Shown here one piece after another: positions 1 to 64,000 of a stretch of 64,000 nt of DNA; within the stretch, counting starts at the first letter, position 1, and each line of letters opens with the position of its first letter. The DNA is taken from the NCBI GenBank assembly GCA_050740235.1, contig JBOIDB010000072.1, forward strand, positions 972 to 64,971, written 5' to 3'. Source of the stretch: Gammaproteobacteria bacterium (GTDB lineage Bacteria; Pseudomonadota; Gammaproteobacteria; Steroidobacterales; JACDCP01). Made by a program: the position numbers and the translations under genes. The notes beneath the pieces were generated by a model. That model saw only the letters and a list, made by a program, of their open reading frames with translations. It had not been told where the DNA came from and did not search any database.

Positions 1-2
1 CG

Positions 3-254
3 GTTCTGGAATTCACCGGCCGGTCAAGCCTGGCCCGGCTGCCGGACGCCGGCAAGCTAAGGGCCCTGACGCTGCGCGAGCGTGAAACCTATGCGCTTTT
101 GTGCGAAGGCTGTACGAACGCGCAGATCGCCTGGCGGTTGCATATCTCGGAGAAGACGGTGCGCAATCATATCTCACGCATTTACGACAAGCTGGGCGTG
201 CGCAGCCGCGCCGAGGCGATCGTCTTCGCTCACGAGCACGCTCCGGGCCGCTGA
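3..254 (+). CDS. LuxR/FixJ-type HTH domain, C-terminal fragment (5' end cut by window edge)
   Basis: Frame 3 reads ...LTLRERETYALLCEGCTNAQIAWRLHISEKTVRNHISRIYDKLGVRSRAEAIVFA..., a canonical LuxR-type HTH. Stop TGA at 252-254. Absent from the ORF track because it has no start in the window. Confidence 0.8.
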   Translation, partial: VLEFTGRSSLARLPDAGKLRALTLRERETYALLCEGCTNAQIAWRLHISEKTVRNHISRIYDKLGVRSRAEAIVFAHEHAPGR

Positions 255-381
255 CCGGGACAAATGTCCCGCCCCGATCGCGAATCGGCGCCCGAACCGG
301 GACAAGCTTCCTATCGAAATGTCCCGGCCGCTCCCGCAAGCTGCCCGCCCTTGATACCTACAGAAGGCAGGAGATGCGGCA

Positions 382-1440
382 ATGGAATTGAACCAGGCCA
401 AGCTCGAGGAATTCGTACACCACGCTTTTACCGAACTGTCCGCCAACGCCGGCGGAGTCATGGTCTCCATCGGAGACAAGCTGGGGCTGTACCGCGCCAT
501 GGCCGGGGCCGGCCCGTTGACGGCGGAGGAGCTGGCGAAACGAGCCGGCTGCGCGGAACGTTACGTGCGTGAATGGCTGAACAGCCAGGCCGCGGGCGGC
601 TATGTTGAGTACCACCCCGAAAGCGCTACCTTCGAGCTGACGCCCGAGCAGGCAATGGTGCTGGCCGACGAGACGAGCCCGGTGTTCCTGCCCGCCGCCT
701 GGGAGCTGGCGGCTTCCATGTGGCTGGACGAAGAGAAGACGCTGGATGCGTTCCGGACCGGCAAGGGCGTCGCCTGGGACGCGCACAACGAGCGTCTGTT
801 CTGTGGCACCGCGGCGTTCTTCCGCAACGGCTACCAGGAAAACCTCGTGGCCAACTGGCTGCCGTCGCTCGAGGGCGTCACGAAGAAGCTGGAGAAAGGC
901 GCGCTCGTCGCCGATATCGGCTGCGGTTACGGGCATTCCAGCATCATCATGGCGAAGGCGTTTCCCAATTCGCGCTTCCGCGGTTACGACTATCACGAAG
1001 AGTCGATCGAGGCCGCGCGGAAGAACGCGAAAGCCGCCGGGCTCGGCGATCGCGTGCGATTCGACGTGGCCAAAGCCAAGGACTATCCGAACGCCGGCTA
1101 CGATCTGATCTGCTTCTTCGATTGTCTGCACGACATGGGCGATCCCGTCGGCGCGGCCAAGCACGCCCGCGTGGCACTGGCGAAAGACGGCACCGTCATG
1201 CTGGTGGAGCCTTTCGCCGGCGATCGGCTCGAGGAGAACCTGAATCCGATCGGGCGGATGTACTACTCGGCCTCCACGACGCTGTGCTGCGCCCACTCCC
1301 TGTCGGAGGAAGTCGGCGCCGCGCTGGGCGCCCAGGCCGGCGAGGAACGTCTGGCCAGCGTGTTCCGCCGCGCGGGCTTCACGCGCGTACGACGTGCGAC
1401 CGAGACGCCGTTCAACCTGATCCTGGAAGCGCGTCCCTGA
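382..1440 (+). CDS. Class I SAM-dependent methyltransferase with N-terminal winged-helix-like domain
   Basis: ATG at 382 preceded by AGGCAGGAG. SAM-binding motif VADIGCGYGHSS, and later FFDCLHDMGDP. Preferred over the 379-aa antisense ORF at 358-1497. Confidence 0.85.
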   Translation: MELNQAKLEEFVHHAFTELSANAGGVMVSIGDKLGLYRAMAGAGPLTAEELAKRAGCAERYVREWLNSQAAGGYVEYHPESATFELTPEQAMVLADETSPVFLPAAWELAASMWLDEEKTLDAFRTGKGVAWDAHNERLFCGTAAFFRNGYQENLVANWLPSLEGVTKKLEKGALVADIGCGYGHSSIIMAKAFPNSRFRGYDYHEESIEAARKNAKAAGLGDRVRFDVAKAKDYPNAGYDLICFFDCLHDMGDPVGAAKHARVALAKDGTVMLVEPFAGDRLEENLNPIGRMYYSASTTLCCAHSLSEEVGAALGAQAGEERLASVFRRAGFTRVRRATETPFNLILEARP

Positions 1441-1478
1441 CGGCGTAGCGGATATCGGGCCCGCCGAAAGCCGGGCGG

Positions 1479-1994
1479 ATGGCAATGTGGAAGTCATGGC
1501 GGGTGCCGGTACTTGCAGCCTGTCTGCTCGTGACCGGCGCCTCGCTCCTTCCTGTCGCGCGAGCAGTGGCGCAGGACGACAAGCTGGAATCGCCGCCGGC
1601 TCCGACCGCGGCGGAAACCCATGAACGTGTCCAGCGTTTGCTCGAGCAGGGCGATGCAGAGCTCGAGTTCGGCCTGATCAACGGAGCGCTTTTCTACTAC
1701 GACCAGGCGTGGCAGCTCGACGAACGATATCCGGGGGTATCGGAGCGCCTCCGGAAAGTGGCCGACCTGATGATCGAGAATGCGCCGCGCGCCGATGACG
1801 AGGACGGGCTGGAAGTCTATCTCCGCGATATCGACAACCTGATGGCGCGAGGGGCCTTGAAAAGCTACGACGGACTGATCGAGCAGCGCATGGCCGCCCA
1901 GCAGGCGTTCGCCGGCCTCGGGAAGCCGCCGAATGAGCGCGGGCTTTCTCCGCGCGCCGTATCTGACTTCACATCGCAGGGGATAGAGGAATGA
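1479..1994 (+). CDS. Hypothetical exported protein
   Basis: Signal-peptide-like N-terminus MAMWKSWRVPVLAACLLVTGASLLPVARAVAQ. The stop overlaps the next gene's start (ATGA at 1991-1994), suggesting co-translation. Confidence 0.55.
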   Translation: MAMWKSWRVPVLAACLLVTGASLLPVARAVAQDDKLESPPAPTAAETHERVQRLLEQGDAELEFGLINGALFYYDQAWQLDERYPGVSERLRKVADLMIENAPRADDEDGLEVYLRDIDNLMARGALKSYDGLIEQRMAAQQAFAGLGKPPNERGLSPRAVSDFTSQGIEE

Positions 1995-2758
1995 CCGTTT
2001 TACTGCTGATCTTCTTCGCCATGTTCGCGGTTTTCGCGCTGCTTGAGCTGCTACGCCCGCGGCAGGGCTATCCAAATGCAAGATTCTGGAGGCTGCGCGG
2101 CGCGCTGGCGTTTGTCGCTTACCTTGGCGTCGCCACCTTCTCGCCGCTACTGTGGGATGCCTTTCTCGGCGGCCACCGGCTGTTCGATCTGAGCGGCCTG
2201 CCGCTGTGGGCGCAGATCGCGATCGGGTTTGGCGCGGCCGAGCTGGTCGGCTACACCTGGCACCGCACGATGCACGCCACGCCGTTTTTATGGCGCTGGT
2301 TCCACCAGATGCACCACTCCGCCGAGCGCATGGACGTATGGGGCGCGTTCTGGTTCAGCCCGCTCGACACGGTCGGCTTCACCTTTGCCGGCAGCCTGGC
2401 GCTGGTGGGCATCGCCGGCGTCACCGCGCCGGCCGCAATCGTCATCAACATCGCGATGATGTTCCTGTCGATGTGGACGCATGCCAACATCAAGACCCCG
2501 CACTGGCTCGGCTACATCGTCGCGCGGCCGGAGTCGCACTCCGCGCATCACGCGCGCGGAGTGCATCGCTATAACTACTGCGACGTGCCGCTGATCGACA
2601 TGCTGTTCGGCACCTTCCGCAATCCGCGCACGCTGATCGCCGAAGCCGGCTTCTACGACGGCGCCTCGCTCAAGGTCGGCCAGATGCTGCTGGGCCGGGA
2701 CATCTACGATTACGGCCGGGATGACGAGGAGGCGGGAGCGCCAGGCGCCACGGCGTGA
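1991..2758 (+). CDS. Fatty acid hydroxylase / sterol desaturase superfamily membrane protein
   Basis: Three histidine boxes (HRTMH, HQMHH, HSAHH) and several hydrophobic segments. Confidence 0.85.
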   Translation: MTVLLLIFFAMFAVFALLELLRPRQGYPNARFWRLRGALAFVAYLGVATFSPLLWDAFLGGHRLFDLSGLPLWAQIAIGFGAAELVGYTWHRTMHATPFLWRWFHQMHHSAERMDVWGAFWFSPLDTVGFTFAGSLALVGIAGVTAPAAIVINIAMMFLSMWTHANIKTPHWLGYIVARPESHSAHHARGVHRYNYCDVPLIDMLFGTFRNPRTLIAEAGFYDGASLKVGQMLLGRDIYDYGRDDEEAGAPGATA

Positions 2759-2760
2759 TC

Positions 2761-4944
2761 TCAGCCGCAGCTGCCGAGCCCGGCGATCCAGTCGCTGATC
2801 AGTTGTGCGCCGGGTTCGTCGACGAGGTTCGTCGCGAGCGGCGGCATCGCCGCGGCATCGCGCCGGCTCATGCGTTCGAGGAGCACCGATCGCTCGGGCG
2901 AACCCGGCGCGATGATGCGCGCGTCGGCAATGCCGAGGTCGCCGTTCGAAGGCACGGTGTCACAGGCGCCCGTGTCGCGCAGGGAAGTATCGAAGCGCAG
3001 ATCCATGCCCGCCGGACCGTTCGGCCGATGACACTGCGCGCAGTTGGTGTGCAGATACGCCCGGGCCCGCGCATCGAGCATCAGTGAAGCATCGAACGGA
3101 TCGGCGAGTTGCGGCAAGGTGTCCGGCTCGCCGGCCAGCGGCGACTCGAACATCGCGATCGCGTCGAGCGTCGCGAGCTGATTCGCCGTGCGCCCGGTCG
3201 ACGGATAGTTGAAGTCCTGGTTGAGCTGCGCGATTTCGAGACCGAGGCTGAAGCCGGCCGCGGACGTGTGGCACTCGAGGCACTGCGCGCCACTGGGGTA
3301 GATCCACGTCTGATTCCCGAGGTCGACCATCTTGCCGCCTTCTACCAGTGTCGCGTCGCTCATGTCGCTTGCCCACTCATAGCTGTAGCCGGCCCAGTCG
3401 CCATCCGGATGGCGCATGAACAGGCGCGTTTCGATAAGCTGGCCGCCCAGTGAAAAGTGCTTCATCAGCACGCTGCCCGGTGGAAATACGAAATCGTCCT
3501 CGCCGTCGATCGCGATGGTCGTGCCGTCGGGAATCGCCAGCCAGCGCTGCTTGTCCGCGCCGTCGGAATGAAACGGCGCGCGAATCGCGTAGGGGATCAG
3601 GCCCGCCGCCGGCTGCAAAGGATCGGTGGCCGCGACGCAGCCCGTGGTCGAAAGCTGACTGGCCACCGGCTGGCCGGAAGGCGGCGCGGCCGGCATCAGC
3701 CGGTGGATGCCGCCGCCGCCGAAGTCCACGACATAGACCTCCCCGTTCGCATCCTGGCCGAACGCCGAGATCGCCAGATTGGTCCCTTCGGCCAGCACCT
3801 GCGCCTCGAGCCCGCCGTTGCCGTCGTCGACGAGTCCCCAGATCGTGCCGCTGCCGAAATCGCCGTAGATGAAGCTGCCGTCGAGCGCCGGGATATCGCT
3901 GCCGCGGTAGACGTAGCCGCCCGTGATCGAAACGCCTTCGGCATGCGAGTATTCGGCGACGGGATCGATCAGGCCCGTCGCGTCACAGGTCGCCGCGTTG
4001 AAACAGTGCATGCCCTCGCGCACGTTCCAGCCGTAGTTGCCGCCCAGGTCGACCCGGTCGACTTCCTCCCATTGGGCTTGCCCCACGTCGCCGAGCCAAA
4101 GCTCGCCCGTGGCCGTGTCGAAGCTCCAGCGCCAGGGATTGCGGAACCCCCAGGCGAAGATCTCCGGGCAGCCGCCGGCCGTGCAGCCGCCGCTCCCGGC
4201 GAACGGATTGCCCGGCGGAATCGCGTAGGGTGTCGCGCTGTCGACGTCGATGCGCAGCATGGCGCCGAGGCGGTTCGACGTGTCCTGGCCGTTGCCCTGC
4301 GGGTCGCCGCCGGAGCCGCCATCGCCGAAGCCTATGTACAGAAAGTCATCCGGCCCGAAATCGATATTGCCGCCATTGTGGTTGGCGAACGGCTGATTCT
4401 GCGTGAGGATCGTCTCCTCGGAAGCCGGGTCCAGCGTCTGACCGCCGTCGAAGCTCGTGAAGCGCGCTATGTGAGAAACGAGCGGCGAACCGGGCGCCGT
4501 GTACGACAGGAACACCTGGCCGTTCGAGGAGAAGTCGGGATGGAACGCGATGCCGAGCAAGCCCGCCTCGCTCGGGTCCGAATCGACGCTTCCGGTAAGA
4601 TCGAGGACGACGCCTGCGCTGGTGACAGCAGCGTCGTTCTCGAACACCCTCACCCTCCCGGCGCGCTCGAGCACGAACCAGCGCGAATCGTCGCCGGGCG
4701 CCTGGCGCAGCGCCACCGGCTGATCGAATGCCGGCAAGCTCGTGAAAACCGGCTCGACCGTGACCTCGAACGAGCCGCCGTTCCGTTCGGGTGCGATGCA
4801 ATCCGGATTCGAGGGACGCGCGTCGAGGCCGGAAACTTCCGGATCGGGTGGCGGCGGCCCGGGCGGCTGCGAAGAGCCGCTGCCGCCACCGCAGGCTGCC
4901 AGCCCGGCCAGCGCGAGTACGAGCCAACCCAGTTGCCTGGTCAT
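2761..4944 (-). CDS. PQQ-dependent sugar (glucose/sorbosone) dehydrogenase-like lipoprotein with C-terminal CxxCH motifs
   Basis: Lipobox LALAGLAACGG. Beta-propeller motifs HNGGNIDFGPDDFLYIGFGDGGSGGDPQGNGQ and GFRNPWRWSFD. Two CxxCH heme-c-type motifs (CLECH, CAQCH) in the C-terminal third. Confidence 0.85.
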   Translation of the reverse strand: MTRQLGWLVLALAGLAACGGGSGSSQPPGPPPPDPEVSGLDARPSNPDCIAPERNGGSFEVTVEPVFTSLPAFDQPVALRQAPGDDSRWFVLERAGRVRVFENDAAVTSAGVVLDLTGSVDSDPSEAGLLGIAFHPDFSSNGQVFLSYTAPGSPLVSHIARFTSFDGGQTLDPASEETILTQNQPFANHNGGNIDFGPDDFLYIGFGDGGSGGDPQGNGQDTSNRLGAMLRIDVDSATPYAIPPGNPFAGSGGCTAGGCPEIFAWGFRNPWRWSFDTATGELWLGDVGQAQWEEVDRVDLGGNYGWNVREGMHCFNAATCDATGLIDPVAEYSHAEGVSITGGYVYRGSDIPALDGSFIYGDFGSGTIWGLVDDGNGGLEAQVLAEGTNLAISAFGQDANGEVYVVDFGGGGIHRLMPAAPPSGQPVASQLSTTGCVAATDPLQPAAGLIPYAIRAPFHSDGADKQRWLAIPDGTTIAIDGEDDFVFPPGSVLMKHFSLGGQLIETRLFMRHPDGDWAGYSYEWASDMSDATLVEGGKMVDLGNQTWIYPSGAQCLECHTSAAGFSLGLEIAQLNQDFNYPSTGRTANQLATLDAIAMFESPLAGEPDTLPQLADPFDASLMLDARARAYLHTNCAQCHRPNGPAGMDLRFDTSLRDTGACDTVPSNGDLGIADARIIAPGSPERSVLLERMSRRDAAAMPPLATNLVDEPGAQLISDWIAGLGSCG

Positions 4945-5144
4945 GCGCCATTGTCTCCGTCCCTCTACCGTTTGTCAGTCTTTTCGGAAGGGCGTTCCCG
5001 GTGAGAACTTGTTTTACCGGGTCCCGGCTTTTGCCGGGAAGACGAGGGGAAGTGCGTGCGCCGGGACGACGGTGCAACGAGCCGCCCGGCGATTCGCATC
5101 CCGATCAGCGCCGCAGGCCGTTTCGCGTTAAAGTCCGCCTCTTC

Positions 5145-5915
5145 ATGCTCGAGAATCCGTCGAAAAGAAAACCCGAGCTGATCGCTCATCGCGGTTTCGC
5201 CCAGCGCTACCCGGAGAATACCCGTATCGCGCTGCGTGCTGCGCTCGAGGCCGGCGCGCGCTTCGTCGAGTTCGACGTGCAGCTCACTGCCGACGGCGTT
5301 CCGGTCCTGTTGCACGATGCGGAGCTGACACGCACGGCCGGCATCCAGGGCAACGTGCTCGACATGACGCTGCGCGAGCTGATCGGCGTGCGCGTGGCCG
5401 AGCCGAACCGGTTCGGGGACAGCTACCAGGAACCGGTCCCGCTGCTCGAGGACATCGTGCATCTGCTCGGCGCCTGGCCGGATGCAACTGCGTTCGTCGA
5501 GATCAAGCGCGCCAGCCTGCGCCGTTTCGGCATCGCTCAGGTGCTGGAGCGGGTCATGCGCTGTCTCGAGCCGATCATCGACCGGTGCGCCGTAATCTCA
5601 TTCGAGTATCACGCCGTCTTGAAGGCGCGCCAGCTCGGTGCCCGCGCCATCGGCTGGGTCATCGACACCTGGCACGATCGGGTGCGCGATGCTGCGGCGA
5701 AGCTGGCGCCGCAATACCTGTTCGTCGACCACGAGCTGCTGCCGCCGGCGCCGCAACCGCTCTGGGAGGGCCCGTGGCGCTGGGCAGTATACGAAGTCGT
5801 CGACCCCGCGCTCGCGCTCGAGCTTGCCCGGCGCGGCGTCGATTTCGTGGAGACCATGGCCATCGGACCGATGCTCGCCGACGAGCGCCTGCGCAACCCG
5901 TCTGTCGTTGCCTGA
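5145..5915 (+). CDS. Glycerophosphodiester phosphodiesterase (GDPD family)
   Basis: From ATG 5145 the protein reads MLENPSKRKPELIAHRGFAQRYPENTRIALRAALEAGARFVEFDVQLTADGVPVLLHD (the GDPD HRG...E.D motif). The track ORF from 4791 is an arginine-rich 5' over-extension. Confidence 0.85.
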   Translation: MLENPSKRKPELIAHRGFAQRYPENTRIALRAALEAGARFVEFDVQLTADGVPVLLHDAELTRTAGIQGNVLDMTLRELIGVRVAEPNRFGDSYQEPVPLLEDIVHLLGAWPDATAFVEIKRASLRRFGIAQVLERVMRCLEPIIDRCAVISFEYHAVLKARQLGARAIGWVIDTWHDRVRDAAAKLAPQYLFVDHELLPPAPQPLWEGPWRWAVYEVVDPALALELARRGVDFVETMAIGPMLADERLRNPSVVA

Positions 5916-7095
5916 TACCTACGACATTGTCGTCATCGGCGGCGGCATCAACGGCGTGGGCGTGGCGCAGGCGGCAGCAGCCGCCGGCCATTCCGTACTG
6001 CTCGTCGAGAAGCACTCGCTCGCCCACGGCTCGTCGAGCCGCTCGAGCAAGCTGATCCACGGCGGCCTGCGGTACCTCGAGAGCGGCAACTTCGGGCTCG
6101 TGCGCGAAGGGCTCGATCAACGCCGCGCTCTGTTGCGGCTGGCGCCCGAGCTGGTGCACCTGCGTCCGTTCCATATCCCGGTTTATCCGGAGACGCGGCG
6201 CCGGCCGATGCTGCTGCGCCTCGGCCTTTCCCTGTATGCCCTGCTCGGCAACCTGCGACCGGCGGCGCGCTTCGCCACGCTACCGCGCAGCCAATGGGAT
6301 ACGCTCGACGGCTTGCGCACCAATACGCTGCAGGCTGTGTTCCGCTACTTCGATGCGCAAACCGACGATGCGGCCCTGACGGCAGCGGTGATGCGTTCAG
6401 CCATGTCGCTGGGCGCCGAGCTCGCGCTGCCTGCAGAGTTCGTCGGGGGGCACCTCACCGATGACGGCTGCCGCATCGACCTCCGCACGGAGCGCGGCGA
6501 GCGAACCGTCGCCGCGACCGTGATGGTCAACGCGGCCGGCGCCTGGGTACGGGAAGTGCTGAAGGCTTTGCGGCCTTCCGTGCCGCCGCGCGACATCGTA
6601 CTGGTTCAAGGCACGCACCTGATCGTCCGCGGCGAGCTGCGCAAGGGCCTGTACTACGTGGAGAGCCCGCGCGACGGCCGGGCGGTGTTCGTCATGCCGT
6701 GGCACGCCGGCGAAATGCTGATCGGCACCACCGAGACGAGATTCCGGGGCGATCCGGATCACGTGCGGCCGCTCGCCGCGGAAATCCATTACCTGACATC
6801 CGTGCTGCGGCACTACTTTCCCCGCTTCGGCGACGCCGGCCAGCCGGAAGTGCTCGACACGTTCGCCGGGTTGCGCGTGCTGCCGGCGGGCGAAGGCCAC
6901 ATTTTTCATCGCACGCGCGAAACCCTGCTCGACGTCGACCGCACGTATCGGCCACGCGTCCTGACGATCAACGGCGGCAAGCTGACCAGCTTCCGCGCAA
7001 CGGCCGAAGCGGTCATGAATCGTATCGGCGCATCGCTGCCTTCGCGCAGCCGGCGTGCTCGGACCGGCGAGCTCGCGCTCGCACCGGCACGATGA
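5908..7095 (+). CDS. FAD-dependent glycerol-3-phosphate dehydrogenase/oxidase-like oxidoreductase
   Basis: Dinucleotide-binding motif YDIVVIGGGINGVGVA, then SSRSSKLIHGGLRYLE. The start is uncertain: TTG 5908 is the nearest in-frame start upstream of the GxGxxG motif and overlaps the GDPD stop. The protein is shorter than classical GlpD. Confidence 0.75.
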   Translation: MPDTYDIVVIGGGINGVGVAQAAAAAGHSVLLVEKHSLAHGSSSRSSKLIHGGLRYLESGNFGLVREGLDQRRALLRLAPELVHLRPFHIPVYPETRRRPMLLRLGLSLYALLGNLRPAARFATLPRSQWDTLDGLRTNTLQAVFRYFDAQTDDAALTAAVMRSAMSLGAELALPAEFVGGHLTDDGCRIDLRTERGERTVAATVMVNAAGAWVREVLKALRPSVPPRDIVLVQGTHLIVRGELRKGLYYVESPRDGRAVFVMPWHAGEMLIGTTETRFRGDPDHVRPLAAEIHYLTSVLRHYFPRFGDAGQPEVLDTFAGLRVLPAGEGHIFHRTRETLLDVDRTYRPRVLTINGGKLTSFRATAEAVMNRIGASLPSRSRRARTGELALAPAR

Positions 7096-8537
7096 GCAAT
7101 CGCTCCGACGCCCTGTATCTGGCCATCGACCAGGGCGGACACGCCAGCCGCGCCCTGCTGTTCGACGTCTCCGGCCAAGTCGTCGCGTCCGCATTCGCGC
7201 CGCTCGACACGCGGCATCCGCGTGAGGGTTGGGTGGAGCATGACGCGAAATCGATGATCGAATCCGTCCAGCTCGCCATACGCGATGTGCTGAGCGAAGT
7301 GGAGGACGTCGCCCGCATCCGCGCCGCCGGGCTGGCGACCCAGCGCTCCAGCATCGTGTGCTGGGACCGGCGCACGGGCGAACCTTTGTCGCCGGTCCTC
7401 TCGTGGCAGGACCGGCGCAATGCGGCGTGGCTCGAGCGCCAGCGCCTCGAACCGGACGAGTTGCGTAACATCACAGGCCTCGTGCCTTCGCCGCATTACG
7501 GCGCGAGCAAGCTGCGCTGGTGCCTCGATCATCTCGAAGCCGTGCGCCTCGCGAGCGAGCGAAAAACGCTCGCACTCGGCCCGGTGGCCGGCTTTCTCCT
7601 GTTCCGGCTGCTTGCCGGGCGACCATTCGTCATCGATCCGGCCAACGCGTCCCGCACGCTGCTGTGGGACTACCGATCGCGCGACTGGTCGGCATCTCTG
7701 CTCGAACAGTTCGGCTTACCGCGCCCGATTCTGCCGGACTGCGTCGGCAGCCGGCATGCGTTCGGCCATTTGCCGGTTGCCGGCGCGAGCATTCCGTTGA
7801 CGGTTTGCACCGGTGATCAATCCGCCGTGCCCTTTGCGTTCGGTCCGCCAGGCGCCGGAGCGGCGTATATCAACATCGGCACCGGCGCATTCGTGCAGCG
7901 CCTTATCGGTCGCGCGCCGCCGGCGACGCGGGGGCTGCTCGTCAGCGTGGCCTGGCAGCACGCGGCCGAGGCCATTTACGTCCTCGAAGGAACGGTCAAC
8001 GGTGCCGGCAGCGCGCTGGACGCGATCGGCTGCGCGCAGCCCGCTTCGGCATCCAAAGCGCGCGACGATACAGAGCTGCTGTTTCTCAACGGCGTCGGCG
8101 GCCTGGGCTCTCCGTTCTGGCTGCCGGAGTTCGAGTCGCGATTCATCGGTGACGGCGACGCGACTGCTCGGCAGGGCGCCGTCCTTGAAAGCATCGCCTT
8201 TCTCCTGCGGGAGAACCTCGATTTGATGCAGGAATTGTCCGGACGGCTCGAATGGCTCATCGTGACCGGCGGCATCGCGTCGCGCGACGAGTTGTGCCGG
8301 GCGATCGCCGGGCTCAGCGGAGTGAGTGTGCGGCGGCCGGAGTTGCGCGAAGCCACGGCGCGCGGACTGGCGTGGCTGGTCGCAGACCGGCCGTCCGGCT
8401 GGGAGGTGCCGATGGAGGAATTCGCGCCGGCGCGGGACGCGGGACTGCGATCGCGATTCGCGCGATGGCGCAAAGCTATGCGGAGCGCGATTCGGAAGTC
8501 AGGGCATCGAGTATCCGGGCGTCGATCCAGCTCGTGA
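7092..8537 (+). CDS. FGGY-family carbohydrate kinase (glycerol kinase-like)
   Basis: ATG 7092 overlaps the upstream stop (ATGA). N-terminus LYLAIDQGGHASRALLFD..GWVEHD matches FGGY kinases. The track ORF from 6699 is an over-extension. Confidence 0.8.
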   Translation: MSNRSDALYLAIDQGGHASRALLFDVSGQVVASAFAPLDTRHPREGWVEHDAKSMIESVQLAIRDVLSEVEDVARIRAAGLATQRSSIVCWDRRTGEPLSPVLSWQDRRNAAWLERQRLEPDELRNITGLVPSPHYGASKLRWCLDHLEAVRLASERKTLALGPVAGFLLFRLLAGRPFVIDPANASRTLLWDYRSRDWSASLLEQFGLPRPILPDCVGSRHAFGHLPVAGASIPLTVCTGDQSAVPFAFGPPGAGAAYINIGTGAFVQRLIGRAPPATRGLLVSVAWQHAAEAIYVLEGTVNGAGSALDAIGCAQPASASKARDDTELLFLNGVGGLGSPFWLPEFESRFIGDGDATARQGAVLESIAFLLRENLDLMQELSGRLEWLIVTGGIASRDELCRAIAGLSGVSVRRPELREATARGLAWLVADRPSGWEVPMEEFAPARDAGLRSRFARWRKAMRSAIRKSGHRVSGRRSSS

Positions 8538-9513
8538 GGCCGTAGCCCTGCAGAAAACCGCAGTGGCCGCCGAAGGTCGTGGTTTCGATGGTCAGACACT
8601 GCGGCGCCTTCAGCCGCCCCGCGTCCGCGAAAGGGATGATCGGATCGTCGATGGCGAGAATGACATGCGACGGCACCGACAGCTCGTCGAGCGCCCCGTC
8701 GACGATGCCGTAGCCTTTCAGATAGGCGGCAAGATCCGCAAACTCCGAATGGTGGCGCACCAGATAGTCCGTCATTTCCGTCAATGTCTTCAGCGCCAGC
8801 AGCTCGCGAAAGTCATAGATACCGGGATGACAGGACTGCTTGAGCTTGAGCGAGCGCTTCCACTTGCCGACGAAATGCAGCCGGTAGCCGAGCCAGCCGG
8901 ATTCGAGCGCCTCGAGCGTGTGCTCGGGATCGAGCACCGGGCAGACCGCGACTACGCGTTCGATGGCGAGATTCGCCTTGCGGGCTCGCGCGGCCACGCG
9001 AAGCGCGAAGTTTCCGCCAAGCGAGAAGCCGGCGAGATAAAGCCGATGCTGCGGAAGCCTGCGGGCGATTGCCTGCACGGCGCCGACGACTTCGTCGAGG
9101 CGGCAGGAATGGAAGACCTCGACGTTCAGGTGATGGCTTGCGCCGTGATCGCGAAGATTCAGCCGGAAGACGTCGAAACCGCGCGCATACAGATGCGCGG
9201 CCGCGGAAAGCTGGTAGGTCGAATCGGCGCTGCCCTCCCAGCCGTGAATGAGCACGACGATGCGAGGGGACATGCCCGACTTCGCGTCTGCGAAATCAGG
9301 CATGTCCCCTTTTGCCTGCGACGCTCCGTGCGAAGGCCCCGCGTAATAACCCTGCAAGCGCACGCCGGCGCCGCAATCGAGCACCAGGGGCCGCGAGGCT
9401 TCGAGGAGCTTGCGCGCTCGACGCATGACGAACGGGCGGCGCAGCCGCATGCTCGCGAGCACCGCCTGCACGTGCGGATTGCGCAGCGCGCGGTTGGGAA
9501 CGAATGGGCTCAA
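8476..9513 (-). CDS. Alpha/beta hydrolase, YheT/ABHD-type
   Basis: VVLIHGWEGSADS, nucleophile elbow GFSLGG, N-terminal F.P.R.L.NPH.Q. TTG start at 9513. The 3' end overlaps the convergent FGGY kinase gene by 62 bp. Confidence 0.8.
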   Translation of the reverse strand: MSPFVPNRALRNPHVQAVLASMRLRRPFVMRRARKLLEASRPLVLDCGAGVRLQGYYAGPSHGASQAKGDMPDFADAKSGMSPRIVVLIHGWEGSADSTYQLSAAAHLYARGFDVFRLNLRDHGASHHLNVEVFHSCRLDEVVGAVQAIARRLPQHRLYLAGFSLGGNFALRVAARARKANLAIERVVAVCPVLDPEHTLEALESGWLGYRLHFVGKWKRSLKLKQSCHPGIYDFRELLALKTLTEMTDYLVRHHSEFADLAAYLKGYGIVDGALDELSVPSHVILAIDDPIIPFADAGRLKAPQCLTIETTTFGGHCGFLQGYGLTSWIDARILDALTSESRSA

Positions 9514-9529
9514 TCAGCGAAAAAGAAGA

Positions 9530-9615
9530 GGAAAATCGGGGTCAGACCGAGATTTCGCGAATGACACCCAAAGAATTTCGTGGGCTGCGAAATCCCGGTC
9601 TGAGCCCGATTTTCC
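9530..9615. repeat. Family-A inverted-repeat element (copy A1)
   Basis: Left arm GGAAAATCGGGGTCAGACCGAGATTTCGC (9530-9558) matches the reverse complement of right arm 9587-9615 at 27/29 positions, with a ~28-nt spacer. The core AATCGGGGTCAGACCGRGATTT recurs at 49865-49952. Confidence 0.85.
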
Positions 9616-9635
9616 CGGCCATCCCACGGCGACCG

Positions 9636-10967
9636 TCATCGATCCTCCGACAACTCGAATCTGACCCGGTTGTTGAGGCTCGCGATCCGGTTCCACTCGC
9701 CCGCCGTCACGCCGGTGGCCGGCTGCGGGTACTCGACCAGCGGCGCCTCGACGCCGAACGGGACGACTTCGATCGCGATCTCGCCGCCCGTGAGCTCGTC
9801 GGTGCCGGCGAGAAAGTTCGCGAACGCAATGGAGCTGCGCTCGCCGGTTTCCATGCCAGGATTGCCCTGCACATCGCAGCTCGCGGCGGGCAGGTCGGCC
9901 GGCGGAAGGGCGTAACCGTCGGCGGCATTGCCGACCAGGCAGAAGCGCCCGGCATGCGTCTCGAGCCGCACCACTCCGCTGAACCCGACGGCGAGCAGAC
10001 GTTCGACGAGTCCCTGCAGAAGGTCGAGCCGCTGGTCGTTCAATGCGATTTCGTCGGGGCCGACGGCGCCGGCCTGATTGACGCTCCATTCGATCGCTTC
10101 GAGCATCCGGGCATCGGCGTTGCCGGTCAGGTCGCGCTGCTCGCGCAGCGAGCCTTCCAGCGCGATCGACTCCGTGGTGGCGGCGATCTGCTGGTCCTCG
10201 AGCGCCGCGGCGAGCTCGGCGTTCTGCTCGCGCAGATTCATCCAGCGCTGCTCCGATTCGAAGTACAAACCGAAGAACAGCAACGACAGGAACACCAGCG
10301 CACCGATCGCGATCAACGTGGCGACCGGCCGGATGGTTCGATCGGGCGGCGGCAGCAGCTCGGCCCGTACCGGCGGCGGCTCGCCATTCTGCGCGTCCTC
10401 TTCCTTGATTTCCTCGGCGACACGCCGCGCCACGGCCTCGTAGCCGTCGAGCAGCTCGCGCTTGAAGGTTTCCGTCTGCTGCTCGAACAGCCGTTCGAGA
10501 AACGCGCGCAGATTGGCGTCCACCTCGCTGACCTCCCGTGCATCCGGTGCCGACGCGGCTTCGCCGCCGGCCGCTGCCGCGGCGCGGCCCGCCGCCGGCA
10601 CGAGGTGCAGCGATTCGAGCACCCTGGAGACCTCGACCGGCTGGATTTCCTTGGGCAGAACGCCCACCGCGCCCAGCGCGCGCGCCTGACCCACGTAGAG
10701 CTCGCCGCGCTGGGAGGTGTACATCATGATCGGGATCGTAGCCGTGCGCGGGTTGTCCTTGATGACGCGCACCGCCTGAAACCCGTCCATGCCGGGCATC
10801 AGATGATCCATGAAAATCACGTCCGGCCGGTGCGCGCTCAGGTACTCGAGCGCTTCCTCCGCGGACTCGGCGGCGTCGACTTCGAGGTCGTGCGCCTTGA
10901 GCATGCGGCTCAGGAAGAATCGGGCGGATTTCGAGTCATCGACGATGAGAGCACGCTTGGCCGGCAT
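9636..10967 (-). CDS. Response regulator receiver domain fused to a transmembrane segment and a C-terminal domain of unknown function
   Basis: ATG 10967 with GGGGAGAGGGG upstream. CheY-like MPAKRALIVDDSKSARFFL...VIFMDHLMPGMDG...PKEI. One predicted TM helix (VATLIAIGALVFLSLLFFGLYF), then coiled-coil-like sequence and an unassigned ~190-aa domain. The track ORF start at 11147 is an over-extension. Confidence 0.8.
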   Translation of the reverse strand: MPAKRALIVDDSKSARFFLSRMLKAHDLEVDAAESAEEALEYLSAHRPDVIFMDHLMPGMDGFQAVRVIKDNPRTATIPIMMYTSQRGELYVGQARALGAVGVLPKEIQPVEVSRVLESLHLVPAAGRAAAAAGGEAASAPDAREVSEVDANLRAFLERLFEQQTETFKRELLDGYEAVARRVAEEIKEEDAQNGEPPPVRAELLPPPDRTIRPVATLIAIGALVFLSLLFFGLYFESEQRWMNLREQNAELAAALEDQQIAATTESIALEGSLREQRDLTGNADARMLEAIEWSVNQAGAVGPDEIALNDQRLDLLQGLVERLLAVGFSGVVRLETHAGRFCLVGNAADGYALPPADLPAASCDVQGNPGMETGERSSIAFANFLAGTDELTGGEIAIEVVPFGVEAPLVEYPQPATGVTAGEWNRIASLNNRVRFELSEDR

Positions 10968-11131
10968 GTCCCCTCTCCCCTTGCAAGACGCATCCGTGCA
11001 TCGCCGAGCACCCTCTCGGCATCCGGTTGGCTGTCGCAGTAGCCACGGCGACGCTGCCATTTTACACACGGGCGGCTCGACGGCCACGATAATCTGCGAA
11101 GCTGGCCCATCCGGAGACCGAACGGGAAATA

Positions 11132-13249
11132 ATGTCGCCGTTTTCACGCCCCAGACGGCCGCGTTGGCCGGGAAGGCCGGGCGCGCGGGCCGCGCGGCTG
11201 CTGCTTCTGGCCGTTATCGGCCTGCGGGCGGTGAATGCATTCGGCATCGATCGGCTCTGGCTGGAGATCGGCGATCTGGAGGCTTCGTTCGGCTCGGCGG
11301 AAGGCGTCCGGCTCGCGCTCGAGCCGGACCGCAACGGCGGCGCGCCGGCCGTCTCGCTGCATGCGCGCGCGGTGCTGCTCCCGGCGCCGCTCGGACCCCT
11401 GACCGACGTTCGCATTGCCTGTCCGGCGCTCGTCAGCAGCGGCGGACGCTTTGCCTGTCGCGACGCGAAAGTCGTGGTGGGCGGCGCTCCGGTCGTGGGC
11501 GCACAGGAACTGCGCGCGGACGTCACATACGACACGGCCAGCGGCAAAGTCGAGATTCACGCGCGCGGCCTCGACTTCGCGCGGGCAAATGTCGACGTCG
11601 ATCTGCTCGGTATGCGGAATGACTGGACCGTCTTTGCTCGCGGGAACGGCCTGGATGCCGCGTCGCTCGGCGAGCTGGCGCATGAAACGGGTCTGCTCGA
11701 AAATCCGCCTGAAATCGCCGGGCAGGTCGATGTCGAAGTGCGCGCACGCGGTGACGGCAACGGGCTCGACGGCGCGAACTCGCAAATCGGTGCCGCCGCC
11801 TTGAGCGGCAGCGATGAGAGCGGTCGGCTGGCCGTCGAGGGTCTGGGGTTGTCGCTCGATCTCGGGCTGCAGGCGGAAAACGACGGCTGGGCGTTCGAGC
11901 TCGAGGCGAAATCCGACAGCGGGCAGCTCTACGTCGAGCCGTGGTTCGTCGAGCCCGGTGAAGCCGCCCTGGAGGTTTCCGCGCGCGGTGAGTACACCGC
12001 ATCCGCAGTTGCATTAGAAGAGTGGTCTTTTCGTCAAGACGGCGTGCTCGCCGCGTCGGGCTCCGCGAGCATCGCCCCGTTGCCCGAAGCAAGGGTCCAA
12101 CGCGCGCGCGTTCACATCGCCGAGGCGCGTTTCCCCGAGGCGTATCGAATCTGGCTGCAACCTTATCTCTATGGCGGCGCGCTGGACGCGCTCGCGACCT
12201 CGGGCCGGATGGAAGGCGAGATCGTGCTCGCGGAGCAAGGCGCGCAACGCATCGCGCTCACGGCGCACGACCTGAGCATCGACGATACGGGAAGGCGCTT
12301 TGCCGTCTACGGTCTGAACGGGTCGCTGCATTGGGACGACGGGGGGGCGGCGGTGAATGTCTCGCGTCTTTCATGGGACGGTGGCTTCGTGTTCGGCATC
12401 GGCTTCGGCGCGGCCGGGCTCGCGGCCGAAACCGGCGGGCGGGCATTCCGGCTGCTCGAGCCCCTGGCGCTTCCCGTGCTCGACGGCAGCCTGCTAGTTC
12501 GCGAGCTTGCCGTCAGCCGGTTCGGCCTGCCGGAGCTCGAGATCGCCTTCGACGCCGAGCTCGAGCCGCTCGACATGCGCGCGCTGACGGCGGCGCTCGA
12601 CTGGCCGTCGTTGTCGGGGCAGCTTTCCGGTCGGATACCCGACCTTAGCTATGCGGACGGCGCGGTTACCCTGGGCGGCGACCTGACGGCCGACGTGTTC
12701 GGCGGCACGATCACGGTCGGCAATCTGCGGTTGCGCGATCCGTTCGGCACGCTGCCCCGGCTCGCCGCGGACGTCCGGCTGCGCGGACTGAACCTCGAGT
12801 CCGTGACGAATACCTTCGAGATCGGCCGCATCGAAGGCGGCCTCGATGGCGATATCGAGAATCTGCGCCTTTTCCGCTGGACGCCCATCGCTTTCGACGC
12901 GCGCCTGTACACGCCGCCGGACGACGAGCTGCGGCACCGCATCAGCCAGCGCGCGGTGGAAAGCATCTCGAGCCTGGGCGGCGGCGGCGCGACGGCGGCC
13001 CTGTCGAGCGGCTTCCTGCAGTTCTTCGAGAATTTCGCCTATGCGCGTCTCGGCCTCGGCTGCCGGCTCCGAAACGGCGTGTGCCACATGCAGGGCGTCG
13101 GTCCGGCGCCGACGGGCGGCTACTACATCGTCGAAGGCAAATGGTTGCCGCGCATCGACGTCATAGGCCACGCGGAGCTTGTCGACTGGCCGGTGTTGCT
13201 CGAGCAGCTCTCGAGTCTCGCGGAAGCCGACGCAGTCGTCGTTCGCTAG
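11132..13249 (+). CDS. YdbH-like (AsmA-like/DctA-YdbH domain) large envelope protein
   Basis: N-terminal anchor RLLLLAVIGLRAV. C-terminal ...FRWTPIAFDARLYTPPDDELRHRISQRAVESISSLGGGG...GYYIVEGKWLPRIDVIGH resembles YdbH C-termini. It is followed by a YdbL-like gene, as in the enterobacterial ydbH-ynbE-ydbL operon. Confidence 0.6.
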   Translation: MSPFSRPRRPRWPGRPGARAARLLLLAVIGLRAVNAFGIDRLWLEIGDLEASFGSAEGVRLALEPDRNGGAPAVSLHARAVLLPAPLGPLTDVRIACPALVSSGGRFACRDAKVVVGGAPVVGAQELRADVTYDTASGKVEIHARGLDFARANVDVDLLGMRNDWTVFARGNGLDAASLGELAHETGLLENPPEIAGQVDVEVRARGDGNGLDGANSQIGAAALSGSDESGRLAVEGLGLSLDLGLQAENDGWAFELEAKSDSGQLYVEPWFVEPGEAALEVSARGEYTASAVALEEWSFRQDGVLAASGSASIAPLPEARVQRARVHIAEARFPEAYRIWLQPYLYGGALDALATSGRMEGEIVLAEQGAQRIALTAHDLSIDDTGRRFAVYGLNGSLHWDDGGAAVNVSRLSWDGGFVFGIGFGAAGLAAETGGRAFRLLEPLALPVLDGSLLVRELAVSRFGLPELEIAFDAELEPLDMRALTAALDWPSLSGQLSGRIPDLSYADGAVTLGGDLTADVFGGTITVGNLRLRDPFGTLPRLAADVRLRGLNLESVTNTFEIGRIEGGLDGDIENLRLFRWTPIAFDARLYTPPDDELRHRISQRAVESISSLGGGGATAALSSGFLQFFENFAYARLGLGCRLRNGVCHMQGVGPAPTGGYYIVEGKWLPRIDVIGHAELVDWPVLLEQLSSLAEADAVVVR

Positions 13250-13350
13250 AAACCGCGGAGTGGTCTCAGTGACGAACCGAAATGGCCGGCCGGGGGAATT
13301 CGCCGCGCCTATTGGCTACAATCACCATCATAAATCCGCGGAGACGAAGC

Positions 13351-13965
13351 ATGGGGCGCAAAACTCTCGTCCGGCTGAGCCTTGCCGGGCTGTTCCTCGC
13401 AGCCTGCGTAACCATCAATGTGTACTTCCCGGAGGCGGCGGCCGAACGCGCGGCCGACAGGGTCATCGACAATGTGTGGGGCGAGCAGCCACCGGCGCAG
13501 CCGCGTGCCGTCGAACCGCCGACCACGGGCATCGTGCCGAAGCCCGCGACGAATCTTTTCGCACACGCCGTCTCGACGGCGCTCGCAATGGCGGTGCCGG
13601 CCGCTCATGCACAGGCGGATTTCGATATATCCACCCCGGCAATCGATGCTCTGGTCTCCTCGATGGCGCAACGCTTCCCTGCTTTGGAGCCATATTTCGA
13701 ATCGGGCGCGATCGGCCTTTCCGCCGATGCCACGATCGACTTCCGCGATCGGAATCTGGTGCCGCTGCCGGAGCGCAATCGCGTACGCCAGCTCGTTGCC
13801 GACGAGAACGCGGATCGCAACAACCTCTATCGAGAGATTGCGCAGGCCAACGGGCACCCGGAGTGGGAAAGCCGCGTTCGGGCGACGTTCGCGGAACGGT
13901 GGATCGCCCGCGCGCGCAAAGGGTGGTTCTATCGGAACGAAGGCGGTGAGTGGGCACAGAAGTAG
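13351..13965 (+). CDS. YdbL-like (DUF1318) lipoprotein
   Basis: ATG 13351 preceded by GGAGACGAAGC. Lipobox LAGLFLAAC. C-terminal ...RNRVRQLVADENADRNNLYREIAQANGHPEW... is typical of DUF1318/YdbL. Confidence 0.7.
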   Translation: MGRKTLVRLSLAGLFLAACVTINVYFPEAAAERAADRVIDNVWGEQPPAQPRAVEPPTTGIVPKPATNLFAHAVSTALAMAVPAAHAQADFDISTPAIDALVSSMAQRFPALEPYFESGAIGLSADATIDFRDRNLVPLPERNRVRQLVADENADRNNLYREIAQANGHPEWESRVRATFAERWIARARKGWFYRNEGGEWAQK

Positions 13966-13966
13966 T

Positions 13967-13988
13967 GGGCCGGCGGCCCGTATTATTG
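13967..13988 (+). terminator. Possible intrinsic terminator after the ydbL-like gene
   Basis: GGGCC-GGC-GGCCC stem-loop (13967-13979) followed by the T-rich GTATTATTG, 1 nt after stop codon TAG 13963-13965. Confidence 0.4.
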
Positions 13989-14250
13989 CTGCAACGCGTT
14001 CCTTCGCACGGGGTCCAAACAAAACAAGGTAATCGAGCCCGCGTGAATTCCGGGTTTTTATCCGGAAATGGCCGTTTTATGTTAAAAAGACTGGCGCGCC
14101 GACCGCCAACTGTGGTCTGCTGCCCCGGAGTGCCGGGAACAATAAGAACAAACAGGCAGGCGTGCGTCCGCGCGCAGACGGACCGGTACGGATCATGAAA
14201 CGATATTCGGACTACACACGGCTCGATGGCATGGAGACGGGAGCCGCCGC

Positions 14251-16719
14251 GTGAAGCTGCAGCGTCTGCAGCTCAAGCAACTCCTGCTCGCGGTCGGGCT
14301 GACGGCCGGAACGGCGATCATCCTGTCCGCCATCCTGCTGACCGATTTTCGCGTTTTTACCGACGAGCTGCGGCGGCTCGCCGTCAGCAGCAACGAAACG
14401 ACACTGCGCGACGGCCTGTTGTCGCGCGCGCAGCTCACTGCCCTCGACACGGCGGACCGGCTTGCGGCGCCGCTTGCGGCCGAAGATCCCGCTTCCATCT
14501 TTGCCATCGCGGACATCGCGCTCGCGCGCGATGACGTAAGACGGCTGGTAATCACGGACAGCGCCGGCGCAGTAGTTCTCGATACGGCCGCGGAGGAACC
14601 GAATGCCGCGCCGATCGATCCTGCGCTCGAAGAGCCGCTGTGGACCGACGATACGCTGCTCGTGAGCGCGCCGGTGCGCGCGGCAGGCAGCGAGCTCGGC
14701 CGCGTTCAACTGACGCTTTCGCTGGATTCGCTGAACGGCGCGCTCGGCAACGTCGGCCGGGATATCCGCGAGGTCGACCGCCGTCAGTTGAAGCGAAGCC
14801 TCGTGCTCATCGTGATCACCAGCGGCATCCTGACGATCATCGGCATGCTGTTCGCCCGCCACGGCGCGCAACGCATCATAGTTCCCCTGCGCGAGCTGAC
14901 GCGCCGCGCGGCGCTGCTCAGCCAGGCGCCGCCGGAGGAGCGCCTGCAAATGCGGCGCAAGGACGAGCTCAGCGAGCTGGCGCAGGCCCTCGACGCCATC
15001 ATCCGCGAGCTCAAGAAGACGAGCAGCTCGCGCGACTATCTGGACAAGCTGCTGGCGAGCATGAACGATGCGGTCATAGTCATCTCGCCCGACGGCATCA
15101 TCAAGCGCGTGAACCAGAGCACGATGACGATGTTCGGCTACAGCGAGCCGGAGCTGCTCGGCCAGCCGTTGCAGTCCCTGCTGCCCGAGGACCGGCAACT
15201 CGATCTTTCGGTCAGCCAGATGTCCGTCGACGTGCTCGAATCCACCTTCGTCACACGCACCGGCCGGCACATCCCCGTTTCGCTGTCGAGCTCGCCGATC
15301 AGCACCGACGATCCGCAGTTCGAGGGCAAGATCCTCGTGGCCCGCGACATCACCGAGCGCAAGAAGGCCGAGAAGCGCATTCGTTTCCTGGCTCACTACG
15401 ATCCGCTCACCAAGGTACCGAATCGCATGCAGTTCCAGCATCTGCTGCAGCAGGCGATTGCCCGGGCGCGGCGCCAACGCCATGGCGTCGCGCTGCTCTA
15501 CATCGATCTCGACCGCTTCAAGGACATCAACGATACGTTCGGCCATCTCGCGGGAGACACGAGCCTGGAAACGGCCACGGCGCGGCTTCTGGCCGCCGTG
15601 CCCAAGGGCGCGATCGTCGGCCGGCTCGCCGGCGACGAGTTCGCAGTCATTCTCGACCGGCTGAACGCCGAGCGGAACGTCTCCACCGAGGTCGCGCAAG
15701 TGGCGCACGCGCTGCTCCGTTCGCTCGGCCATCCGTTCCGCGTGCAGGACAGCGAGGTGTTCCTGACCGCCAGCATAGGTATCGCGACGTACCCCGCGGA
15801 TGCGGACAATGTCATCGACCTGATCCGCAACGCCGACGCGGCGATGTACCACGCCAAGCAGATCGGCGGCAACAACTTCGAATGCTATACGCCGGAGATG
15901 AATGCGCAGGCGGTCGACCGGCTGATGATGAAGAGCAAGCTGCGCCGCGCGTTCGAGCGCAACGAGCTGATGCTGCAGTATCAGCCGAAGTACGACCTGA
16001 GCAATGGCGTCGTGGTCGGCGCCGAGGCATTGCTGCGCTGGGAGCTGCCGGGACACGGCACCATCGGTCCGTCGGAGTTCATCCCGCTCGCCGAGGAGAC
16101 CAACATGATCCTCGACATCGGCGAATGGGTGCTCGATCGGGTCTGCTCCGATTACAAGCTCTGGCAGAGCTCGATCCCGTCACCCGGGCGCGTGGCCGTC
16201 AATTTCTCGTTGAAGCAGCTCCGGCAGACGAACATCCGGCAGCGCATCGCGACGATCCTCGGCCGCCATGGCGTGGCGCCGCAGCGGCTCGAGCTCGAGA
16301 TCACGGAGACGACGCTCATGCAGGATGCCGAGCGGACCGTCGGCATCCTGCGCGAGCTGTTCGCCATGGGCTTGCACCTGTCGATCGACGACTTCGGCAC
16401 CGGCTACTCGTCGCTCAGCTCCCTGCAGCAGTTCCCGATCGGCACGCTCAAGATCGACCGGTCGTTCGTGCGGGACGCCGCCACGGACCCCGACGACGCG
16501 ACCATCGTGTCGATGATCATCGACATGGGCCGCAGCCTCAACATGGAGGTCGTCGCGGAGGGCGTGGAGAACGAAGAGCAGTTGTCGTTCCTGCGCAAGC
16601 GGCGGTGCAACTACGCGCAGGGACATCTGTTCGGCGACCCCATGAGCGCCGATGACTACCTCGAGCTGCTGCTGCAACAGCAGCAGGGCACCGACCGCTA
16701 CCTGGCTTTGTTCGCATAG
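14251..16719 (+). CDS. Membrane sensor protein with HAMP-PAS-GGDEF(degenerate)-EAL architecture
   Basis: GTG start. Two TM segments flank a periplasmic-type region. PAS-like region (MNDAVIVISPDGIIKRVNQS). The GGDEF site reads RLAGDEFAV (AGDEF). The EAL domain is intact (GAEALLRW, DDFGTGYSSL, KIDRSF). Confidence 0.9.
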   Translation: MKLQRLQLKQLLLAVGLTAGTAIILSAILLTDFRVFTDELRRLAVSSNETTLRDGLLSRAQLTALDTADRLAAPLAAEDPASIFAIADIALARDDVRRLVITDSAGAVVLDTAAEEPNAAPIDPALEEPLWTDDTLLVSAPVRAAGSELGRVQLTLSLDSLNGALGNVGRDIREVDRRQLKRSLVLIVITSGILTIIGMLFARHGAQRIIVPLRELTRRAALLSQAPPEERLQMRRKDELSELAQALDAIIRELKKTSSSRDYLDKLLASMNDAVIVISPDGIIKRVNQSTMTMFGYSEPELLGQPLQSLLPEDRQLDLSVSQMSVDVLESTFVTRTGRHIPVSLSSSPISTDDPQFEGKILVARDITERKKAEKRIRFLAHYDPLTKVPNRMQFQHLLQQAIARARRQRHGVALLYIDLDRFKDINDTFGHLAGDTSLETATARLLAAVPKGAIVGRLAGDEFAVILDRLNAERNVSTEVAQVAHALLRSLGHPFRVQDSEVFLTASIGIATYPADADNVIDLIRNADAAMYHAKQIGGNNFECYTPEMNAQAVDRLMMKSKLRRAFERNELMLQYQPKYDLSNGVVVGAEALLRWELPGHGTIGPSEFIPLAEETNMILDIGEWVLDRVCSDYKLWQSSIPSPGRVAVNFSLKQLRQTNIRQRIATILGRHGVAPQRLELEITETTLMQDAERTVGILRELFAMGLHLSIDDFGTGYSSLSSLQQFPIGTLKIDRSFVRDAATDPDDATIVSMIIDMGRSLNMEVVAEGVENEEQLSFLRKRRCNYAQGHLFGDPMSADDYLELLLQQQQGTDRYLALFA

Positions 16720-16727
16720 GGACATTC

Positions 16728-17903
16728 CTATCTTCCCAGGCCTGCCGCTTCTTCCTCGCCGTACCCGGCCAGCTCGACATAGCCTTCGCCCGTCGCGGCT
16801 TTTCCTCCATTGCCTCCTGCCACGCGCACCGCGCCTTCCCAGTAACGCACGCTGAGATCCATTTCCTGCGCTTCGACGTACGGTTGCACGTCGAGGACGA
16901 TGCTTTCGTTCGGCAACCGGAGCCGCCAGCCCATCGGGTAGGTCACGCCGCTGTCGGGGCTGGTCCATGAGCCGCTGCTCTCGATGGTGACATCGTGGGC
17001 GCCGAGCGCGCGGCGTGAACCATCCGCCGCCACGAGCGAGCCGGCGCTGAACGGATCGACGTCGCCGTCCTTACGCCGCAACCGGTAGAACATGATGTCG
17101 GTGCCGTCATCGAGCTGCAGCGCGAACCAGTCCCAGCCCGACAGGTGCTCACCGAGCGCACCGCTGCTCCACTCGCGGTCCAACCAGGCGCGGCCTTCGA
17201 CATCGAAGCTTTCGCCGTCGACGGTTATCCCGCCTGAGGCCGCGAGGCGTGTGAACGAGTAATAATAGGATGCGTCGCCGGGCGCCGGGCCCTTGCGGCT
17301 CAGGCCCGCGTCACCGTTGAGCACGACGGGCTTCGAGGTTGTCAGCGTCAAATCCAGTGCCATCGACTTGTCGCGCGCGTTCAGCCGCAGCGGGAGAAAC
17401 TCTTTACCCGCGCTCGCGGCGGACCAGTCGCCTAGCCAGACGCGAAACGGCTCCACCTTCGCACCGGCAAGGCCGAGCGCTGCGCGGTCGAATCGCTCCG
17501 CGGCGATATGCCGGCGGCCGGCCGTGTCCGTCACGGCGAAATGCGCCATGTAAACCTGGTCGGCGGCCCATGCGGAGTCACGCTCCGGCGCTTCCACCGC
17601 GAGCGCGAAGCGGAAGAACGTGATCTGGAAGCCGAAGTGTCGGCCCGCCGCATTTCGCAGATTGCCGGTGACATACCACCATTCGGTGCGGTAGTCCGGA
17701 TGCGGGCCGTGATCGGCCGGAAAGCGGATCGCACCGGGCTCAGTCGCCTGGGCGAATTCGCCGGACGGCGAATCGCCCAGCAGTCGCGCGACGCCGGGCG
17801 AGTCATCCCGACCGCCATCCGGCGGCAGCATCAGCCACGCGACGACCAGCGCGAAGGTGATCGCGCCGAGTGTCAGTGCCAGTGCACGGCCGTTCACGTT
17901 CAC
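16728..17903 (-). CDS. AttH-like lipocalin/CrtC-hydratase-fold protein
   Basis: GTG 17903 overlaps the permease stop (GTGA). FPADHGPHPDYRTEWWYVTGNL....FGFQITFFR is the AttH/hydroxyneurosporene-synthase-like signature. The track ORF to 18662 is an over-extension. Confidence 0.8.
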   Translation of the reverse strand: MNVNGRALALTLGAITFALVVAWLMLPPDGGRDDSPGVARLLGDSPSGEFAQATEPGAIRFPADHGPHPDYRTEWWYVTGNLRNAAGRHFGFQITFFRFALAVEAPERDSAWAADQVYMAHFAVTDTAGRRHIAAERFDRAALGLAGAKVEPFRVWLGDWSAASAGKEFLPLRLNARDKSMALDLTLTTSKPVVLNGDAGLSRKGPAPGDASYYYSFTRLAASGGITVDGESFDVEGRAWLDREWSSGALGEHLSGWDWFALQLDDGTDIMFYRLRRKDGDVDPFSAGSLVAADGSRRALGAHDVTIESSGSWTSPDSGVTYPMGWRLRLPNESIVLDVQPYVEAQEMDLSVRYWEGAVRVAGGNGGKAATGEGYVELAGYGEEEAAGLGR

Positions 17904-20413
17904 TCCGTCCGCAAATGCTCGGCCGGCGGGCCCTGCGCGAGAACGAAGGCGGGGCGCAGGCCGGCGAGCAACGCGGCGGCGAGCGCCAGCGCAGCGCCCT
18001 GCCAGATCGGCGCGGGCGACAGCTCGAATGCCATGCTCCAGCCGAAGGCGCGCTCGTTGATGACGCGTACGAGAATCCACGCGAGCGCGATGCCGAGCGG
18101 CAGCGCGACAGCCGCAGCCGACAGGCCGAGCAGCGCGGTCTGCGCGAGGACATGCCGGCGCACCTCGGCGGGCGTGAAGCCGACGGCTCTGAGCACGGCA
18201 ACTTCGGGACGGCGCTCGAGCGAGAGCGCCTGCAGCGCACTGTAAATGCCGAGCAACGCGATGCAGCCGGCGAGCAGTCGCAGCACGCCGGTCACCGTGA
18301 ACGTGCGCTCGAAAATCTCCAGCGACGCGGCGCGGATTTCCCGGTTCGAAGCCAGGCGTAAGCCCGGCATTTGCGATTGCACGTTCGCCAGCGCCGAGCG
18401 CACCTCCGCCGCCGCTGCATTCGGCGCCAGATACACGGCGATGCCCGACAGCGCCCGATCGGAAAAATGGGCGCGATAGGTATCGAGCGCCAGCGCAACG
18501 ACACCTTGATCCGTGGTGTAGTCGACGAACACGCCTGCAACCGGCCAGGCACGCGCACCGTCGATTCCGGGCAGCGTCAGCCGATCGCCCACCGCAGTGC
18601 CGTGGCGCCGCGCGAAAGGCTCCGACACGAGCACCCCGTCGCCCGCCTCGAATCGCGCCCACGCCGATGCGGCATCTCCGGCAATGATTCGCGGCTGCCA
18701 GCCGGTCGTTCCCGCATCGATGCCCCAGACGCGCAGCTCGCCCCCGTCGGTCGGAACGCGCGTCCGGCGCGTCCGGCTCACGCTTCGCACTCCGGGCAGC
18801 GATGCGACGCGCGCGGCAAGCGAATCATCAAGTGCCTTGCGCGAGCCCTCTTCGGCGCTGATATAAAAATCCGCGCGCAAGGTCGTCTCCAGCCATTCGG
18901 ACACGCTCGCGCGAAAACTCTCGATCATGACACCGATGCCGATCACCGTCGCCACGGCCACGGCGAGCGCGGCCGTCGCCACGCCGGTGCGGCTCAATCC
19001 GGAAACGACGCTGCGCGCTGCGAAACGGCCCGTCAAGCCGATCCGCCGGCCGAAGAGCCGAACGATGCCGGCCATGAGCAGCATCGTCGCGGCGGGTGTC
19101 GCCAGAGCAACAGCCGCGATGACGCAGAACAATCCGAAAAACGCACCGGTCAGCGACCGGCCGGAGAACTGGAACGCGGCCAGTGCGGACAACCCGAACG
19201 CGGCCGAAAGCAGCAATAGCCGCGGCAAACGCGCCCGCGCGCTTGCTTCCGACGCGACGCGACTCCACACGGCGCGGGGCGGTGAGGCGGCCGCTTCGCG
19301 CGCCGGCGCGAATGCGGCGAGCAGCGAAATGCCGAGGCCGAGGGCGCAGCCTGTTGCCAGCACGCCGGCATCCAGCCAGAGCGGTGCATAGCCCACTTCG
19401 AAGTAAAGATCCTCGATGGTGCGCGTCACGAGCGCGACCAGGCCGCTGCCGAGCAGCGTGCCGAGCGCGAGCCCGGCCAGCGTGCCGGCCAACGCGATGA
19501 CGGCTGTCTCGCTCAACACGAGGCGAAACAGCTCGCCGCGGCTGACGCCGATCGCACGGAGCAGACCGAACAGGCGACGCCGCTGCACCACGAGAAACGA
19601 CATCGTGCTGTAGATCAGGAATGCGCCGACCAGAAGCGCGAGCAGCGACAAAGCCGTCAGGTTGGTGCGGAACGCGCGTGTCATTTCCACCAGCGCGCGA
19701 CTGCGCGCGGGCGACGACACGAGCGACGCACTGCCGAGGTTCACATCGGCGAGCGTCTCGGCCTCGCGCGCGCCGAGGATGAGATCGATGCGGCTGAGCT
19801 GGCCTGCCAGTCCCAGCAGCTCCTGCACGGTGGTGATGTCGGCGAGCACGAGATCGCCCGCCAGTCGCGCGCGCGCGGGATCGGGTGTGACGATGCCGAC
19901 GACTGTCACGGCAACCGTCTCGCCGCCGATGCGCAGGTGCAGCTTGTCACCGAACGCCGCCGAAAGACGTTCCGCCAGCGGCCGGGGAAGAAGGACGGTG
20001 CGCGGCTCGACGAGCAGGCGAATCATCGACGCACGGTCATCCGTGCCCGGCGCCATGAGATCCCGAAACGGCGCCTCGGCGAATGGATCGAGGCCGAGCA
20101 AAGTCACCGGCGCGTCGGGCAACTCTGCGATTCGGACCTGGCCTTCGACGACGGGCGCGGCTCGATCGATTCCGAGGTCGATGCTCAGACGCGTGTACAG
20201 CGCCTCCGGAATCCGGCCGCCCGTGCCGACGATCTCATGCGTCGCGTTGCCCGCGACGAGCGCTACCGAGTGCGTGAAGGCGCGTTCGGCGCTGACGCCG
20301 GCCAGCTCGACACCGACCACGACCGCCACGCCGGCAGCGATGCCCGCGAGCGCCAGCCCGAGCTGCCCGGGATGACGCAGCAGAAAGCGCCGGCTGGACC
20401 GCGCGATCAGCAC
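17900..20413 (-). CDS. ABC transporter permease, double FtsX-domain type
   Basis: 837 aa with two blocks of TM helices, as in MacB/FtsX-like permeases. GTG 20413 overlaps the ATPase stop (GTGCTGA). The track ORF to 20704 is an over-extension. Confidence 0.8.
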   Translation of the reverse strand: MLIARSSRRFLLRHPGQLGLALAGIAAGVAVVVGVELAGVSAERAFTHSVALVAGNATHEIVGTGGRIPEALYTRLSIDLGIDRAAPVVEGQVRIAELPDAPVTLLGLDPFAEAPFRDLMAPGTDDRASMIRLLVEPRTVLLPRPLAERLSAAFGDKLHLRIGGETVAVTVVGIVTPDPARARLAGDLVLADITTVQELLGLAGQLSRIDLILGAREAETLADVNLGSASLVSSPARSRALVEMTRAFRTNLTALSLLALLVGAFLIYSTMSFLVVQRRRLFGLLRAIGVSRGELFRLVLSETAVIALAGTLAGLALGTLLGSGLVALVTRTIEDLYFEVGYAPLWLDAGVLATGCALGLGISLLAAFAPAREAAASPPRAVWSRVASEASARARLPRLLLLSAAFGLSALAAFQFSGRSLTGAFFGLFCVIAAVALATPAATMLLMAGIVRLFGRRIGLTGRFAARSVVSGLSRTGVATAALAVAVATVIGIGVMIESFRASVSEWLETTLRADFYISAEEGSRKALDDSLAARVASLPGVRSVSRTRRTRVPTDGGELRVWGIDAGTTGWQPRIIAGDAASAWARFEAGDGVLVSEPFARRHGTAVGDRLTLPGIDGARAWPVAGVFVDYTTDQGVVALALDTYRAHFSDRALSGIAVYLAPNAAAAEVRSALANVQSQMPGLRLASNREIRAASLEIFERTFTVTGVLRLLAGCIALLGIYSALQALSLERRPEVAVLRAVGFTPAEVRRHVLAQTALLGLSAAAVALPLGIALAWILVRVINERAFGWSMAFELSPAPIWQGAALALAAALLAGLRPAFVLAQGPPAEHLRTE

Positions 20414-21072
20414 GCGGTCAGGCGCCCCTGGTCGATTCGATATCGCCGATCGAACCGCGCCGCCTGTTCCAGGCTGTGCGTCGCGATGATCAACGTGCTG
20501 CCCGAATCGCGGCACATGCGCGCGATCAGATTCAGCACGATCTCGGCGGTATCGGCATCCAGATTGCCGGTCGGCTCGTCTGCGAGCAGCAAAGCCGGCC
20601 CATGAACGAGCGCGCGCGCCACGGCCACTCGCTGCTGCTCGCCGCCGGAAAGCATTTCGGGAAAACTCGCCGCGCGATCTCCGAGACCGATTGCGTCCAG
20701 CCATTTCCCTGCGCGGTCGCCCGCGTTTTCAACGCCGGCATTGCCGAGCTCGAGCGGCAGGCGCAGGTTTTCCTCGATCGTCAAGGTCGGTATGAGGTTG
20801 AAGAACTGGAACACGAAGCCGATGCGTTCGCGTCTGAGCAGCGCGCGGCCGGTCTCGTCGAGCCCGCGCAGACTGGTGCCGGAGATGACGATGTCTCCGG
20901 CGCTCGGCTCGTCCAGCGCGCCGATGAGATTGAGCAGCGTGGACTTGCCCGAGCCGCTGCGGCCGACAATCGCGACCGCCTCGCCGGCATCGACCCGCAG
21001 GTCGATCCCCGAGAGGACCGGATGCCGCTGCCCGGACTCTTCATAGTGCTTGTGAACGCCGCGCAACTCCAC
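20407..21072 (-). CDS. ABC transporter ATP-binding protein (LolD/MacB-type)
   Basis: Walker A GRSGSGKST, signature LSGGEQQR, Walker B LLLADEPT. GTG start. Confidence 0.9.
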   Translation of the reverse strand: MELRGVHKHYEESGQRHPVLSGIDLRVDAGEAVAIVGRSGSGKSTLLNLIGALDEPSAGDIVISGTSLRGLDETGRALLRRERIGFVFQFFNLIPTLTIEENLRLPLELGNAGVENAGDRAGKWLDAIGLGDRAASFPEMLSGGEQQRVAVARALVHGPALLLADEPTGNLDADTAEIVLNLIARMCRDSGSTLIIATHSLEQAARFDRRYRIDQGRLTAC

Positions 21073-21230
21073 AGCCGCGGCGCGGGACGCAGCTCTCAGA
21101 ATCGCCTCACTGCCGCGAGGCGCGTGAAATCCCGTTCATCCGGCCATTGCAGCAGACCCGGCAGGGCACGGCAAATCCGTCAACCTGGTGCCCTGTAACA
21201 GCCGGTCGCGTCTTCCGAAGGCGCCCGATA

Positions 21231-22556
21231 TTACGGTGACCCGTTCTGCCGGCCGATCCAGTCGAAGAGGAGCTCGAAGTAGCCTTCGACGGTGCGGCCT
21301 GCGAGATGCCCTGCCCCTTCGTCCGTCCCGACGGCGATCATGCCGTGCTCGGCGTCCGGGAACACGGAGATGTCGATCGGCAGACCCCGCTCTTCGAGCT
21401 TGCGCAACCGGCCGAGCGTCGACTCGTGCGGCGCTTCGGTGTCGCGGCCCGCGAGTATCCAGAGCTGCGGCACCGTTAGCCCGGCGATCACCGGCAACGG
21501 GTCGTAAGCAAGGTCATACGGGAAATCGAACAACGCCCGCGCTTCGTCCATGCGCTCCGCAGGCGTCGAAGCCAGCACGCTCGTGAAATCGCCCCCCAGA
21601 TGCTCGAACCACGGTTCGTCCCGCCAGGCGGCCTTCAGGCTTTCGAGCTCCCGCAGCCCGTCGTCGAAGCGCGAGAGCATGACGCGCGCGGCCGCCCGGT
21701 GGATTTCGTCGCCGATTGCGAGCACGTCCGCGCCGCAGCCGTGTGCGCGCAGGCTTTGCGCGACCTCCTGGCGGTCCTCCTCCAGCATGCTGATCGCGAG
21801 ACCATAGCTCACCACGACGAAATCGACCGGCTCGTCCGCGACGGCAAGTTTCCTGGCGGCCAGGGGCGCCACCCATCCGCCCTGGCTCTCGCCCATCAGC
21901 CCCAGGGGCATGCGGGTCGCTTCGGTTTGCGCGCGCACGGCGCGAACGGCCGCCACCATGTCATCGGCGAGCGTGCCGATATCGATGGTGTAGCCGCCGG
22001 ACGAACGGCCCGTGCCGCGCTTGTCGAAGACGAAGACGGCGATGTCCTTCAAGGGCAGGAGGTATTGGACGTAGTTGTTGACGACCGCCGATTCCCGACC
22101 GCTGCCGTATTGCAACACGACGACGGCGCGAGGCTCTCGCCGGACGGGCATCACGAGCTCACCGTAGAACGTCGAGCCGCCGCTTTCGAATTCGATCGGC
22201 CGAATCGGTAGCGGGACCTTGCCGCCTTCGAGCCCGGGCGAACCTTCGCGGCTGAAGCGAACGGCGCCTTCGTCGCAGGCGCCGAACCTGACACGGACGG
22301 TCATCGGCTCGCGCACCGACCAGCCTTCGCCGGATTCATATCGGCCGGGCGCGACGGGAAAGAGCTTGCCGGAGCGTCCGTTCAGGAAGCGATAGCGCAG
22401 GTTGGGCGCGTCGCTCGGCTCAATCAGCAGGTGCGAGCCGTCCGACATGGTGTAGGCGCCCGCATGGCATGCGCCGGGCGGCGCCGGTTCATGAGCGAAC
22501 GCGTGCAGCGGGAATGCGGCGAGGGTGAGCAGCAGCGGAATATAGCGAGTCATCAA
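21231..22556 (-). CDS. Secreted alpha/beta hydrolase (peptidase S9 / dienelactone-hydrolase-like)
   Basis: Signal peptide MMTRYIPLLLTLAAFPLHAFA. Nucleophile elbow GESQGGW. Confidence 0.75.
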   Translation of the reverse strand: MMTRYIPLLLTLAAFPLHAFAHEPAPPGACHAGAYTMSDGSHLLIEPSDAPNLRYRFLNGRSGKLFPVAPGRYESGEGWSVREPMTVRVRFGACDEGAVRFSREGSPGLEGGKVPLPIRPIEFESGGSTFYGELVMPVRREPRAVVVLQYGSGRESAVVNNYVQYLLPLKDIAVFVFDKRGTGRSSGGYTIDIGTLADDMVAAVRAVRAQTEATRMPLGLMGESQGGWVAPLAARKLAVADEPVDFVVVSYGLAISMLEEDRQEVAQSLRAHGCGADVLAIGDEIHRAAARVMLSRFDDGLRELESLKAAWRDEPWFEHLGGDFTSVLASTPAERMDEARALFDFPYDLAYDPLPVIAGLTVPQLWILAGRDTEAPHESTLGRLRKLEERGLPIDISVFPDAEHGMIAVGTDEGAGHLAGRTVEGYFELLFDWIGRQNGSP

Positions 22557-22709
22557 CCTGTTCCGTTCGGTGAATGCAATGGGCGGCCGTGGCAGCGTCC
22601 CGATCGCCCGTGGGAGGGTTCAAGCCGGGAGGAAAAGTGGTGTGCGCCGGCGAGATTCGGCCCTGGAGCGATTTCGCCGGTAGCCGGTCCGGAAGCCGGA
22701 CCGGCCCGA

Positions 22710-22937
22710 TCAGCCGCGCTCGAGATCCTCGAACTGGCGCTTCAGATCGAAGTTGCGATCGGTGACGATCCTTTCCAGCACCTGGATGCGGTGCTCGAGG
22801 TCGTCGATGCGTCTGAGGTTCGCATCGGTCTCGGGCGTGGCCTTGCGCGAATGGGCTCTCTGCCGGTCACGGTGCTTGATGAGGCTGGCCACGGTGATGA
22901 TGAATACCAGTATCAGTACGAACTCGAATGCATTCAC
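22710..22937 (-). CDS. Small single-TM protein with a PspC-C-terminus-like / PspB-like coiled coil
   Basis: GTG start. TM FEFVLILVFIITVASLI. RRIDDLEHRIQVLERIVTDRNFDLKRQFEDLE closely parallels the C-terminus of the neighbouring PspC (FRDMEARLRRMERYVTSPRYKLDEEFRDLE). Confidence 0.6.
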   Translation of the reverse strand: MNAFEFVLILVFIITVASLIKHRDRQRAHSRKATPETDANLRRIDDLEHRIQVLERIVTDRNFDLKRQFEDLERG

Positions 22938-22949
22938 TGTCAGCGCTCC

Positions 22950-23360
22950 TCAAGGCCGGTCTTCGAGATCTCTGAACTCCTCGTCGAGCTTGTAGCGCGG
23001 CGAGGTGACATAGCGTTCCATGCGGCGCAGGCGGGCTTCCATGTCGCGGAATTTATAGCGCACATTGGAGAGCGTGTCCTGCGGCGAGAAGCGGACCGAC
23101 TGTGCAAAACGCGCATCCCGATCCGGATGCTCGAGCACTTCAGGCTTGCGAGGCAGAATCACGCACAGGCCGAAGTAGATGAGCAACACGCCGGGCATGA
23201 AAAAGATCAGCGCCACCGCGGCCGCAATACGCGTGATGCTCCGGTCGAAGCCGAAGTACTCGGCGATGCCGGCGCAGACGCCGCAGATCATGCCGTTTTT
23301 CGAATCCCGATACAGCCGGCGCGGCAACAGCGCCTCGTCGTACTCGTCTCGCATGCTCAT
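22950..23360 (-). CDS. pspC: Envelope stress response membrane protein PspC (full length)
   Basis: PspC domain LYRDSKNGMICGVCAGIAEYFG plus the C-terminal leucine-zipper-like MERYVTS motif. The start overlaps the upstream stop (ATGA). Confidence 0.85.
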   Translation of the reverse strand: MSMRDEYDEALLPRRLYRDSKNGMICGVCAGIAEYFGFDRSITRIAAAVALIFFMPGVLLIYFGLCVILPRKPEVLEHPDRDARFAQSVRFSPQDTLSNVRYKFRDMEARLRRMERYVTSPRYKLDEEFRDLEDRP

Positions 23361-23647
23361 CTCCCGCTCGCCTGGCGGCTGTCGTGCCGCCAGAACTCGT
23401 ACTCATCCGTCGACCCACGGTACCGAAGCGGCCGATCCCTCAGCAACAACCCGGCGGTAATGTATACGACGAGCGTCGGCAGGAACCAGAAGATCAACAG
23501 GGCACCCGCCGCCACTCGCACGGCGATAATGGGCCACTCGAAGTAATCGGCGAGTCCGGCGCACACGCCCATCAGGATTCCGTTCTCCTGATCGCGGTAC
23601 AGGCGCTTCAGGAATTCGCTGATGCGGTACCACGGTTCGGTGCTCAT
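23357..23647 (-). CDS. PspC-domain membrane protein (N-terminal domain only)
   Basis: LYRDQENGILMGVCAGLADYFEW plus a TM helix. ATG 23647 overlaps the pspB stop (ATGA). It lacks the C-terminal MERYVTS region. Confidence 0.8.
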   Translation of the reverse strand: MSTEPWYRISEFLKRLYRDQENGILMGVCAGLADYFEWPIIAVRVAAGALLIFWFLPTLVVYITAGLLLRDRPLRYRGSTDEYEFWRHDSRQASGR

Positions 23648-23862
23648 GTCTTCTTCCTCCAGTCGGGCACTTTGTCGTCGAGAATCGTCTCCAGCGTGTT
23701 GATCCGGCTCTCCATCCGCTGCGCGCTTTCCCAGATATCCTCCAGCATCTTCTCGTCTTCGCTGGTGAACGAGCGGGTCGCCTTCCATTTGGTGACGTAA
23801 TGCAGGATGACGGCCAGCGGCAGGACGAGGCTTACAAAAACGATACCGATGACTTCACTCAT
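23644..23862 (-). CDS. pspB: Phage shock protein B
   Basis: 72 aa. An N-terminal TM helix, then ...SEDEKMLEDIWESAQRMESRINTLETILDDKVPDWR, the classic PspB layout. Confidence 0.85.
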   Translation of the reverse strand: MSEVIGIVFVSLVLPLAVILHYVTKWKATRSFTSEDEKMLEDIWESAQRMESRINTLETILDDKVPDWRKKT

Positions 23863-23886
23863 TGTTGTTCCCCGTCCGCGTGAAGT

Positions 23887-24564
23887 TTACTGGGCTGCAG
23901 AAGTCTTCTTGGCAACCCTCGCCTTCAGCGCCGACAGCTCCTTCTCGACGGCTTCCTCGGACTCGAGGCTCACGAACTGCTGGCGCAGGTCCTTCTTGAG
24001 TCCGAGGTCGTAGGCTTCCACGCGGCCTTCCACGTCCTCCATCTTGCGCTCGAACTGCTCGAAGCGGACCAGCGCGTCCTCGATCTTGTAGTCGTGGATC
24101 TTCTTGCGCACTTCCAGGCGGTGGTTCGCCGTGCGATGACGTGCGAGCAGCGCCTTCTGCCGCGACTTCGCGTCGGCCAGCTTCTCCTCGAGACGGGCGA
24201 TGTCGTCATTGAGCTTGCTCAAGCCGTCGTCGATCGACTCGTACTGGCTGCGCAGCGATTCGGCGTGCGCGGCGACCCGCCCTTTCTCGATCAGCGCCGA
24301 CTTGGCCAGGTCGTCCCGACCCTTGCCGATCGCAAGCTCGGCCTTCCGCTGCCAGTCGGACTCCTCGCGCTCGACGGCGCCGAGCCGGCGATTGAGCTCC
24401 TTCTTGTCGGCGATCGCCCGCGCGGCGGTCGAGCGGACCTCGACCAGCGTGTCCTCCATCTCCTGGATCATGAGCCGGACGATCTTCTCCGGGTCCTCGG
24501 CCTTGTCGAGAATGGCGTTGATGTTCGAGTTCACGATGTCGCTGAATCTGGAAAAAATGCCCAT
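23887..24564 (-). CDS. pspA: Phage shock protein A (PspA/IM30 family)
   Basis: ATG 24564 preceded by GCAGGAG. MGIFSRFSDIVNSNINAILDKAEDPEKIVRLMIQEMEDTLVEVR is the PspA N-terminus. The track ORF to 24663 is an over-extension. Confidence 0.95.
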   Translation of the reverse strand: MGIFSRFSDIVNSNINAILDKAEDPEKIVRLMIQEMEDTLVEVRSTAARAIADKKELNRRLGAVEREESDWQRKAELAIGKGRDDLAKSALIEKGRVAAHAESLRSQYESIDDGLSKLNDDIARLEEKLADAKSRQKALLARHRTANHRLEVRKKIHDYKIEDALVRFEQFERKMEDVEGRVEAYDLGLKKDLRQQFVSLESEEAVEKELSALKARVAKKTSAAQ

Positions 24565-24646
24565 GCTCCTGCACCTCGTTCGGATAACACATGACAGATG
24601 ACGACAACTCAATTGCGGTGGTCTGCATCGGTCCTGGCTCCCTGAT

Positions 24647-24662
24647 AGCAGCTTTTGTGCCA
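24647..24662 (-). promoter_or_regulatory. Sigma-54 (-24/-12) promoter of the psp operon
   Basis: The minus strand reads TGGCACAAAAGCTGCT, matching TGGCAC-N5-TTGCW at GG/GC spacing. It lies ~85 nt upstream of the pspA ATG. The divergent gene is the sigma-54 activator PspF. Confidence 0.75.
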
Positions 24663-24795
24663 AGCGCTGGTCGCTTCAATAAGCTATTGAATGTAAAAGA
24701 TTTATCGGTATCGCGCCGAAATTCCTGGTACCAAAATCTCGGCTTCTCTGGTCAATTATTGACTGTTTACACTACTTTATAGTTACAATTCTCAA

Positions 24796-25890
24796 ATGGA
24801 AGCGCAACGCCCCGAGGCCACGCCGATCATCGGTCAGGCACCCGCCTTTCTGGAGGCGCTCGAGCACGTTTCGCGCGCCGCGCCACTTGCCAAGCCCGTG
24901 CTCGTCATCGGCGAGCGCGGCACCGGCAAGGAACTCTTTTCCGCTCGCCTGCACTACCTGTCCACGCGGTGGGAACAGCCGCTGGTGAAGCTGAACTGCG
25001 CCGCACTCACCGAGAGCATTCTCGAATCGGAACTGTTCGGTCACGAAGCCGGCGCATTCACCGGCGCGACGCGCGACCACGTCGGTCGCTTCGAGCGCGC
25101 CGACGGCGGCACGCTGATCCTCGACGAGCTGGCGACCGTTCCGCTGCGCATGCAGGAGAAGATTCTGCGCGTCATCGAGTACGGTGAGTTCGAGCGTGTC
25201 GGCGGCAGCAAGACGATTCGCGTGGACGTGCGCATAGTCGGCTCGACCAATGCCGATTTGCCTTCGCTGGCGGACGAAGGCGCGTTCCGCGAGGACTTGC
25301 TCGACCGGCTCGCGTTCGACGTCATCGTCGCGCCGCCGTTGCGCGCGCGCCGGGATGACATTCTCGAGCTGGCGCAGCATTTCGCCGTCAACATGACCAG
25401 CGAGCTGCAGCGCTCGTACTTTCCGGGATTCACGCTGCGCGCGGCCTCGACGCTGCTGAGCTATCACTGGCCCGGCAACGTGCGCGAGCTCAAGAACGCG
25501 GTCGAGCGTTCCGTCTACCGCCTGACGAAGCCCGACGTGCGCATCGACCGCATCCACTTCGATCCGTTCGATTCGCCGTTCATACCGAAACGCAAGCCGT
25601 CTGCCGCGCCGGCGTCTGAAACTCCGGCGGGTCCCGCGAGATCGCCCACTTTTGACGGCGACCTTCCCGCAGCTTCAGATCCGCTGTTGCCGTGCGATCT
25701 GAAGCAGGAGCTGGCGGACCTCGAGATCGAGTACATCCGTCACGCGATGGACGAATGCCGCTTCAACCAGCGCGTGGCGGCGGAAGCGCTGGGTCTCACC
25801 TATCATCAGCTGCGCGCGTGCCTGCGCAAGCACAATCTGCTCGCCGAAGTAGGGCGGGCGCGCAACAGCCCGGACGCCCCGGCCGCTTGA
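24796..25890 (+). CDS. pspF: Sigma-54-dependent transcriptional activator PspF (no receiver domain)
   Basis: AAA+ domain starts near the N-terminus (VLVIGERGTGKELFA-like GERGTGKELFS). GAFTGA loop (HEAGAFTGA). C-terminal HTH (FNQRVAAEALGLTYHQLR). Divergent from pspA. Confidence 0.9.
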   Translation: MEAQRPEATPIIGQAPAFLEALEHVSRAAPLAKPVLVIGERGTGKELFSARLHYLSTRWEQPLVKLNCAALTESILESELFGHEAGAFTGATRDHVGRFERADGGTLILDELATVPLRMQEKILRVIEYGEFERVGGSKTIRVDVRIVGSTNADLPSLADEGAFREDLLDRLAFDVIVAPPLRARRDDILELAQHFAVNMTSELQRSYFPGFTLRAASTLLSYHWPGNVRELKNAVERSVYRLTKPDVRIDRIHFDPFDSPFIPKRKPSAAPASETPAGPARSPTFDGDLPAASDPLLPCDLKQELADLEIEYIRHAMDECRFNQRVAAEALGLTYHQLRACLRKHNLLAEVGRARNSPDAPAA

Positions 25891-25918
25891 TCCGGTGAGC
25901 GACCGAAACCGGCGGGGC

Positions 25919-26575
25919 TCAGGCCGGTTCGTCGGATTCGTCGTTCACGCGGGTGTCTATCGCGATCCAGTTGACTTCCCAGGTCTTGCCGCCGTCATCC
26001 GAGAATGCCTGTTCGAATCGGGCAGAAGTCGGCGTGATGTCGGAGATGATGAATCGAACGAGGATCGCTCGACCGTTGAGCATTTCCTGCCCGTAGAATT
26101 CGCCGCGTCCATCCTCGAACGCGCCGATCACAGGAGGGCTCAAGGTACCGGTCCTGAGGCTCGAGAAATTGAGGCTCCACTGGCGGGCTTCGGGATTGTA
26201 AAGACGCAGGCTCAGCCCTTCGATGCGGCCTGACGGGCCTTCGACATCGAGCTCGACCAGATTGGCGCGGCCGTTCAACACCTTTCGGACGACGGACGTG
26301 CCTTCGTATTCGACCCACGTCCTGGAGCCGGTCAGGGGATTCTGGAGGCGCTTCAGGTGAGTCTTCCAGGTACCGAACTCGAAATCGAAATCGTGTTGCC
26401 CGTCGCGAGCCTCGGAAGCTTGCGATGGAGAGGATTTCGACGTGTCCGAATTCGTCTGAGCGGGCCCCGGAACGGGTAGCAAGGTGACGATCAGGCTGCA
26501 TAGCAGGCGGCAAATTCTCGAATGTTCGAGCACGTCCATCACGGGTTCCTCACGATTCGTCTGAACGCCTGTCAA
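25919..26575 (-). CDS. Hypothetical exported protein
   Basis: Hydrophobic N-terminus (CRLLCSLIVTLLPVPGPAQT); the start may be the internal ATG at 26539. The rest looks beta-rich (FDFEFGTWKTHLKRL...). No family recognised with confidence. Confidence 0.55.
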   Translation of the reverse strand: MTGVQTNREEPVMDVLEHSRICRLLCSLIVTLLPVPGPAQTNSDTSKSSPSQASEARDGQHDFDFEFGTWKTHLKRLQNPLTGSRTWVEYEGTSVVRKVLNGRANLVELDVEGPSGRIEGLSLRLYNPEARQWSLNFSSLRTGTLSPPVIGAFEDGRGEFYGQEMLNGRAILVRFIISDITPTSARFEQAFSDDGGKTWEVNWIAIDTRVNDESDEPA

Positions 26576-26624
26576 TATCAGAGCAACCGGTCATGTAGCC
26601 ATCGCCAATTGGTATATTGGTGCA

Positions 26625-28064
26625 ATGACCACTTTGCACCTGCTCGTCGACCGGTCCGCCGGCATCTCCCTCCACCGCCAGATCTACGACGGGCTCCGGC
26701 GAGCCATCCTCGATGGCCTGCTCCGCCCCGGCCAGCGTGTTCCCTCGACCCGTACCCTGGCCTTGGAGCTCCAAGTGTCGCGCCTGCCGGTGCTCACGGC
26801 ATATGACCAATTGCTGCACGAGGGCTACCTCGACGGCCGGGTCGGGTCCGGCACCTTCGTCAGCGCCGCGCTCCCCGACGACCTCCTGCATTCCCCTGCG
26901 CTCCAGGCCCCCGCAGCTCGCCGGAGCGCGGCTCGCCGGGTGCCCCGATTGCCGCCCCGGGCCCGCGACGAAGGCAGGTTGGGCCCATTCCGGATGAGTC
27001 TTCCGGCGCTGGACGAGTTTCCCCATGCCGCGTGGGCCCGGTTGGTGGCGCGCCACGCGCACACGCTGACGCACGAGCAAATGGCCTACGGCGATCCGGC
27101 CGGGCTGGTTCCCCTGCGCGAGGCCATTGCAGAGCATTTACGCGCGGCGCGCGCCGTCCGGTGCGAGGCCGGGCAGATCCTCATCGTTTCCGGTTCCCAG
27201 GCGGCCCTCCGCCTGGCCATGGCGGTGCTGCTGGCACGCGGCGACCGCGTTGCGCTGGAGGAGCCTGGCTATCCCGGAGCGAGGTCGGCGCTGCTTGCAG
27301 CCGGAGCAGAGCTGGTGCCGATACCGGTGGACGAGGAAGGCATGAGCGTGACCTCGCTTCGAAAGCGCGGCGGACGGGTGCGCGCGGCGTATGTCACACC
27401 GTCACATCAGTATCCCCTGGGAACGTCGATGACCGCCGCCCGCCGCCTTGCGCTGCTGGACTGGGCCGTGCGCCGGGGGGCATGGGTGCTGGAGGACGAC
27501 TACGACAGCGAGTATCGCTACGTCAGCCGGCCGCTCGGCGCGCTCCAGGGGATGGACGCGCACGAGAGGGTGATCTATATCGGCACGTTCAGCAAAGTGC
27601 TTTTTCCCGCCGTGCGCGTCGGTTACATCGTCGTGCCGCCGTCGCTCTGGCAGCGTTTCGTGGACGCGCGGGAAGCGTTCGATCTCTTATCCCCCTCGCT
27701 GTACCAGCTGGCGCTCGCGCAGTTTCTGCGCGAGGGTCGCTTCGCCCGACATCTTCGCCGCATGCGCGGGCTGTACCTTGAACGGCGCGACGCGTTGCTC
27801 ACCGGTCTGGCTCGGCACTGCGGGGACCGGCTTACGGTTCACAACGCCGACGCCGGGCTCCACGTGGCGGCGCTGCTGTCAGAAGGGCTCGACGATAATG
27901 ACGTCGTCCGGCGCATGGCCGGGCGCGGCTTGACGGCGACGGCGCTCTCCACGTGTTATGCGGGACCGGCCCGTCGGAAGGGATTGCTGCTGGGCTTCGG
28001 CGGTTCGACCGAACGGCGCCTGCTCGAGGCCACTCGCGTCCTGGGCGAGGTATTGCGGAATTAG
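26625..28064 (+). CDS. MocR/PdxR-type regulator (GntR HTH fused to aminotransferase-like PLP domain)
   Basis: N-terminal GntR wHTH (LHRQIYDGLRRAILDGLLRPGQRVPSTRTLALELQVSR) followed by a ~350-aa fold-type-I aminotransferase-like domain (GTFSKVLFPAVRVGY). Confidence 0.9.
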   Translation: MTTLHLLVDRSAGISLHRQIYDGLRRAILDGLLRPGQRVPSTRTLALELQVSRLPVLTAYDQLLHEGYLDGRVGSGTFVSAALPDDLLHSPALQAPAARRSAARRVPRLPPRARDEGRLGPFRMSLPALDEFPHAAWARLVARHAHTLTHEQMAYGDPAGLVPLREAIAEHLRAARAVRCEAGQILIVSGSQAALRLAMAVLLARGDRVALEEPGYPGARSALLAAGAELVPIPVDEEGMSVTSLRKRGGRVRAAYVTPSHQYPLGTSMTAARRLALLDWAVRRGAWVLEDDYDSEYRYVSRPLGALQGMDAHERVIYIGTFSKVLFPAVRVGYIVVPPSLWQRFVDAREAFDLLSPSLYQLALAQFLREGRFARHLRRMRGLYLERRDALLTGLARHCGDRLTVHNADAGLHVAALLSEGLDDNDVVRRMAGRGLTATALSTCYAGPARRKGLLLGFGGSTERRLLEATRVLGEVLRN

Positions 28065-28097
28065 GTCACTTGCGTTGTCGAGCTGATCGACGCCCGT

Positions 28098-28808
28098 TCA
28101 ACGTCCGGGAATCGCAATCCCGGTGGCGACCGCGGGCCGCGCCATAAAGGCATCGAGCGTCCGCGCAATGTTCGCAAATTCGCTGATGCCGACCAGATCG
28201 CCAGCCTTGTAGTAACCGATCAGATTACGAACCATCGGGAATATGGAGATGTCCACGATGGTGTATTCATCGCCCATCATCCATGGGCGATCCTGAAGCC
28301 GCTGATCGAGCACGCCGAGCAGGCGCCGCGATTCCTCGACATAGTGGTCACGCGGCCGCTTGTCCTCGTATTCCCGGCCGCCGAACTTGTGGAAGAAACC
28401 GACCTGACCGAACATCGGACCTACGGCGCTCATCTGAAACATGAGCCATTGGATTGATTCATAGCGACGCGCTGCGTCCTCCGGAATGAACCGGCCGGTT
28501 TTTTCGGCGAGATACAGCAGGATCGCGCCGGATTCGAAGAGCGGCATGGGTTCGTCGTTCGGGCCGTGCGGATCGATGATGGACGGGATCTTGCCGTTGG
28601 GATTGAGCGACAGGTACTCCGGGCTGAGTTGATCTTTGGCTTCGAACCGAACGAGATGCGGCTCGTAGGCGAGACCCGTCTCCTCGAGCATGATCGAAGC
28701 CTTGACGCCGTTCGGCGTCGGCACCGAATAAAGCTGAATCCGGTCGGGATATCTTGCCGGCCATTTGCGGGCGACCGGAAAGGCGGACAGATCGGTCATG
28801 ATCGTCAT
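28098..28808 (-). CDS. Nu-class glutathione S-transferase (YfcG/YghU-like)
   Basis: IQLYSVPTPNGVKASIMLEETGLAYEPHLVRF....QLSPEYLSLNPNGKIPSIID is the typical N-terminal thioredoxin-like GST domain of this class. Confidence 0.85.
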   Translation of the reverse strand: MTIMTDLSAFPVARKWPARYPDRIQLYSVPTPNGVKASIMLEETGLAYEPHLVRFEAKDQLSPEYLSLNPNGKIPSIIDPHGPNDEPMPLFESGAILLYLAEKTGRFIPEDAARRYESIQWLMFQMSAVGPMFGQVGFFHKFGGREYEDKRPRDHYVEESRRLLGVLDQRLQDRPWMMGDEYTIVDISIFPMVRNLIGYYKAGDLVGISEFANIARTLDAFMARPAVATGIAIPGR

Positions 28809-30289
28809 CGTTGTCTGACCACCGTCACTTTTCGCGTGTATATTACCGGCTGTCTGCCGGACCGTCCGGGGTCGGTCCGCAGCGAATGCGTCGCGCCGGT
28901 CCGCTGCGAATCCGTGCGCGCGTGGACCGGTCGGAGACTATTCTCCCAGACGTAATTCCCGATGCGTTCGCCGAGCCGGGTGCCCTCCGTCGAGTCGTAA
29001 CGGAAATGGATGCCGAGATAGACGCGTGACAGGGCACATTCGCGCGCCGCTGCCGAGAAACTCTCGAAAGAGCGGGTCGGCGGATCCATCTTCATCTTCG
29101 GCGACATGGGACCGGCGCTGTCTACAACTTCCGTAGTCATGGTGAACGGATAGCCGTCTCCGAACGTCTTTGTAAAGATCGTCAATGCAGCGGCACAGAC
29201 GGTGCCGTGCGCGGAAGGATAGGACGGAAAGGCGTACGTGTGTCCATGCGTGTTGTTCCAGTCGGGATCGGCGACGGTATCGGGATTGCCGTCGTGCTCA
29301 GCCCAGCGAATCGCCGTGTACGGTCGCCAATGGTTGTAGAAGTACTTGTTCTCGAACACGCTCACGTAGCCGTCGTAGATGGCGGCATTGATCAGAGCGA
29401 ACAGGCGCGAAGCCGTCCAGAGGTCCATCGTCTCGGCATTCGTCAGCTCCCGGGCCAGCTTATTCATCGAGTTCTCGGCAAAGTCCTTCCACCATAAAGC
29501 CAGGTGTGTCTGGTCGGCGCTTCGCGTGCGGCTCTCGATCCGTCCTGTTGTCTTGACTTCGTTGTAGGCATCGAGGTACTCGCGACTGTCGATCTCCGGC
29601 GGCGGCGGGGCGCGGAACTGATCCGCCGAAGTCAGCACGAACGGTCTGGCCTTCGCCCAGCCGGCGCCGAAGACGAAGCCCTGCGGTGTGCCGCTGTGTT
29701 CCCGGAATTCGGCATAGACTCCCGGACCCATCGGATGAAACTCGTAGGCCACCTCGGTGTTCCAGCCGTCGTTATTGCGCCTCTCGAGGATCGCCGCCGC
29801 GCAGGCCTTGCCGAGGGCGATGCCCGCGGCACGTCCTGCGCCGTCGGAGATCGTCAGCAGCTGCTTTTCGCGCATTCGGTCCAGTTCCGGCCGTCGATCC
29901 GGATATTGGCTGACGACGACCTCGAACGCGGCCTGAACGGCCGCAATCACGGGATCGGCATCCGCGGCCGCGGTATCGCAGGCATACGAGGCATAGACAG
30001 GACGAACGGCATTGAGCGCATCGTGCATCGCCAGATGGGCCATGACCGCTGTGCGCACCCCCTTGAGCGTGAGCAACCCGTCCTCCGCCTTCGCCAGCTT
30101 GATGATCTCGCGGTTCCATTCAATCGCGGGATCGGCATCCACCTGATCGGAGCCTGCTTCGGCATCGCCGCTCGCCTGCAGCGTGTGCCCGGACTCGCGC
30201 GGCTCTGCGTTTTCGGCGCTCGAGCAGCCGACGAGGCCCAGCACCAGGCAGGCAACGATCCCCCGGCTATTGCGGCACATCGCTTGCAT
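28805..30289 (-). CDS. PAP2-superfamily / vanadium-haloperoxidase-like lipoprotein
   Basis: ATG 30289 preceded by GGAGCGGAGAA. Lipobox LVLGLVGCSS. Acid-phosphatase motifs YPSAHGT and SRVYLGIHFRYD. The stop overlaps the GST start. Confidence 0.8.
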   Translation of the reverse strand: MQAMCRNSRGIVACLVLGLVGCSSAENAEPRESGHTLQASGDAEAGSDQVDADPAIEWNREIIKLAKAEDGLLTLKGVRTAVMAHLAMHDALNAVRPVYASYACDTAAADADPVIAAVQAAFEVVVSQYPDRRPELDRMREKQLLTISDGAGRAAGIALGKACAAAILERRNNDGWNTEVAYEFHPMGPGVYAEFREHSGTPQGFVFGAGWAKARPFVLTSADQFRAPPPPEIDSREYLDAYNEVKTTGRIESRTRSADQTHLALWWKDFAENSMNKLARELTNAETMDLWTASRLFALINAAIYDGYVSVFENKYFYNHWRPYTAIRWAEHDGNPDTVADPDWNNTHGHTYAFPSYPSAHGTVCAAALTIFTKTFGDGYPFTMTTEVVDSAGPMSPKMKMDPPTRSFESFSAAARECALSRVYLGIHFRYDSTEGTRLGERIGNYVWENSLRPVHARTDSQRTGATHSLRTDPGRSGRQPVIYTRKVTVVRQR

Positions 30290-30405
30290 CGAGGTTCTCC
30301 GCTCCTGTGTCTTGGAATGCCCGACTATCCTGAGCACGGCCGGCGCGAAAAACTACTACTGATTCTGTAGTTGCAAGTCGGGGCCTCCGGTTCGAAAATC
30401 GGGGC

Positions 30406-31173
30406 ATGTCCAGCACTTACGGACAATATTGCCCACTGGCGCTGGCCGCCGAGGTGCTGTGTGAGCGGTGGACGCTCCTGGTGATCAGCCGGATCGTGGA
30501 CGGCAACCGGCGATTCAACGAAATACACCGCGGTCTGCCGCGGATGTCAGCGACGCTGCTGTCGCAACGGCTGAGTCAGCTCGAACGCAGCGGGATCGTC
30601 CGGCGCCGGCCGTTGGCGAACGGTTCGGGTCATGAATACGTGCCCACGCCGGCCGGCGAGGCGTTGGAAACCATCATCACGGATATCGCCGTGTGGGGTC
30701 AGCAGTGGGCCCGCGACATGACGAACGATGATCTCGATCCGGGCTTTCTTCTCTGGAGCATGCACTTGCGTCTGAACACCGCCGCCATGCCGTCCGGGCG
30801 CACCGTCATCGAGTTCGAGTTCACCGGCGCGCCGAAGGATTGCCGTCGATTCTGGCTGGTCAACACGGACGGAGTGGTCGATATGTGCCTGAAGCGCCCG
30901 GGTTTCGAGATCGACGTCTGCGTGAGATCGGATCTGCGCCGATTCATCGAGGCATGGCGGGGCTTCCGCGATCTGCGCACGGAAATTCGCGCCGACAGGA
31001 TCCTCGTGCAGGGTCCACCACGTCTCGTCCGGCGCTTTCCCGACTGGCTGGATCTGAGCATGTTCGCTCCGTACTCCAGACTGCGTGCCGGTCGCGAAAA
31101 TCGACTGTCGCTGGCAACGCGGCGGCGTGAAGGTTCGACCGTGCGGCTTGCGACTCACGCGCAGGATCGGTAA
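30406..31173 (+). CDS. HxlR-family winged-helix regulator with C-terminal SCP2-like extension
   Basis: CPLALAAEVLCERWTLLVISRIVDGNRRFNEIHRGLPRMSATLLSQRLSQLERSGIV is the HxlR signature. The last ~30 aa look like read-through low-complexity tail. Confidence 0.85.
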   Translation: MSSTYGQYCPLALAAEVLCERWTLLVISRIVDGNRRFNEIHRGLPRMSATLLSQRLSQLERSGIVRRRPLANGSGHEYVPTPAGEALETIITDIAVWGQQWARDMTNDDLDPGFLLWSMHLRLNTAAMPSGRTVIEFEFTGAPKDCRRFWLVNTDGVVDMCLKRPGFEIDVCVRSDLRRFIEAWRGFRDLRTEIRADRILVQGPPRLVRRFPDWLDLSMFAPYSRLRAGRENRLSLATRRREGSTVRLATHAQDR

Positions 31174-31523
31174 GCGGGGACACCCTTGCCCTGATCGTCG
31201 CGACGTCGAGCCCCGAAGTGTCGACTTCGATCCCGACGACCTGTCGCCGGCGCCGCAGCCTGGAATGATCTCCTTCCGCGGGCACATTGCCCGAGTTCTC
31301 GAATTCACGCATCGGGCTGACCGAAACATTGTGGCTTGCCTGAGCGGCCGCTGCGAGGAGCAGCGTCGCGGCGCACGGAAGCACGACGTATCTCATTGCT
31401 GTTCTCCCGGCATTTGAGGCGATGCCGTCACCGGCGGCGAACCATTCGCCGCGGGTCAGTAATATACGGAGCACGAGATCGTGCCCCAGTCCGATTTTTG
31501 TAGTAGCGAGGTTTTACAACGCC

Positions 31524-32861
31524 TCAGCGGGGGCCCGGTGTCCTGTACGCAGGCGGGAGCGGATTGTCGCGGTCGAGGTAACGATCGCGCAGCAGCGTGG
31601 AGCGGCTGACCATCGGCATTTCCTCGCCGCGAATGAAGACCTTCTCCGCGAACGTCGTCACCTCCAGCGGATCGCCGTCCCAGATCACGACGTCGGCGTC
31701 CATGCCCGGTTCCAGCGTGCCGTAGCTGTCCTCGACGCCGTAGATCCGTGCGGGATTGACCGTCATCGCAGCCAATGCCGCCTCGTACGGCATGCCATAA
31801 GCGACCGCATTGCCGGCAGCCTGCTTCAGATTGCGCGCATTGTGCGAGTCGCTTGACGAGAAAGCCACGGTGACACCGGCGCGATGCAGGCGTGCGGCAT
31901 TCTCGAGCGTCGCGGCGATCGTTTCGAACCGCGTGGGCAGATTCGCGTACGGATCGAGGATGACCGGCACCTCGGCCTCCGCGAGGTCATCGGCAACGAG
32001 CCAGCCTTCGGCGCCGCCGAGCACGACGACGTCGATCGCGAAGTTGTCCTTGAGCTCGATGACGCGTTTGATGTCGCTCGCTCGGTTGACTGCGAGCACC
32101 AGCGGACTCTCCCGGTTGAGCACGTCCTGCAGTGCCTCGAGGTCCAGCCGCCCGATGGCATAGTCGCGCCGCTCGTTCGATTCGTAGCTGGCGCGATTCC
32201 CCGCGAAGTCTCGCGCGTCCTCGAGCGCCTCGCGCAGCCGCAGGATCGCCGCGGCGCGCGAGCCGCCCGCGAGCAGTTGTCCTGCCTCGCCCAGCACCGC
32301 GAACGTCGCGGCGCCGCGCCTGACCAGGTAATCGTCGCCGCCGCCGAGATGAATGACGGCGCCGCGCCCGGCGATGACCTTGCCCTGCGCGAAGCTGCCG
32401 GGCGGCGGCGCGATCGACACGGGCGCCGTCGCGGCCCGCGTGACGCCTTCGATACGATTGACGGGAATCAGGCTCGAGCGCGGATTGATCGCATCCGCCA
32501 CGTCGAACGCGGCGGCGAAATCGTTGCCGATCTGCGCCGAGTCGTTGGTTTCCTGCACCAGGCTGATCTCGACGATGCCGATGTAGCTGTGAGCGTCGAA
32601 AATGCCCGGTGTGACGGTCTTACCGGCCGCATCGATGCGCCGCGTATCCTCGGACACGCTTACGTCGCTGCCGGCGGCGACGATCCTGCCGTCCTCGATG
32701 ATGACAGTGCCGTTCTCGACCGTTCCGGCATCGCCCATCGTGTAAACCTTGCCGCCGACGATCGCTATCGCCTCGGCCCGGGCGACTGCACATGCGGAAT
32801 TGAGCACGATCAGCACCGCGAGCGATGCGACGCCGTTGCGAACACGAAGACGCGCGCTCAT
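31524..32861 (-). CDS. Secreted amidohydrolase-family protein
   Basis: ATG 32861 overlaps the upstream stop (ATGA). Signal peptide MSARLRVRNGVASLAVLIVLNSACAVARA. Metal-binding region ...TPGIFDAHSYIG. The track ORF to 33431 is an over-extension. Confidence 0.8.
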   Translation of the reverse strand: MSARLRVRNGVASLAVLIVLNSACAVARAEAIAIVGGKVYTMGDAGTVENGTVIIEDGRIVAAGSDVSVSEDTRRIDAAGKTVTPGIFDAHSYIGIVEISLVQETNDSAQIGNDFAAAFDVADAINPRSSLIPVNRIEGVTRAATAPVSIAPPPGSFAQGKVIAGRGAVIHLGGGDDYLVRRGAATFAVLGEAGQLLAGGSRAAAILRLREALEDARDFAGNRASYESNERRDYAIGRLDLEALQDVLNRESPLVLAVNRASDIKRVIELKDNFAIDVVVLGGAEGWLVADDLAEAEVPVILDPYANLPTRFETIAATLENAARLHRAGVTVAFSSSDSHNARNLKQAAGNAVAYGMPYEAALAAMTVNPARIYGVEDSYGTLEPGMDADVVIWDGDPLEVTTFAEKVFIRGEEMPMVSRSTLLRDRYLDRDNPLPPAYRTPGPR

Positions 32862-34306
32862 CGGCCTTCTCCGTTCAGGCTGACCAGCCCGAGCTCGAAA
32901 TCCGAGACCGGTTGCATCGCCGGATCGTTGCGATCGTAGACCAGCGCACCGTCGATGTAGACCTGCTCGGCTTTCGTATACACGCTGAACGGATCTCCGT
33001 CCCAGATCACCACGTCGCCCATCTTGCCCGCCTCGAGCGAACCGGTCCGCTCGTCGATGCCGAGGGACTTCGCCGGGTTGAGCGACAGCCAGCGCATGGC
33101 ATCCGCGCGATCGACCTCGATGCCGGCACGCTGCGCAGCGGCGATCACTTTGGCCGCCTCCTGGTTGAGCCGCTGGATGCCGACGTCCGAGTCCGAATGG
33201 ACGATCGCGCAGCCTCCGGCCGCGTCGACCATGGCGATGTTCTCGCGCACGGCGTCGAAGGCTTCCAGCTTGAAGCCCCACCAGTCGGCCCACATGGACG
33301 CGCAGGTGCCGCTCTCGGCGAGCAGGTCGGCGATCTTGTACGCCTCGACGGCGTGATGGAACGACGCGATGTGATAGCCGAACTCTTTTGCGACGTCGAG
33401 CATCACGGCCATCTCGTCGGCGCGATAGCAATGATTGTGCACGCGTATCTCGCCGCGCAGCACGCCGGCCAGCGTCTCGAGCTGCAGATCGGTTTCGGGC
33501 GCTTCCTCCGTCGTACCGCTCTCGTAGGCATCCTGCTTCTTCATGTAGTCCTGCGCCTTGGCCCAGGCCTGACGGTAACCCGCGACGTTACCCATGCGCG
33601 AGCTCGGCGCCACCAAGCGATCGACGCCGTAAACGCGCTTCGGATTCTCGCCGCAGGCCATCTTGAGGCCCTGGGGCGCCGCGGGGAATTTCATTTCCTG
33701 CACCGTCCGCGCGGGCACGTTCTTGAGGACCACCGATCGCCCGCCGAACAGGTTGGCCGAGCCCGGCAGAATTTGCAGCGTGGTCACGCCGCCTGCGAGC
33801 GCCGCCGCGAAGCCCGGATCTTGCGGCCAGACGGCGTGCTCGGCCCAGACCTGCGCCGTGTTCGGATCGGAGATTTCGTTGCCGTCGGAAACGGCCTGAA
33901 CGGCCGGCGACGGATAGACGCCGAGGTGCGAGTGATTGTCGATGATGCCCGGCGTCACCCACTTGCCCTCGGCGTCGATGCGCGCCAGGTCCGCGGGCGC
34001 TTCGAGGCCGGCGCCGACCGCCTCGATCTTGCCGTCGCGCATGATCAACATGCCGTCATCGATGCGCTCTCCGGTTCCCGTGAGGATCGTCGCATGCTCG
34101 ATCACGGTCGCCTCGCGCGGCAGCGGGGCGTATGTGGACACGAACTTCGGGGCGTCGGCCTCGTCGCGCGCCGGGTCTTCGGCGCCTTCCCCGCAACCGA
34201 TCAGGCCGAAGGCAGCGAGCGTGAGGGCGATGGATATCGATTGCCGGGTTTTCGACACGGTGACCTCCGGGCATCGAACTGGAAAGTCCGCGCATCCTAT
34301 CAGCAA
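32858..34306 (-). CDS. Amidohydrolase-family lipoprotein
   Basis: Lipobox LAAFGLIGCG. Motifs PGIIDNHSHLG, HNHCYRADE, IVHSDSD. The start could be a few codons downstream of 34306. Confidence 0.8.
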   Translation of the reverse strand: MLIGCADFPVRCPEVTVSKTRQSISIALTLAAFGLIGCGEGAEDPARDEADAPKFVSTYAPLPREATVIEHATILTGTGERIDDGMLIMRDGKIEAVGAGLEAPADLARIDAEGKWVTPGIIDNHSHLGVYPSPAVQAVSDGNEISDPNTAQVWAEHAVWPQDPGFAAALAGGVTTLQILPGSANLFGGRSVVLKNVPARTVQEMKFPAAPQGLKMACGENPKRVYGVDRLVAPSSRMGNVAGYRQAWAKAQDYMKKQDAYESGTTEEAPETDLQLETLAGVLRGEIRVHNHCYRADEMAVMLDVAKEFGYHIASFHHAVEAYKIADLLAESGTCASMWADWWGFKLEAFDAVRENIAMVDAAGGCAIVHSDSDVGIQRLNQEAAKVIAAAQRAGIEVDRADAMRWLSLNPAKSLGIDERTGSLEAGKMGDVVIWDGDPFSVYTKAEQVYIDGALVYDRNDPAMQPVSDFELGLVSLNGEGR

Positions 34307-34385
34307 CGGTCGCGCTTCGCTTCCCGTGGCGACAACGCTAGCTTCGCTCGCGCACCGGCAAATCCCATCGCAAGGGCGGGGATCA

Positions 34386-34419
34386 TGAAAAAGCCATGGA
34401 TGGCTTTTTCGACATCCTG
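34386..34419. repeat. 34-nt hairpin element (copy 1)
   Basis: TGAAAAAGCCATGGATGGCTTTTTCGACATCCTG matches the reverse complement of 55583-55616 at 33/34 positions. It lies 14 nt upstream of the kef-type gene ATG, inside a divergent intergenic region. Confidence 0.85.
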
Positions 34420-34432
34420 ATAATCTTTCGCG

Positions 34433-36448
34433 ATGCCTTACGGTGTCCTCGCGCAGATTCTCGTCCTGCTGGCGGCCTCGGTGCTGGTCGTCACGCTCTT
34501 CCGGCGCATGCTCCTGCCGCCGATCCTCGGTTATCTGCTGGTCGGCGTGCTGCTCGGCCCGTATGCGGCCGGCTGGATTCCGAATACCGAGGATGTCCGG
34601 TTCCTCGCCGAGATCGGCGTCGTGTTCCTGCTGTTCACGCTCGGGCTCGAGTTCTCGCTGCCGCGCATGATCGCCATGCGCTGGGAGGTTCTCGGGCTGG
34701 GCACCGCGCAGGTCGTCGTGACCACGCTGTTCGCTTCGCTCATCGCCTGGTGGCTCGGCGCGCAGCCGGCCAGCGCCGTCGTCGTCGGCGGCGCCGTCGC
34801 GATGTCATCCACGGCTATCGTCATCAAGCAGCTCGGCGAACAGCTCGAGCTCAGCGGCGTCCACGGCCGGCATGCCGTGGGCATCCTGCTGTTCCAGGAT
34901 ATCGCCGTCGTGCTCTTCCTGGCCCTGATCCCGGTGCTTGCCGCGCGCATCGCTCCCGACGTCGAGACCGGCCCGTCGATCTGGCGGGCGCTGGCGCAGG
35001 CGGCGATCGCGCTGGTCATCGTGCTGGCGGCCGGTCACTGGCTGCTGCGGCCGCTGTTCCACGAGATCGCGCACCGGCGCACGGCCGAGCTGTTCACGCT
35101 CACAGTGCTGCTGGTCGCCCTCGCAGCCGCCTGGGCCACGCACGCCGCGGGCCTGTCGCTCGCGCTGGGCGCTTTCCTGGCGGGCATGATGCTCGGCGAG
35201 ACCGAATACCGGCATCAGATCGAGGCCGATATCCGGCCGTTCCGCGACATCCTCCTGGGCCTGTTCTTCATCACGATGGGCATGATGCTCGACCTCGAGC
35301 TGCTCGCCGACCGCGCCGGCGTCATTACGCTGCTCGTCGTCACGCTGATCTTCCTCAAGGCCGGTGTGGTGATGCTGGTGTCGCGTCGCATGTCCGATAC
35401 CTGGAATCAGGCGGCGCGCACTGGCCTGGTCCTCGCGCAGGGCAGCGAGTTCGGCTTCGCGCTGCTCACGCTCGGCCTGCAGGACCGTCTCATCGCGCCC
35501 GCCGTCGCCCAGCCGCTGCTGGCCGCGATCGTAGTCAGCATGGCCTTCAGCCCGCTGATCATCCGCTACAACGGCCGCATTGCGCGCCTGTTCTTCGGCA
35601 AGCCGGATATCGACGTCGCCGACCTGCTGCGCGAAGAGGCCGCGACCGATGCGGTCGCGCACCGGGAGCACGTGATCATCTGCGGTTATGGCCGCGTCGG
35701 CCAGAACCTGGCGCGCATCCTCGAGCAGGAAGGCTTTGAGTTCATCGGCCTCGACCTCGACCCGTTCCGCGTACGCGCCGCGCGCCAGGGTGGCGATCCG
35801 GTCGTTTACGGCGACGCCTCGCAAGGGGGGATGCTCGAGACCGTCGGCCTCGAGCATGCCAGCGTTGTCGTCATCAGCTTTGCCGATCACGGCGCGGCGC
35901 TCCGAATCCTGTCCAAAGTCAGACAGCGGCGTCCCGACGTGCCCGTGCTCGTGAGGACGCAGGACGACACCAATCTCGACCGGCTGAAGGCCGCCGGCGC
36001 GACGGAAGTCATCCCGGAAACGCTCGAAGCGAGCCTCAGCCTGGTCTCACACGTGCTCTTGCTGTTGCACGTTCCGGTATCGCACGTCGTGCGCCGGATC
36101 GGCGACATCCGCAATCACCGCTACCGCATGTTCCGCAATATCTTTCGCAAACAGAACGCGCGCGTGCTCGACATCTCGCACGCGTTCCGCGAGCAGCTCC
36201 ACGCGATCACGCTGCCGCCCGGCGCCCGCGCCGTCGGCCATACGCTGGCCGAGCTCGAGCTGGAGGGCGCCGAGATCGCGGTCACGGCGATCCGCCGGGA
36301 TGGCATCGTTGGCCGGCAACCGCTGCCGGAAACGGTCCTGAAGGAAGACGACGTGCTGGTCCTGTACGGGACGCCCGAGGCGCTCGAGCACGGCGAGGCG
36401 ATCCTGCTGACGGGACGGTGGCGCGGGCAGCCGGTCGAAGGACATTAG
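34433..36448 (+). CDS. CPA2-family monovalent cation:proton antiporter / K+ efflux protein with TrkA-N and TrkA-C domains
   Basis: About 12 TM helices (Kef/YbaL-like), then the Rossmann motif VIICGYGRVGQNLA and a C-terminal TrkA-C-like region. Confidence 0.9.
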   Translation: MPYGVLAQILVLLAASVLVVTLFRRMLLPPILGYLLVGVLLGPYAAGWIPNTEDVRFLAEIGVVFLLFTLGLEFSLPRMIAMRWEVLGLGTAQVVVTTLFASLIAWWLGAQPASAVVVGGAVAMSSTAIVIKQLGEQLELSGVHGRHAVGILLFQDIAVVLFLALIPVLAARIAPDVETGPSIWRALAQAAIALVIVLAAGHWLLRPLFHEIAHRRTAELFTLTVLLVALAAAWATHAAGLSLALGAFLAGMMLGETEYRHQIEADIRPFRDILLGLFFITMGMMLDLELLADRAGVITLLVVTLIFLKAGVVMLVSRRMSDTWNQAARTGLVLAQGSEFGFALLTLGLQDRLIAPAVAQPLLAAIVVSMAFSPLIIRYNGRIARLFFGKPDIDVADLLREEAATDAVAHREHVIICGYGRVGQNLARILEQEGFEFIGLDLDPFRVRAARQGGDPVVYGDASQGGMLETVGLEHASVVVISFADHGAALRILSKVRQRRPDVPVLVRTQDDTNLDRLKAAGATEVIPETLEASLSLVSHVLLLLHVPVSHVVRRIGDIRNHRYRMFRNIFRKQNARVLDISHAFREQLHAITLPPGARAVGHTLAELELEGAEIAVTAIRRDGIVGRQPLPETVLKEDDVLVLYGTPEALEHGEAILLTGRWRGQPVEGH

Positions 36449-36477
36449 TTACCGCCCGGGCGGGCTCTCAAGCCAGG

Positions 36478-36580
36478 CTGAATGACCGGAGCCTTCTCGA
36501 AAACGCCGTAAATCCATCCTTGGAGGCTCCGGGGGCGACATCCTGTCGCCCACGGTTTCGAGAAGGCTCCGGTCATTCAG
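36478..36580. repeat. 103-bp nested hairpin downstream of the antiporter gene
   Basis: Perfect 25-bp arms CTGAATGACCGGAGCCTTCTCGAAA (36478-36502) and 36556-36580 enclose a 53-nt loop. The loop contains a perfect 8-bp hairpin, GGGCGACA-TCC-TGTCGCCC (36533-36551). Confidence 0.85.
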
Positions 36581-36648
36581 GGATTGCCGGTAACGCGGCG
36601 CCTGTCCCGGACTACGCGTCAACTTGCGCCCCGGTCACCTGTGTCGGC

Positions 36649-37242
36649 TTACGGCGCGGCTTCCTCCGACATGCCCGGCGGGAACTGCTCGAGCATCTGG
36701 TCGACCGCCTGGCCGGACTTGCGCAGGGCATCACGGGGCGAAACGGCTGTGCCGGCCGCTATGCCCTGCCAGATGAGCCGTTTGCTGTCCGGCTCGAGGA
36801 AAAACACGATCAGCGTGCCCTTGCGTATGATCCCTTCGTTGATGCGCAGGTCCTCGCGATAGATCTTGAAGGTATCGCCGGAGCCGATATCCGTCGTCTC
36901 GAAGACATTGGCGCGCTCTTCGTAAAGTCGCGGATCCTCCTCCTCGGTCAGCACGACGTGATAGCTCACCAGAAAATCCGGCTCACTTTCGGAGACTTGC
37001 CGGTACCCTTTGGCGGCCAGATTCTCGTCGACGTTGCTGCGTATAATGCTGTCCACGCGCCGTACGATGTCCGGGTCGTACTCGCGGGTCGCCGAGACGG
37101 CCGAATCCTGCCAGGCGAATGTGTGCAGAGCGGAAAAATCCGCGGCGCGGTTGTAGTCCGTCTGAATCTCTATGTGCGGCGCGCAGCCGCCGAGAAGAGC
37201 CAGAACGGCAACCGGCAGGCAGATCGCGCGCATACCTTCCAT
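36649..37242 (-). CDS. DUF4136-like lipoprotein
   Basis: Lipobox VLALLGGC. Sequence resembles the second DUF4136-like protein at 48006-48551 (...DYNRAADFSALHTFAW / ...DPDANLVEYESYSW; ...WQG / ...WRG near the C-terminus). Confidence 0.7.
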   Translation of the reverse strand: MEGMRAICLPVAVLALLGGCAPHIEIQTDYNRAADFSALHTFAWQDSAVSATREYDPDIVRRVDSIIRSNVDENLAAKGYRQVSESEPDFLVSYHVVLTEEEDPRLYEERANVFETTDIGSGDTFKIYREDLRINEGIIRKGTLIVFFLEPDSKRLIWQGIAAGTAVSPRDALRKSGQAVDQMLEQFPPGMSEEAAP

Positions 37243-37294
37243 GCCCCCGCCGAAGTCGGCGATTGATCGGGAAAAGGATACGCGAAGCGATCGC

Positions 37295-38503
37295 TTATTG
37301 CATGCGCAGACTGATGCTGCCGCTGCCGGTGTCGATGACTCCGTTGCCCTCTCCGTCGCCGATGTCGCCCTCGAAATGGTGCTTGCCGCCGCGCACGCGG
37401 GAGAGCGCCGGCAGGTCGATAGTCACCTGGCCCGAGCCGGCCGATGCTTCCAGATGCAGCGACGGGAGTTGCACCGTCTGAAGGCGCACTGCGCCGCTGC
37501 CGGTATCGATGAGCAGGTGCCGAACTTCCGCCAGGTTGCCGTCCAGATCGACCGTACCGCTGCCGGTGTCCACCTCGACGCTTTCGCCGGCGAAGAAATT
37601 CTCCGCGCGCACGCTGCCCGAGCCCGTGTCGGCGAGCAGCGAACCGGTCGCGTCCCGCAACGACACGCTGCCCGATCCCGTATCGGCGTGAATGCGCCCG
37701 GCATTGACGTTCTCGAACTCGACGCTGCCCGATCCGGTGTCGGCGTGCACGTCGCCGTCGATGCGGCGCATGGTCACGCTGCCCGAGCCCGTATCTGCGC
37801 TGACGTTGCCGACGATGTCCTCGATGAGCACTTGTCCCGAGCCGGTGTCCGCCGTCACGTCGCCGCGGTGATCGCGCACGCGCACTGGCGCGCTGCCCGT
37901 ATCGAGCCAGGCCTTGCCGGTGACGCCGGACACGTCGATCGCGCCGGCGCCCGTATCGAGAAACAGGTCCGCGCTCAGGTCCGCGGCTTCGATGCGCCCG
38001 GCCCGGTTTTCGATCTTCACGCGGGCGCGCTCCGGCACTTTCAGGACGAAATCCGTGTGCAGCCTGACACCGCCCCGCTCACTCTCGCTGGTCACCATGA
38101 CGTCGCGCTCATGGTACCGTGTGCGGTTCGAATAGCGGCCCACTCCCTCCGGTCGATAGATGTAGACATCGTGGTCGGCGAGGGGATAACGCGTCCGTAC
38201 GGTAATCTGCCGGCTGCTCTCGTCGACGTCGAATCGAATCGAGCGCGCTAGCGACTCCGCGTCTTCGTCCGAGTCGGCTTCCGCCACGGCGCGCGCCTCG
38301 AGCTCGATGGCATCGCCGGCGGCGGCCTCGATGACGATCGATCCTGCGAGGTTCTCGAGCAGGAAGCGCGTCCCTTCGGGCGCATCGAAACGGTGGCTCG
38401 ACATTTCCTCGTGAACGGCCGCATTCGCGGCGGCGCTGAAGAAGGCGCTGGCCAGACTCAGCGCGGCGAGCAGAAGCAAGGCGCGCCGACAGATCGTGCG
38501 CAT
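37295..38503 (-). CDS. DUF4097-like beta-solenoid repeat protein (putative adhesin fold), secreted
   Basis: ATG 38503 preceded by AAGGAGG. Signal peptide MRTICRRALLLLAALSLASA. At least 7 copies of a ~20-aa repeat centred on DTGSG(S/Q/T/A)V. The track ORF to 38797 is an over-extension. Confidence 0.8.
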   Translation of the reverse strand: MRTICRRALLLLAALSLASAFFSAAANAAVHEEMSSHRFDAPEGTRFLLENLAGSIVIEAAAGDAIELEARAVAEADSDEDAESLARSIRFDVDESSRQITVRTRYPLADHDVYIYRPEGVGRYSNRTRYHERDVMVTSESERGGVRLHTDFVLKVPERARVKIENRAGRIEAADLSADLFLDTGAGAIDVSGVTGKAWLDTGSAPVRVRDHRGDVTADTGSGQVLIEDIVGNVSADTGSGSVTMRRIDGDVHADTGSGSVEFENVNAGRIHADTGSGSVSLRDATGSLLADTGSGSVRAENFFAGESVEVDTGSGTVDLDGNLAEVRHLLIDTGSGAVRLQTVQLPSLHLEASAGSGQVTIDLPALSRVRGGKHHFEGDIGDGEGNGVIDTGSGSISLRMQ

Positions 38504-38529
38504 GTCCGGTCCTCCTTTGGTTCGGGCGT

Positions 38530-38907
38530 TCATGACTTGTGGACCTCCACGGTCAGGCGCGACTCGACGACCGATACGCCCTCCGTTCCGAGCGCGAGCT
38601 CGACGGCGCGGTCGAAATGCGCCCGGCTGGGCACACGGCCGTGCAGGGTCACCACGCCTTCGCGGGCGGTCACGCGAATATCCGCATCGCGCAGCATGTC
38701 GTCCGTGCCGTAACTGCGTGCAACCCGCTCCGCGAGTCCGGGGACGGCCGACTGCGGCGAGTACGCGCGCTGCCAGGACGACTCGTCGGATTCCCATTCC
38801 GACTGCCAGGCTTCGTCCCCATAGCCCTCCTCGGGATTGACGACGAACACGCAGCCCGCCGTCGATGCCGACAGCGCCAGGACGAGAGTCATTACCTTTC
38901 CGTTCAC
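38530..38907 (-). CDS. BON-domain lipoprotein
   Basis: Lipobox LSASTAGC. C-terminal DIRVTAREGVVTLHGRVPSRAHFDRAVELALGTEGVSVVESRLTV is a BON domain. Confidence 0.8.
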   Translation of the reverse strand: MNGKVMTLVLALSASTAGCVFVVNPEEGYGDEAWQSEWESDESSWQRAYSPQSAVPGLAERVARSYGTDDMLRDADIRVTAREGVVTLHGRVPSRAHFDRAVELALGTEGVSVVESRLTVEVHKS

Positions 38908-38967
38908 GTTATGCTCCTTATTCGACGGCTCGCGGCGCGATATGGTTTGACCGGCGGCCGAAATCGG

Positions 38968-39855
38968 CTACGAGTCGTCGCGATAGCGTCTCAGTGCGAT
39001 CGCGCCGGCAACGAACGCCGCAGCGAGCGCGAGTCCGCTCCACAACCCGACGCTCGTAAACAGCTCGGCCGGATTCATGAGCTCGGCGACATTGGGCGTC
39101 TGCTCGAAGAACGCCCCGTCCGGCTGATCGCCGCTGATCCAGGACGGCACCCGGAAACCGGAGGAGAAGACGCCGCTGAAGCGATCGCCGATCCATTCGG
39201 CGAAATGCCGCGAGCGCAGGATTTCCGCCTCCAGCACGATCAGTGCAACGGGTACCAGCGTGGCCCAGAGAAACGGCACGCGTTTCGCCCATGCCGACAC
39301 GAGCAGCAGCCACCCGTAAATCGGCGCGTACCACAGCGACACGGCGAACAGCGCATACAACAGCACGGCCTGCGCCTGAATGAAGGCGCGAGCCTCCTGC
39401 ATCGGGCTGGGGATTGCGTCGCTGGTCATCACAATGGCCAGATTGCCGACCGACAGGCCGAGCATTTGCGTGACGGTGGCGACGACGTAAACGATGAGCG
39501 GCGCGGCAATCATCGCGACCGCCAGCTTCGACAGCACGGTCACCGCATCCGATACTGGCATGGACTTCCAGAACAGGATGCTGCGGTCCTTGCGCTCCGC
39601 ATACAGGCAATCGAGCAGGTACAGCGGGATCACCACCAGCAGGACCATGAGGAATGGCACGACGAAGCCGGCAGTGCCCAGATGAAGCGCTGCGGATACC
39701 TGCTCCGCACCGTGCTGCGCTACCACCGTGCCGACAAAACGCATCTTGCCGACGACGCCGACGAGGGCCAGCGCCAGTACCACGAGCGGCGCGATATACA
39801 GCGCCGGATGCTCCCAAAGCTCGCGGCGCAACAAGGTCACTGCCGTGCGAGTCAT
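38968..39855 (-). CDS. Polytopic membrane protein, putative ABC-2-type permease partner
   Basis: Six or more hydrophobic helices. The start overlaps the upstream ATPase stop, giving YtrA-ABC operon context. Confidence 0.65.
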   Translation of the reverse strand: MTRTAVTLLRRELWEHPALYIAPLVVLALALVGVVGKMRFVGTVVAQHGAEQVSAALHLGTAGFVVPFLMVLLVVIPLYLLDCLYAERKDRSILFWKSMPVSDAVTVLSKLAVAMIAAPLIVYVVATVTQMLGLSVGNLAIVMTSDAIPSPMQEARAFIQAQAVLLYALFAVSLWYAPIYGWLLLVSAWAKRVPFLWATLVPVALIVLEAEILRSRHFAEWIGDRFSGVFSSGFRVPSWISGDQPDGAFFEQTPNVAELMNPAELFTSVGLWSGLALAAAFVAGAIALRRYRDDS

Positions 39856-40709
39856 GCCGCTTCTCCCTTGACGGTGGCGAAGAACAGGTCCGCGATGCTC
39901 GGTGTGCGCGGCTCGCCGAGCCCGGCCAGGCGCTCACGCTCGACGCCCGAGAACAGGAACACCGGACGGCCGAACATCTGCCGCTCGAAGACGGGTTGCA
40001 GCTCGCGCGCGGCAGCCGCGTGCTCCGGGCGCGCGACGACCTCCACGTATTTCTCGGCCATTGCTTCGACCGTTTCGCTGAGCACCACCCGGCCGTGATT
40101 GATGAACACCACGTCGGTGAGGATGTGCTCGACTTCCTCGACCTGATGCGTGGTCAACAGAATCGTGCGCTCGCCGTCGTAATAGTCGCCGAGCAGCGTC
40201 GTGTAGAACTGCTTGCGGTAGATGATGTCCAGGCCGAGCGTCGGCTCGTCGAGCACCAGCAGCTTTGCATCCACCGCCATCACGAGCGCCAGATGGAGCT
40301 GCGTGATCATGCCTTTCGACAGCGATTTCACCCGTGACCGTTGCCGGATCTCGGTCTGCGCGAGGAAGGTCTCGGCACGCGCGCGATCGAACTTCGGATG
40401 CACGCCCGCGACGTAATCGAGGACCTGGCGCACGCGGATCCAGCGCGGCAGCACCGCCGTGTCGGTGATGAAGCAGATGTCCTGCATGAGGGCATGCCGC
40501 TCGCGGCGCGGATCCCGCCCGAGTACCTCCAGCGAACCGCGGAAGGGAGTGAGGCCGAGGATCGCCTTGAGCGCGGTAGTCTTGCCGGCGCCGTTCGGCC
40601 CGATCAGCCCGACGATACGCCCGGCACCGATCTCCAGGTCGACACCGTCGAGCGCCTGGGTCGAGCCATAGCGCTTGCTGAGACCGCGCGCCGAGATGAC
40701 GCTGCTCAT
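39852..40709 (-). CDS. ABC transporter ATP-binding protein
   Basis: ATG 40709 preceded by GAGGAAA. Walker A GPNGAGKTT, signature LSKGM, Walker B LLVLDEPT. It overlaps the GntR stop (ATGA). Confidence 0.9.
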   Translation of the reverse strand: MSSVISARGLSKRYGSTQALDGVDLEIGAGRIVGLIGPNGAGKTTALKAILGLTPFRGSLEVLGRDPRRERHALMQDICFITDTAVLPRWIRVRQVLDYVAGVHPKFDRARAETFLAQTEIRQRSRVKSLSKGMITQLHLALVMAVDAKLLVLDEPTLGLDIIYRKQFYTTLLGDYYDGERTILLTTHQVEEVEHILTDVVFINHGRVVLSETVEAMAEKYVEVVARPEHAAAARELQPVFERQMFGRPVFLFSGVERERLAGLGEPRTPSIADLFFATVKGEAA

Positions 40710-41095
40710 TGAGGTTTCCTCTTGTCCTTGCCGTTGCCGCCGGTCCGCACCTGCTCGAGCAGCTCGCGGGGCTCGAGCCCGAGACGCTCGATGGTGGCGA
40801 CCGTTTTCGGCCACTCGTCCTGCAGAAAGCGTTTGCGCTCGTCCTTGCGCAGCGCATCGCTCGCTCCGTCGGTAACGTACATGCCGAGCCCTCGCTTCTT
40901 CTCCACCAGCCCTTCGTCGACCAGCGCCTGGTAACCTTTGAGGACCGTCAGCGGGTTCAGGCGGTATTCGGCGGCGACGTTGCGCACGGACGGCAGGGCA
41001 TCGCCGTCCACGAGCACGCCCTCGAGGATCATCGCCACCACGCGGTCGCGGAGCTGGCGGTAAATCGGCTGATTGTCGTCCCAGTTCGGTTCCAT
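40706..41095 (-). CDS. GntR-family regulator, YtrA subfamily
   Basis: 129 aa. QPIYRQLRDRVVAMILEGVLVDGDALPSVRNVAAEYRLNPLTVLKGYQALVDEGLVEKKRGLGMYV. Short C-terminal domain typical of YtrA. The track ORF to 41323 is an over-extension. Confidence 0.85.
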   Translation of the reverse strand: MEPNWDDNQPIYRQLRDRVVAMILEGVLVDGDALPSVRNVAAEYRLNPLTVLKGYQALVDEGLVEKKRGLGMYVTDGASDALRKDERKRFLQDEWPKTVATIERLGLEPRELLEQVRTGGNGKDKRKPQ

Positions 41096-41142
41096 GGCCC
41101 TTGTCCGTCGCCGGAAGGCGCGCCTGGCGCCGCTTTCGATCC

Positions 41143-41166
41143 GGTGTTGTACTGTACTATAACACC
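41143..41166. promoter_or_regulatory. Near-palindromic candidate operator in the GntR / ECF-sigma divergent region
   Basis: GGTGTTGTACTGTACTATAACACC. The outer 6 bp are perfectly symmetric and 18/24 positions overall are symmetric. It contains the direct repeat GTACTGTACT and lies 48 bp upstream of the YtrA-type gene start. Confidence 0.3.
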
Positions 41167-41316
41167 AACTAGCCCTTTTGCAAGCCCCGGTCGAAATCCC
41201 CGGCCGCCGACCCCCGAACGCATGCCGCCGGCGTTTATATGTCGGCAGGAGCGAGATGGGCGGGCGCCCGCGCCGCGGATGGCTTTTACGGCGGTTCGTT
41301 GAGTATCCTGCCGCGC

Positions 41317-41901
41317 ATGGCATCGGAGATCGACGACACCGGGCTCATGCTTCGTTATCAGGCCGGCGACGCCGGCGCTTTCGAGGCGCTTTATGGCCGT
41401 TACAAGGGCTCGCTTTACAGGTATCTGCTCCGTCAATGCCGGGATGCCGAAGCCGCTTCGGACCTGTTTCAGGAAGTCTGGGGCCGCGTGGTCAGGGCGC
41501 GGGACAGATACCGGCCGACGGCGCAGTTCAATACCTATCTCTTCCGAATCGCGCACAACTGCTGCGTCGATCACTACCGCCGGGAACAGCGCCGGCCGGG
41601 AGGCCCCGTGGATATCGACGCCAGCGAATGCATGGCCGATCCGGAGGCCGGGCCAGAAGCCATGGCGCGCAATTACGAGCGTGCCGGCAGGCTGCTTGCC
41701 GCGCTCGGCGAGTTGCCGGCCGAGCAGCGCGAAGCCTTTCTGCTGCGCGAGGAGACCGGCATGAGCCTCGAGGAGATCGGCGAGGCGACCGGCGTCGGCC
41801 GGGAAACCGCCAAGAGCCGCCTGCGCTATGCCGTGCAGCGACTGCGCCGGGCGCTGACGGAGCCGAACCAGCCGGGGATCCATCGTGAAGCATCTCTCTG
41901 A
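41317..41901 (+). CDS. ECF (sigma-70 group IV) RNA polymerase sigma factor
   Basis: Region 2 (FEALYGRYKGSLYRYLLR...DLFQEVW) and region 4 (LPAEQREAFLLREETGMSLEEIGEATGVGRETAKSRLRYA). Confidence 0.9.
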   Translation: MASEIDDTGLMLRYQAGDAGAFEALYGRYKGSLYRYLLRQCRDAEAASDLFQEVWGRVVRARDRYRPTAQFNTYLFRIAHNCCVDHYRREQRRPGGPVDIDASECMADPEAGPEAMARNYERAGRLLAALGELPAEQREAFLLREETGMSLEEIGEATGVGRETAKSRLRYAVQRLRRALTEPNQPGIHREASL

Positions 41902-42577
41902 CGAAGCGGCACTTGCGGAATACCTGCGCGGCGGGTCCGCGCTGTCGCGGGCGTATGCCGCGCTCGGCAACCAGCAGCCCGACAAGCGCGTCGACGACGC
42001 CATCCTGCACGCGGCGCGCGATGCCTTGCAGGCCGGGTCGGTCGTGCGAGCGACGAACGACTCATCGCACCGGCGCGAAGCGGTCCCTGGACCCCGCCCC
42101 GGAATCGACGCACAGCACGCCGAGCCTGGAAGACAGCGCTGGTACGTGCCGCTGTCCGCGGCCGCAATCGTGCTGCTTTCATTCGGCCTGGTAATGCGCC
42201 TGGCCATCGATCCCGCCGGCACCGGATCGCGCGATGCCGCGTTCGAGACCGGTCAACCGGCTGACGAAGCGGAACCGCGCCGCCTTCCGGCCGAAGTGCG
42301 CGGCGAGAAAGCGCGCGCGCTCGGCTCCGCCGGCAGCGCAAAGGTGACGGCCGCGCAAGTGCCGGCCAGCGACCGGTGCGCGGACCCGGCGAGCACGACC
42401 GAGCCGGCAACGGCCGATCGCGCGGGCGCGCTGCGGTTGGATTACATTCGCTGCCTGCGCGACTCGGGCGACCAGGCAGCCGCGCGGCGCGAGATCGCAC
42501 GCCTTCAGGAGCAATTCCCGATGCAACGCATTCCGGCGGATCTGCGCGAGCTGACGCCTGCCAGCCCGGCGCAATAG
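41885..42577 (+). CDS. Putative anti-sigma factor (single TM)
   Basis: GTG start overlapping the sigma gene's 3' end. Central TM helix WYVPLSAAAIVLLSFGLVMRLAI. The position is typical of a cognate anti-sigma factor. Confidence 0.6.
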   Translation: MKHLSDEAALAEYLRGGSALSRAYAALGNQQPDKRVDDAILHAARDALQAGSVVRATNDSSHRREAVPGPRPGIDAQHAEPGRQRWYVPLSAAAIVLLSFGLVMRLAIDPAGTGSRDAAFETGQPADEAEPRRLPAEVRGEKARALGSAGSAKVTAAQVPASDRCADPASTTEPATADRAGALRLDYIRCLRDSGDQAAARREIARLQEQFPMQRIPADLRELTPASPAQ

Positions 42578-42731
42578 CGCGATCCTCGCCGGCCTGATCG
42601 GCGTCGACGCGTCCATTGCCGACGATACCGATGACGTATCGTCCCTGCGCGGCCCGACGCTCCACCTCAATTCCGCGCCTCTCTCAGATAATCCGGGCTA
42701 GAATGCGGGCTTTTCGTTTCCCGGGCCCGTC

Positions 42732-43706
42732 ATGAAACCCCAGCACATCGCCATCACCGGCGCGGCCGGTCAGATCGGCTATCAGCTCGCGTTCCGCATC
42801 GCCTCGGGGCAGCTGCTCGGCCCCGATCAGCCCGTCGTGCTGCATCTGCTCGAGATCCCGCAGGCGCTCGGCGCGCTCGAAGGCGTGGTCATGGAACTGC
42901 GCGACTGCGCATTCCTGACGCTGCACGACGTCGTAGCGACCGATAACCCCGACGTTGCGTTCGAGGATGTGGGCTTCGCGCTGCTGGTCGGCGCCAGGCC
43001 TCGCACCGCCGGCATGGAACGCAGCGATCTGCTGCTCGGCAACGCCAGGATCTTTTCCGTGCAGGGCCGCGCGCTCAACCAGCACGCGAATCCGGACGTC
43101 CGCGTGCTCGTGGTCGGCAATCCCGCCAATACGAATGCGCTCATCACGAGCGCGAATGCGCCCGACCTGGATCCACGCCAGATCACCGCCATGACGCGCC
43201 TCGATCACAACCGGGCGCTCGGGCAGCTCGCCGGGAAAACCGCCTCGCACGTCAGCGCGATCCGCCGCATGACGATCTGGGGCAACCATTCCGCCACGCA
43301 GTATCCGGACATCAGTCACGTCAGGGTCAACGGCCGGACCGCCAGAGACCTCGTCGACGAAAGCTGGGTGCGCGATACGTTCATACCGACCGTGCAACAG
43401 CGCGGCGCGGCCATCATCAAGGCGCGGGGTGCCTCATCCGCAGCCTCGGCCGCATCCGCCGCCATCGATCATGTGCGCGACTGGGTGCAAGGAACGTCGG
43501 ACGGCGATTGGGTCAGCATGGCCGTGCCGTCCGACGGCAGCTACGGTATCGACGAAGGCGTCGTCTACTCGTTTCCGGTCACCTGCCGCGACGGCGATTA
43601 CGAAATCGTTCCCGGCCTCGACATCGACGCGTTCAGCCGCGAGCGCATGGATGCCACCGAAAAGGAGCTGCGCGAAGAGCGCGAAGCGGTACGCGAGCTC
43701 CTCTGA
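42732..43706 (+). CDS. mdh: Malate dehydrogenase (LDH-like type 2 family)
   Basis: [30 protein letters not shown]...VLHLLEI..A...L.GV.MEL.DCAF, and the catalytic region [12 protein letters not shown]. Confidence 0.95.
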
Positions 43707-43724
43707 CTTTGCCGTCCACGCACG

Positions 43725-43797
43725 AAGGGGTTCCCGGTACCCTTTCTCAGTCGCTCCCCGATATGAGCTTGGTGAGAAAGGGTACCGGGAACCCCTT
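43725..43797 (+). repeat. Family-C hairpin, copy 1 (conserved loop, perfect 24-bp stem)
   Basis: Arms AAGGGGTTCCCGGTACCCTTTCTC (43725-43748) and its exact complement (43774-43797). Loop AGTCGCTCCCCGATATGAGCTTGGT (43749-43773). Starts 19 nt after the mdh stop. Confidence 0.9.
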
Positions 43798-43855
43798 GCC
43801 GGGCGTGATCACCTGCTGATCGTCACGTGGCGGTCGGCAAACGCTCACGCTGGCG

Positions 43856-43927
43856 GAGGAGATGCCTGTGTCCTTTTTCAGTCGCTCCCCGATATGAGCT
43901 TGGTGAAAAGGACACAGGCATCTCCTC
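43856..43927 (+). repeat. Family-C hairpin, copy 2 (same loop, unrelated perfect 22-bp stem)
   Basis: Arms GAGGAGATGCCTGTGTCCTTTT (43856-43877) and its exact complement (43906-43927). The loop (43878-43905) contains the identical core TCAGTCGCTCCCCGATATGAGCTTGGTGA. Confidence 0.9.
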
Positions 43928-43995
43928 GTTTGCATGCGCCTTTTCACCAGGCAAGTATCGGGGAGCGACTGCGAAAGGGTGCAGGGAACCCCTCG
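43924..43995 (-). repeat. Family-C hairpin, copy 3 (inverted, decayed stem)
   Basis: The reverse complement of 43944-43974 gives TCGCAGTCGCTCCCCGATACTTGCCTGGTGA, with the core 21/25 identical to copy 1. The right flank (43973-43995) is 20/23 identical to the copy-1 right arm. The two flanks pair at only ~14/22 positions. Confidence 0.8.
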
Positions 43996-44089
43996 TTCTT
44001 GAACGTTTCAGGTGCCGAAGCTGCGCTATAGTAGCCGCATCACGCATCTCGACGCCGGCGCCCGCCGCGCGGCCTAAAGCGAGGTAATC

Positions 44090-46627
44090 ATGGCGGAGAG
44101 TCTTTTCTGGCTGGCGCTTTTCCTCGGCGGCATCATCGCGCTCGCGTACCATCGCGTCGACTACAAGACCTCCACCATCGCCATCGGCATCGCGCTCGTC
44201 GCCTACACGATCTTCGGCGACGGCAACTTCTTCTGGCTGCTCCTGCTCTGGCTCGTCTTCGCCGGGCTGGCCGCGCTCAATTTCGAGGACCTGCGCCGCG
44301 ACCGTATCTCGCGCCCGCTGTTGCGCATGGCGCGCGAGCTGTTGCCGCCGATGTCACGCACCGAGCGCGAAGCGCTCGAAGCCGGCAGCGTCTGGTGGGA
44401 AGGCGAGCTGTTCGGGGGCCTGCCCGACTGGGACAAGCTCGTGTCGATGCCCGCGCCGAAGCTCAGCGAGGAGGAGCACGCCTTCCTCGACGGGCCTTGC
44501 GAGGAGCTGTGCCGCATGCTCGACGACTGGAAGATCACGCACGAGCAGGGCGACATGAGCCCGGAGGTCTGGCGGTTCATCAAGGACCGCGGATTCTTCG
44601 CGATGATCATCCCGAAACGCTACGGCGGACTCGAGTTTTCCGCGCTCGCGCATTCGGCCGTCCTCGCCAAGGTGGCCAGCCGCAGCGCGACCGCCGCCTC
44701 GACCATCGCCGTGCCGAACTCGCTGGGGCCGGCAGAGCTGCTGCTCCATTACGGCACGGAGGCGCAGAAAGAGCGGTATCTGCCGGGGCTCGCCAATGGC
44801 ACGGAAGTGCCCTGCTTCGCGCTGACCGGCCCTCGCGCGGGCTCGGATGCCGCATCCATTCCCGATACCGGCATCGTGTGCAAGGGCGAGCTCGACGGCG
44901 AGGAGATCGTCGGCATACGGCTGAACTGGGACAAGCGCTACATCACGCTCGCGCCGATCGCCACCGTACTCGGCCTCGCGTTCAAGCTGTACGACCCCGA
45001 ACACCTGATCGGCGATCAGGACGACCTCGGCATCACCGCGGCGCTGATTCCGACCGACACGCCCGGCGTCACGATCGGCCGGCGGCACTATCCGATCAAC
45101 ATCCCGTTCCAGAACGGGCCGACGCAGGGCAAGGACGTCTTCATGCCGCTCGACTGCATCATCGGCGGTGTCGAGATGGCCGGCGAGGGCTGGCGCATGC
45201 TGATGGAGCAGCTCGCGGTCGGCCGCTGCATCTCCCTGCCGTCGAACGCGACGGGCGGCGCGAAGGCCGCCACCCGGGCGAGCGGCGCCTATGCACGCAT
45301 CCGCCGCCAGTTCGACCTGCCGATCGCCGAGTTCGAAGGTGTCGGCGAAGCGCTCGCGCGCATGGCCGGCCGCACCTACACCATGAATGCCGGGCGCACG
45401 GTGACAGCCGGCGCCGTGGATCAGGGCGAAAAGCCGGCCGTGCCCTCTGCGATCCTCAAGTATCACACGACGGAAATGGGCCGCCTGGTCGCCAACGACG
45501 CCATGGATGTGCACGGCGGCAAGGGCATCTGTCTCGGGCCGAACAACTATCTCGCGCGCAGCTACGAATCCGTGCCGATCGCCATCACCGTCGAGGGCGC
45601 CAACATTCTGTCGCGCAGCCTCATCATCTTCGGCCAGGGGGCCATCCGCTGTCATCCGTACGTGCTGCGCGAAATGCATGCGGCGCAGGACGAGGACCAC
45701 GAGCGCGGGCTCGACGAGTTCGATCGCGTGGTGTTCGACCACGTCGGCAATGCGATCGGCAACGCGGCACGCTCGCTCGTGCTCGCCCTGACGAATGCCA
45801 GGTTCACCGGCGTGCCCGTGCACGGCGCGGTGCGGCGTTACTACCAGCACATCAACCGCTTCAGCGCGTCCTTCGCCCTGGCCGCCGACGTGGCCATGCT
45901 GACCCTCGGCGGCAGCCTCAAGAAGCGCGAGCTGCTGTCCGCCCGGCTTGGCGACGTGCTGAGCGCCATGTATCTCGCCTCGATGGTCCTCAAGCATTAC
46001 GAAAACGAAGGCCGGCCCGCGGAGGATCTGCCGCTGGTGGAATGGGCCTGCCGCGATCTGCTCTACGACGCGCAGGAAAAGCTGCACAGCTTTCTGCGCA
46101 ATTTCCCGAACGGACTCGTCGCGACGGTGCTGCGCCTGCTCGTGTTCCCCCGCGGCCTGACGTATTCCGCGCCGGGTGATGCCCTGGGCCGCGCGGTCGT
46201 CGAGCTGGTCACGCATCCGACCACGGCGCGCGAACGGCTCTGCGCCGGTACGTACAACGCCCGTGCGCATGACAACCCGCTCGGCCTGCTCGATGAGGCG
46301 CTCGAGCTGGCCCTCGAGGCCGAGCCGCTCCTGAAGCGCCTGCACGCAGCCGTTCGCGCGGGCAAGCTCAGCGCGCCGGACCTGCCCCGCGAAATCGACG
46401 CTGCCGAAAAGCAGTCGATTCTGAGTCCGGAGGAAGCCAACAAGCTGCGCGAGCTCGACCGCAAAGTCATGCGCATCATCGCCGTCGACGACTTCCCGCC
46501 GGGCGCATTCGGCGTGAAAGCCGCCCAGGCCACAAAAGCGCGCAAGGAAAGCCGGCCGCCGAAGGCGGAGCGGCAAACGGCGACTGCGGAACAGACCGAA
46601 CAGCCGGCCCGCGAAGAACGAATCTAG
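44090..46627 (+). CDS. fadE: Large (FadE-type) acyl-CoA dehydrogenase
   Basis: 845 aa. N-terminal membrane-anchor-like helices, then ACAD domains (...FFAMIIPKRYGGLEFS..., ...GEGWRMLMEQLAVGR..., ...VHGGKG...). Size and layout match E. coli-type FadE. Confidence 0.9.
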   Translation: MAESLFWLALFLGGIIALAYHRVDYKTSTIAIGIALVAYTIFGDGNFFWLLLLWLVFAGLAALNFEDLRRDRISRPLLRMARELLPPMSRTEREALEAGSVWWEGELFGGLPDWDKLVSMPAPKLSEEEHAFLDGPCEELCRMLDDWKITHEQGDMSPEVWRFIKDRGFFAMIIPKRYGGLEFSALAHSAVLAKVASRSATAASTIAVPNSLGPAELLLHYGTEAQKERYLPGLANGTEVPCFALTGPRAGSDAASIPDTGIVCKGELDGEEIVGIRLNWDKRYITLAPIATVLGLAFKLYDPEHLIGDQDDLGITAALIPTDTPGVTIGRRHYPINIPFQNGPTQGKDVFMPLDCIIGGVEMAGEGWRMLMEQLAVGRCISLPSNATGGAKAATRASGAYARIRRQFDLPIAEFEGVGEALARMAGRTYTMNAGRTVTAGAVDQGEKPAVPSAILKYHTTEMGRLVANDAMDVHGGKGICLGPNNYLARSYESVPIAITVEGANILSRSLIIFGQGAIRCHPYVLREMHAAQDEDHERGLDEFDRVVFDHVGNAIGNAARSLVLALTNARFTGVPVHGAVRRYYQHINRFSASFALAADVAMLTLGGSLKKRELLSARLGDVLSAMYLASMVLKHYENEGRPAEDLPLVEWACRDLLYDAQEKLHSFLRNFPNGLVATVLRLLVFPRGLTYSAPGDALGRAVVELVTHPTTARERLCAGTYNARAHDNPLGLLDEALELALEAEPLLKRLHAAVRAGKLSAPDLPREIDAAEKQSILSPEEANKLRELDRKVMRIIAVDDFPPGAFGVKAAQATKARKESRPPKAERQTATAEQTEQPAREERI

Positions 46628-46635
46628 CCCGGTGC

Positions 46636-47943
46636 ATGCCGCCGACCGAGCTCATCTATGAAGTGACGCTCGACATCGAGCCGGCCATCGAGGCCGAGTT
46701 CGATGAATGGCTCGAGCGCCACGTCGCGGAAATGCTCGAGCTGCCCGGCTTCGAGCGCGCCGAGCTCGAGACGGAAGCCGCGTCCGACAATGCATCCGGG
46801 TTGCGCCGCACGGTGCGCTATGCGATGCGGGACCGCGACGCGCTCGACGACTATCTCAAACAGCATGCCGATCGCATGCGTCAGGCGGGCACAGACCGCT
46901 TCGGCGGGCGCTTCAAGGCCACCCGCCGCATTCTGGAGCTGACGCCGCTCGGCGATCACGAGCATCCCGTGCTGCCGCATTGCGCGAATTGCGGCAATCG
47001 ACTGAGGGGACAGTATTGCGCGCGATGCGGCCAGCGCGCGCGGCGGCGAATGATCACGCTCTGGGAGCTGTTCCGCGACGTCGCGGAAGAGCTCTTCCAG
47101 CACGACTCTCGCGTCTGGCGCAGCTTCTTCCCGCTGCTGTTCCGGCCGGGATTCCTCACCAGCGAGTATCTGGCCGGTCGTCAGATGCGCTACGTGCCGC
47201 CTGTGCGCATGTACCTGTTCCTGAGCATCGTGTTTTTCCTGCTCGCGTTCGTCGCCGGGCCCGAAGGAGAGTTGTCCCTGTCGCCAGATGGCGTGCGGTT
47301 CGAAAAGTCTCCCGACGCCACCGGCGAGACGTCCGCAGAAGCGCCCGATGCAGGGCAGGAACAACCCGGGAACCCGGAGGAAGCATTGGAGCAAGCCTTC
47401 GAGACAGGCGAGGGCTTCGAGGAATTCGATTGCGCAGAGATAGATGGTGGGGTCAGGACCGGCTGGCCGATGCTCGATAGCCGTCTCTCGCGCGAGAGGA
47501 TCATCAGCAGCTGTGAGCGACTCGCCGCGGACCCGCGCGCGTTCGGTCGGGCGGTGCTCTCCAACCTGCCGAAGATGATGTTCCTCTTCCTGCCGCTGCT
47601 CGCCCTGGTGCTCAAGTTCCTCTACATCGGCTCGCGGCGGTACTACAGCGAGCACCTGCTGTTCGCCGTGCATTTCCATGCGTTCTTCTTCCTGATAGTG
47701 ATCCTCGACATCCTCCTCGGCATGGTCGTGCAGGGCATAGGCGCCGGCAATCGCCTGGCGTCGATCACGACGACAGTGATCGTCTTCTATATCCCGTGGT
47801 ACCTGTACCGTGCCATCCGCAATGTCTACGATCAGCATCTGCTGATACGGATGGTCAAGTATTTCTTCCTGGTGATCGCCTACTTCGTGAGCCTGGTGAT
47901 CATGCTCCTGATCACGTTGGCGTTCACCGCGCTGACGCTATAG
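46636..47943 (+). CDS. DUF3667-like zinc-ribbon membrane protein with N-terminal DUF4286-like domain
   Basis: N-terminal ~100 aa (LIYEVTLDIEPAIEAEFDEWLERHVAEML..). Zinc ribbon CANCGNRLRGQYCARCGQ, then FRPGFLTSEYLAGRQMRYVPPVRMYLF and several TM helices. Confidence 0.7.
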   Translation: MPPTELIYEVTLDIEPAIEAEFDEWLERHVAEMLELPGFERAELETEAASDNASGLRRTVRYAMRDRDALDDYLKQHADRMRQAGTDRFGGRFKATRRILELTPLGDHEHPVLPHCANCGNRLRGQYCARCGQRARRRMITLWELFRDVAEELFQHDSRVWRSFFPLLFRPGFLTSEYLAGRQMRYVPPVRMYLFLSIVFFLLAFVAGPEGELSLSPDGVRFEKSPDATGETSAEAPDAGQEQPGNPEEALEQAFETGEGFEEFDCAEIDGGVRTGWPMLDSRLSRERIISSCERLAADPRAFGRAVLSNLPKMMFLFLPLLALVLKFLYIGSRRYYSEHLLFAVHFHAFFFLIVILDILLGMVVQGIGAGNRLASITTTVIVFYIPWYLYRAIRNVYDQHLLIRMVKYFFLVIAYFVSLVIMLLITLAFTALTL

Positions 47944-48005
47944 AGGCTCGAGCGCGGCGCCGGGCTGCTAAAATGAAGACAACCGAAGTCCATCGGAGGA
48001 CTCCC

Positions 48006-48551
48006 ATGCCCACCAGACTCACCCTCGGGATCCTCGGCGCGGCGCTCATGCTGTGCGCCTGCGGCGGCCCGAATATTCAGGTCGAAAGGGATCCGGACGC
48101 GAACCTCGTGGAGTACGAGAGCTATTCCTGGGTTGCGCCGGAGCAGCAGGACGTCGAGGACCCCATCCTGGACAGCGCGCTGCTGTCGAAGAAGGTCGAA
48201 CGCGCCATTCGCGCGACGCTCGACGAGCGCGGATTCGAGGCGACCGAGACCAATCCCGACTTCTACGTCACGTATCACACCGCGAGCAAGGAGAAACTCC
48301 GCACGACCGGCTTCAACGTCGGCATCGGCTACAGCCGCTTCGATCCGCGTTGGGGTTATGCGGCCGTGTTCGGTCCACCCGAAGTCCGGTCTTACGAGGA
48401 GGCCGTTCTGATCATCGACGTCGTGGACGCCGAGACCGACACGCTCGTCTGGCGCGGCTGGGAGACGGGGCGTCTGAGCCGCGAGCGGTTCTCTGCGGAG
48501 GCGGTCGACGTGGCGGTAGAGCAGATCCTGTCGCGCTTCCCGATCGGGTGA
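48006..48551 (+). CDS. DUF4136-like lipoprotein
   Basis: ATG 48006 with GGAGGA 5 nt upstream. Lipobox AALMLCACGG. A paralog-like relative of 36649-37242. The track ORF from 47796 is an over-extension. Confidence 0.7.
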   Translation: MPTRLTLGILGAALMLCACGGPNIQVERDPDANLVEYESYSWVAPEQQDVEDPILDSALLSKKVERAIRATLDERGFEATETNPDFYVTYHTASKEKLRTTGFNVGIGYSRFDPRWGYAAVFGPPEVRSYEEAVLIIDVVDAETDTLVWRGWETGRLSRERFSAEAVDVAVEQILSRFPIG

Positions 48552-48670
48552 GGGGAACGGGGACATTCCTGATTCTCCGGGGGAAATGGGGACATCCCTG
48601 ATTTCCTTGGAAAGGTTCCGGAAATCAGAAAACACTGCATTCTTCGGAAATCAGGAATGTCCCCATTTCC
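48552..48670. repeat. Family-B repeat cluster B1 (two forward units, one partial unit, one reverse unit)
   Basis: Forward units are 48552-48578 (GGGGAACGGGGACATTCCTGATTCTCC) and 48579-48606 (GGGGGAAATGGGGACATCCCTGATTTCC). A partial unit, CCGGAAATCAG, lies at 48618-48628. The reverse unit CGGAAATCAGGAATGTCCCCATTTCC lies at 48645-48670. Consensus GGAAATGGGGACATTCCTGATTTYC. Confidence 0.9.
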
Positions 48671-49826
48671 TCCACGCGCGATCCTGCATGTCGACATGGA
48701 CGCGTTCTACGCGTCCGTCGAGCAGCGCGATGAGCCGTCGCTGCGCGGCAAGCCGGTGCTGGTCGGGGGCGCCGGGCCGCGAGGCGTCGTCGCCGCGGCG
48801 AGCTACGAGTCGCGCGTCTACGGCATCCGATCGGCGATGCCCATGCGCGAAGCGCTGACACGCTGCCCGCACGCGGTCTGCGTGCCGCCACGCTTCGATA
48901 GCTACCGGCGGGAATCGGCGTGCATCTTCGCGATCTTTCACGGCTTCTCGCCCCTGGTAGAGTCGCTCTCGCTCGACGAGGCGTTCATCGACGTCACGGC
49001 GAGTCGCTCGTTGTTCGGAGATGCGGCGGCGATCGGCCGGGCGATCAAGGACAGAATTCGCGATGCGACCCGTCTGAGCGCCTCCGTCGGAATCGGTCCC
49101 AACAAGCTCGTTGCCAAAATTGCGTCGGATCTCGACAAGCCGGACGGCCTGCGCCTCGTCGATGACGACAGCTTGCAGTCGACGCTGGATCCGTTGCCGG
49201 CGCGCGTCCTGCCCGGGGTCGGCCCGCGAGCCGCCGGGCATCTCCGCCGCATCGGGCTGACGACCCTCGGCGAGCTGCGCCGCGCTCCGGCCTCGCGCCT
49301 GCAGCCGATCTTCGGCCGTTACAGCGAGCAGATACGCCAGCGCGCTGCGGGGGTCGACGACCGGCCGGTAGTTCCGGACGCCGCGCGCAAGTCGATCAGC
49401 GCCGAGGAAACCTTCGATGCCGACCTGCCGCAGGGTCCCGAGCTGTCGCGCGAGCTGGCGCGGCTCGCCGATCGCACCGCTGCACGTTTGCGCGCGAGCG
49501 GCCTCGTCGCGGGCTGCGTCTGCGTCAAGATCCGCCGCCCGGATTTCGCCACGTTCACGCGGCGGCGGAGCCTCCATCCTCCGGCCAGCGGATCGCGCCT
49601 CATTCACGGCGCGGCCCGCGAGTTGCTCGGGCAATGGTTCGCTGCCGCGCCAGACGCGAAGCTGAGGCTGCTCGGAGTCGGGGTCGAGGATCTCGAGCCT
49701 GCCGGCCAGGCCGATCTGCTGGCCGCTCTCGGCACGGCCGGGAATGACGCGATAGACGATGCCGTCGACCGGATCCGCGCCCGTTTCGGCGAGGCCGCCC
49801 TCGGCAGCGCCCGCACGCTGCGGTGA
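48657..49826 (+). CDS. dinB: DNA polymerase IV (Y-family)
   Basis: ILHVDMDAFYASVEQRDEPSLRGKPVLVGG...GVVAAASYESRVYGIRSAMP. The only canonical in-frame start upstream of the catalytic HVDMD motif is ATG 48657, which lies inside repeat unit B1c. Confidence 0.9.
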   Translation: MSPFPPRAILHVDMDAFYASVEQRDEPSLRGKPVLVGGAGPRGVVAAASYESRVYGIRSAMPMREALTRCPHAVCVPPRFDSYRRESACIFAIFHGFSPLVESLSLDEAFIDVTASRSLFGDAAAIGRAIKDRIRDATRLSASVGIGPNKLVAKIASDLDKPDGLRLVDDDSLQSTLDPLPARVLPGVGPRAAGHLRRIGLTTLGELRRAPASRLQPIFGRYSEQIRQRAAGVDDRPVVPDAARKSISAEETFDADLPQGPELSRELARLADRTAARLRASGLVAGCVCVKIRRPDFATFTRRRSLHPPASGSRLIHGAARELLGQWFAAAPDAKLRLLGVGVEDLEPAGQADLLAALGTAGNDAIDDAVDRIRARFGEAALGSARTLR

Positions 49827-49864
49827 GCGGTCCGGACCCCTTTTGAGGTCCCCGCGCGTTAAGT

Positions 49865-49952
49865 GAGAATCGGGGTCAGACCGGATTTTTCCGAACGGCA
49901 TTCTACGGAGACCAGACGCAGATGGAGAAAATCCGGTCTGACCGCGGTTCTT
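49865..49952. repeat. Family-A inverted-repeat element (copy A2)
   Basis: GAGAATCGGGGTCAGACCGGATTTTTCC (49865-49892) faces GGAGAAAATCCGGTCTGACCGCGGTTCTT (49924-49952). It shares the core AATCGGGGTCAGACCGRGATTT with copy A1 and lies between dinB and exeA. Confidence 0.85.
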
Positions 49953-49989
49953 CGGCGGTAGAATACGCTGACCTGTTAGCCGGCTGACG

Positions 49990-51636
49990 ATGTACACGAG
50001 TTTTTTCGGCCTGAAAGAACGGCCGTTCGCCATCACGCCGAATCCGCGATACCTGTTCATGAGCGAGCGGCATGCGGACGCGCTCGCGCACCTGCTCTAT
50101 GGCGTAACCGAGAGCGACGGCTTCATTCAGCTCACCGGCGAGGTCGGCACCGGCAAGACGACGCTGATCCGCAGCCTGCTGGAGCAGCTGCCCGAGCACG
50201 TCGAGGCCGCGCTGATCCTCAACTCGCGGCTCTCGCCGAACGAGTTCCTGGTGGCGATCTGCGAAGAGTTGCGCATCCCCGTGCCCGCCGACCCGAACAG
50301 CGTCAAGGCGCTGGTCGACGCGCTCAACGCGCACCTTCTGGAAGCGCACGCGCAGGGACGGCGAGTCGTGCTCATCGTCGACGAGGCGCAGAACCTCGGC
50401 GCCGACGTCCTCGAGCAGGTCCGTCTGCTCACGAATCTCGAAACCGACCGGCAGAAGCTCCTGCAGATCATCCTCATCGGCCAGCCCGAGCTCAGGCAGG
50501 TGCTGGACCGCACCGATCTCCGGCAGCTCGCGCAGCGGATCACCGGCCGCTTTCATCTCGAGCCGCTGACGCGCGAGGAAAGCCGCGGCTACGTGGCGCA
50601 TCGTCTGCGAGTCGCCGGAGCGACCTCGGATATCTTCACGCCGCAGGCCCTCAACGAAGTGCACAGGCTGTCCGGCGGCGTGCCCCGGATCGTCAACGTC
50701 ATCTGCGACCGCGCGCTGCTCGGCGCGTATTCCCGCGAACAGCGTACGGTATCGCCGAAGCTCGCCCGCATTGCCGCGGCGGAGGTCTACGGCCGCGACA
50801 TGAGTCCCGTGTGGCACCGCTGGCTGACCAGCGGCGGCATCGTGGCGGCGGTCGGACTCGTCGCCCTCGGCCTGTGGCGCATCGGCGAGAGCGTCGGCAG
50901 CCGACAGGCCGGAGCGCGCGCCGACACTGAAACCATGGCGGAGGCGCCCGCCGCCGAAGCCAGGCCCGGGGCCGGCCAGCCTGCCGCGAGCACTTCAGAG
51001 CCGGCCGGCGAGCAGTCGTTTCAGACGCTCCTCGAAGATCACATCGCCACGACCGGCAACGATGCCGCCTTCACGACGCTGTTCGGCCTCTGGAGCGCCG
51101 AGTACCGGCCGGACGGGGGTCGGGCTTGTGCCCAGGCGGCCGATTTCGGGCTGCGTTGCGTCGTATCGCGCGGCTCGTGGGCCGATCTGTATCGCCTGCG
51201 CCGCCCGGCGATTCTCACCCTGACGGACGATGCGGGTGTTCAATACCAGGTCGTGCTGACCGGCCTCGGCGATGAGTCGGCGCGGCTGGATTTCGGCGGC
51301 GCCTCGCACGAGGTGCGCATCGGCACGCTGTCGCGTTACTGGTTCGGCGACTATCTGCTGGTCTGGCAGCCGCAGACCGGACAGGTGCGGCCGCTGACGG
51401 TCGGCATGCGCGGCGAGGACGTGCTCTGGCTGCGCGACAGCCTCGCCGCGCTGCAGGGGGAACCGGCAGACTCCGCGCGCCCGGAGGTCTTCGACGAGGC
51501 GCTCGCGGCACGCGTGCGCGAATTTCAGCGCAGCCGCCGGATCAGGGTCGACGGGATCGCCGGCGAGCGCACCTTGATCCTGGTCAATGCCGAGCTCTAT
51601 CCCGAGGGCACGCCATTGCTGGCGGAAACGGGTTAG
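49990..51636 (+). CDS. exeA: ExeA/GspA-family AAA ATPase with C-terminal peptidoglycan-binding domain
   Basis: MYTSFFGLKERPFAITPNPRYLFMSERHADALAHLLYG...LTGEVGTGKTTL. A TM helix, then a C-terminal PG-binding-like region (RVREFQRSRRIRVDGIAGERTL). Confidence 0.9.
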   Translation: MYTSFFGLKERPFAITPNPRYLFMSERHADALAHLLYGVTESDGFIQLTGEVGTGKTTLIRSLLEQLPEHVEAALILNSRLSPNEFLVAICEELRIPVPADPNSVKALVDALNAHLLEAHAQGRRVVLIVDEAQNLGADVLEQVRLLTNLETDRQKLLQIILIGQPELRQVLDRTDLRQLAQRITGRFHLEPLTREESRGYVAHRLRVAGATSDIFTPQALNEVHRLSGGVPRIVNVICDRALLGAYSREQRTVSPKLARIAAAEVYGRDMSPVWHRWLTSGGIVAAVGLVALGLWRIGESVGSRQAGARADTETMAEAPAAEARPGAGQPAASTSEPAGEQSFQTLLEDHIATTGNDAAFTTLFGLWSAEYRPDGGRACAQAADFGLRCVVSRGSWADLYRLRRPAILTLTDDAGVQYQVVLTGLGDESARLDFGGASHEVRIGTLSRYWFGDYLLVWQPQTGQVRPLTVGMRGEDVLWLRDSLAALQGEPADSARPEVFDEALAARVREFQRSRRIRVDGIAGERTLILVNAELYPEGTPLLAETG

Positions 51637-51641
51637 CCTGC

Positions 51642-52322
51642 ATGTCGTTCATTCTCGACGCCCTGAAGAAGTCCGAGATCGAGCGCCAGGAGCAGGCCGG
51701 CCCGAGCGTCGCGCACGTGCGCGAAGGTCAGCCGGACTCCCGCCGGCCGCTGTGGATCGCCGGCATCGCGGGCCTGCTGGCCGTCAATCTCATCGTCCTG
51801 CTGTTCTTCGCGTTCCGTTCGCCGGCCGCTCCCGAGCCGGCAGCACCGGAGACCGAGGCGCCTGCGTCGGCCTCCGGAAATGCTCCGACTGTCTCCAAGC
51901 AGCCGGCTCGCAGGTCCGTCGCGCGCCCGGCCGCGTCGCCGGATCGTGAGGTGCGACCGCTCGTGGCGGAGGCCGAGCCGCAGCCGGCGCCGCGTGTTGC
52001 CGCCTCCTCCCCTGCTCCCGCCGAGCCGTCTCGCCAGGCGCCGTCACGCGCAGCGTCGTCGATCGGACCCGCCGTCCCGGACGAAACCGCAACTTTGCCG
52101 ACCTTCAACGATCTCGTGGTCGACGGTCGCCTGTCCCTGCCGCCGCTGCATCTCGACATCCATGTCTACAGCGATGTCCCCGCATCCCGTTTCGTGTTCA
52201 TCGACGGGCGCAAGTACCACGAGGGCGAACGCCTTACTGCCGGCCCGCAGGTCGAGCGCATCACCGAGACGGGTGTCGTGTTGAGCCACGAGGGCGAGCA
52301 ATTCCTGCTGCCGCGCATGTAG
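51642..52322 (+). CDS. gspB: General secretion pathway protein B (ExeB/GspB-like)
   Basis: MSFILDALKKSEIERQ N-terminus, a TM helix, a Pro/Ala-rich linker, and C-terminal LHLDIHVYSDVPASRFVFIDGRKYHEGERL. It follows exeA. Confidence 0.8.
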   Translation: MSFILDALKKSEIERQEQAGPSVAHVREGQPDSRRPLWIAGIAGLLAVNLIVLLFFAFRSPAAPEPAAPETEAPASASGNAPTVSKQPARRSVARPAASPDREVRPLVAEAEPQPAPRVAASSPAPAEPSRQAPSRAASSIGPAVPDETATLPTFNDLVVDGRLSLPPLHLDIHVYSDVPASRFVFIDGRKYHEGERLTAGPQVERITETGVVLSHEGEQFLLPRM

Positions 52323-52327
52323 GCGCG

Positions 52328-52849
52328 ATGAAACTGCAAGGCTCCTGCCACTGCGCGTCCGTGCGCTTCGAGCTCGAATCCGCGCATCCGTATCCGTTCA
52401 TGCGCTGCTACTGCTCGATCTGTCGGAAAACCGCCGGCGCCGGCGGTTACGCCATCAATCTGGCGGGCGACAACCGCACCCTGAAAGTCACCGGCAAAAA
52501 GCATGTCGGCGTCTACCGCGCGAGAATGGCCGAGGAGAAAAGTGGCAAAACCACGTACAGCTCGGCCCGCAGGCACTTCTGCAAGCAATGCGGCAGCCCG
52601 CTGTGGCTTTGGGATCCGAACTGGCCGGATCTCGTGCACCCGCACGCTTCCGCAATCGACACCGAGCTGCCGGTGCCGCCCGAGCACACACACATGATGC
52701 TGGGATCCAAAGCGATGTGGGTGGAGGTGGAGGTGGAGGCGAAGCCGCGTGACCGGAGGTTCGACGAGTATCCGGAGGAGTCGATCGCCGATTGGCATCA
52801 GCGGCTGGGCCTGGAGAGAAGGAATCAGGACGATAAAGCCGACAACTGA
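52328..52849 (+). CDS. GFA (glutathione-dependent formaldehyde-activating / CENP-V) family protein
   Basis: Cysteine pattern GSCHCASVRF ... CYCSICRK ... CKQCGSPLW. Confidence 0.8.
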   Translation: MKLQGSCHCASVRFELESAHPYPFMRCYCSICRKTAGAGGYAINLAGDNRTLKVTGKKHVGVYRARMAEEKSGKTTYSSARRHFCKQCGSPLWLWDPNWPDLVHPHASAIDTELPVPPEHTHMMLGSKAMWVEVEVEAKPRDRRFDEYPEESIADWHQRLGLERRNQDDKADN

Positions 52850-52931
52850 GGCCTCATCGCAAGACTGAATCCTTGCCGGCCGAATCGGTCGGAGTTCGTG
52901 ACCGGCCTGTAGTGACGCAAGGAAAGCCTTT

Positions 52932-54386
52932 TTGCGATCGACTGTCATTTCATTCGCTGTTCTTGCGGCTTGCGCGTGCGGGCCGCTCGAGCCTGCGGCT
53001 GCGGCCACGCTTCATCGCTACACGGCGAGCGTCGATCCGAAGCTCGAATCGATCGAGGTCCGCGCCTGTTTCGACGGCCCTGCACCTTCTCGGCTCGTGG
53101 CTTCTCGTGCCGCCACAGGAGCGCTCGCGCGCATTCCCCGAGTTGACGGCAGCGCCGGCGCGGTGCGCCGGCTCCACGGAGAGTTGCGGCTCGAGGATCT
53201 GTCGGACGATGCGTGCATCCTCTATGCGACACGGCTTCGGGACGTCATCGAGCGCGAAGGCCGATGGCGAACGGCCGGCGGAGAGATCATCACGAGCGCG
53301 GACGATTGGCTATGGCGGCCGCGGGAGCTGCCTGAGGACGCGGATATCGAGATTGCCTTTGTGACGGCAGAAGGCATGTCCGTCTCGGCACCATGGCCAT
53401 TGATCGAGCGAGTGTCAGGTCGCAGCGTATACCGGGTCGGTCATACGTCTCGCTACTGGCCCGCGCGCGTGGCGTTCGGCGATTTCGATATCGACACGAT
53501 CGAGGTGCCCGGGGCTCGCCTGCACCTGGCGCTGTTGCGCGGCATCGGGCAGGCCGATCACGATGCAGTCCGGCGCTGGCTCGGCGAAGCGGCGACGGCC
53601 GTCAGTACTTTGTACGGCCGGTTTCCGCTCGACTCGGCACAGATTCTCGTATTGCCCGCGAGCCGCAGCGGCGAGCCGGTGCCGTGGGCCCAGGTGCTGC
53701 GTGGCGGCGGGGCGTCCGCCCACTTCTTCATCAATGCCGTCGCCAGCGAAGCGGAACTGCGCAGCGACTGGACCGCGGCGCACGAGCTAAGTCATATGCT
53801 GATGCCGTACATCGACCGCGACGACGCCTGGCTTTCGGAAGGCTTTGCCAGCTATTTCCAGAACGTGTTGCGCGCCCGCGCCGGCCTTTTGAGTGCGGCC
53901 GAAGCATGGCAGAAGCTGGATCAGGGGTTTCAACGCGGCATCGACGGCACGGTGGAAGGCCGGTCATTGCGCGAGGCGAGCGGCAGCATGAACCGGGATC
54001 ACGCCTATATGCGTGTGTACTGGAGCGGAGCCGCAATCGCGCTCATGGCCGACGTTCGCCTGCGGCAGCAGTCGGACAACCGGCAGTCGCTCGGCACGGC
54101 GCTCGAGGCGCTGGGCACGTGCTGCCTTCCCGGCACCCGCACCTGGAGCGCTCACGAGCTGTTCCTCGAGCTGGACGAGCTGACCGGCACCGACGTCTTC
54201 AGCGACCTGTACGCCAGGTACGCCGATGCGCGGAAGTTTCCGGACCTGCGCGCCGTCTACGCGCAGCTCGGGCTCGTCGGCAGCGCCGATCGGTTGCGGC
54301 TCGAACCGGACGCGCCGATGGCAGGCGTGCGCGATGCGATCATGAGCGCGCCGCAGAAACTGGCGAACGGCAAACACCCGCAATAA
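52932..54386 (+). CDS. Secreted zinc metallopeptidase (gluzincin, HEXXH...E)
   Basis: TTG start preceded by AAGGAAAG. Signal peptide RSTVISFAVLAACACG. AAHELSHMLMPYIDRDDAWLSEGFASYF gives HELSH with a glutamate at the spacing expected for the third zinc ligand of M1/M61-like peptidases. Confidence 0.7.
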   Translation: MRSTVISFAVLAACACGPLEPAAAATLHRYTASVDPKLESIEVRACFDGPAPSRLVASRAATGALARIPRVDGSAGAVRRLHGELRLEDLSDDACILYATRLRDVIEREGRWRTAGGEIITSADDWLWRPRELPEDADIEIAFVTAEGMSVSAPWPLIERVSGRSVYRVGHTSRYWPARVAFGDFDIDTIEVPGARLHLALLRGIGQADHDAVRRWLGEAATAVSTLYGRFPLDSAQILVLPASRSGEPVPWAQVLRGGGASAHFFINAVASEAELRSDWTAAHELSHMLMPYIDRDDAWLSEGFASYFQNVLRARAGLLSAAEAWQKLDQGFQRGIDGTVEGRSLREASGSMNRDHAYMRVYWSGAAIALMADVRLRQQSDNRQSLGTALEALGTCCLPGTRTWSAHELFLELDELTGTDVFSDLYARYADARKFPDLRAVYAQLGLVGSADRLRLEPDAPMAGVRDAIMSAPQKLANGKHPQ

Positions 54387-54433
54387 AGCCGCCTTCATGC
54401 CATCCGGCGCGACGTGCGACAATCGCGTCCGCC

Positions 54434-55582
54434 ATGGGCAGCCAACGACACTTGAAACCGGAAACGCTCGCGATACACGCCGGCCGCAGGCCGGGCGCGG
54501 AATCCGGCGCCGTCACCCCGCCGATCCACCTGTCGACGACTTACGTGCGCGCGGCCGACGGCAGCCTGCTGCACGGACACAACTACAGCCGCGAATCCAA
54601 TCCGACGCGCGACGCGCTCGAAGCCGGCCTCAGCGCCCTGGAAGGCGGCCGCGCCGCCGCGGCCTTCGCTTCAGGCTCTGCAGCGGCTCTGGCCGTCTTC
54701 AACACGGTGGACCCGGGCGGGCACATTGTCGCCTCCGCGGACGCCTATCACGGCATCGTCCGGCAACTCCGTGAGATCGTCGCCCGCTGGGGCACAGTGG
54801 TCTCGCTCGCCGATGCCAGCGATCCGGAGGCGGTGCGCGCGGCGATGCGCAAGGACACGCGCCTGGTCTGGATCGAAACGCCGTCCAACCCGCTGCTCAA
54901 GATCACGGACATCGGCGCCCTTGCGGAAATTGCGCATTCCGGCGGGGGCGTCCTGGCCTGCGACAACACGTTCGCGACCCCGATCCTGCAGCAACCGCTC
55001 GCGCTCGGCGCGGATCTCGTCGTGCACAGCACGACGAAATACATCGGCGGGCACAGCGATATCGTCGGCGGTGTGGTCGTCGCCCGCGAGAACGACGAGC
55101 GCTTTGCGCGAATCCGGCACTTTCAGGCGATCGGGGGCGCGGCGCCTTCGCCGTTCGATTGCTGGCTGCTCCAGCGCAGTATTGCCACATTGCCGTGTCG
55201 AGTCCGCACCCAATCCGAGTCGGCGGCAACCATTGCGCAGTTCCTGATGCGACGCACGGACGTCGAGAGCACGCTCTATCCCGGACTCTCGACCCATGCC
55301 GGGCACGCGCTGGCGGCGCGTCAGATGAAAGCGTTCGGCGGCATGTTGTCCTTCTGCGTTCGGGGCGGCGCTGCGGAAGCACTGCGCGTCGCAGCCGGCG
55401 TTCGCCTGTTCACGCGCGCAACCAGTCTCGGCGGCATCGAGAGCCTGATCGAGCACCGCGCTTCCTCTGAAGGACCGCACACACGCGCGCCCGCCAATCT
55501 GCTGCGCCTGTCCATCGGGCTCGAGCATGCCGACGACCTGAAAGCTGATCTCGAGAACGCGCTCGACGCGGCCGCGCTCTAA
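54434..55582 (+). CDS. Cys/Met-metabolism PLP-dependent enzyme (cystathionine gamma-synthase / beta- or gamma-lyase family)
   Basis: From ATG 54434: ...ETLAIHAGR....GAV.PPIHLSTTY...SR..NPTR.ALE, then STTKYIGGHSD (PLP lysine region). The track ORF from 53393 is an over-extension. Confidence 0.85.
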   Translation: MGSQRHLKPETLAIHAGRRPGAESGAVTPPIHLSTTYVRAADGSLLHGHNYSRESNPTRDALEAGLSALEGGRAAAAFASGSAAALAVFNTVDPGGHIVASADAYHGIVRQLREIVARWGTVVSLADASDPEAVRAAMRKDTRLVWIETPSNPLLKITDIGALAEIAHSGGGVLACDNTFATPILQQPLALGADLVVHSTTKYIGGHSDIVGGVVVARENDERFARIRHFQAIGGAAPSPFDCWLLQRSIATLPCRVRTQSESAATIAQFLMRRTDVESTLYPGLSTHAGHALAARQMKAFGGMLSFCVRGGAAEALRVAAGVRLFTRATSLGGIESLIEHRASSEGPHTRAPANLLRLSIGLEHADDLKADLENALDAAAL

Positions 55583-55590
55583 CAGGATGT

Positions 55591-55748
55591 TGAAAAAGCC
55601 ATCCATGGCTTTTTCACCTTTGCGATCCGAAAAGTGTGATTTTCGGATCGCAAGCATTTTCAAGAACTTGCAGTTCTCGAAAATGGCGATGCATCCATGC
55701 ATCGCTTAGCAGGCTGCCAAAAAACAGAGTACTACAACAGCCTGCTAA
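55591..55748. repeat. Five contiguous hairpins in a convergent intergenic region
   Basis: H1 55591-55616 (11 bp, loop TCCA). H2 55621-55652 (13 bp). H3 55655-55685 (14 bp with 1 mismatch). H4 55686-55705 (8 bp, loop TCCA). H5 55706-55748 (11 bp, 21-nt loop). Gaps between hairpins are 0-4 nt. Confidence 0.9.
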
Positions 55749-55799
55749 ACGCCGGTATGTCTTGATCCCGAATCCGGCACCGTGGACGGCGACATTCGC

Positions 55800-56579
55800 C
55801 TAATCGCGAATTCCCACGCCGCGATTCATCAGGAACAGGCTGAAACCGAACAGCCCGACGACGAAACCGACGATGATCGCGTAGGCGGTGCCGAGGTTCA
55901 CGTCGGAGACGCCCAGCACGCCGTAGCGGAACGCGTTCACCATGTAGAGGATCGGGTTGGCCTTCGACAAGTCCTGCCAGAACTCCGGCAACAGCGAGAT
56001 CGAGTAGAACACACCGCCGAGGTAGGTGAGCGGCGTGAGAATGAACGTGGGCACGATGGTGACGTCATCGAATTTGCGCGCGAATATGGCGTTGATGAAG
56101 CCGCCGAGCGAAAACACGACCGCGGTCAAAAGGACCACCGACAGCGTGATGAGCGGATGCTCGAGCTCGAGATCGGTGAACAGCAACGCGATCGCGGTCA
56201 CGACGAGGCCGACGAGAAATCCGCGGGCGACGCCGCCGGCCACGTGGCCGAGGATGATCATCGAATTGGGCAGTGGAGAAACCAGCAGCTCCTCGATGTG
56301 CTTGCCGAACTTGGCGCCGAAGAACGACGAGACGACGTTGCCGTACGAGTTGGTGATGATCGACATCATGATCAGCCCGGGCGCTATAAACTGCATGTAA
56401 TCGAAGCCGCCCATCTCGCCTATGCGTGTGCCGATGAGGCTGCCGAAGATGACGAAGTACAGCGTCATGGTAATCGCCGGCGGCACGATGGTCTGCACCC
56501 AGATGCGCAGCACGCGCACGACCTCCTTGCGCAGGATCGTGTAGAGACCAATGAGGTCTTCCCTGATGCGCATGCTCAT
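55800..56579 (-). CDS. ABC-2-type transporter permease (YadH-like)
   Basis: 259 aa with six TM helices, typical of ABC-2 permeases. The start overlaps the ATPase stop. Confidence 0.85.
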   Translation of the reverse strand: MSMRIREDLIGLYTILRKEVVRVLRIWVQTIVPPAITMTLYFVIFGSLIGTRIGEMGGFDYMQFIAPGLIMMSIITNSYGNVVSSFFGAKFGKHIEELLVSPLPNSMIILGHVAGGVARGFLVGLVVTAIALLFTDLELEHPLITLSVVLLTAVVFSLGGFINAIFARKFDDVTIVPTFILTPLTYLGGVFYSISLLPEFWQDLSKANPILYMVNAFRYGVLGVSDVNLGTAYAIIVGFVVGLFGFSLFLMNRGVGIRD

Positions 56580-57502
56580 GGCGCGACGGCACCCTTCGCT
56601 TCCACGAGGCGCATAAACAGTTCCTCGAGGCGATTCGTCTTGTTGCGCATGCTGAGCACATGCAGGTTTTGCTCGGTGAGCATCGCGAACAGGCTATTGA
56701 TGCTGCGCTCGCGGGAGACGTCCACCTCGAGGCTCGTCTCGTCGATCATACGCACTTCATAGCCGTCGAGCCTGGGCGGCGTCTGCACGTGCTCACGCAG
56801 GTTGAGCACGAAGGTTTCCATCGTGAGCTTGCGCAGCACGTTCGCCATGCGGTCGTGCTCGATGATTCGCCCGCCGTCGATGATCGCGATGTTGCGGCAG
56901 AGATTCTCGGCCTCCTCGAGATAATGCGTCGTCAGGATGATCGTCGTGCCTTCGCGGTTGATCTTGCGCATGAACCGCCACATGGAGCGACGGATCTCGA
57001 TGTCGACGCCGGCCGTCGGCTCGTCGAGGATCAGCAGCCGCGGCTCGTGCACCAGCGCGCGAGCGATCATCAGGCGCCGCTTCATGCCGCCGGAGAGATT
57101 GCGGGAGATGTCGCCGCGTCTTTCCCATAGATACAGCTCTTTCAGATACTTCTCGGCGCGCTTCTTCGCGGCGCTGCGGGGTATGCCGTAATAGCCGGCC
57201 TGGTTGAGGACGATGTCGCCGACCTTCTCGAACTGGTTGAAGTTGATCTCCTGCGGCACGAGGCCGATGCAGGCCTTGGCCGCCTCCAGCTCGCGGTCGA
57301 TGTCGTGATCGAACACCTGCACACTGCCGCCGGTCTTGTTCACGAGCGAGGTGACGATGCCGATGGCGGTGGTCTTGCCCGCGCCGTTCGGCCCGAGCAG
57401 GGCGAAGAAATCGCCCTCGGCTACTTCCAGGTCGATCCCTTTGAGGGCCTGAACACCATTGCGATACGTCTTGGAGAGGTTTGCGAGCCTGAGAGCCGAC
57501 AT
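56576..57502 (-). CDS. ABC transporter ATP-binding protein (YadG-like)
   Basis: Walker A GPNGAGKTT, signature LSGGMKRR, Walker B LLILDEPT. Confidence 0.9.
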   Translation of the reverse strand: MSALRLANLSKTYRNGVQALKGIDLEVAEGDFFALLGPNGAGKTTAIGIVTSLVNKTGGSVQVFDHDIDRELEAAKACIGLVPQEINFNQFEKVGDIVLNQAGYYGIPRSAAKKRAEKYLKELYLWERRGDISRNLSGGMKRRLMIARALVHEPRLLILDEPTAGVDIEIRRSMWRFMRKINREGTTIILTTHYLEEAENLCRNIAIIDGGRIIEHDRMANVLRKLTMETFVLNLREHVQTPPRLDGYEVRMIDETSLEVDVSRERSINSLFAMLTEQNLHVLSMRNKTNRLEELFMRLVEAKGAVAP

Positions 57503-57547
57503 GGGGTCGGAATTATAGAGCCTCTCGCCCGCCTCTCCCCCGACTTC

Positions 57548-58198
57548 TCAGATCGACGTGTCCGCCGGCCGCCGGCGCGCCGCGATGCGGCGAATGCGGC
57601 CGGTGCGCTCGGCACAATGCGCGCCCAGCAGCTGGGTGCCGAGCACTCGCGCGGCGCCGAGCCGTGCCCGATCGCCGCTTTCGACGATTTCCATCAGATC
57701 CGTCCAGAAACTCGGATTGTCGTCGAACTGGGCGTGCAGCAAACCTGGCGACTGAGCGGCCACGCGCAGGAGCTCCGCCACCGGCAGCGAGCGGAAAATG
57801 CGTGCAGCCGCCGGCGGCAGGCCGAAGCAGAGGCGCGCCGCGATCGGATTGGTGGAGGTCAGATGCCACGCGTAAAAGAGGGCGAGCAGCGTGAATGCCT
57901 GCTGCCTCGGCTCGACTCGTACCGTCGATGGCCGCACCGCATACTTGTAGGAAGGCCGCGCCTCGCGCACGGCGTTCCAGAACTCGAGGTCGTCGAATCG
58001 CAGGCCGAACAGCGGGAACGGGCAAGCGCAGAGATCCTCCAGCAGATGGCGCGGCAGTCGCGCGATCCGCGCGCCGAGCGTCGCCGCAAGGCTCGCGCCG
58101 GCACCACTTTCCTGCAGGTGCTTGAGGAGCTGCATGAACGCCAGGTTGAGATCGAAGACTTCGGCCAGCAGGCGGCGGGTGAGGACCGGCTCGTACAT
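57548..58198 (-). CDS. Protein with two tandem FlhD-like repeats
   Basis: From ATG 58198, repeat 1 has LLAEVFDLNLAFMQLL...FPLFGLRFDD. Repeat 2 has IAARLCFGLPPAAARIFRSLPVAELLRVAAQSPGLLHAQFDD. Both resemble E. coli FlhD (LLKHIYDINLSYLLLA...MFRLGI...LVCHFRFD, recalled from memory). An alternative GTG start is at 58243. Confidence 0.6.
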   Translation of the reverse strand: MYEPVLTRRLLAEVFDLNLAFMQLLKHLQESGAGASLAATLGARIARLPRHLLEDLCACPFPLFGLRFDDLEFWNAVREARPSYKYAVRPSTVRVEPRQQAFTLLALFYAWHLTSTNPIAARLCFGLPPAAARIFRSLPVAELLRVAAQSPGLLHAQFDDNPSFWTDLMEIVESGDRARLGAARVLGTQLLGAHCAERTGRIRRIAARRRPADTSI

Positions 58199-58308
58199 CG
58201 TGCGAAAACTCCAGAGATGCTTGGGGTGGTCTGAAAATACCACTATACTTGACCAATATCAACATATGTGATAAAACGCCCACCGACATAACAAAAGGAA
58301 AAGCCGCC

Positions 58309-58884
58309 ATGCGCCTCACCGACGATCGGTATGCCCGCGAGCGCGCCCAGTTCGAGCTGGCCCTGAGGATGATCCGGCACGAGGCACGAACCATGACGAT
58401 CCGGGCCTGTACGGGGCTCTCGGATGACCGGATCCGCAAGCTGTACGCCACCTACTTCAAGCCGAATGCGCAATTCAAGGTGAAACGGCGCCGCGGCAAG
58501 TCGCCGCGACAGACCGCCTTTCTGGTGCGCAGCGCGCAGAACCAGCTCGAATCGACGACGCTGGTCATCCTGTTCGCGCTCTGCGCGCTCGTACGGGTCG
58601 GTCGCGACGGCCAGACGCTGGAAATCTCGAGCGACCGCGGGCTCGAAACCGGGCTACGCTTCTGCCGCGCCTATGAGACCTACGCGCGCTTGCACAGCCC
58701 GCCCCGGCTCTCATTCGAGTGGGCCTGGAACCTGCTCGGCGCGATCACGCGGCCGCACGAGCTGTATCTGTCGAGCTGCGGGCGCTGCGAGAATGTCTAC
58801 GTGCAGGATGCGCTCGCGCTCGATCCGCATATCTGCCCGTGCTGCCGCATCAAGTCCGCGGCCCGGCCGCCCGTCGCGATATAA
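58309..58884 (+). CDS. FlhC-family transcriptional regulator homolog
   Basis: ELALRMIRHEARTMTIRACTGLSDDRIRKLYATY parallels FlhC [34 protein letters not shown]. The four-Cys zinc site is preserved (SSCGRC...x16...CPCC). ATG 58309 is preceded by AAAAGGAAAAG. Confidence 0.75.
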   Translation: MRLTDDRYARERAQFELALRMIRHEARTMTIRACTGLSDDRIRKLYATYFKPNAQFKVKRRRGKSPRQTAFLVRSAQNQLESTTLVILFALCALVRVGRDGQTLEISSDRGLETGLRFCRAYETYARLHSPPRLSFEWAWNLLGAITRPHELYLSSCGRCENVYVQDALALDPHICPCCRIKSAARPPVAI

Positions 58885-58888
58885 TTCA

Positions 58889-58978
58889 GGGGAAATGGGG
58901 ACATTCCTGATTTTCTGAGCGAAACCAGCACCTCGGCTGTCGAACGATCCCGAAAATCAGGAATGTCCCCAATTTCCC
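58889..58978. repeat. Family-B inverted-repeat element B2
   Basis: GGGGAAATGGGGACATTCCTGATTTTC (58889-58915) faces GAAAATCAGGAATGTCCCCAATTTCCC (58952-58978) across a 36-nt spacer. It starts 5 nt after the FlhC-like stop codon. Confidence 0.9.
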
Positions 58979-59874
58979 GGAAAGCCCCGCCCCTGCCGAA
59001 CGTATTTTCCGGCCTGCACGTCGACCGCGTCGCGCACCGGCGACGGGATTCGGCGTGGATCGAGCGCGCGCTGGTCTCCTCACGCACGCGCTTCGTGCCG
59101 GTACAGGACAAGCTGAGCCTCGTAAAGAACGGCGAGCCGCCTCGCCCGGTCCTTCTCGATCACGATCAGATTGCGCGAGCCGGCCTGCAGGCGGGCTCGC
59201 CGATCTATCTCGGCCGATTCGGCGGGCACGACTGTTTTGCCTGCGCTCTGACCGCCGACGCAGCACCCGCAGCCGACCTCGGTGGCGAGTTTCAGGATCT
59301 GCATCGGGTCGGCGCGCTGCTCGAAACCGCCGACGCCACGCTGCTCGCTTATGCGCGCGCCATGGTGCTTTGGCACCGGAATCACCGGCACTGCGGGCGC
59401 TGCGGCGCGCCGATCGCCATCACCGAAGCCGGCCACGTGCTGGTCTGCTCGGATGAGCAATGCGGCACACAGCAGTTTCCGCGCCTCGACCCTGCGATCA
59501 TCGTGCTGGTCGCGGACGAGGAGCGCTGCCTGCTCGGACGCCAGGCCGGCTGGCCGGCCGGCCGCTACTCGACGATCGCCGGCTTCGTCGAGCCCGGTGA
59601 AAGCCTCGAGGATGCGGTCACGCGTGAAGTTCACGAAGAGACCGGCGTCGAAGTGCGCGACGTGCAATATCATTCATCGCAACCGTGGCCTTTTCCGGCA
59701 TCGTTGATGCTCGGCTTCTCGGCGCGTCCTGCCAGCACGGCCATCGAGCTTCACGACCGCGAGCTCGAGGACGCGCGCTGGTTCACCCGCGAGGAAATCG
59801 CCGCGGGCCGGGCGGGCTTCCCGCCCAAAGTCTCGATCTCGTTTCGCCTGGTCGAGGATTGGCTCTCGTCATAA
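58963..59874 (+). CDS. nudC: NAD(+) diphosphatase / NADH pyrophosphatase (Nudix)
   Basis: Zinc ribbon HCGRCGAPIAITEAGHVLVCSDEQCGTQQFPR. Nudix box GFVEPGESLEDAVTREVHEETGV, then SQPWPFP. ATG 58963 lies inside repeat unit B2b. Confidence 0.9.
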   Translation: MSPISRKAPPLPNVFSGLHVDRVAHRRRDSAWIERALVSSRTRFVPVQDKLSLVKNGEPPRPVLLDHDQIARAGLQAGSPIYLGRFGGHDCFACALTADAAPAADLGGEFQDLHRVGALLETADATLLAYARAMVLWHRNHRHCGRCGAPIAITEAGHVLVCSDEQCGTQQFPRLDPAIIVLVADEERCLLGRQAGWPAGRYSTIAGFVEPGESLEDAVTREVHEETGVEVRDVQYHSSQPWPFPASLMLGFSARPASTAIELHDRELEDARWFTREEIAAGRAGFPPKVSISFRLVEDWLSS

Positions 59875-59914
59875 GTATTGCCGGTGCGGCGGTCGCGAGG
59901 CCGTATTGTCCTAC

Positions 59915-59955
59915 TTCCCTCGAGTCGCTCCCCGATACTCGCTTGGTCGAGGGAG
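59915..59955 (+). repeat. Family-C hairpin, copy 4 (short stem)
   Basis: Core AGTCGCTCCCCGATACTCGCTTGGT (59923-59947) is 22/25 identical to copy 1. It is flanked by TTCCCTCG / CGAGGGAG (8 bp including one G-T pair). Confidence 0.8.
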
Positions 59956-59985
59956 TGGGGGCAATCCGCGACGCCTCGGTGGCAG

Positions 59986-60054
59986 CCGCTTATCCTCATC
60001 TGTTCCGACCGAGCCGGTATCGGGCGGCGAATCGGGACAGATGAGAATAAGCGG
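59986..60054 (-). repeat. Family-C hairpin, copy 5 (inverted, diverged loop, 18-bp stem)
   Basis: Arms CCGCTTATCCTCATCTGT (59986-60003) and ACAGATGAGAATAAGCGG (60037-60054) pair at 17/18 positions. The loop's reverse complement, ...ATTCGCCGCCCGATACCGGCTCGGT..., is ~19/25 identical to the family core. Confidence 0.7.
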
Positions 60055-60091
60055 CCTGCGGCGGATGCAAAAAACTGAATGGAGGGAGGCC

Positions 60092-60865
60092 ATGTGTCTG
60101 CTCGTATTCGCCCTCGACGCACATCCGCGCTACCGGCTCGTCTTCGCCGGCAATCGCGACGAGTATCATTCGCGCCCGACGGATCCGGCCGGCTGGTGGC
60201 GCGATCAGCCGGACGTGCTTGGCGGCCGCGATCTCGAAGCCGGCGGGACGTGGCTTGCCGTGTCCCGCGGCGGCCGCTTTGGCGTCGTCACGAATTACCG
60301 CGAGCTCACCGATGCCGGACCCGCAGCGCGCTCGCGCGGCGCGCTGGTGGCGGATTTCGCCGGCAGCCGGGCGACACCGGCCGAGTTCGGCGCTGCGCTC
60401 GCCGTGAACGCGCACCTCTATGCCGGGTACAGCCTGATTCTCGGCGACCGGGACGGGCTGCATTATTTTTCCAATCGCGCGCCGTCCTTGAGCCCGCTCG
60501 ACCGCGGCGTTCATGGCCTCAGCAATGAGCGGCTGAATACGCCTTGGCCGAAGCTCGAGCGCACGCGCCGGCGTTTCGAGGATCTGCTGGCATCCGGCGA
60601 GCCCGAGCCCGACACGCTGCTCGGGATGCTGGCGGATCGGCAGCCTGCTGCCGATGGCGACCGGCCCGATACGGGCCTCGATCCGGCGCTCGAACGTCTG
60701 CTCTCCGCGCCCTTCGTCGTCAGTCCGAGCTACGGTACGCGCTCGAGCACCGTGGTGCTGGTGGATCGAGCAGACTCGGTGCGTTTCAAGGAACGCCGAT
60801 TCGGACCGGACGGTGAATCGATCGGCGCGAGCGAGTTCGAGTTCCGCAGCGGCGTACCGCAATGA
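60092..60865 (+). CDS. NRDE-family protein (DUF833 / TANGO2-like)
   Basis: ATG 60092 preceded by GGAGGGAGG. MCLLVFALDAHPRYRLVFAGNRDEYHSRPT contains the family's Cys2 and NRDE motif. The track ORF from 59906 is an over-extension through the hairpins. Confidence 0.85.
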   Translation: MCLLVFALDAHPRYRLVFAGNRDEYHSRPTDPAGWWRDQPDVLGGRDLEAGGTWLAVSRGGRFGVVTNYRELTDAGPAARSRGALVADFAGSRATPAEFGAALAVNAHLYAGYSLILGDRDGLHYFSNRAPSLSPLDRGVHGLSNERLNTPWPKLERTRRRFEDLLASGEPEPDTLLGMLADRQPAADGDRPDTGLDPALERLLSAPFVVSPSYGTRSSTVVLVDRADSVRFKERRFGPDGESIGASEFEFRSGVPQ

Positions 60866-62790
60866 CCGCGGCAAAGACGCCGTACGGGCGCTGGACATCG
60901 CCGATCACGAGCGAGTCGGTGGCGAGCGAGGCGCTGCGCTTCGCCCAGCCGTCCATGGGCGGCACTACCGCATTCTGGATCGAAACCCGGCCCGCGGAGG
61001 GAGGACGCAGTGTGCTGATGCGCCAGCGCGACGCCTCCGCCGCCGAGGATCTGACACCTCTCCCGATGAGCGTTCGCAGCCGCGCCAACGAATACGGCGG
61101 TGGAGCCTATGCCGTGCTCGGCGACAGCATCTGGTTCGTCAACGACGAGGATCAACAGGTTTACCACCTCGGTGCATCGGGCGCTCCGGTTCGCGTGACG
61201 GAATCAACGGATGCCCGCTGGGCCGATCTGCGCCCCGACCCTCACCGGCGGCGTCTGCTCGCGATTCGCGAACGGCACGGCGCCGGCGCGGAACCGGAAA
61301 ACGCCCTGGTCGCCATCGATTCGACTCGCAGCACTGTCGATGTGCTCGCCGAAGGGCACGATTTCTACGCCTCACCGCGGCTCTCGCCGGATGGCCGGCG
61401 TCTCGCCTGGCTCGCCTGGGACCATCCGCACTTGCCCTGGACCGGGACGCAGCTCTGGATCGCGTCGCTCAGCGTCGATGGTCGGGCCGAGTCGCGGCGG
61501 CAGATTCCGGCCGGTGCCCGGACGTCGATATTTCAGCCGGAGTTCGCGCCGGACGGCTCGCTCTGCTTCATGTCCGACGCATCCGGCTGGTGGAATCTCT
61601 GGCGCTGGGACGGCCATTCCGCGCAACAGATCGTACGCGAGCCGGCCGAGCTCGGCCTGCCGCAGTGGCAGTTCGGCATGTCGACTTACGGTTTCATCGA
61701 CGCGCGCGCGGCGCTTTGCGCCCGCGTACGCGACGGGCGATGGAGCGTGATTCGCGTCAGCCTCGACAGCGGGCGCGTCGATACGTTGAACTTGCCGTAC
61801 ACCGACATCGAGCATCTTTCGGTAGCCGGAAGGTTCGCCGTGCTGCAAGCCGGAACGCCCGACCGCGCTCTCGGCATCGTCCGGCTCGACACCGCGACCG
61901 GCGGATATTCGACGGTGCGTGCGGTCCAGCCTGCAGCGGTCGATTCCGCCGCCGTATCCGAGCCGCTGCCGATCGAGTTCGACACGGGCGAAGGCGCGAC
62001 TGCGCACGGCTTCTACTATCCGCCGCGCAACCCGGCTCATGTCGCCCCATGGGGGGAGCGCCCGCCGTTGCGCGTCAAGTGTCACGGCGGTCCGACCGGC
62101 GCGGCCTCGACTGCGCTGGATCCGCGCGTGCAGTACTGGACGAGCCGCGGCTGGGCGCTGCTCGATGTCGATTACCGCGGCAGCACGGGATACGGACGCG
62201 ATTATCGCGAACAGCTTTACGGCCGCTGGGGCGAGGCCGATGTCGAAGATTGCGCATCCGGCGTGCGTTTTCTGGCCGACGAGGGTCTTGCCGATGCGCG
62301 GCGTGCGACCATCAGCGGCAACAGCGCCGGTGGATACACGGTGCTCTGCGCGCTCGCTTTCACGGATGCCTTCAGCGCGGGCGCGAGCTATTACGGCGTC
62401 GCCGACCCGGCGACGCTGTTTGCGGCGACACACAAGTTCGAAGCGCATTACGATCGCTGGCTGTTCGGCGCCGAGCGCGAACGGCTCCTCGTGGAACGAT
62501 CGCCGCTGGCGCACGCGGACCGCATCCGCTGTCCGGTCATCTTCTTCCAGGGGTCGGCCGACAAGGTCGTGCCGCCGGAGCAGACCGCCCGTATGGTGGC
62601 CGCCATGCAGGCGGCCGGCACGGATGTTGCCTGCCTGACTTTCGACGGAGAGGGCCATGGGTTTCGCGGGGCGGACGCGATCCGCCGCGCGCTGGAGGCC
62701 GAACACGAGTTTCTGTCGCGCGTCCTGGAACCCGCCGCTATCCGGAGCATCTCACCCCGGGTCCGGTTTTCGCCGCCCGAGCCCGGCTGA
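60862..62790 (+). CDS. S9-family serine peptidase (prolyl oligopeptidase / dipeptidyl aminopeptidase-like)
   Basis: N-terminal beta-propeller-like region, then a catalytic domain with GNSAGGY. The start overlaps the NRDE gene stop (ATGA). Confidence 0.85.
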   Translation: MTAAKTPYGRWTSPITSESVASEALRFAQPSMGGTTAFWIETRPAEGGRSVLMRQRDASAAEDLTPLPMSVRSRANEYGGGAYAVLGDSIWFVNDEDQQVYHLGASGAPVRVTESTDARWADLRPDPHRRRLLAIRERHGAGAEPENALVAIDSTRSTVDVLAEGHDFYASPRLSPDGRRLAWLAWDHPHLPWTGTQLWIASLSVDGRAESRRQIPAGARTSIFQPEFAPDGSLCFMSDASGWWNLWRWDGHSAQQIVREPAELGLPQWQFGMSTYGFIDARAALCARVRDGRWSVIRVSLDSGRVDTLNLPYTDIEHLSVAGRFAVLQAGTPDRALGIVRLDTATGGYSTVRAVQPAAVDSAAVSEPLPIEFDTGEGATAHGFYYPPRNPAHVAPWGERPPLRVKCHGGPTGAASTALDPRVQYWTSRGWALLDVDYRGSTGYGRDYREQLYGRWGEADVEDCASGVRFLADEGLADARRATISGNSAGGYTVLCALAFTDAFSAGASYYGVADPATLFAATHKFEAHYDRWLFGAERERLLVERSPLAHADRIRCPVIFFQGSADKVVPPEQTARMVAAMQAAGTDVACLTFDGEGHGFRGADAIRRALEAEHEFLSRVLEPAAIRSISPRVRFSPPEPG

Positions 62791-62918
62791 AAGTTTCGGC
62801 GTCCCGCCGCGTGCTGCGCCGCCGTCTGCGCGGCCGCTCCGAACGGCCCGATGAGACTGTCATTTGCGCCGGCGTGAATCGCACGCCCGCGTCGGGCCGA
62901 AGTTCGCGAGGACGTTGA

Positions 62919-64000
62919 GTGCGTTCAGTTCTGCCTCGGATAATCATGCTGGCCGGCCTTCTCGTCTACAGCGGCGTCCGCGCCGCCGATACCGTCGACG
63001 TGCAGGTCGAGGGCCTCGAGACGGAGCTCGAGGAGAACGTGCGCGCGTTCCTCAGTATCGTCGAGCGTAGCGAGCCGCAGGACGAGGAAGACGAGGAGGC
63101 GGCGCCGCTCAACGAAGCGGCGATACGCCGCCTGCATCGGCGGGCGCCCGAGGAAATACGCAAGGCGCTGCAGCCCTTCGGCTACTACTCGCCGGCCATC
63201 GAAACGAACTTGGAAGGCGGCGACGGCTCGTGGCGGGCCACATACGCCGTGGATCCGGGCGCACCGACGCGGCTCGCGCAAGTCGAAATCCGGGTGGAGG
63301 GCGAAGCGCGAGACCTGCCGGACGTAAAATCCCTGCTCGCCGACGCAGATATCGAGCCCGGCGACGTTTTGAGTCACCCGGCTTACGAGCGCGTCAAGAA
63401 TGGCTTGCTCGAGGCCGTGTATTCCGCGGGCTATCTCGACGCCGCCTGGCGGCGCAGCGAGATGCTCGTCGAGCCCGACCGTCGGCGCGCCCGCATCTTT
63501 CTCGTGCTCGAGAGCGGCCGGCGCTATTACTTCGGCGACATCCGCATCGAGCAGGACATCCTCAACCAGGACTTCGTCGAGCGCTACAACGACATCGAGC
63601 CCGGCGAGCCGTTCGATACCGACCGGCTGATCGATCTGCAGCTCGACCTGAGCAGCAGCGACTACTTCAGCGCCGTGGACGTCCAGGCGCATCGCGACGA
63701 GGCGGCCGACTTCCGCGTGCCCGTCACGATCCGCACCGAGCCGCGCAAGCCACAGCACTACACGTTCGGCGTCGGCTACGGCACCGACACCGGCGCGCGC
63801 GTCAGTTTCGGCACGGAGTTTCGTCGCATCAACCGGCGCGGGCATCAGTTTCGCCTGGATGTGCAGCTCTCGGAAATCCGCAACGCTTTTACCGCGCAAT
63901 ATCACGTGCCGATCGAGAATGTCGTGACCGACCGCATGACGTACTTCTCCAGCCTGCAGCAGGTCGAGATCGGCGATGCCGACTCCGACCTGTTTAGCGT
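62919..64000 (+). CDS. tamA: Translocation and assembly module outer-membrane protein TamA (3' end beyond window)
   Basis: An open frame (not in the ORF track because it has no stop) reads (M)RSVLPRIIMLAGLLVYSGVRAADTVDVQVEGLETELEENVRAFLSIVE..., matching the E. coli TamA N-terminus ([21 protein letters not shown]). POTRA-like repeats follow. GTG 62919 follows an in-frame TGA; an alternative ATG is at 62946. Confidence 0.85.
   Translation, partial: MRSVLPRIIMLAGLLVYSGVRAADTVDVQVEGLETELEENVRAFLSIVERSEPQDEEDEEAAPLNEAAIRRLHRRAPEEIRKALQPFGYYSPAIETNLEGGDGSWRATYAVDPGAPTRLAQVEIRVEGEARDLPDVKSLLADADIEPGDVLSHPAYERVKNGLLEAVYSAGYLDAAWRRSEMLVEPDRRRARIFLVLESGRRYYFGDIRIEQDILNQDFVERYNDIEPGEPFDTDRLIDLQLDLSSSDYFSAVDVQAHRDEAADFRVPVTIRTEPRKPQHYTFGVGYGTDTGARVSFGTEFRRINRRGHQFRLDVQLSEIRNAFTAQYHVPIENVVTDRMTYFSSLQQVEIGDADSDLFS

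Follow-up and report, generated by a model that had tools for sequence, protein, structure and literature searches.

The two elements found between the nudC gene and the NRDE/TANGO2 gene (copies 4 and 5) are genuine members of a large family of chromosomal, intergenic hairpins; they form an inverted doublet and a chance origin is excluded. The family folds on one defined strand, called F here, which is the complement of the strand read in the initial annotation. Its apical tip is under strong purifying constraint, and the sequence of its outer stem is free but constrained to pair. By analogy with known repeats, the family is tentatively read as an extragenic REP/BIME-like hairpin whose strand-specific single-stranded fold, probably of DNA, would have its tip read by a candidate protein, a reading given a little less than an even chance.

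The window, i.e., the whole 64-kb stretch of DNA that was analysed, contains five copies, all of them intergenic. The covariance model of the family run over the window with filters off returned exactly five matches (E-values from 2e-16 to 1.4e-9), and the next match, at 18 bits, was merely the opposite strand of copy 1. In shuffles of the window, the 25-mer with at most three mismatches was expected 0.00 times. Copies 4 and 5 are located in the spacer between the nudC stop codon (59872-59874) and the ATG of the NRDE/TANGO2 gene (60092). Copy 4 is a decayed hairpin (59902..59968, F on the minus strand; 54.8 bits, E 1.3e-13) with arms at 59902-59923 and 59947-59968 and a 23-nt tip at 59924-59946. 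Its innermost 8 bp (TCCCTCGA/TCGAGGGA) pair perfectly, complementarity over the whole 22-nt arms is 73% and the folding z-score was between -0.65 and -1.95. The 25-nt core of copy 4 was identical to copy 1 at 22 of 25 positions, as given in the initial annotation, whose 8-bp stem was also confirmed; it matched the family consensus derived from other genomes at 25 of 25 positions and its tip was the same as that consensus.

Copy 5 is an intact hairpin (59985..60055, F on the plus strand) with 24-nt arms at 59985-60008 and 60032-60055 and a 23-nt tip at 60009-60031. The arms are 92% complementary, with 22 Watson-Crick pairs plus a T·G and a C·A, and the fold is very stable (-48.5 kcal/mol, z = -7.3). 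The inverted orientation described earlier was correct; the core identity of about 19/25 applied to the comparison with copy 4 (19/25) and not to that with copy 1 (18/25). The inner mini-hairpin of copy 5 does read GCCG-CCCGATAC-CGGC, as first reported, against GCTC-CCCGATAT-GAGC in copies 1 and 2, and its tip represents the CCGA...GAA / GCCG-CGGC variant. The relatedness of copy 5, which the initial annotation had made dependent on the alignment of more copies, was upheld by the family covariance model (56.7 bits, E 3.5e-14).

Copies 1-3 are grouped at 43725-43994, in the spacer of mdh and an acyl-CoA dehydrogenase (ACAD) gene. Copy 1 (43725..43797, F minus; 64.2 bits, z about -10) begins 18 nt past the mdh stop codon and has a perfect 25-bp stem with the tip at 43750-43772. 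Copy 2 (43856..43927, F minus; 54.8 bits) has the same tip as copy 1 on a stem whose 22 + 3 bp are interrupted by a single-base bulge and in which 9 of 25 positions differ from copy 1, all of them compensated. Copy 3 (43935..43994, F plus; 41.4 bits, E 1.4e-9) is inverted, with the tip at 43947-43969 and z about 0. In comparison with shuffled sequences, the z-scores of copies 1, 2 and 5 were from -7 to -10, and copies 3 and 4 are decayed. The 3' arm of copy 3 is closely related to the arm of copy 1, and its 5' arm breaks off at a distance of 8-11 nt from copy 2, with loss of the fold, as if copy 2 had been inserted into copy 3 or a partial deletion had occurred. A second, unrelated hairpin family was also seen in the window (48579-48673 and 58885-58982, also 49866-49951 and 9265-9310), one copy lying just upstream of nudC. 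It has arms GGGGAAATGGGGACAT.CCTGATTT and their complement, loops of 36-39 nt and, unlike the family described here, conserved stems; it probably corresponds to families A and B of the initial annotation.

To define the family, a degenerate pattern of the tip was scanned over one public genome per species, which gave at least 115 DNA stretches and at least 139 pattern matches including the five copies of the window, at least 106 of them flanked by inverted arms. At least 91 distinct hairpins were distinguished, with a median stem of 25 bp (range 12-44, usually 23-30 bp) and an element length of 70-110 nt. Further copies amounted to at least about 100 in roughly 60 genomes or MAGs and the closest relative has no hairpin at either window locus, in agreement with the earlier view that the family is dispersed and not a local duplication. 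Among the matches listed, the carriers were Luteimonas, Thermomonas, Arenimonas and Lysobacter (Lysobacterales), many uncultured Gammaproteobacteria, Steroidobacteraceae, several Burkholderiaceae MAGs (Burkholderiales) and one Rhodospirillaceae MAG. The copies listed had one 23-nt apical module placed atop stems of very different sequence. The search pattern prescribed 16 positions of the tip, so that its apparent invariance is partly due to construction; the pattern-free tip positions were also near-invariant, and a covariance-model search recovered variants at some of the pattern-fixed positions as well as a short subtype.

No match was found by BLAST among 72,556 plasmids and the scan of IMG/VR revealed a single match, devoid of a stem. 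Loci from unrelated bacteria (330 kb) contained no copy, and a metagenome search with the NRDE protein, serving as a negative control, gave a best relative of 66% identity and no copies. Rfam 15 yielded nothing at the gathering threshold in the whole window, and by E-value only sub-threshold noise of microRNA-type hairpins at both loci. Literature queries with the sequence and with a description of the motif brought up no account of it. The sole exact matches of the NRDE protein, the Logan contigs SRR27067781 (L116, 1-110) and SRR27067780 (L117, 1-125), both stop inside copy 4, which indicates that the repeat breaks short-read assemblies; the start of the Logan contig L117 (CCCCAC...) resembles the other arm folded back.

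Inverted pairs or arrays were detected in about 15 loci, i.e., both window loci and about 13 others. In adjacent copies of opposite orientation, F was almost always on the minus strand in the left copy and on the plus strand in the right one, with two exceptions. Tandem arrays with a 296-nt period were present in Luteimonas; in other MAGs the repeated unit was exactly the hairpin, and in some MAGs the stems were identical throughout a subfamily of several copies. Arrays of three or four members (L043 2999-3564, L055 4920-5633, L074 223-538 and L054 4317-4464) mixed long-tip and short-tip (GNA triloop) subtypes, and the one in L043 was mirror-symmetric (F - - + +). In MAG MFD05684.bin.1.344, the hairpin forms the interior of an about 210-bp MITE of IS5-like look, with GTGTACCCCGCC... 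terminal inverted repeats and CTAG/TAG borders, found in at least six near-identical copies (L009, L030, L068, L083, L109 and L113). Classical GTAG-type REPs (e.g., TGTAGGAGCGGCTTCAGCCGCGA and CTGTGGGAGGGGCGCAAGCCCCGAC) adjoined the hairpins in shared spacers (L006, L019, L031 and L107), showing that both kinds coexist in one genome.

On F, the tip is 5'-CCAAGCGAGUAUCGGGGAGCGAC, with the positions C1 C2 A3 A4 G5 C6 G7 A8, the loop G9 U A U C G G G16, and G17 A18 G19 C20 G21 A22 C23. The 5' side of the element consists of the variable stem ending in A, followed by CC(A/G)A, GC and two pairs, which are either tandem G·A or Watson-Crick. These enclose the 8-nt loop GUAUCGGG or, in the short subtype, a GNA triloop, and the 3' side continues with the matching two pairs and GC, then GA(C/A), U and the second arm of the stem. 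The assignment of the strand came from interior stem mismatches, which on F were G·U in 78 cases vs A·C in 15 (p = 2e-11; 91 distinct hairpins). The TCGC... strand of the initial annotation has A·C 78 and G·T 15, so that the G·U-type wobbles lie on F. When one representative was taken for each of the 53 stem clusters among the 91 hairpins, the counts were 53 vs 11, with 26 clusters leaning to G·U and one in the opposite direction.

The inner pairs 7:18 and 8:17 were G·A/A·G in 75 copies, and this tandem sheared G·A motif is present on F only. Among the 91 distinct hairpins, all 12 copies with a non-majority 3' side had the exact Watson-Crick partner on the 5' side. The inner helix was replaced by CG/CG in nine copies, by UG/CA in three copies and by UC/GA in the window; U·G and U-A intermediates also occurred. 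In the control set of 30 stemless pattern matches, the inner positions paired at random. Moreover, the switch from A3:C23 to G3:A23 was without exception, copy 5 being one case. The selected structure suggested by the initial annotation is thus supported by the constraint on the inner helix. The event it described as a single covariation was real; it turned out to be one of several independent events and to belong to the opposite strand. As a correction to the initial annotation, the majority form seen in copy 4, which it had taken for a lost inner stem, pairs on F as tandem G·A. In the short subtype, the apex is replaced by a 4-bp helix with a GNA triloop closed by C-G and the internal loop CC(A/G)A / GA(C/A) is retained, which makes this loop and the two adjacent G-C pairs the portion common to both subtypes. 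Both motifs found on F only, the tandem sheared G·A pairs and the C(GNA)G triloop, are stable in DNA. Readings of the tip as a K-turn, an IHF site, a CsrA site, a promoter or KOPS were considered by eye and set aside because of misfits at consensus positions.

The outer stem was analysed in 59 representatives, in which the 14 tip-proximal stem pairs were 98.2% paired and 13 of these 14 pairs had changed on both sides. The observed covariation score was reached by 0 of 500 shuffles. The outer stems had been described as unrelated; their sequences do differ, yet they covary very strongly. A loose CCGGGG motif recurs in many Lysobacterales copies at about 12-17 nt from the tip, which marks the stems as homologues that have diverged, as opposed to arbitrary sequence.

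Orthologous copies allowed the turnover of the stem to be followed. The hslV-hslU hairpin is orthologous in three Thermomonas species, the rbfA-truB hairpin in three Burkholderiaceae MAGs and the adk-mpl hairpin in two Thermomonas-type genomes. The flanks of orthologous copies were 85-95% identical and their tips differed at 0-1 of 23 nt, with up to 12 of 26-30 stem pairs differing on both sides. Over all orthologous stems, there were 58 double changes (38 transversion and 20 transition pairs) vs 8 single-sided ones, and some length changes of one arm appear from the alignments to be matched in the other. The copies persisted across species whose intergenic spacers were no longer alignable. 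Since transversion pairs cannot go via wobble intermediates, arm-to-arm copying would act beside selection; such a process is known as quasipalindrome template switching.

The family is gained or lost between close relatives. In the closest relative genome (GCA_020064125.1; mdh 85% identical, gene order conserved), neither the nudC-NRDE spacer nor the mdh-ACAD spacer (142 nt) contained a copy. The nudC-NRDE spacer of this genome has about 72 nt vs 217 nt in the window, and the difference matches the 154-nt doublet; in more distant NRDE relatives the spacers were 8 nt or less. In the mdh-ACAD spacer of GCA_035524935.1 (mdh 79% identical), two strong copies are accompanied by one relic, and their stems are unrelated to those of the window. 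A sequence in the mdh-ACAD spacer of GCA_020064125.1 (L199, about 4985-5010), CCGAGCGAGCTATCAGTGCG, resembles a decayed F tip CCGAGCGAGTATCGGGG; this armless site, unscored by the covariance model, could be the remnant of a copy since lost. The NRDE orthologue of the same genome (L204, about 3878) has ATC at the position of the ATG start in the window and is called 41 codons shorter, which suggests from the sequence another start codon or a damaged gene.

An alternative is that the hairpins are purely selfish, MITE-like palindromes devoid of a host role, in which the tip would look conserved through the recency of the copies and the arms would be kept perfect by replication template switching alone. 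The differences in presence between close relatives, the MAG subfamilies with identical stems, the hairpin inside the IS5-like MITE and the compensation of stem indels and transversions would all agree with such an origin. However, orthologues outlast the alignability of their spacers with 0-1 change in the 23-nt tip, and template switching alone would not let G·U outnumber A·C by 5:1 on one strand. Neither a conserved terminal inverted repeat nor a target-site duplication was seen, the latter being absent from the boundaries of the SG8_30 and KLAP199 copies, and none of the copies was found on plasmids or viruses in the searches described above. A purely selfish nature is therefore considered quite improbable.

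The copies sit in spacers, often 7-40 nt past a stop codon, and some are inside operons (leuD-leuB, leuB-asd, hslV-hslU, rbfA-truB and adk-mpl). Based on strand calls by codon periodicity, F was in the sense of both neighbouring genes in 23 cases (+F+) and antisense to both in 14 (-F-), with 6 cases of +F- and 8 of -F+. An apparent 2:1 orientation bias from a crude ORF-based count disappeared with these better strand calls. Local GC skew showed no association with the orientation of F; both orientation tests refer to codon-periodicity calls and GC skew over 8-kb pieces and not to annotated complete genomes. On these data, there is no clear dependence of the orientation of F on the neighbouring genes. 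No gene class was common to the copies. Where copies 0.5-2.5 kb apart could have flanked a REPtron-like gene, they enclosed ordinary genes (leuB, an H+-pyrophosphatase and an M28 peptidase).

The location past stop codons and within operons could be explained by a cis-acting role in the carrier mRNA, with the stem blocking exonucleases or serving as an RNase III target and the tip binding an RNA-binding protein. In favour of this role, RNAs typically show covariation together with G·U wobbles and tandem G·A pairs, the stability of the hairpins is very high (z from -7 to -10), and wherever both flanking genes of an orthologous set were conserved (four sets), F was in the sense orientation inside an operon. 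On the other hand, in 14 of the 37 tandem contexts both neighbours ran antisense to F, and the G·U bias of these contexts was 8:0; copies 1, 2 and 4 of the window present the non-F strand to the mRNA; the GNA triloop of the short subtype is a DNA-type stable loop; and the copies have no gene class in common. The RNA reading implied by the initial annotation is accordingly not favoured, given the orientation data and the strand bias that persists antisense to both neighbours. As an account of the whole family it is possible but somewhat unlikely, and for the F-sense copies in operons an RNA role is a serious rival.

A strand-specific constraint independent of neighbour orientation would also be expected if each hairpin were an independent small-RNA gene with its own promoter on F. 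Against this, the repeat unit does not extend beyond the hairpin foot, outside of which the flanks were not conserved, and the sequences upstream are unrelated from copy to copy; the copies of doublets are 11-16 nt apart, which leaves no space for promoters; the consensus scan of 59700-60250 detected no promoter-like site; and no U-tract follows the stem. Small-RNA genes of this kind are therefore very doubtful. Stable GC-rich hairpins downstream of genes may also suggest intrinsic terminators of transcription, or palindromes arisen by chance. However, the 3' flank was C-rich without a T-run, the scan of 59700-60250 found no terminator-like site, the copies occur within operons and a near-identical 23-nt loop is not a terminator feature. 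Chance palindromes are contradicted by the shuffles (0.00 expected) and by the covariance-model E-values, and this whole explanation is hardly credible.

Among known systems, REP, BIME and REPIN elements show the closest likeness. The family shares with them the extragenic, multi-copy and chromosomal palindromes, the organisation in inverted pairs and tandem clusters, the presence or absence among related genomes, the function tied to one strand and the absence or rarity on plasmids. REP palindromes are preceded by a conserved tetranucleotide, usually GTAG (PMC8266576); in the family, GTAG was lacking (0-1 of 84 copies) when the 12 nt beside each foot were inspected on both strands. REPs are 20-50 nt long with conserved stems, whereas the elements described here have 70-110 nt and highly variable stems, also within one genome, as the stems of window copies 1, 4 and 5 differ. 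The family shows an inverted conservation, with a near-invariant tip and a free foot, and its tip is common to Gamma- and Betaproteobacteria, whereas REP sequences are lineage-specific. The elements thus fall outside the definition of a REP.

The attC sites of integrons, recombination-type sites set by the fold of one DNA strand with free sequence and located just after coding sequences, resemble the family in being defined by the fold of one strand and by structure over sequence. In attC, the R''/R' boxes (RYYYAAC / GTTRRRY) are conserved at the foot and the tip is variable, whereas in the family the reverse was found, with an unconserved foot. Moreover, attC sites form co-oriented arrays by an integrase gene and the family is dispersed in either orientation in the spacers of core genes, e.g., hslV-hslU and leuB-asd. 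Correia/NEMIS, ERIC and RUP elements, MITE-type repeats transcribed together with the adjoining genes, are likewise dispersed intergenic long hairpins, able to alter mRNA processing. MITEs keep terminal inverted repeats and target-site duplications, in contrast to the variable arms seen here, and the family does not conform to them even though in one MAG the hairpin lies inside an IS5-like MITE. The subterminal hairpins of IS200/IS605 and the nick sites of HUH Rep proteins are strand-specific single-stranded DNA hairpins read by a protein, and rolling-circle origins have a conserved loop on a variable stem. The family differs from the IS200/IS605 and HUH Rep systems in the lack of an adjacent tnpA or rep gene, in its far longer stems and in that no guide or cleavage motif was identified.

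The favoured reading as a REP/BIME-like hairpin acting through a single-stranded fold of DNA draws on three observations: the constraint tracks the motif and not transcription, the flanks are promoterless, and the DNA-stabilising motifs are on F only. The active form would be the F strand folded into a single-stranded DNA hairpin, which replication or repair would extrude or expose. A trans-acting protein may read the conserved module of the internal loop and tip, akin to TnpAREP, which recognises single-stranded REP and not inverted REP (PMC8266576). The inverted doublet would place one F hairpin on each DNA strand. The complementarity of the arms could be kept by selection on the fold, probably helped by quasipalindrome template switching. 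Counting against DNA, an RNA would account equally well for the G·U wobbles, the tandem G·A pairs and the covariation, the four orthologous sets are F-sense and the +F+ class (23) is slightly above -F- (14). In REPtrons, a single-copy gene of TnpAREP (RAYT, a domesticated Y1 HUH transposase) is usually flanked by REPs; a limited tblastn search with a RAYT query gave no match in the window or in 198 loci of about 8 kb each.

A variant of the DNA reading, regarded as unlikely, would make the hairpins a distinct host-resident single-stranded DNA class of Gamma- and Betaproteobacteria, with a dedicated reader that is not, or is only distantly, a RAYT and with arms regenerated or corrected by self-templated synthesis on F. 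Such fold-back or template-switch synthesis would explain an evolution of the stem that is neutral or faster, with hardly any unpaired intermediates, and also the G·T-only spectrum of mismatches on one strand.

The family belongs to the extragenic-palindrome kind, with an unusual architecture and stem dynamics. As a widespread structured family, it would join the short list of bacterial extragenic repeats, with a layout, an invariant tip on a free stem, that is the reverse of REP and attC. The conserved module points to a candidate partner conserved across classes. The orthologous copies constitute a natural experiment in which long palindromes stay paired during sequence turnover, and the turnover of the stem is relevant to mutagenesis at quasipalindromes and to how fast compensatory evolution proceeds. 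The copies located in core operons (hslVU, leuCDB-asd and rbfA-truB) may affect their expression.
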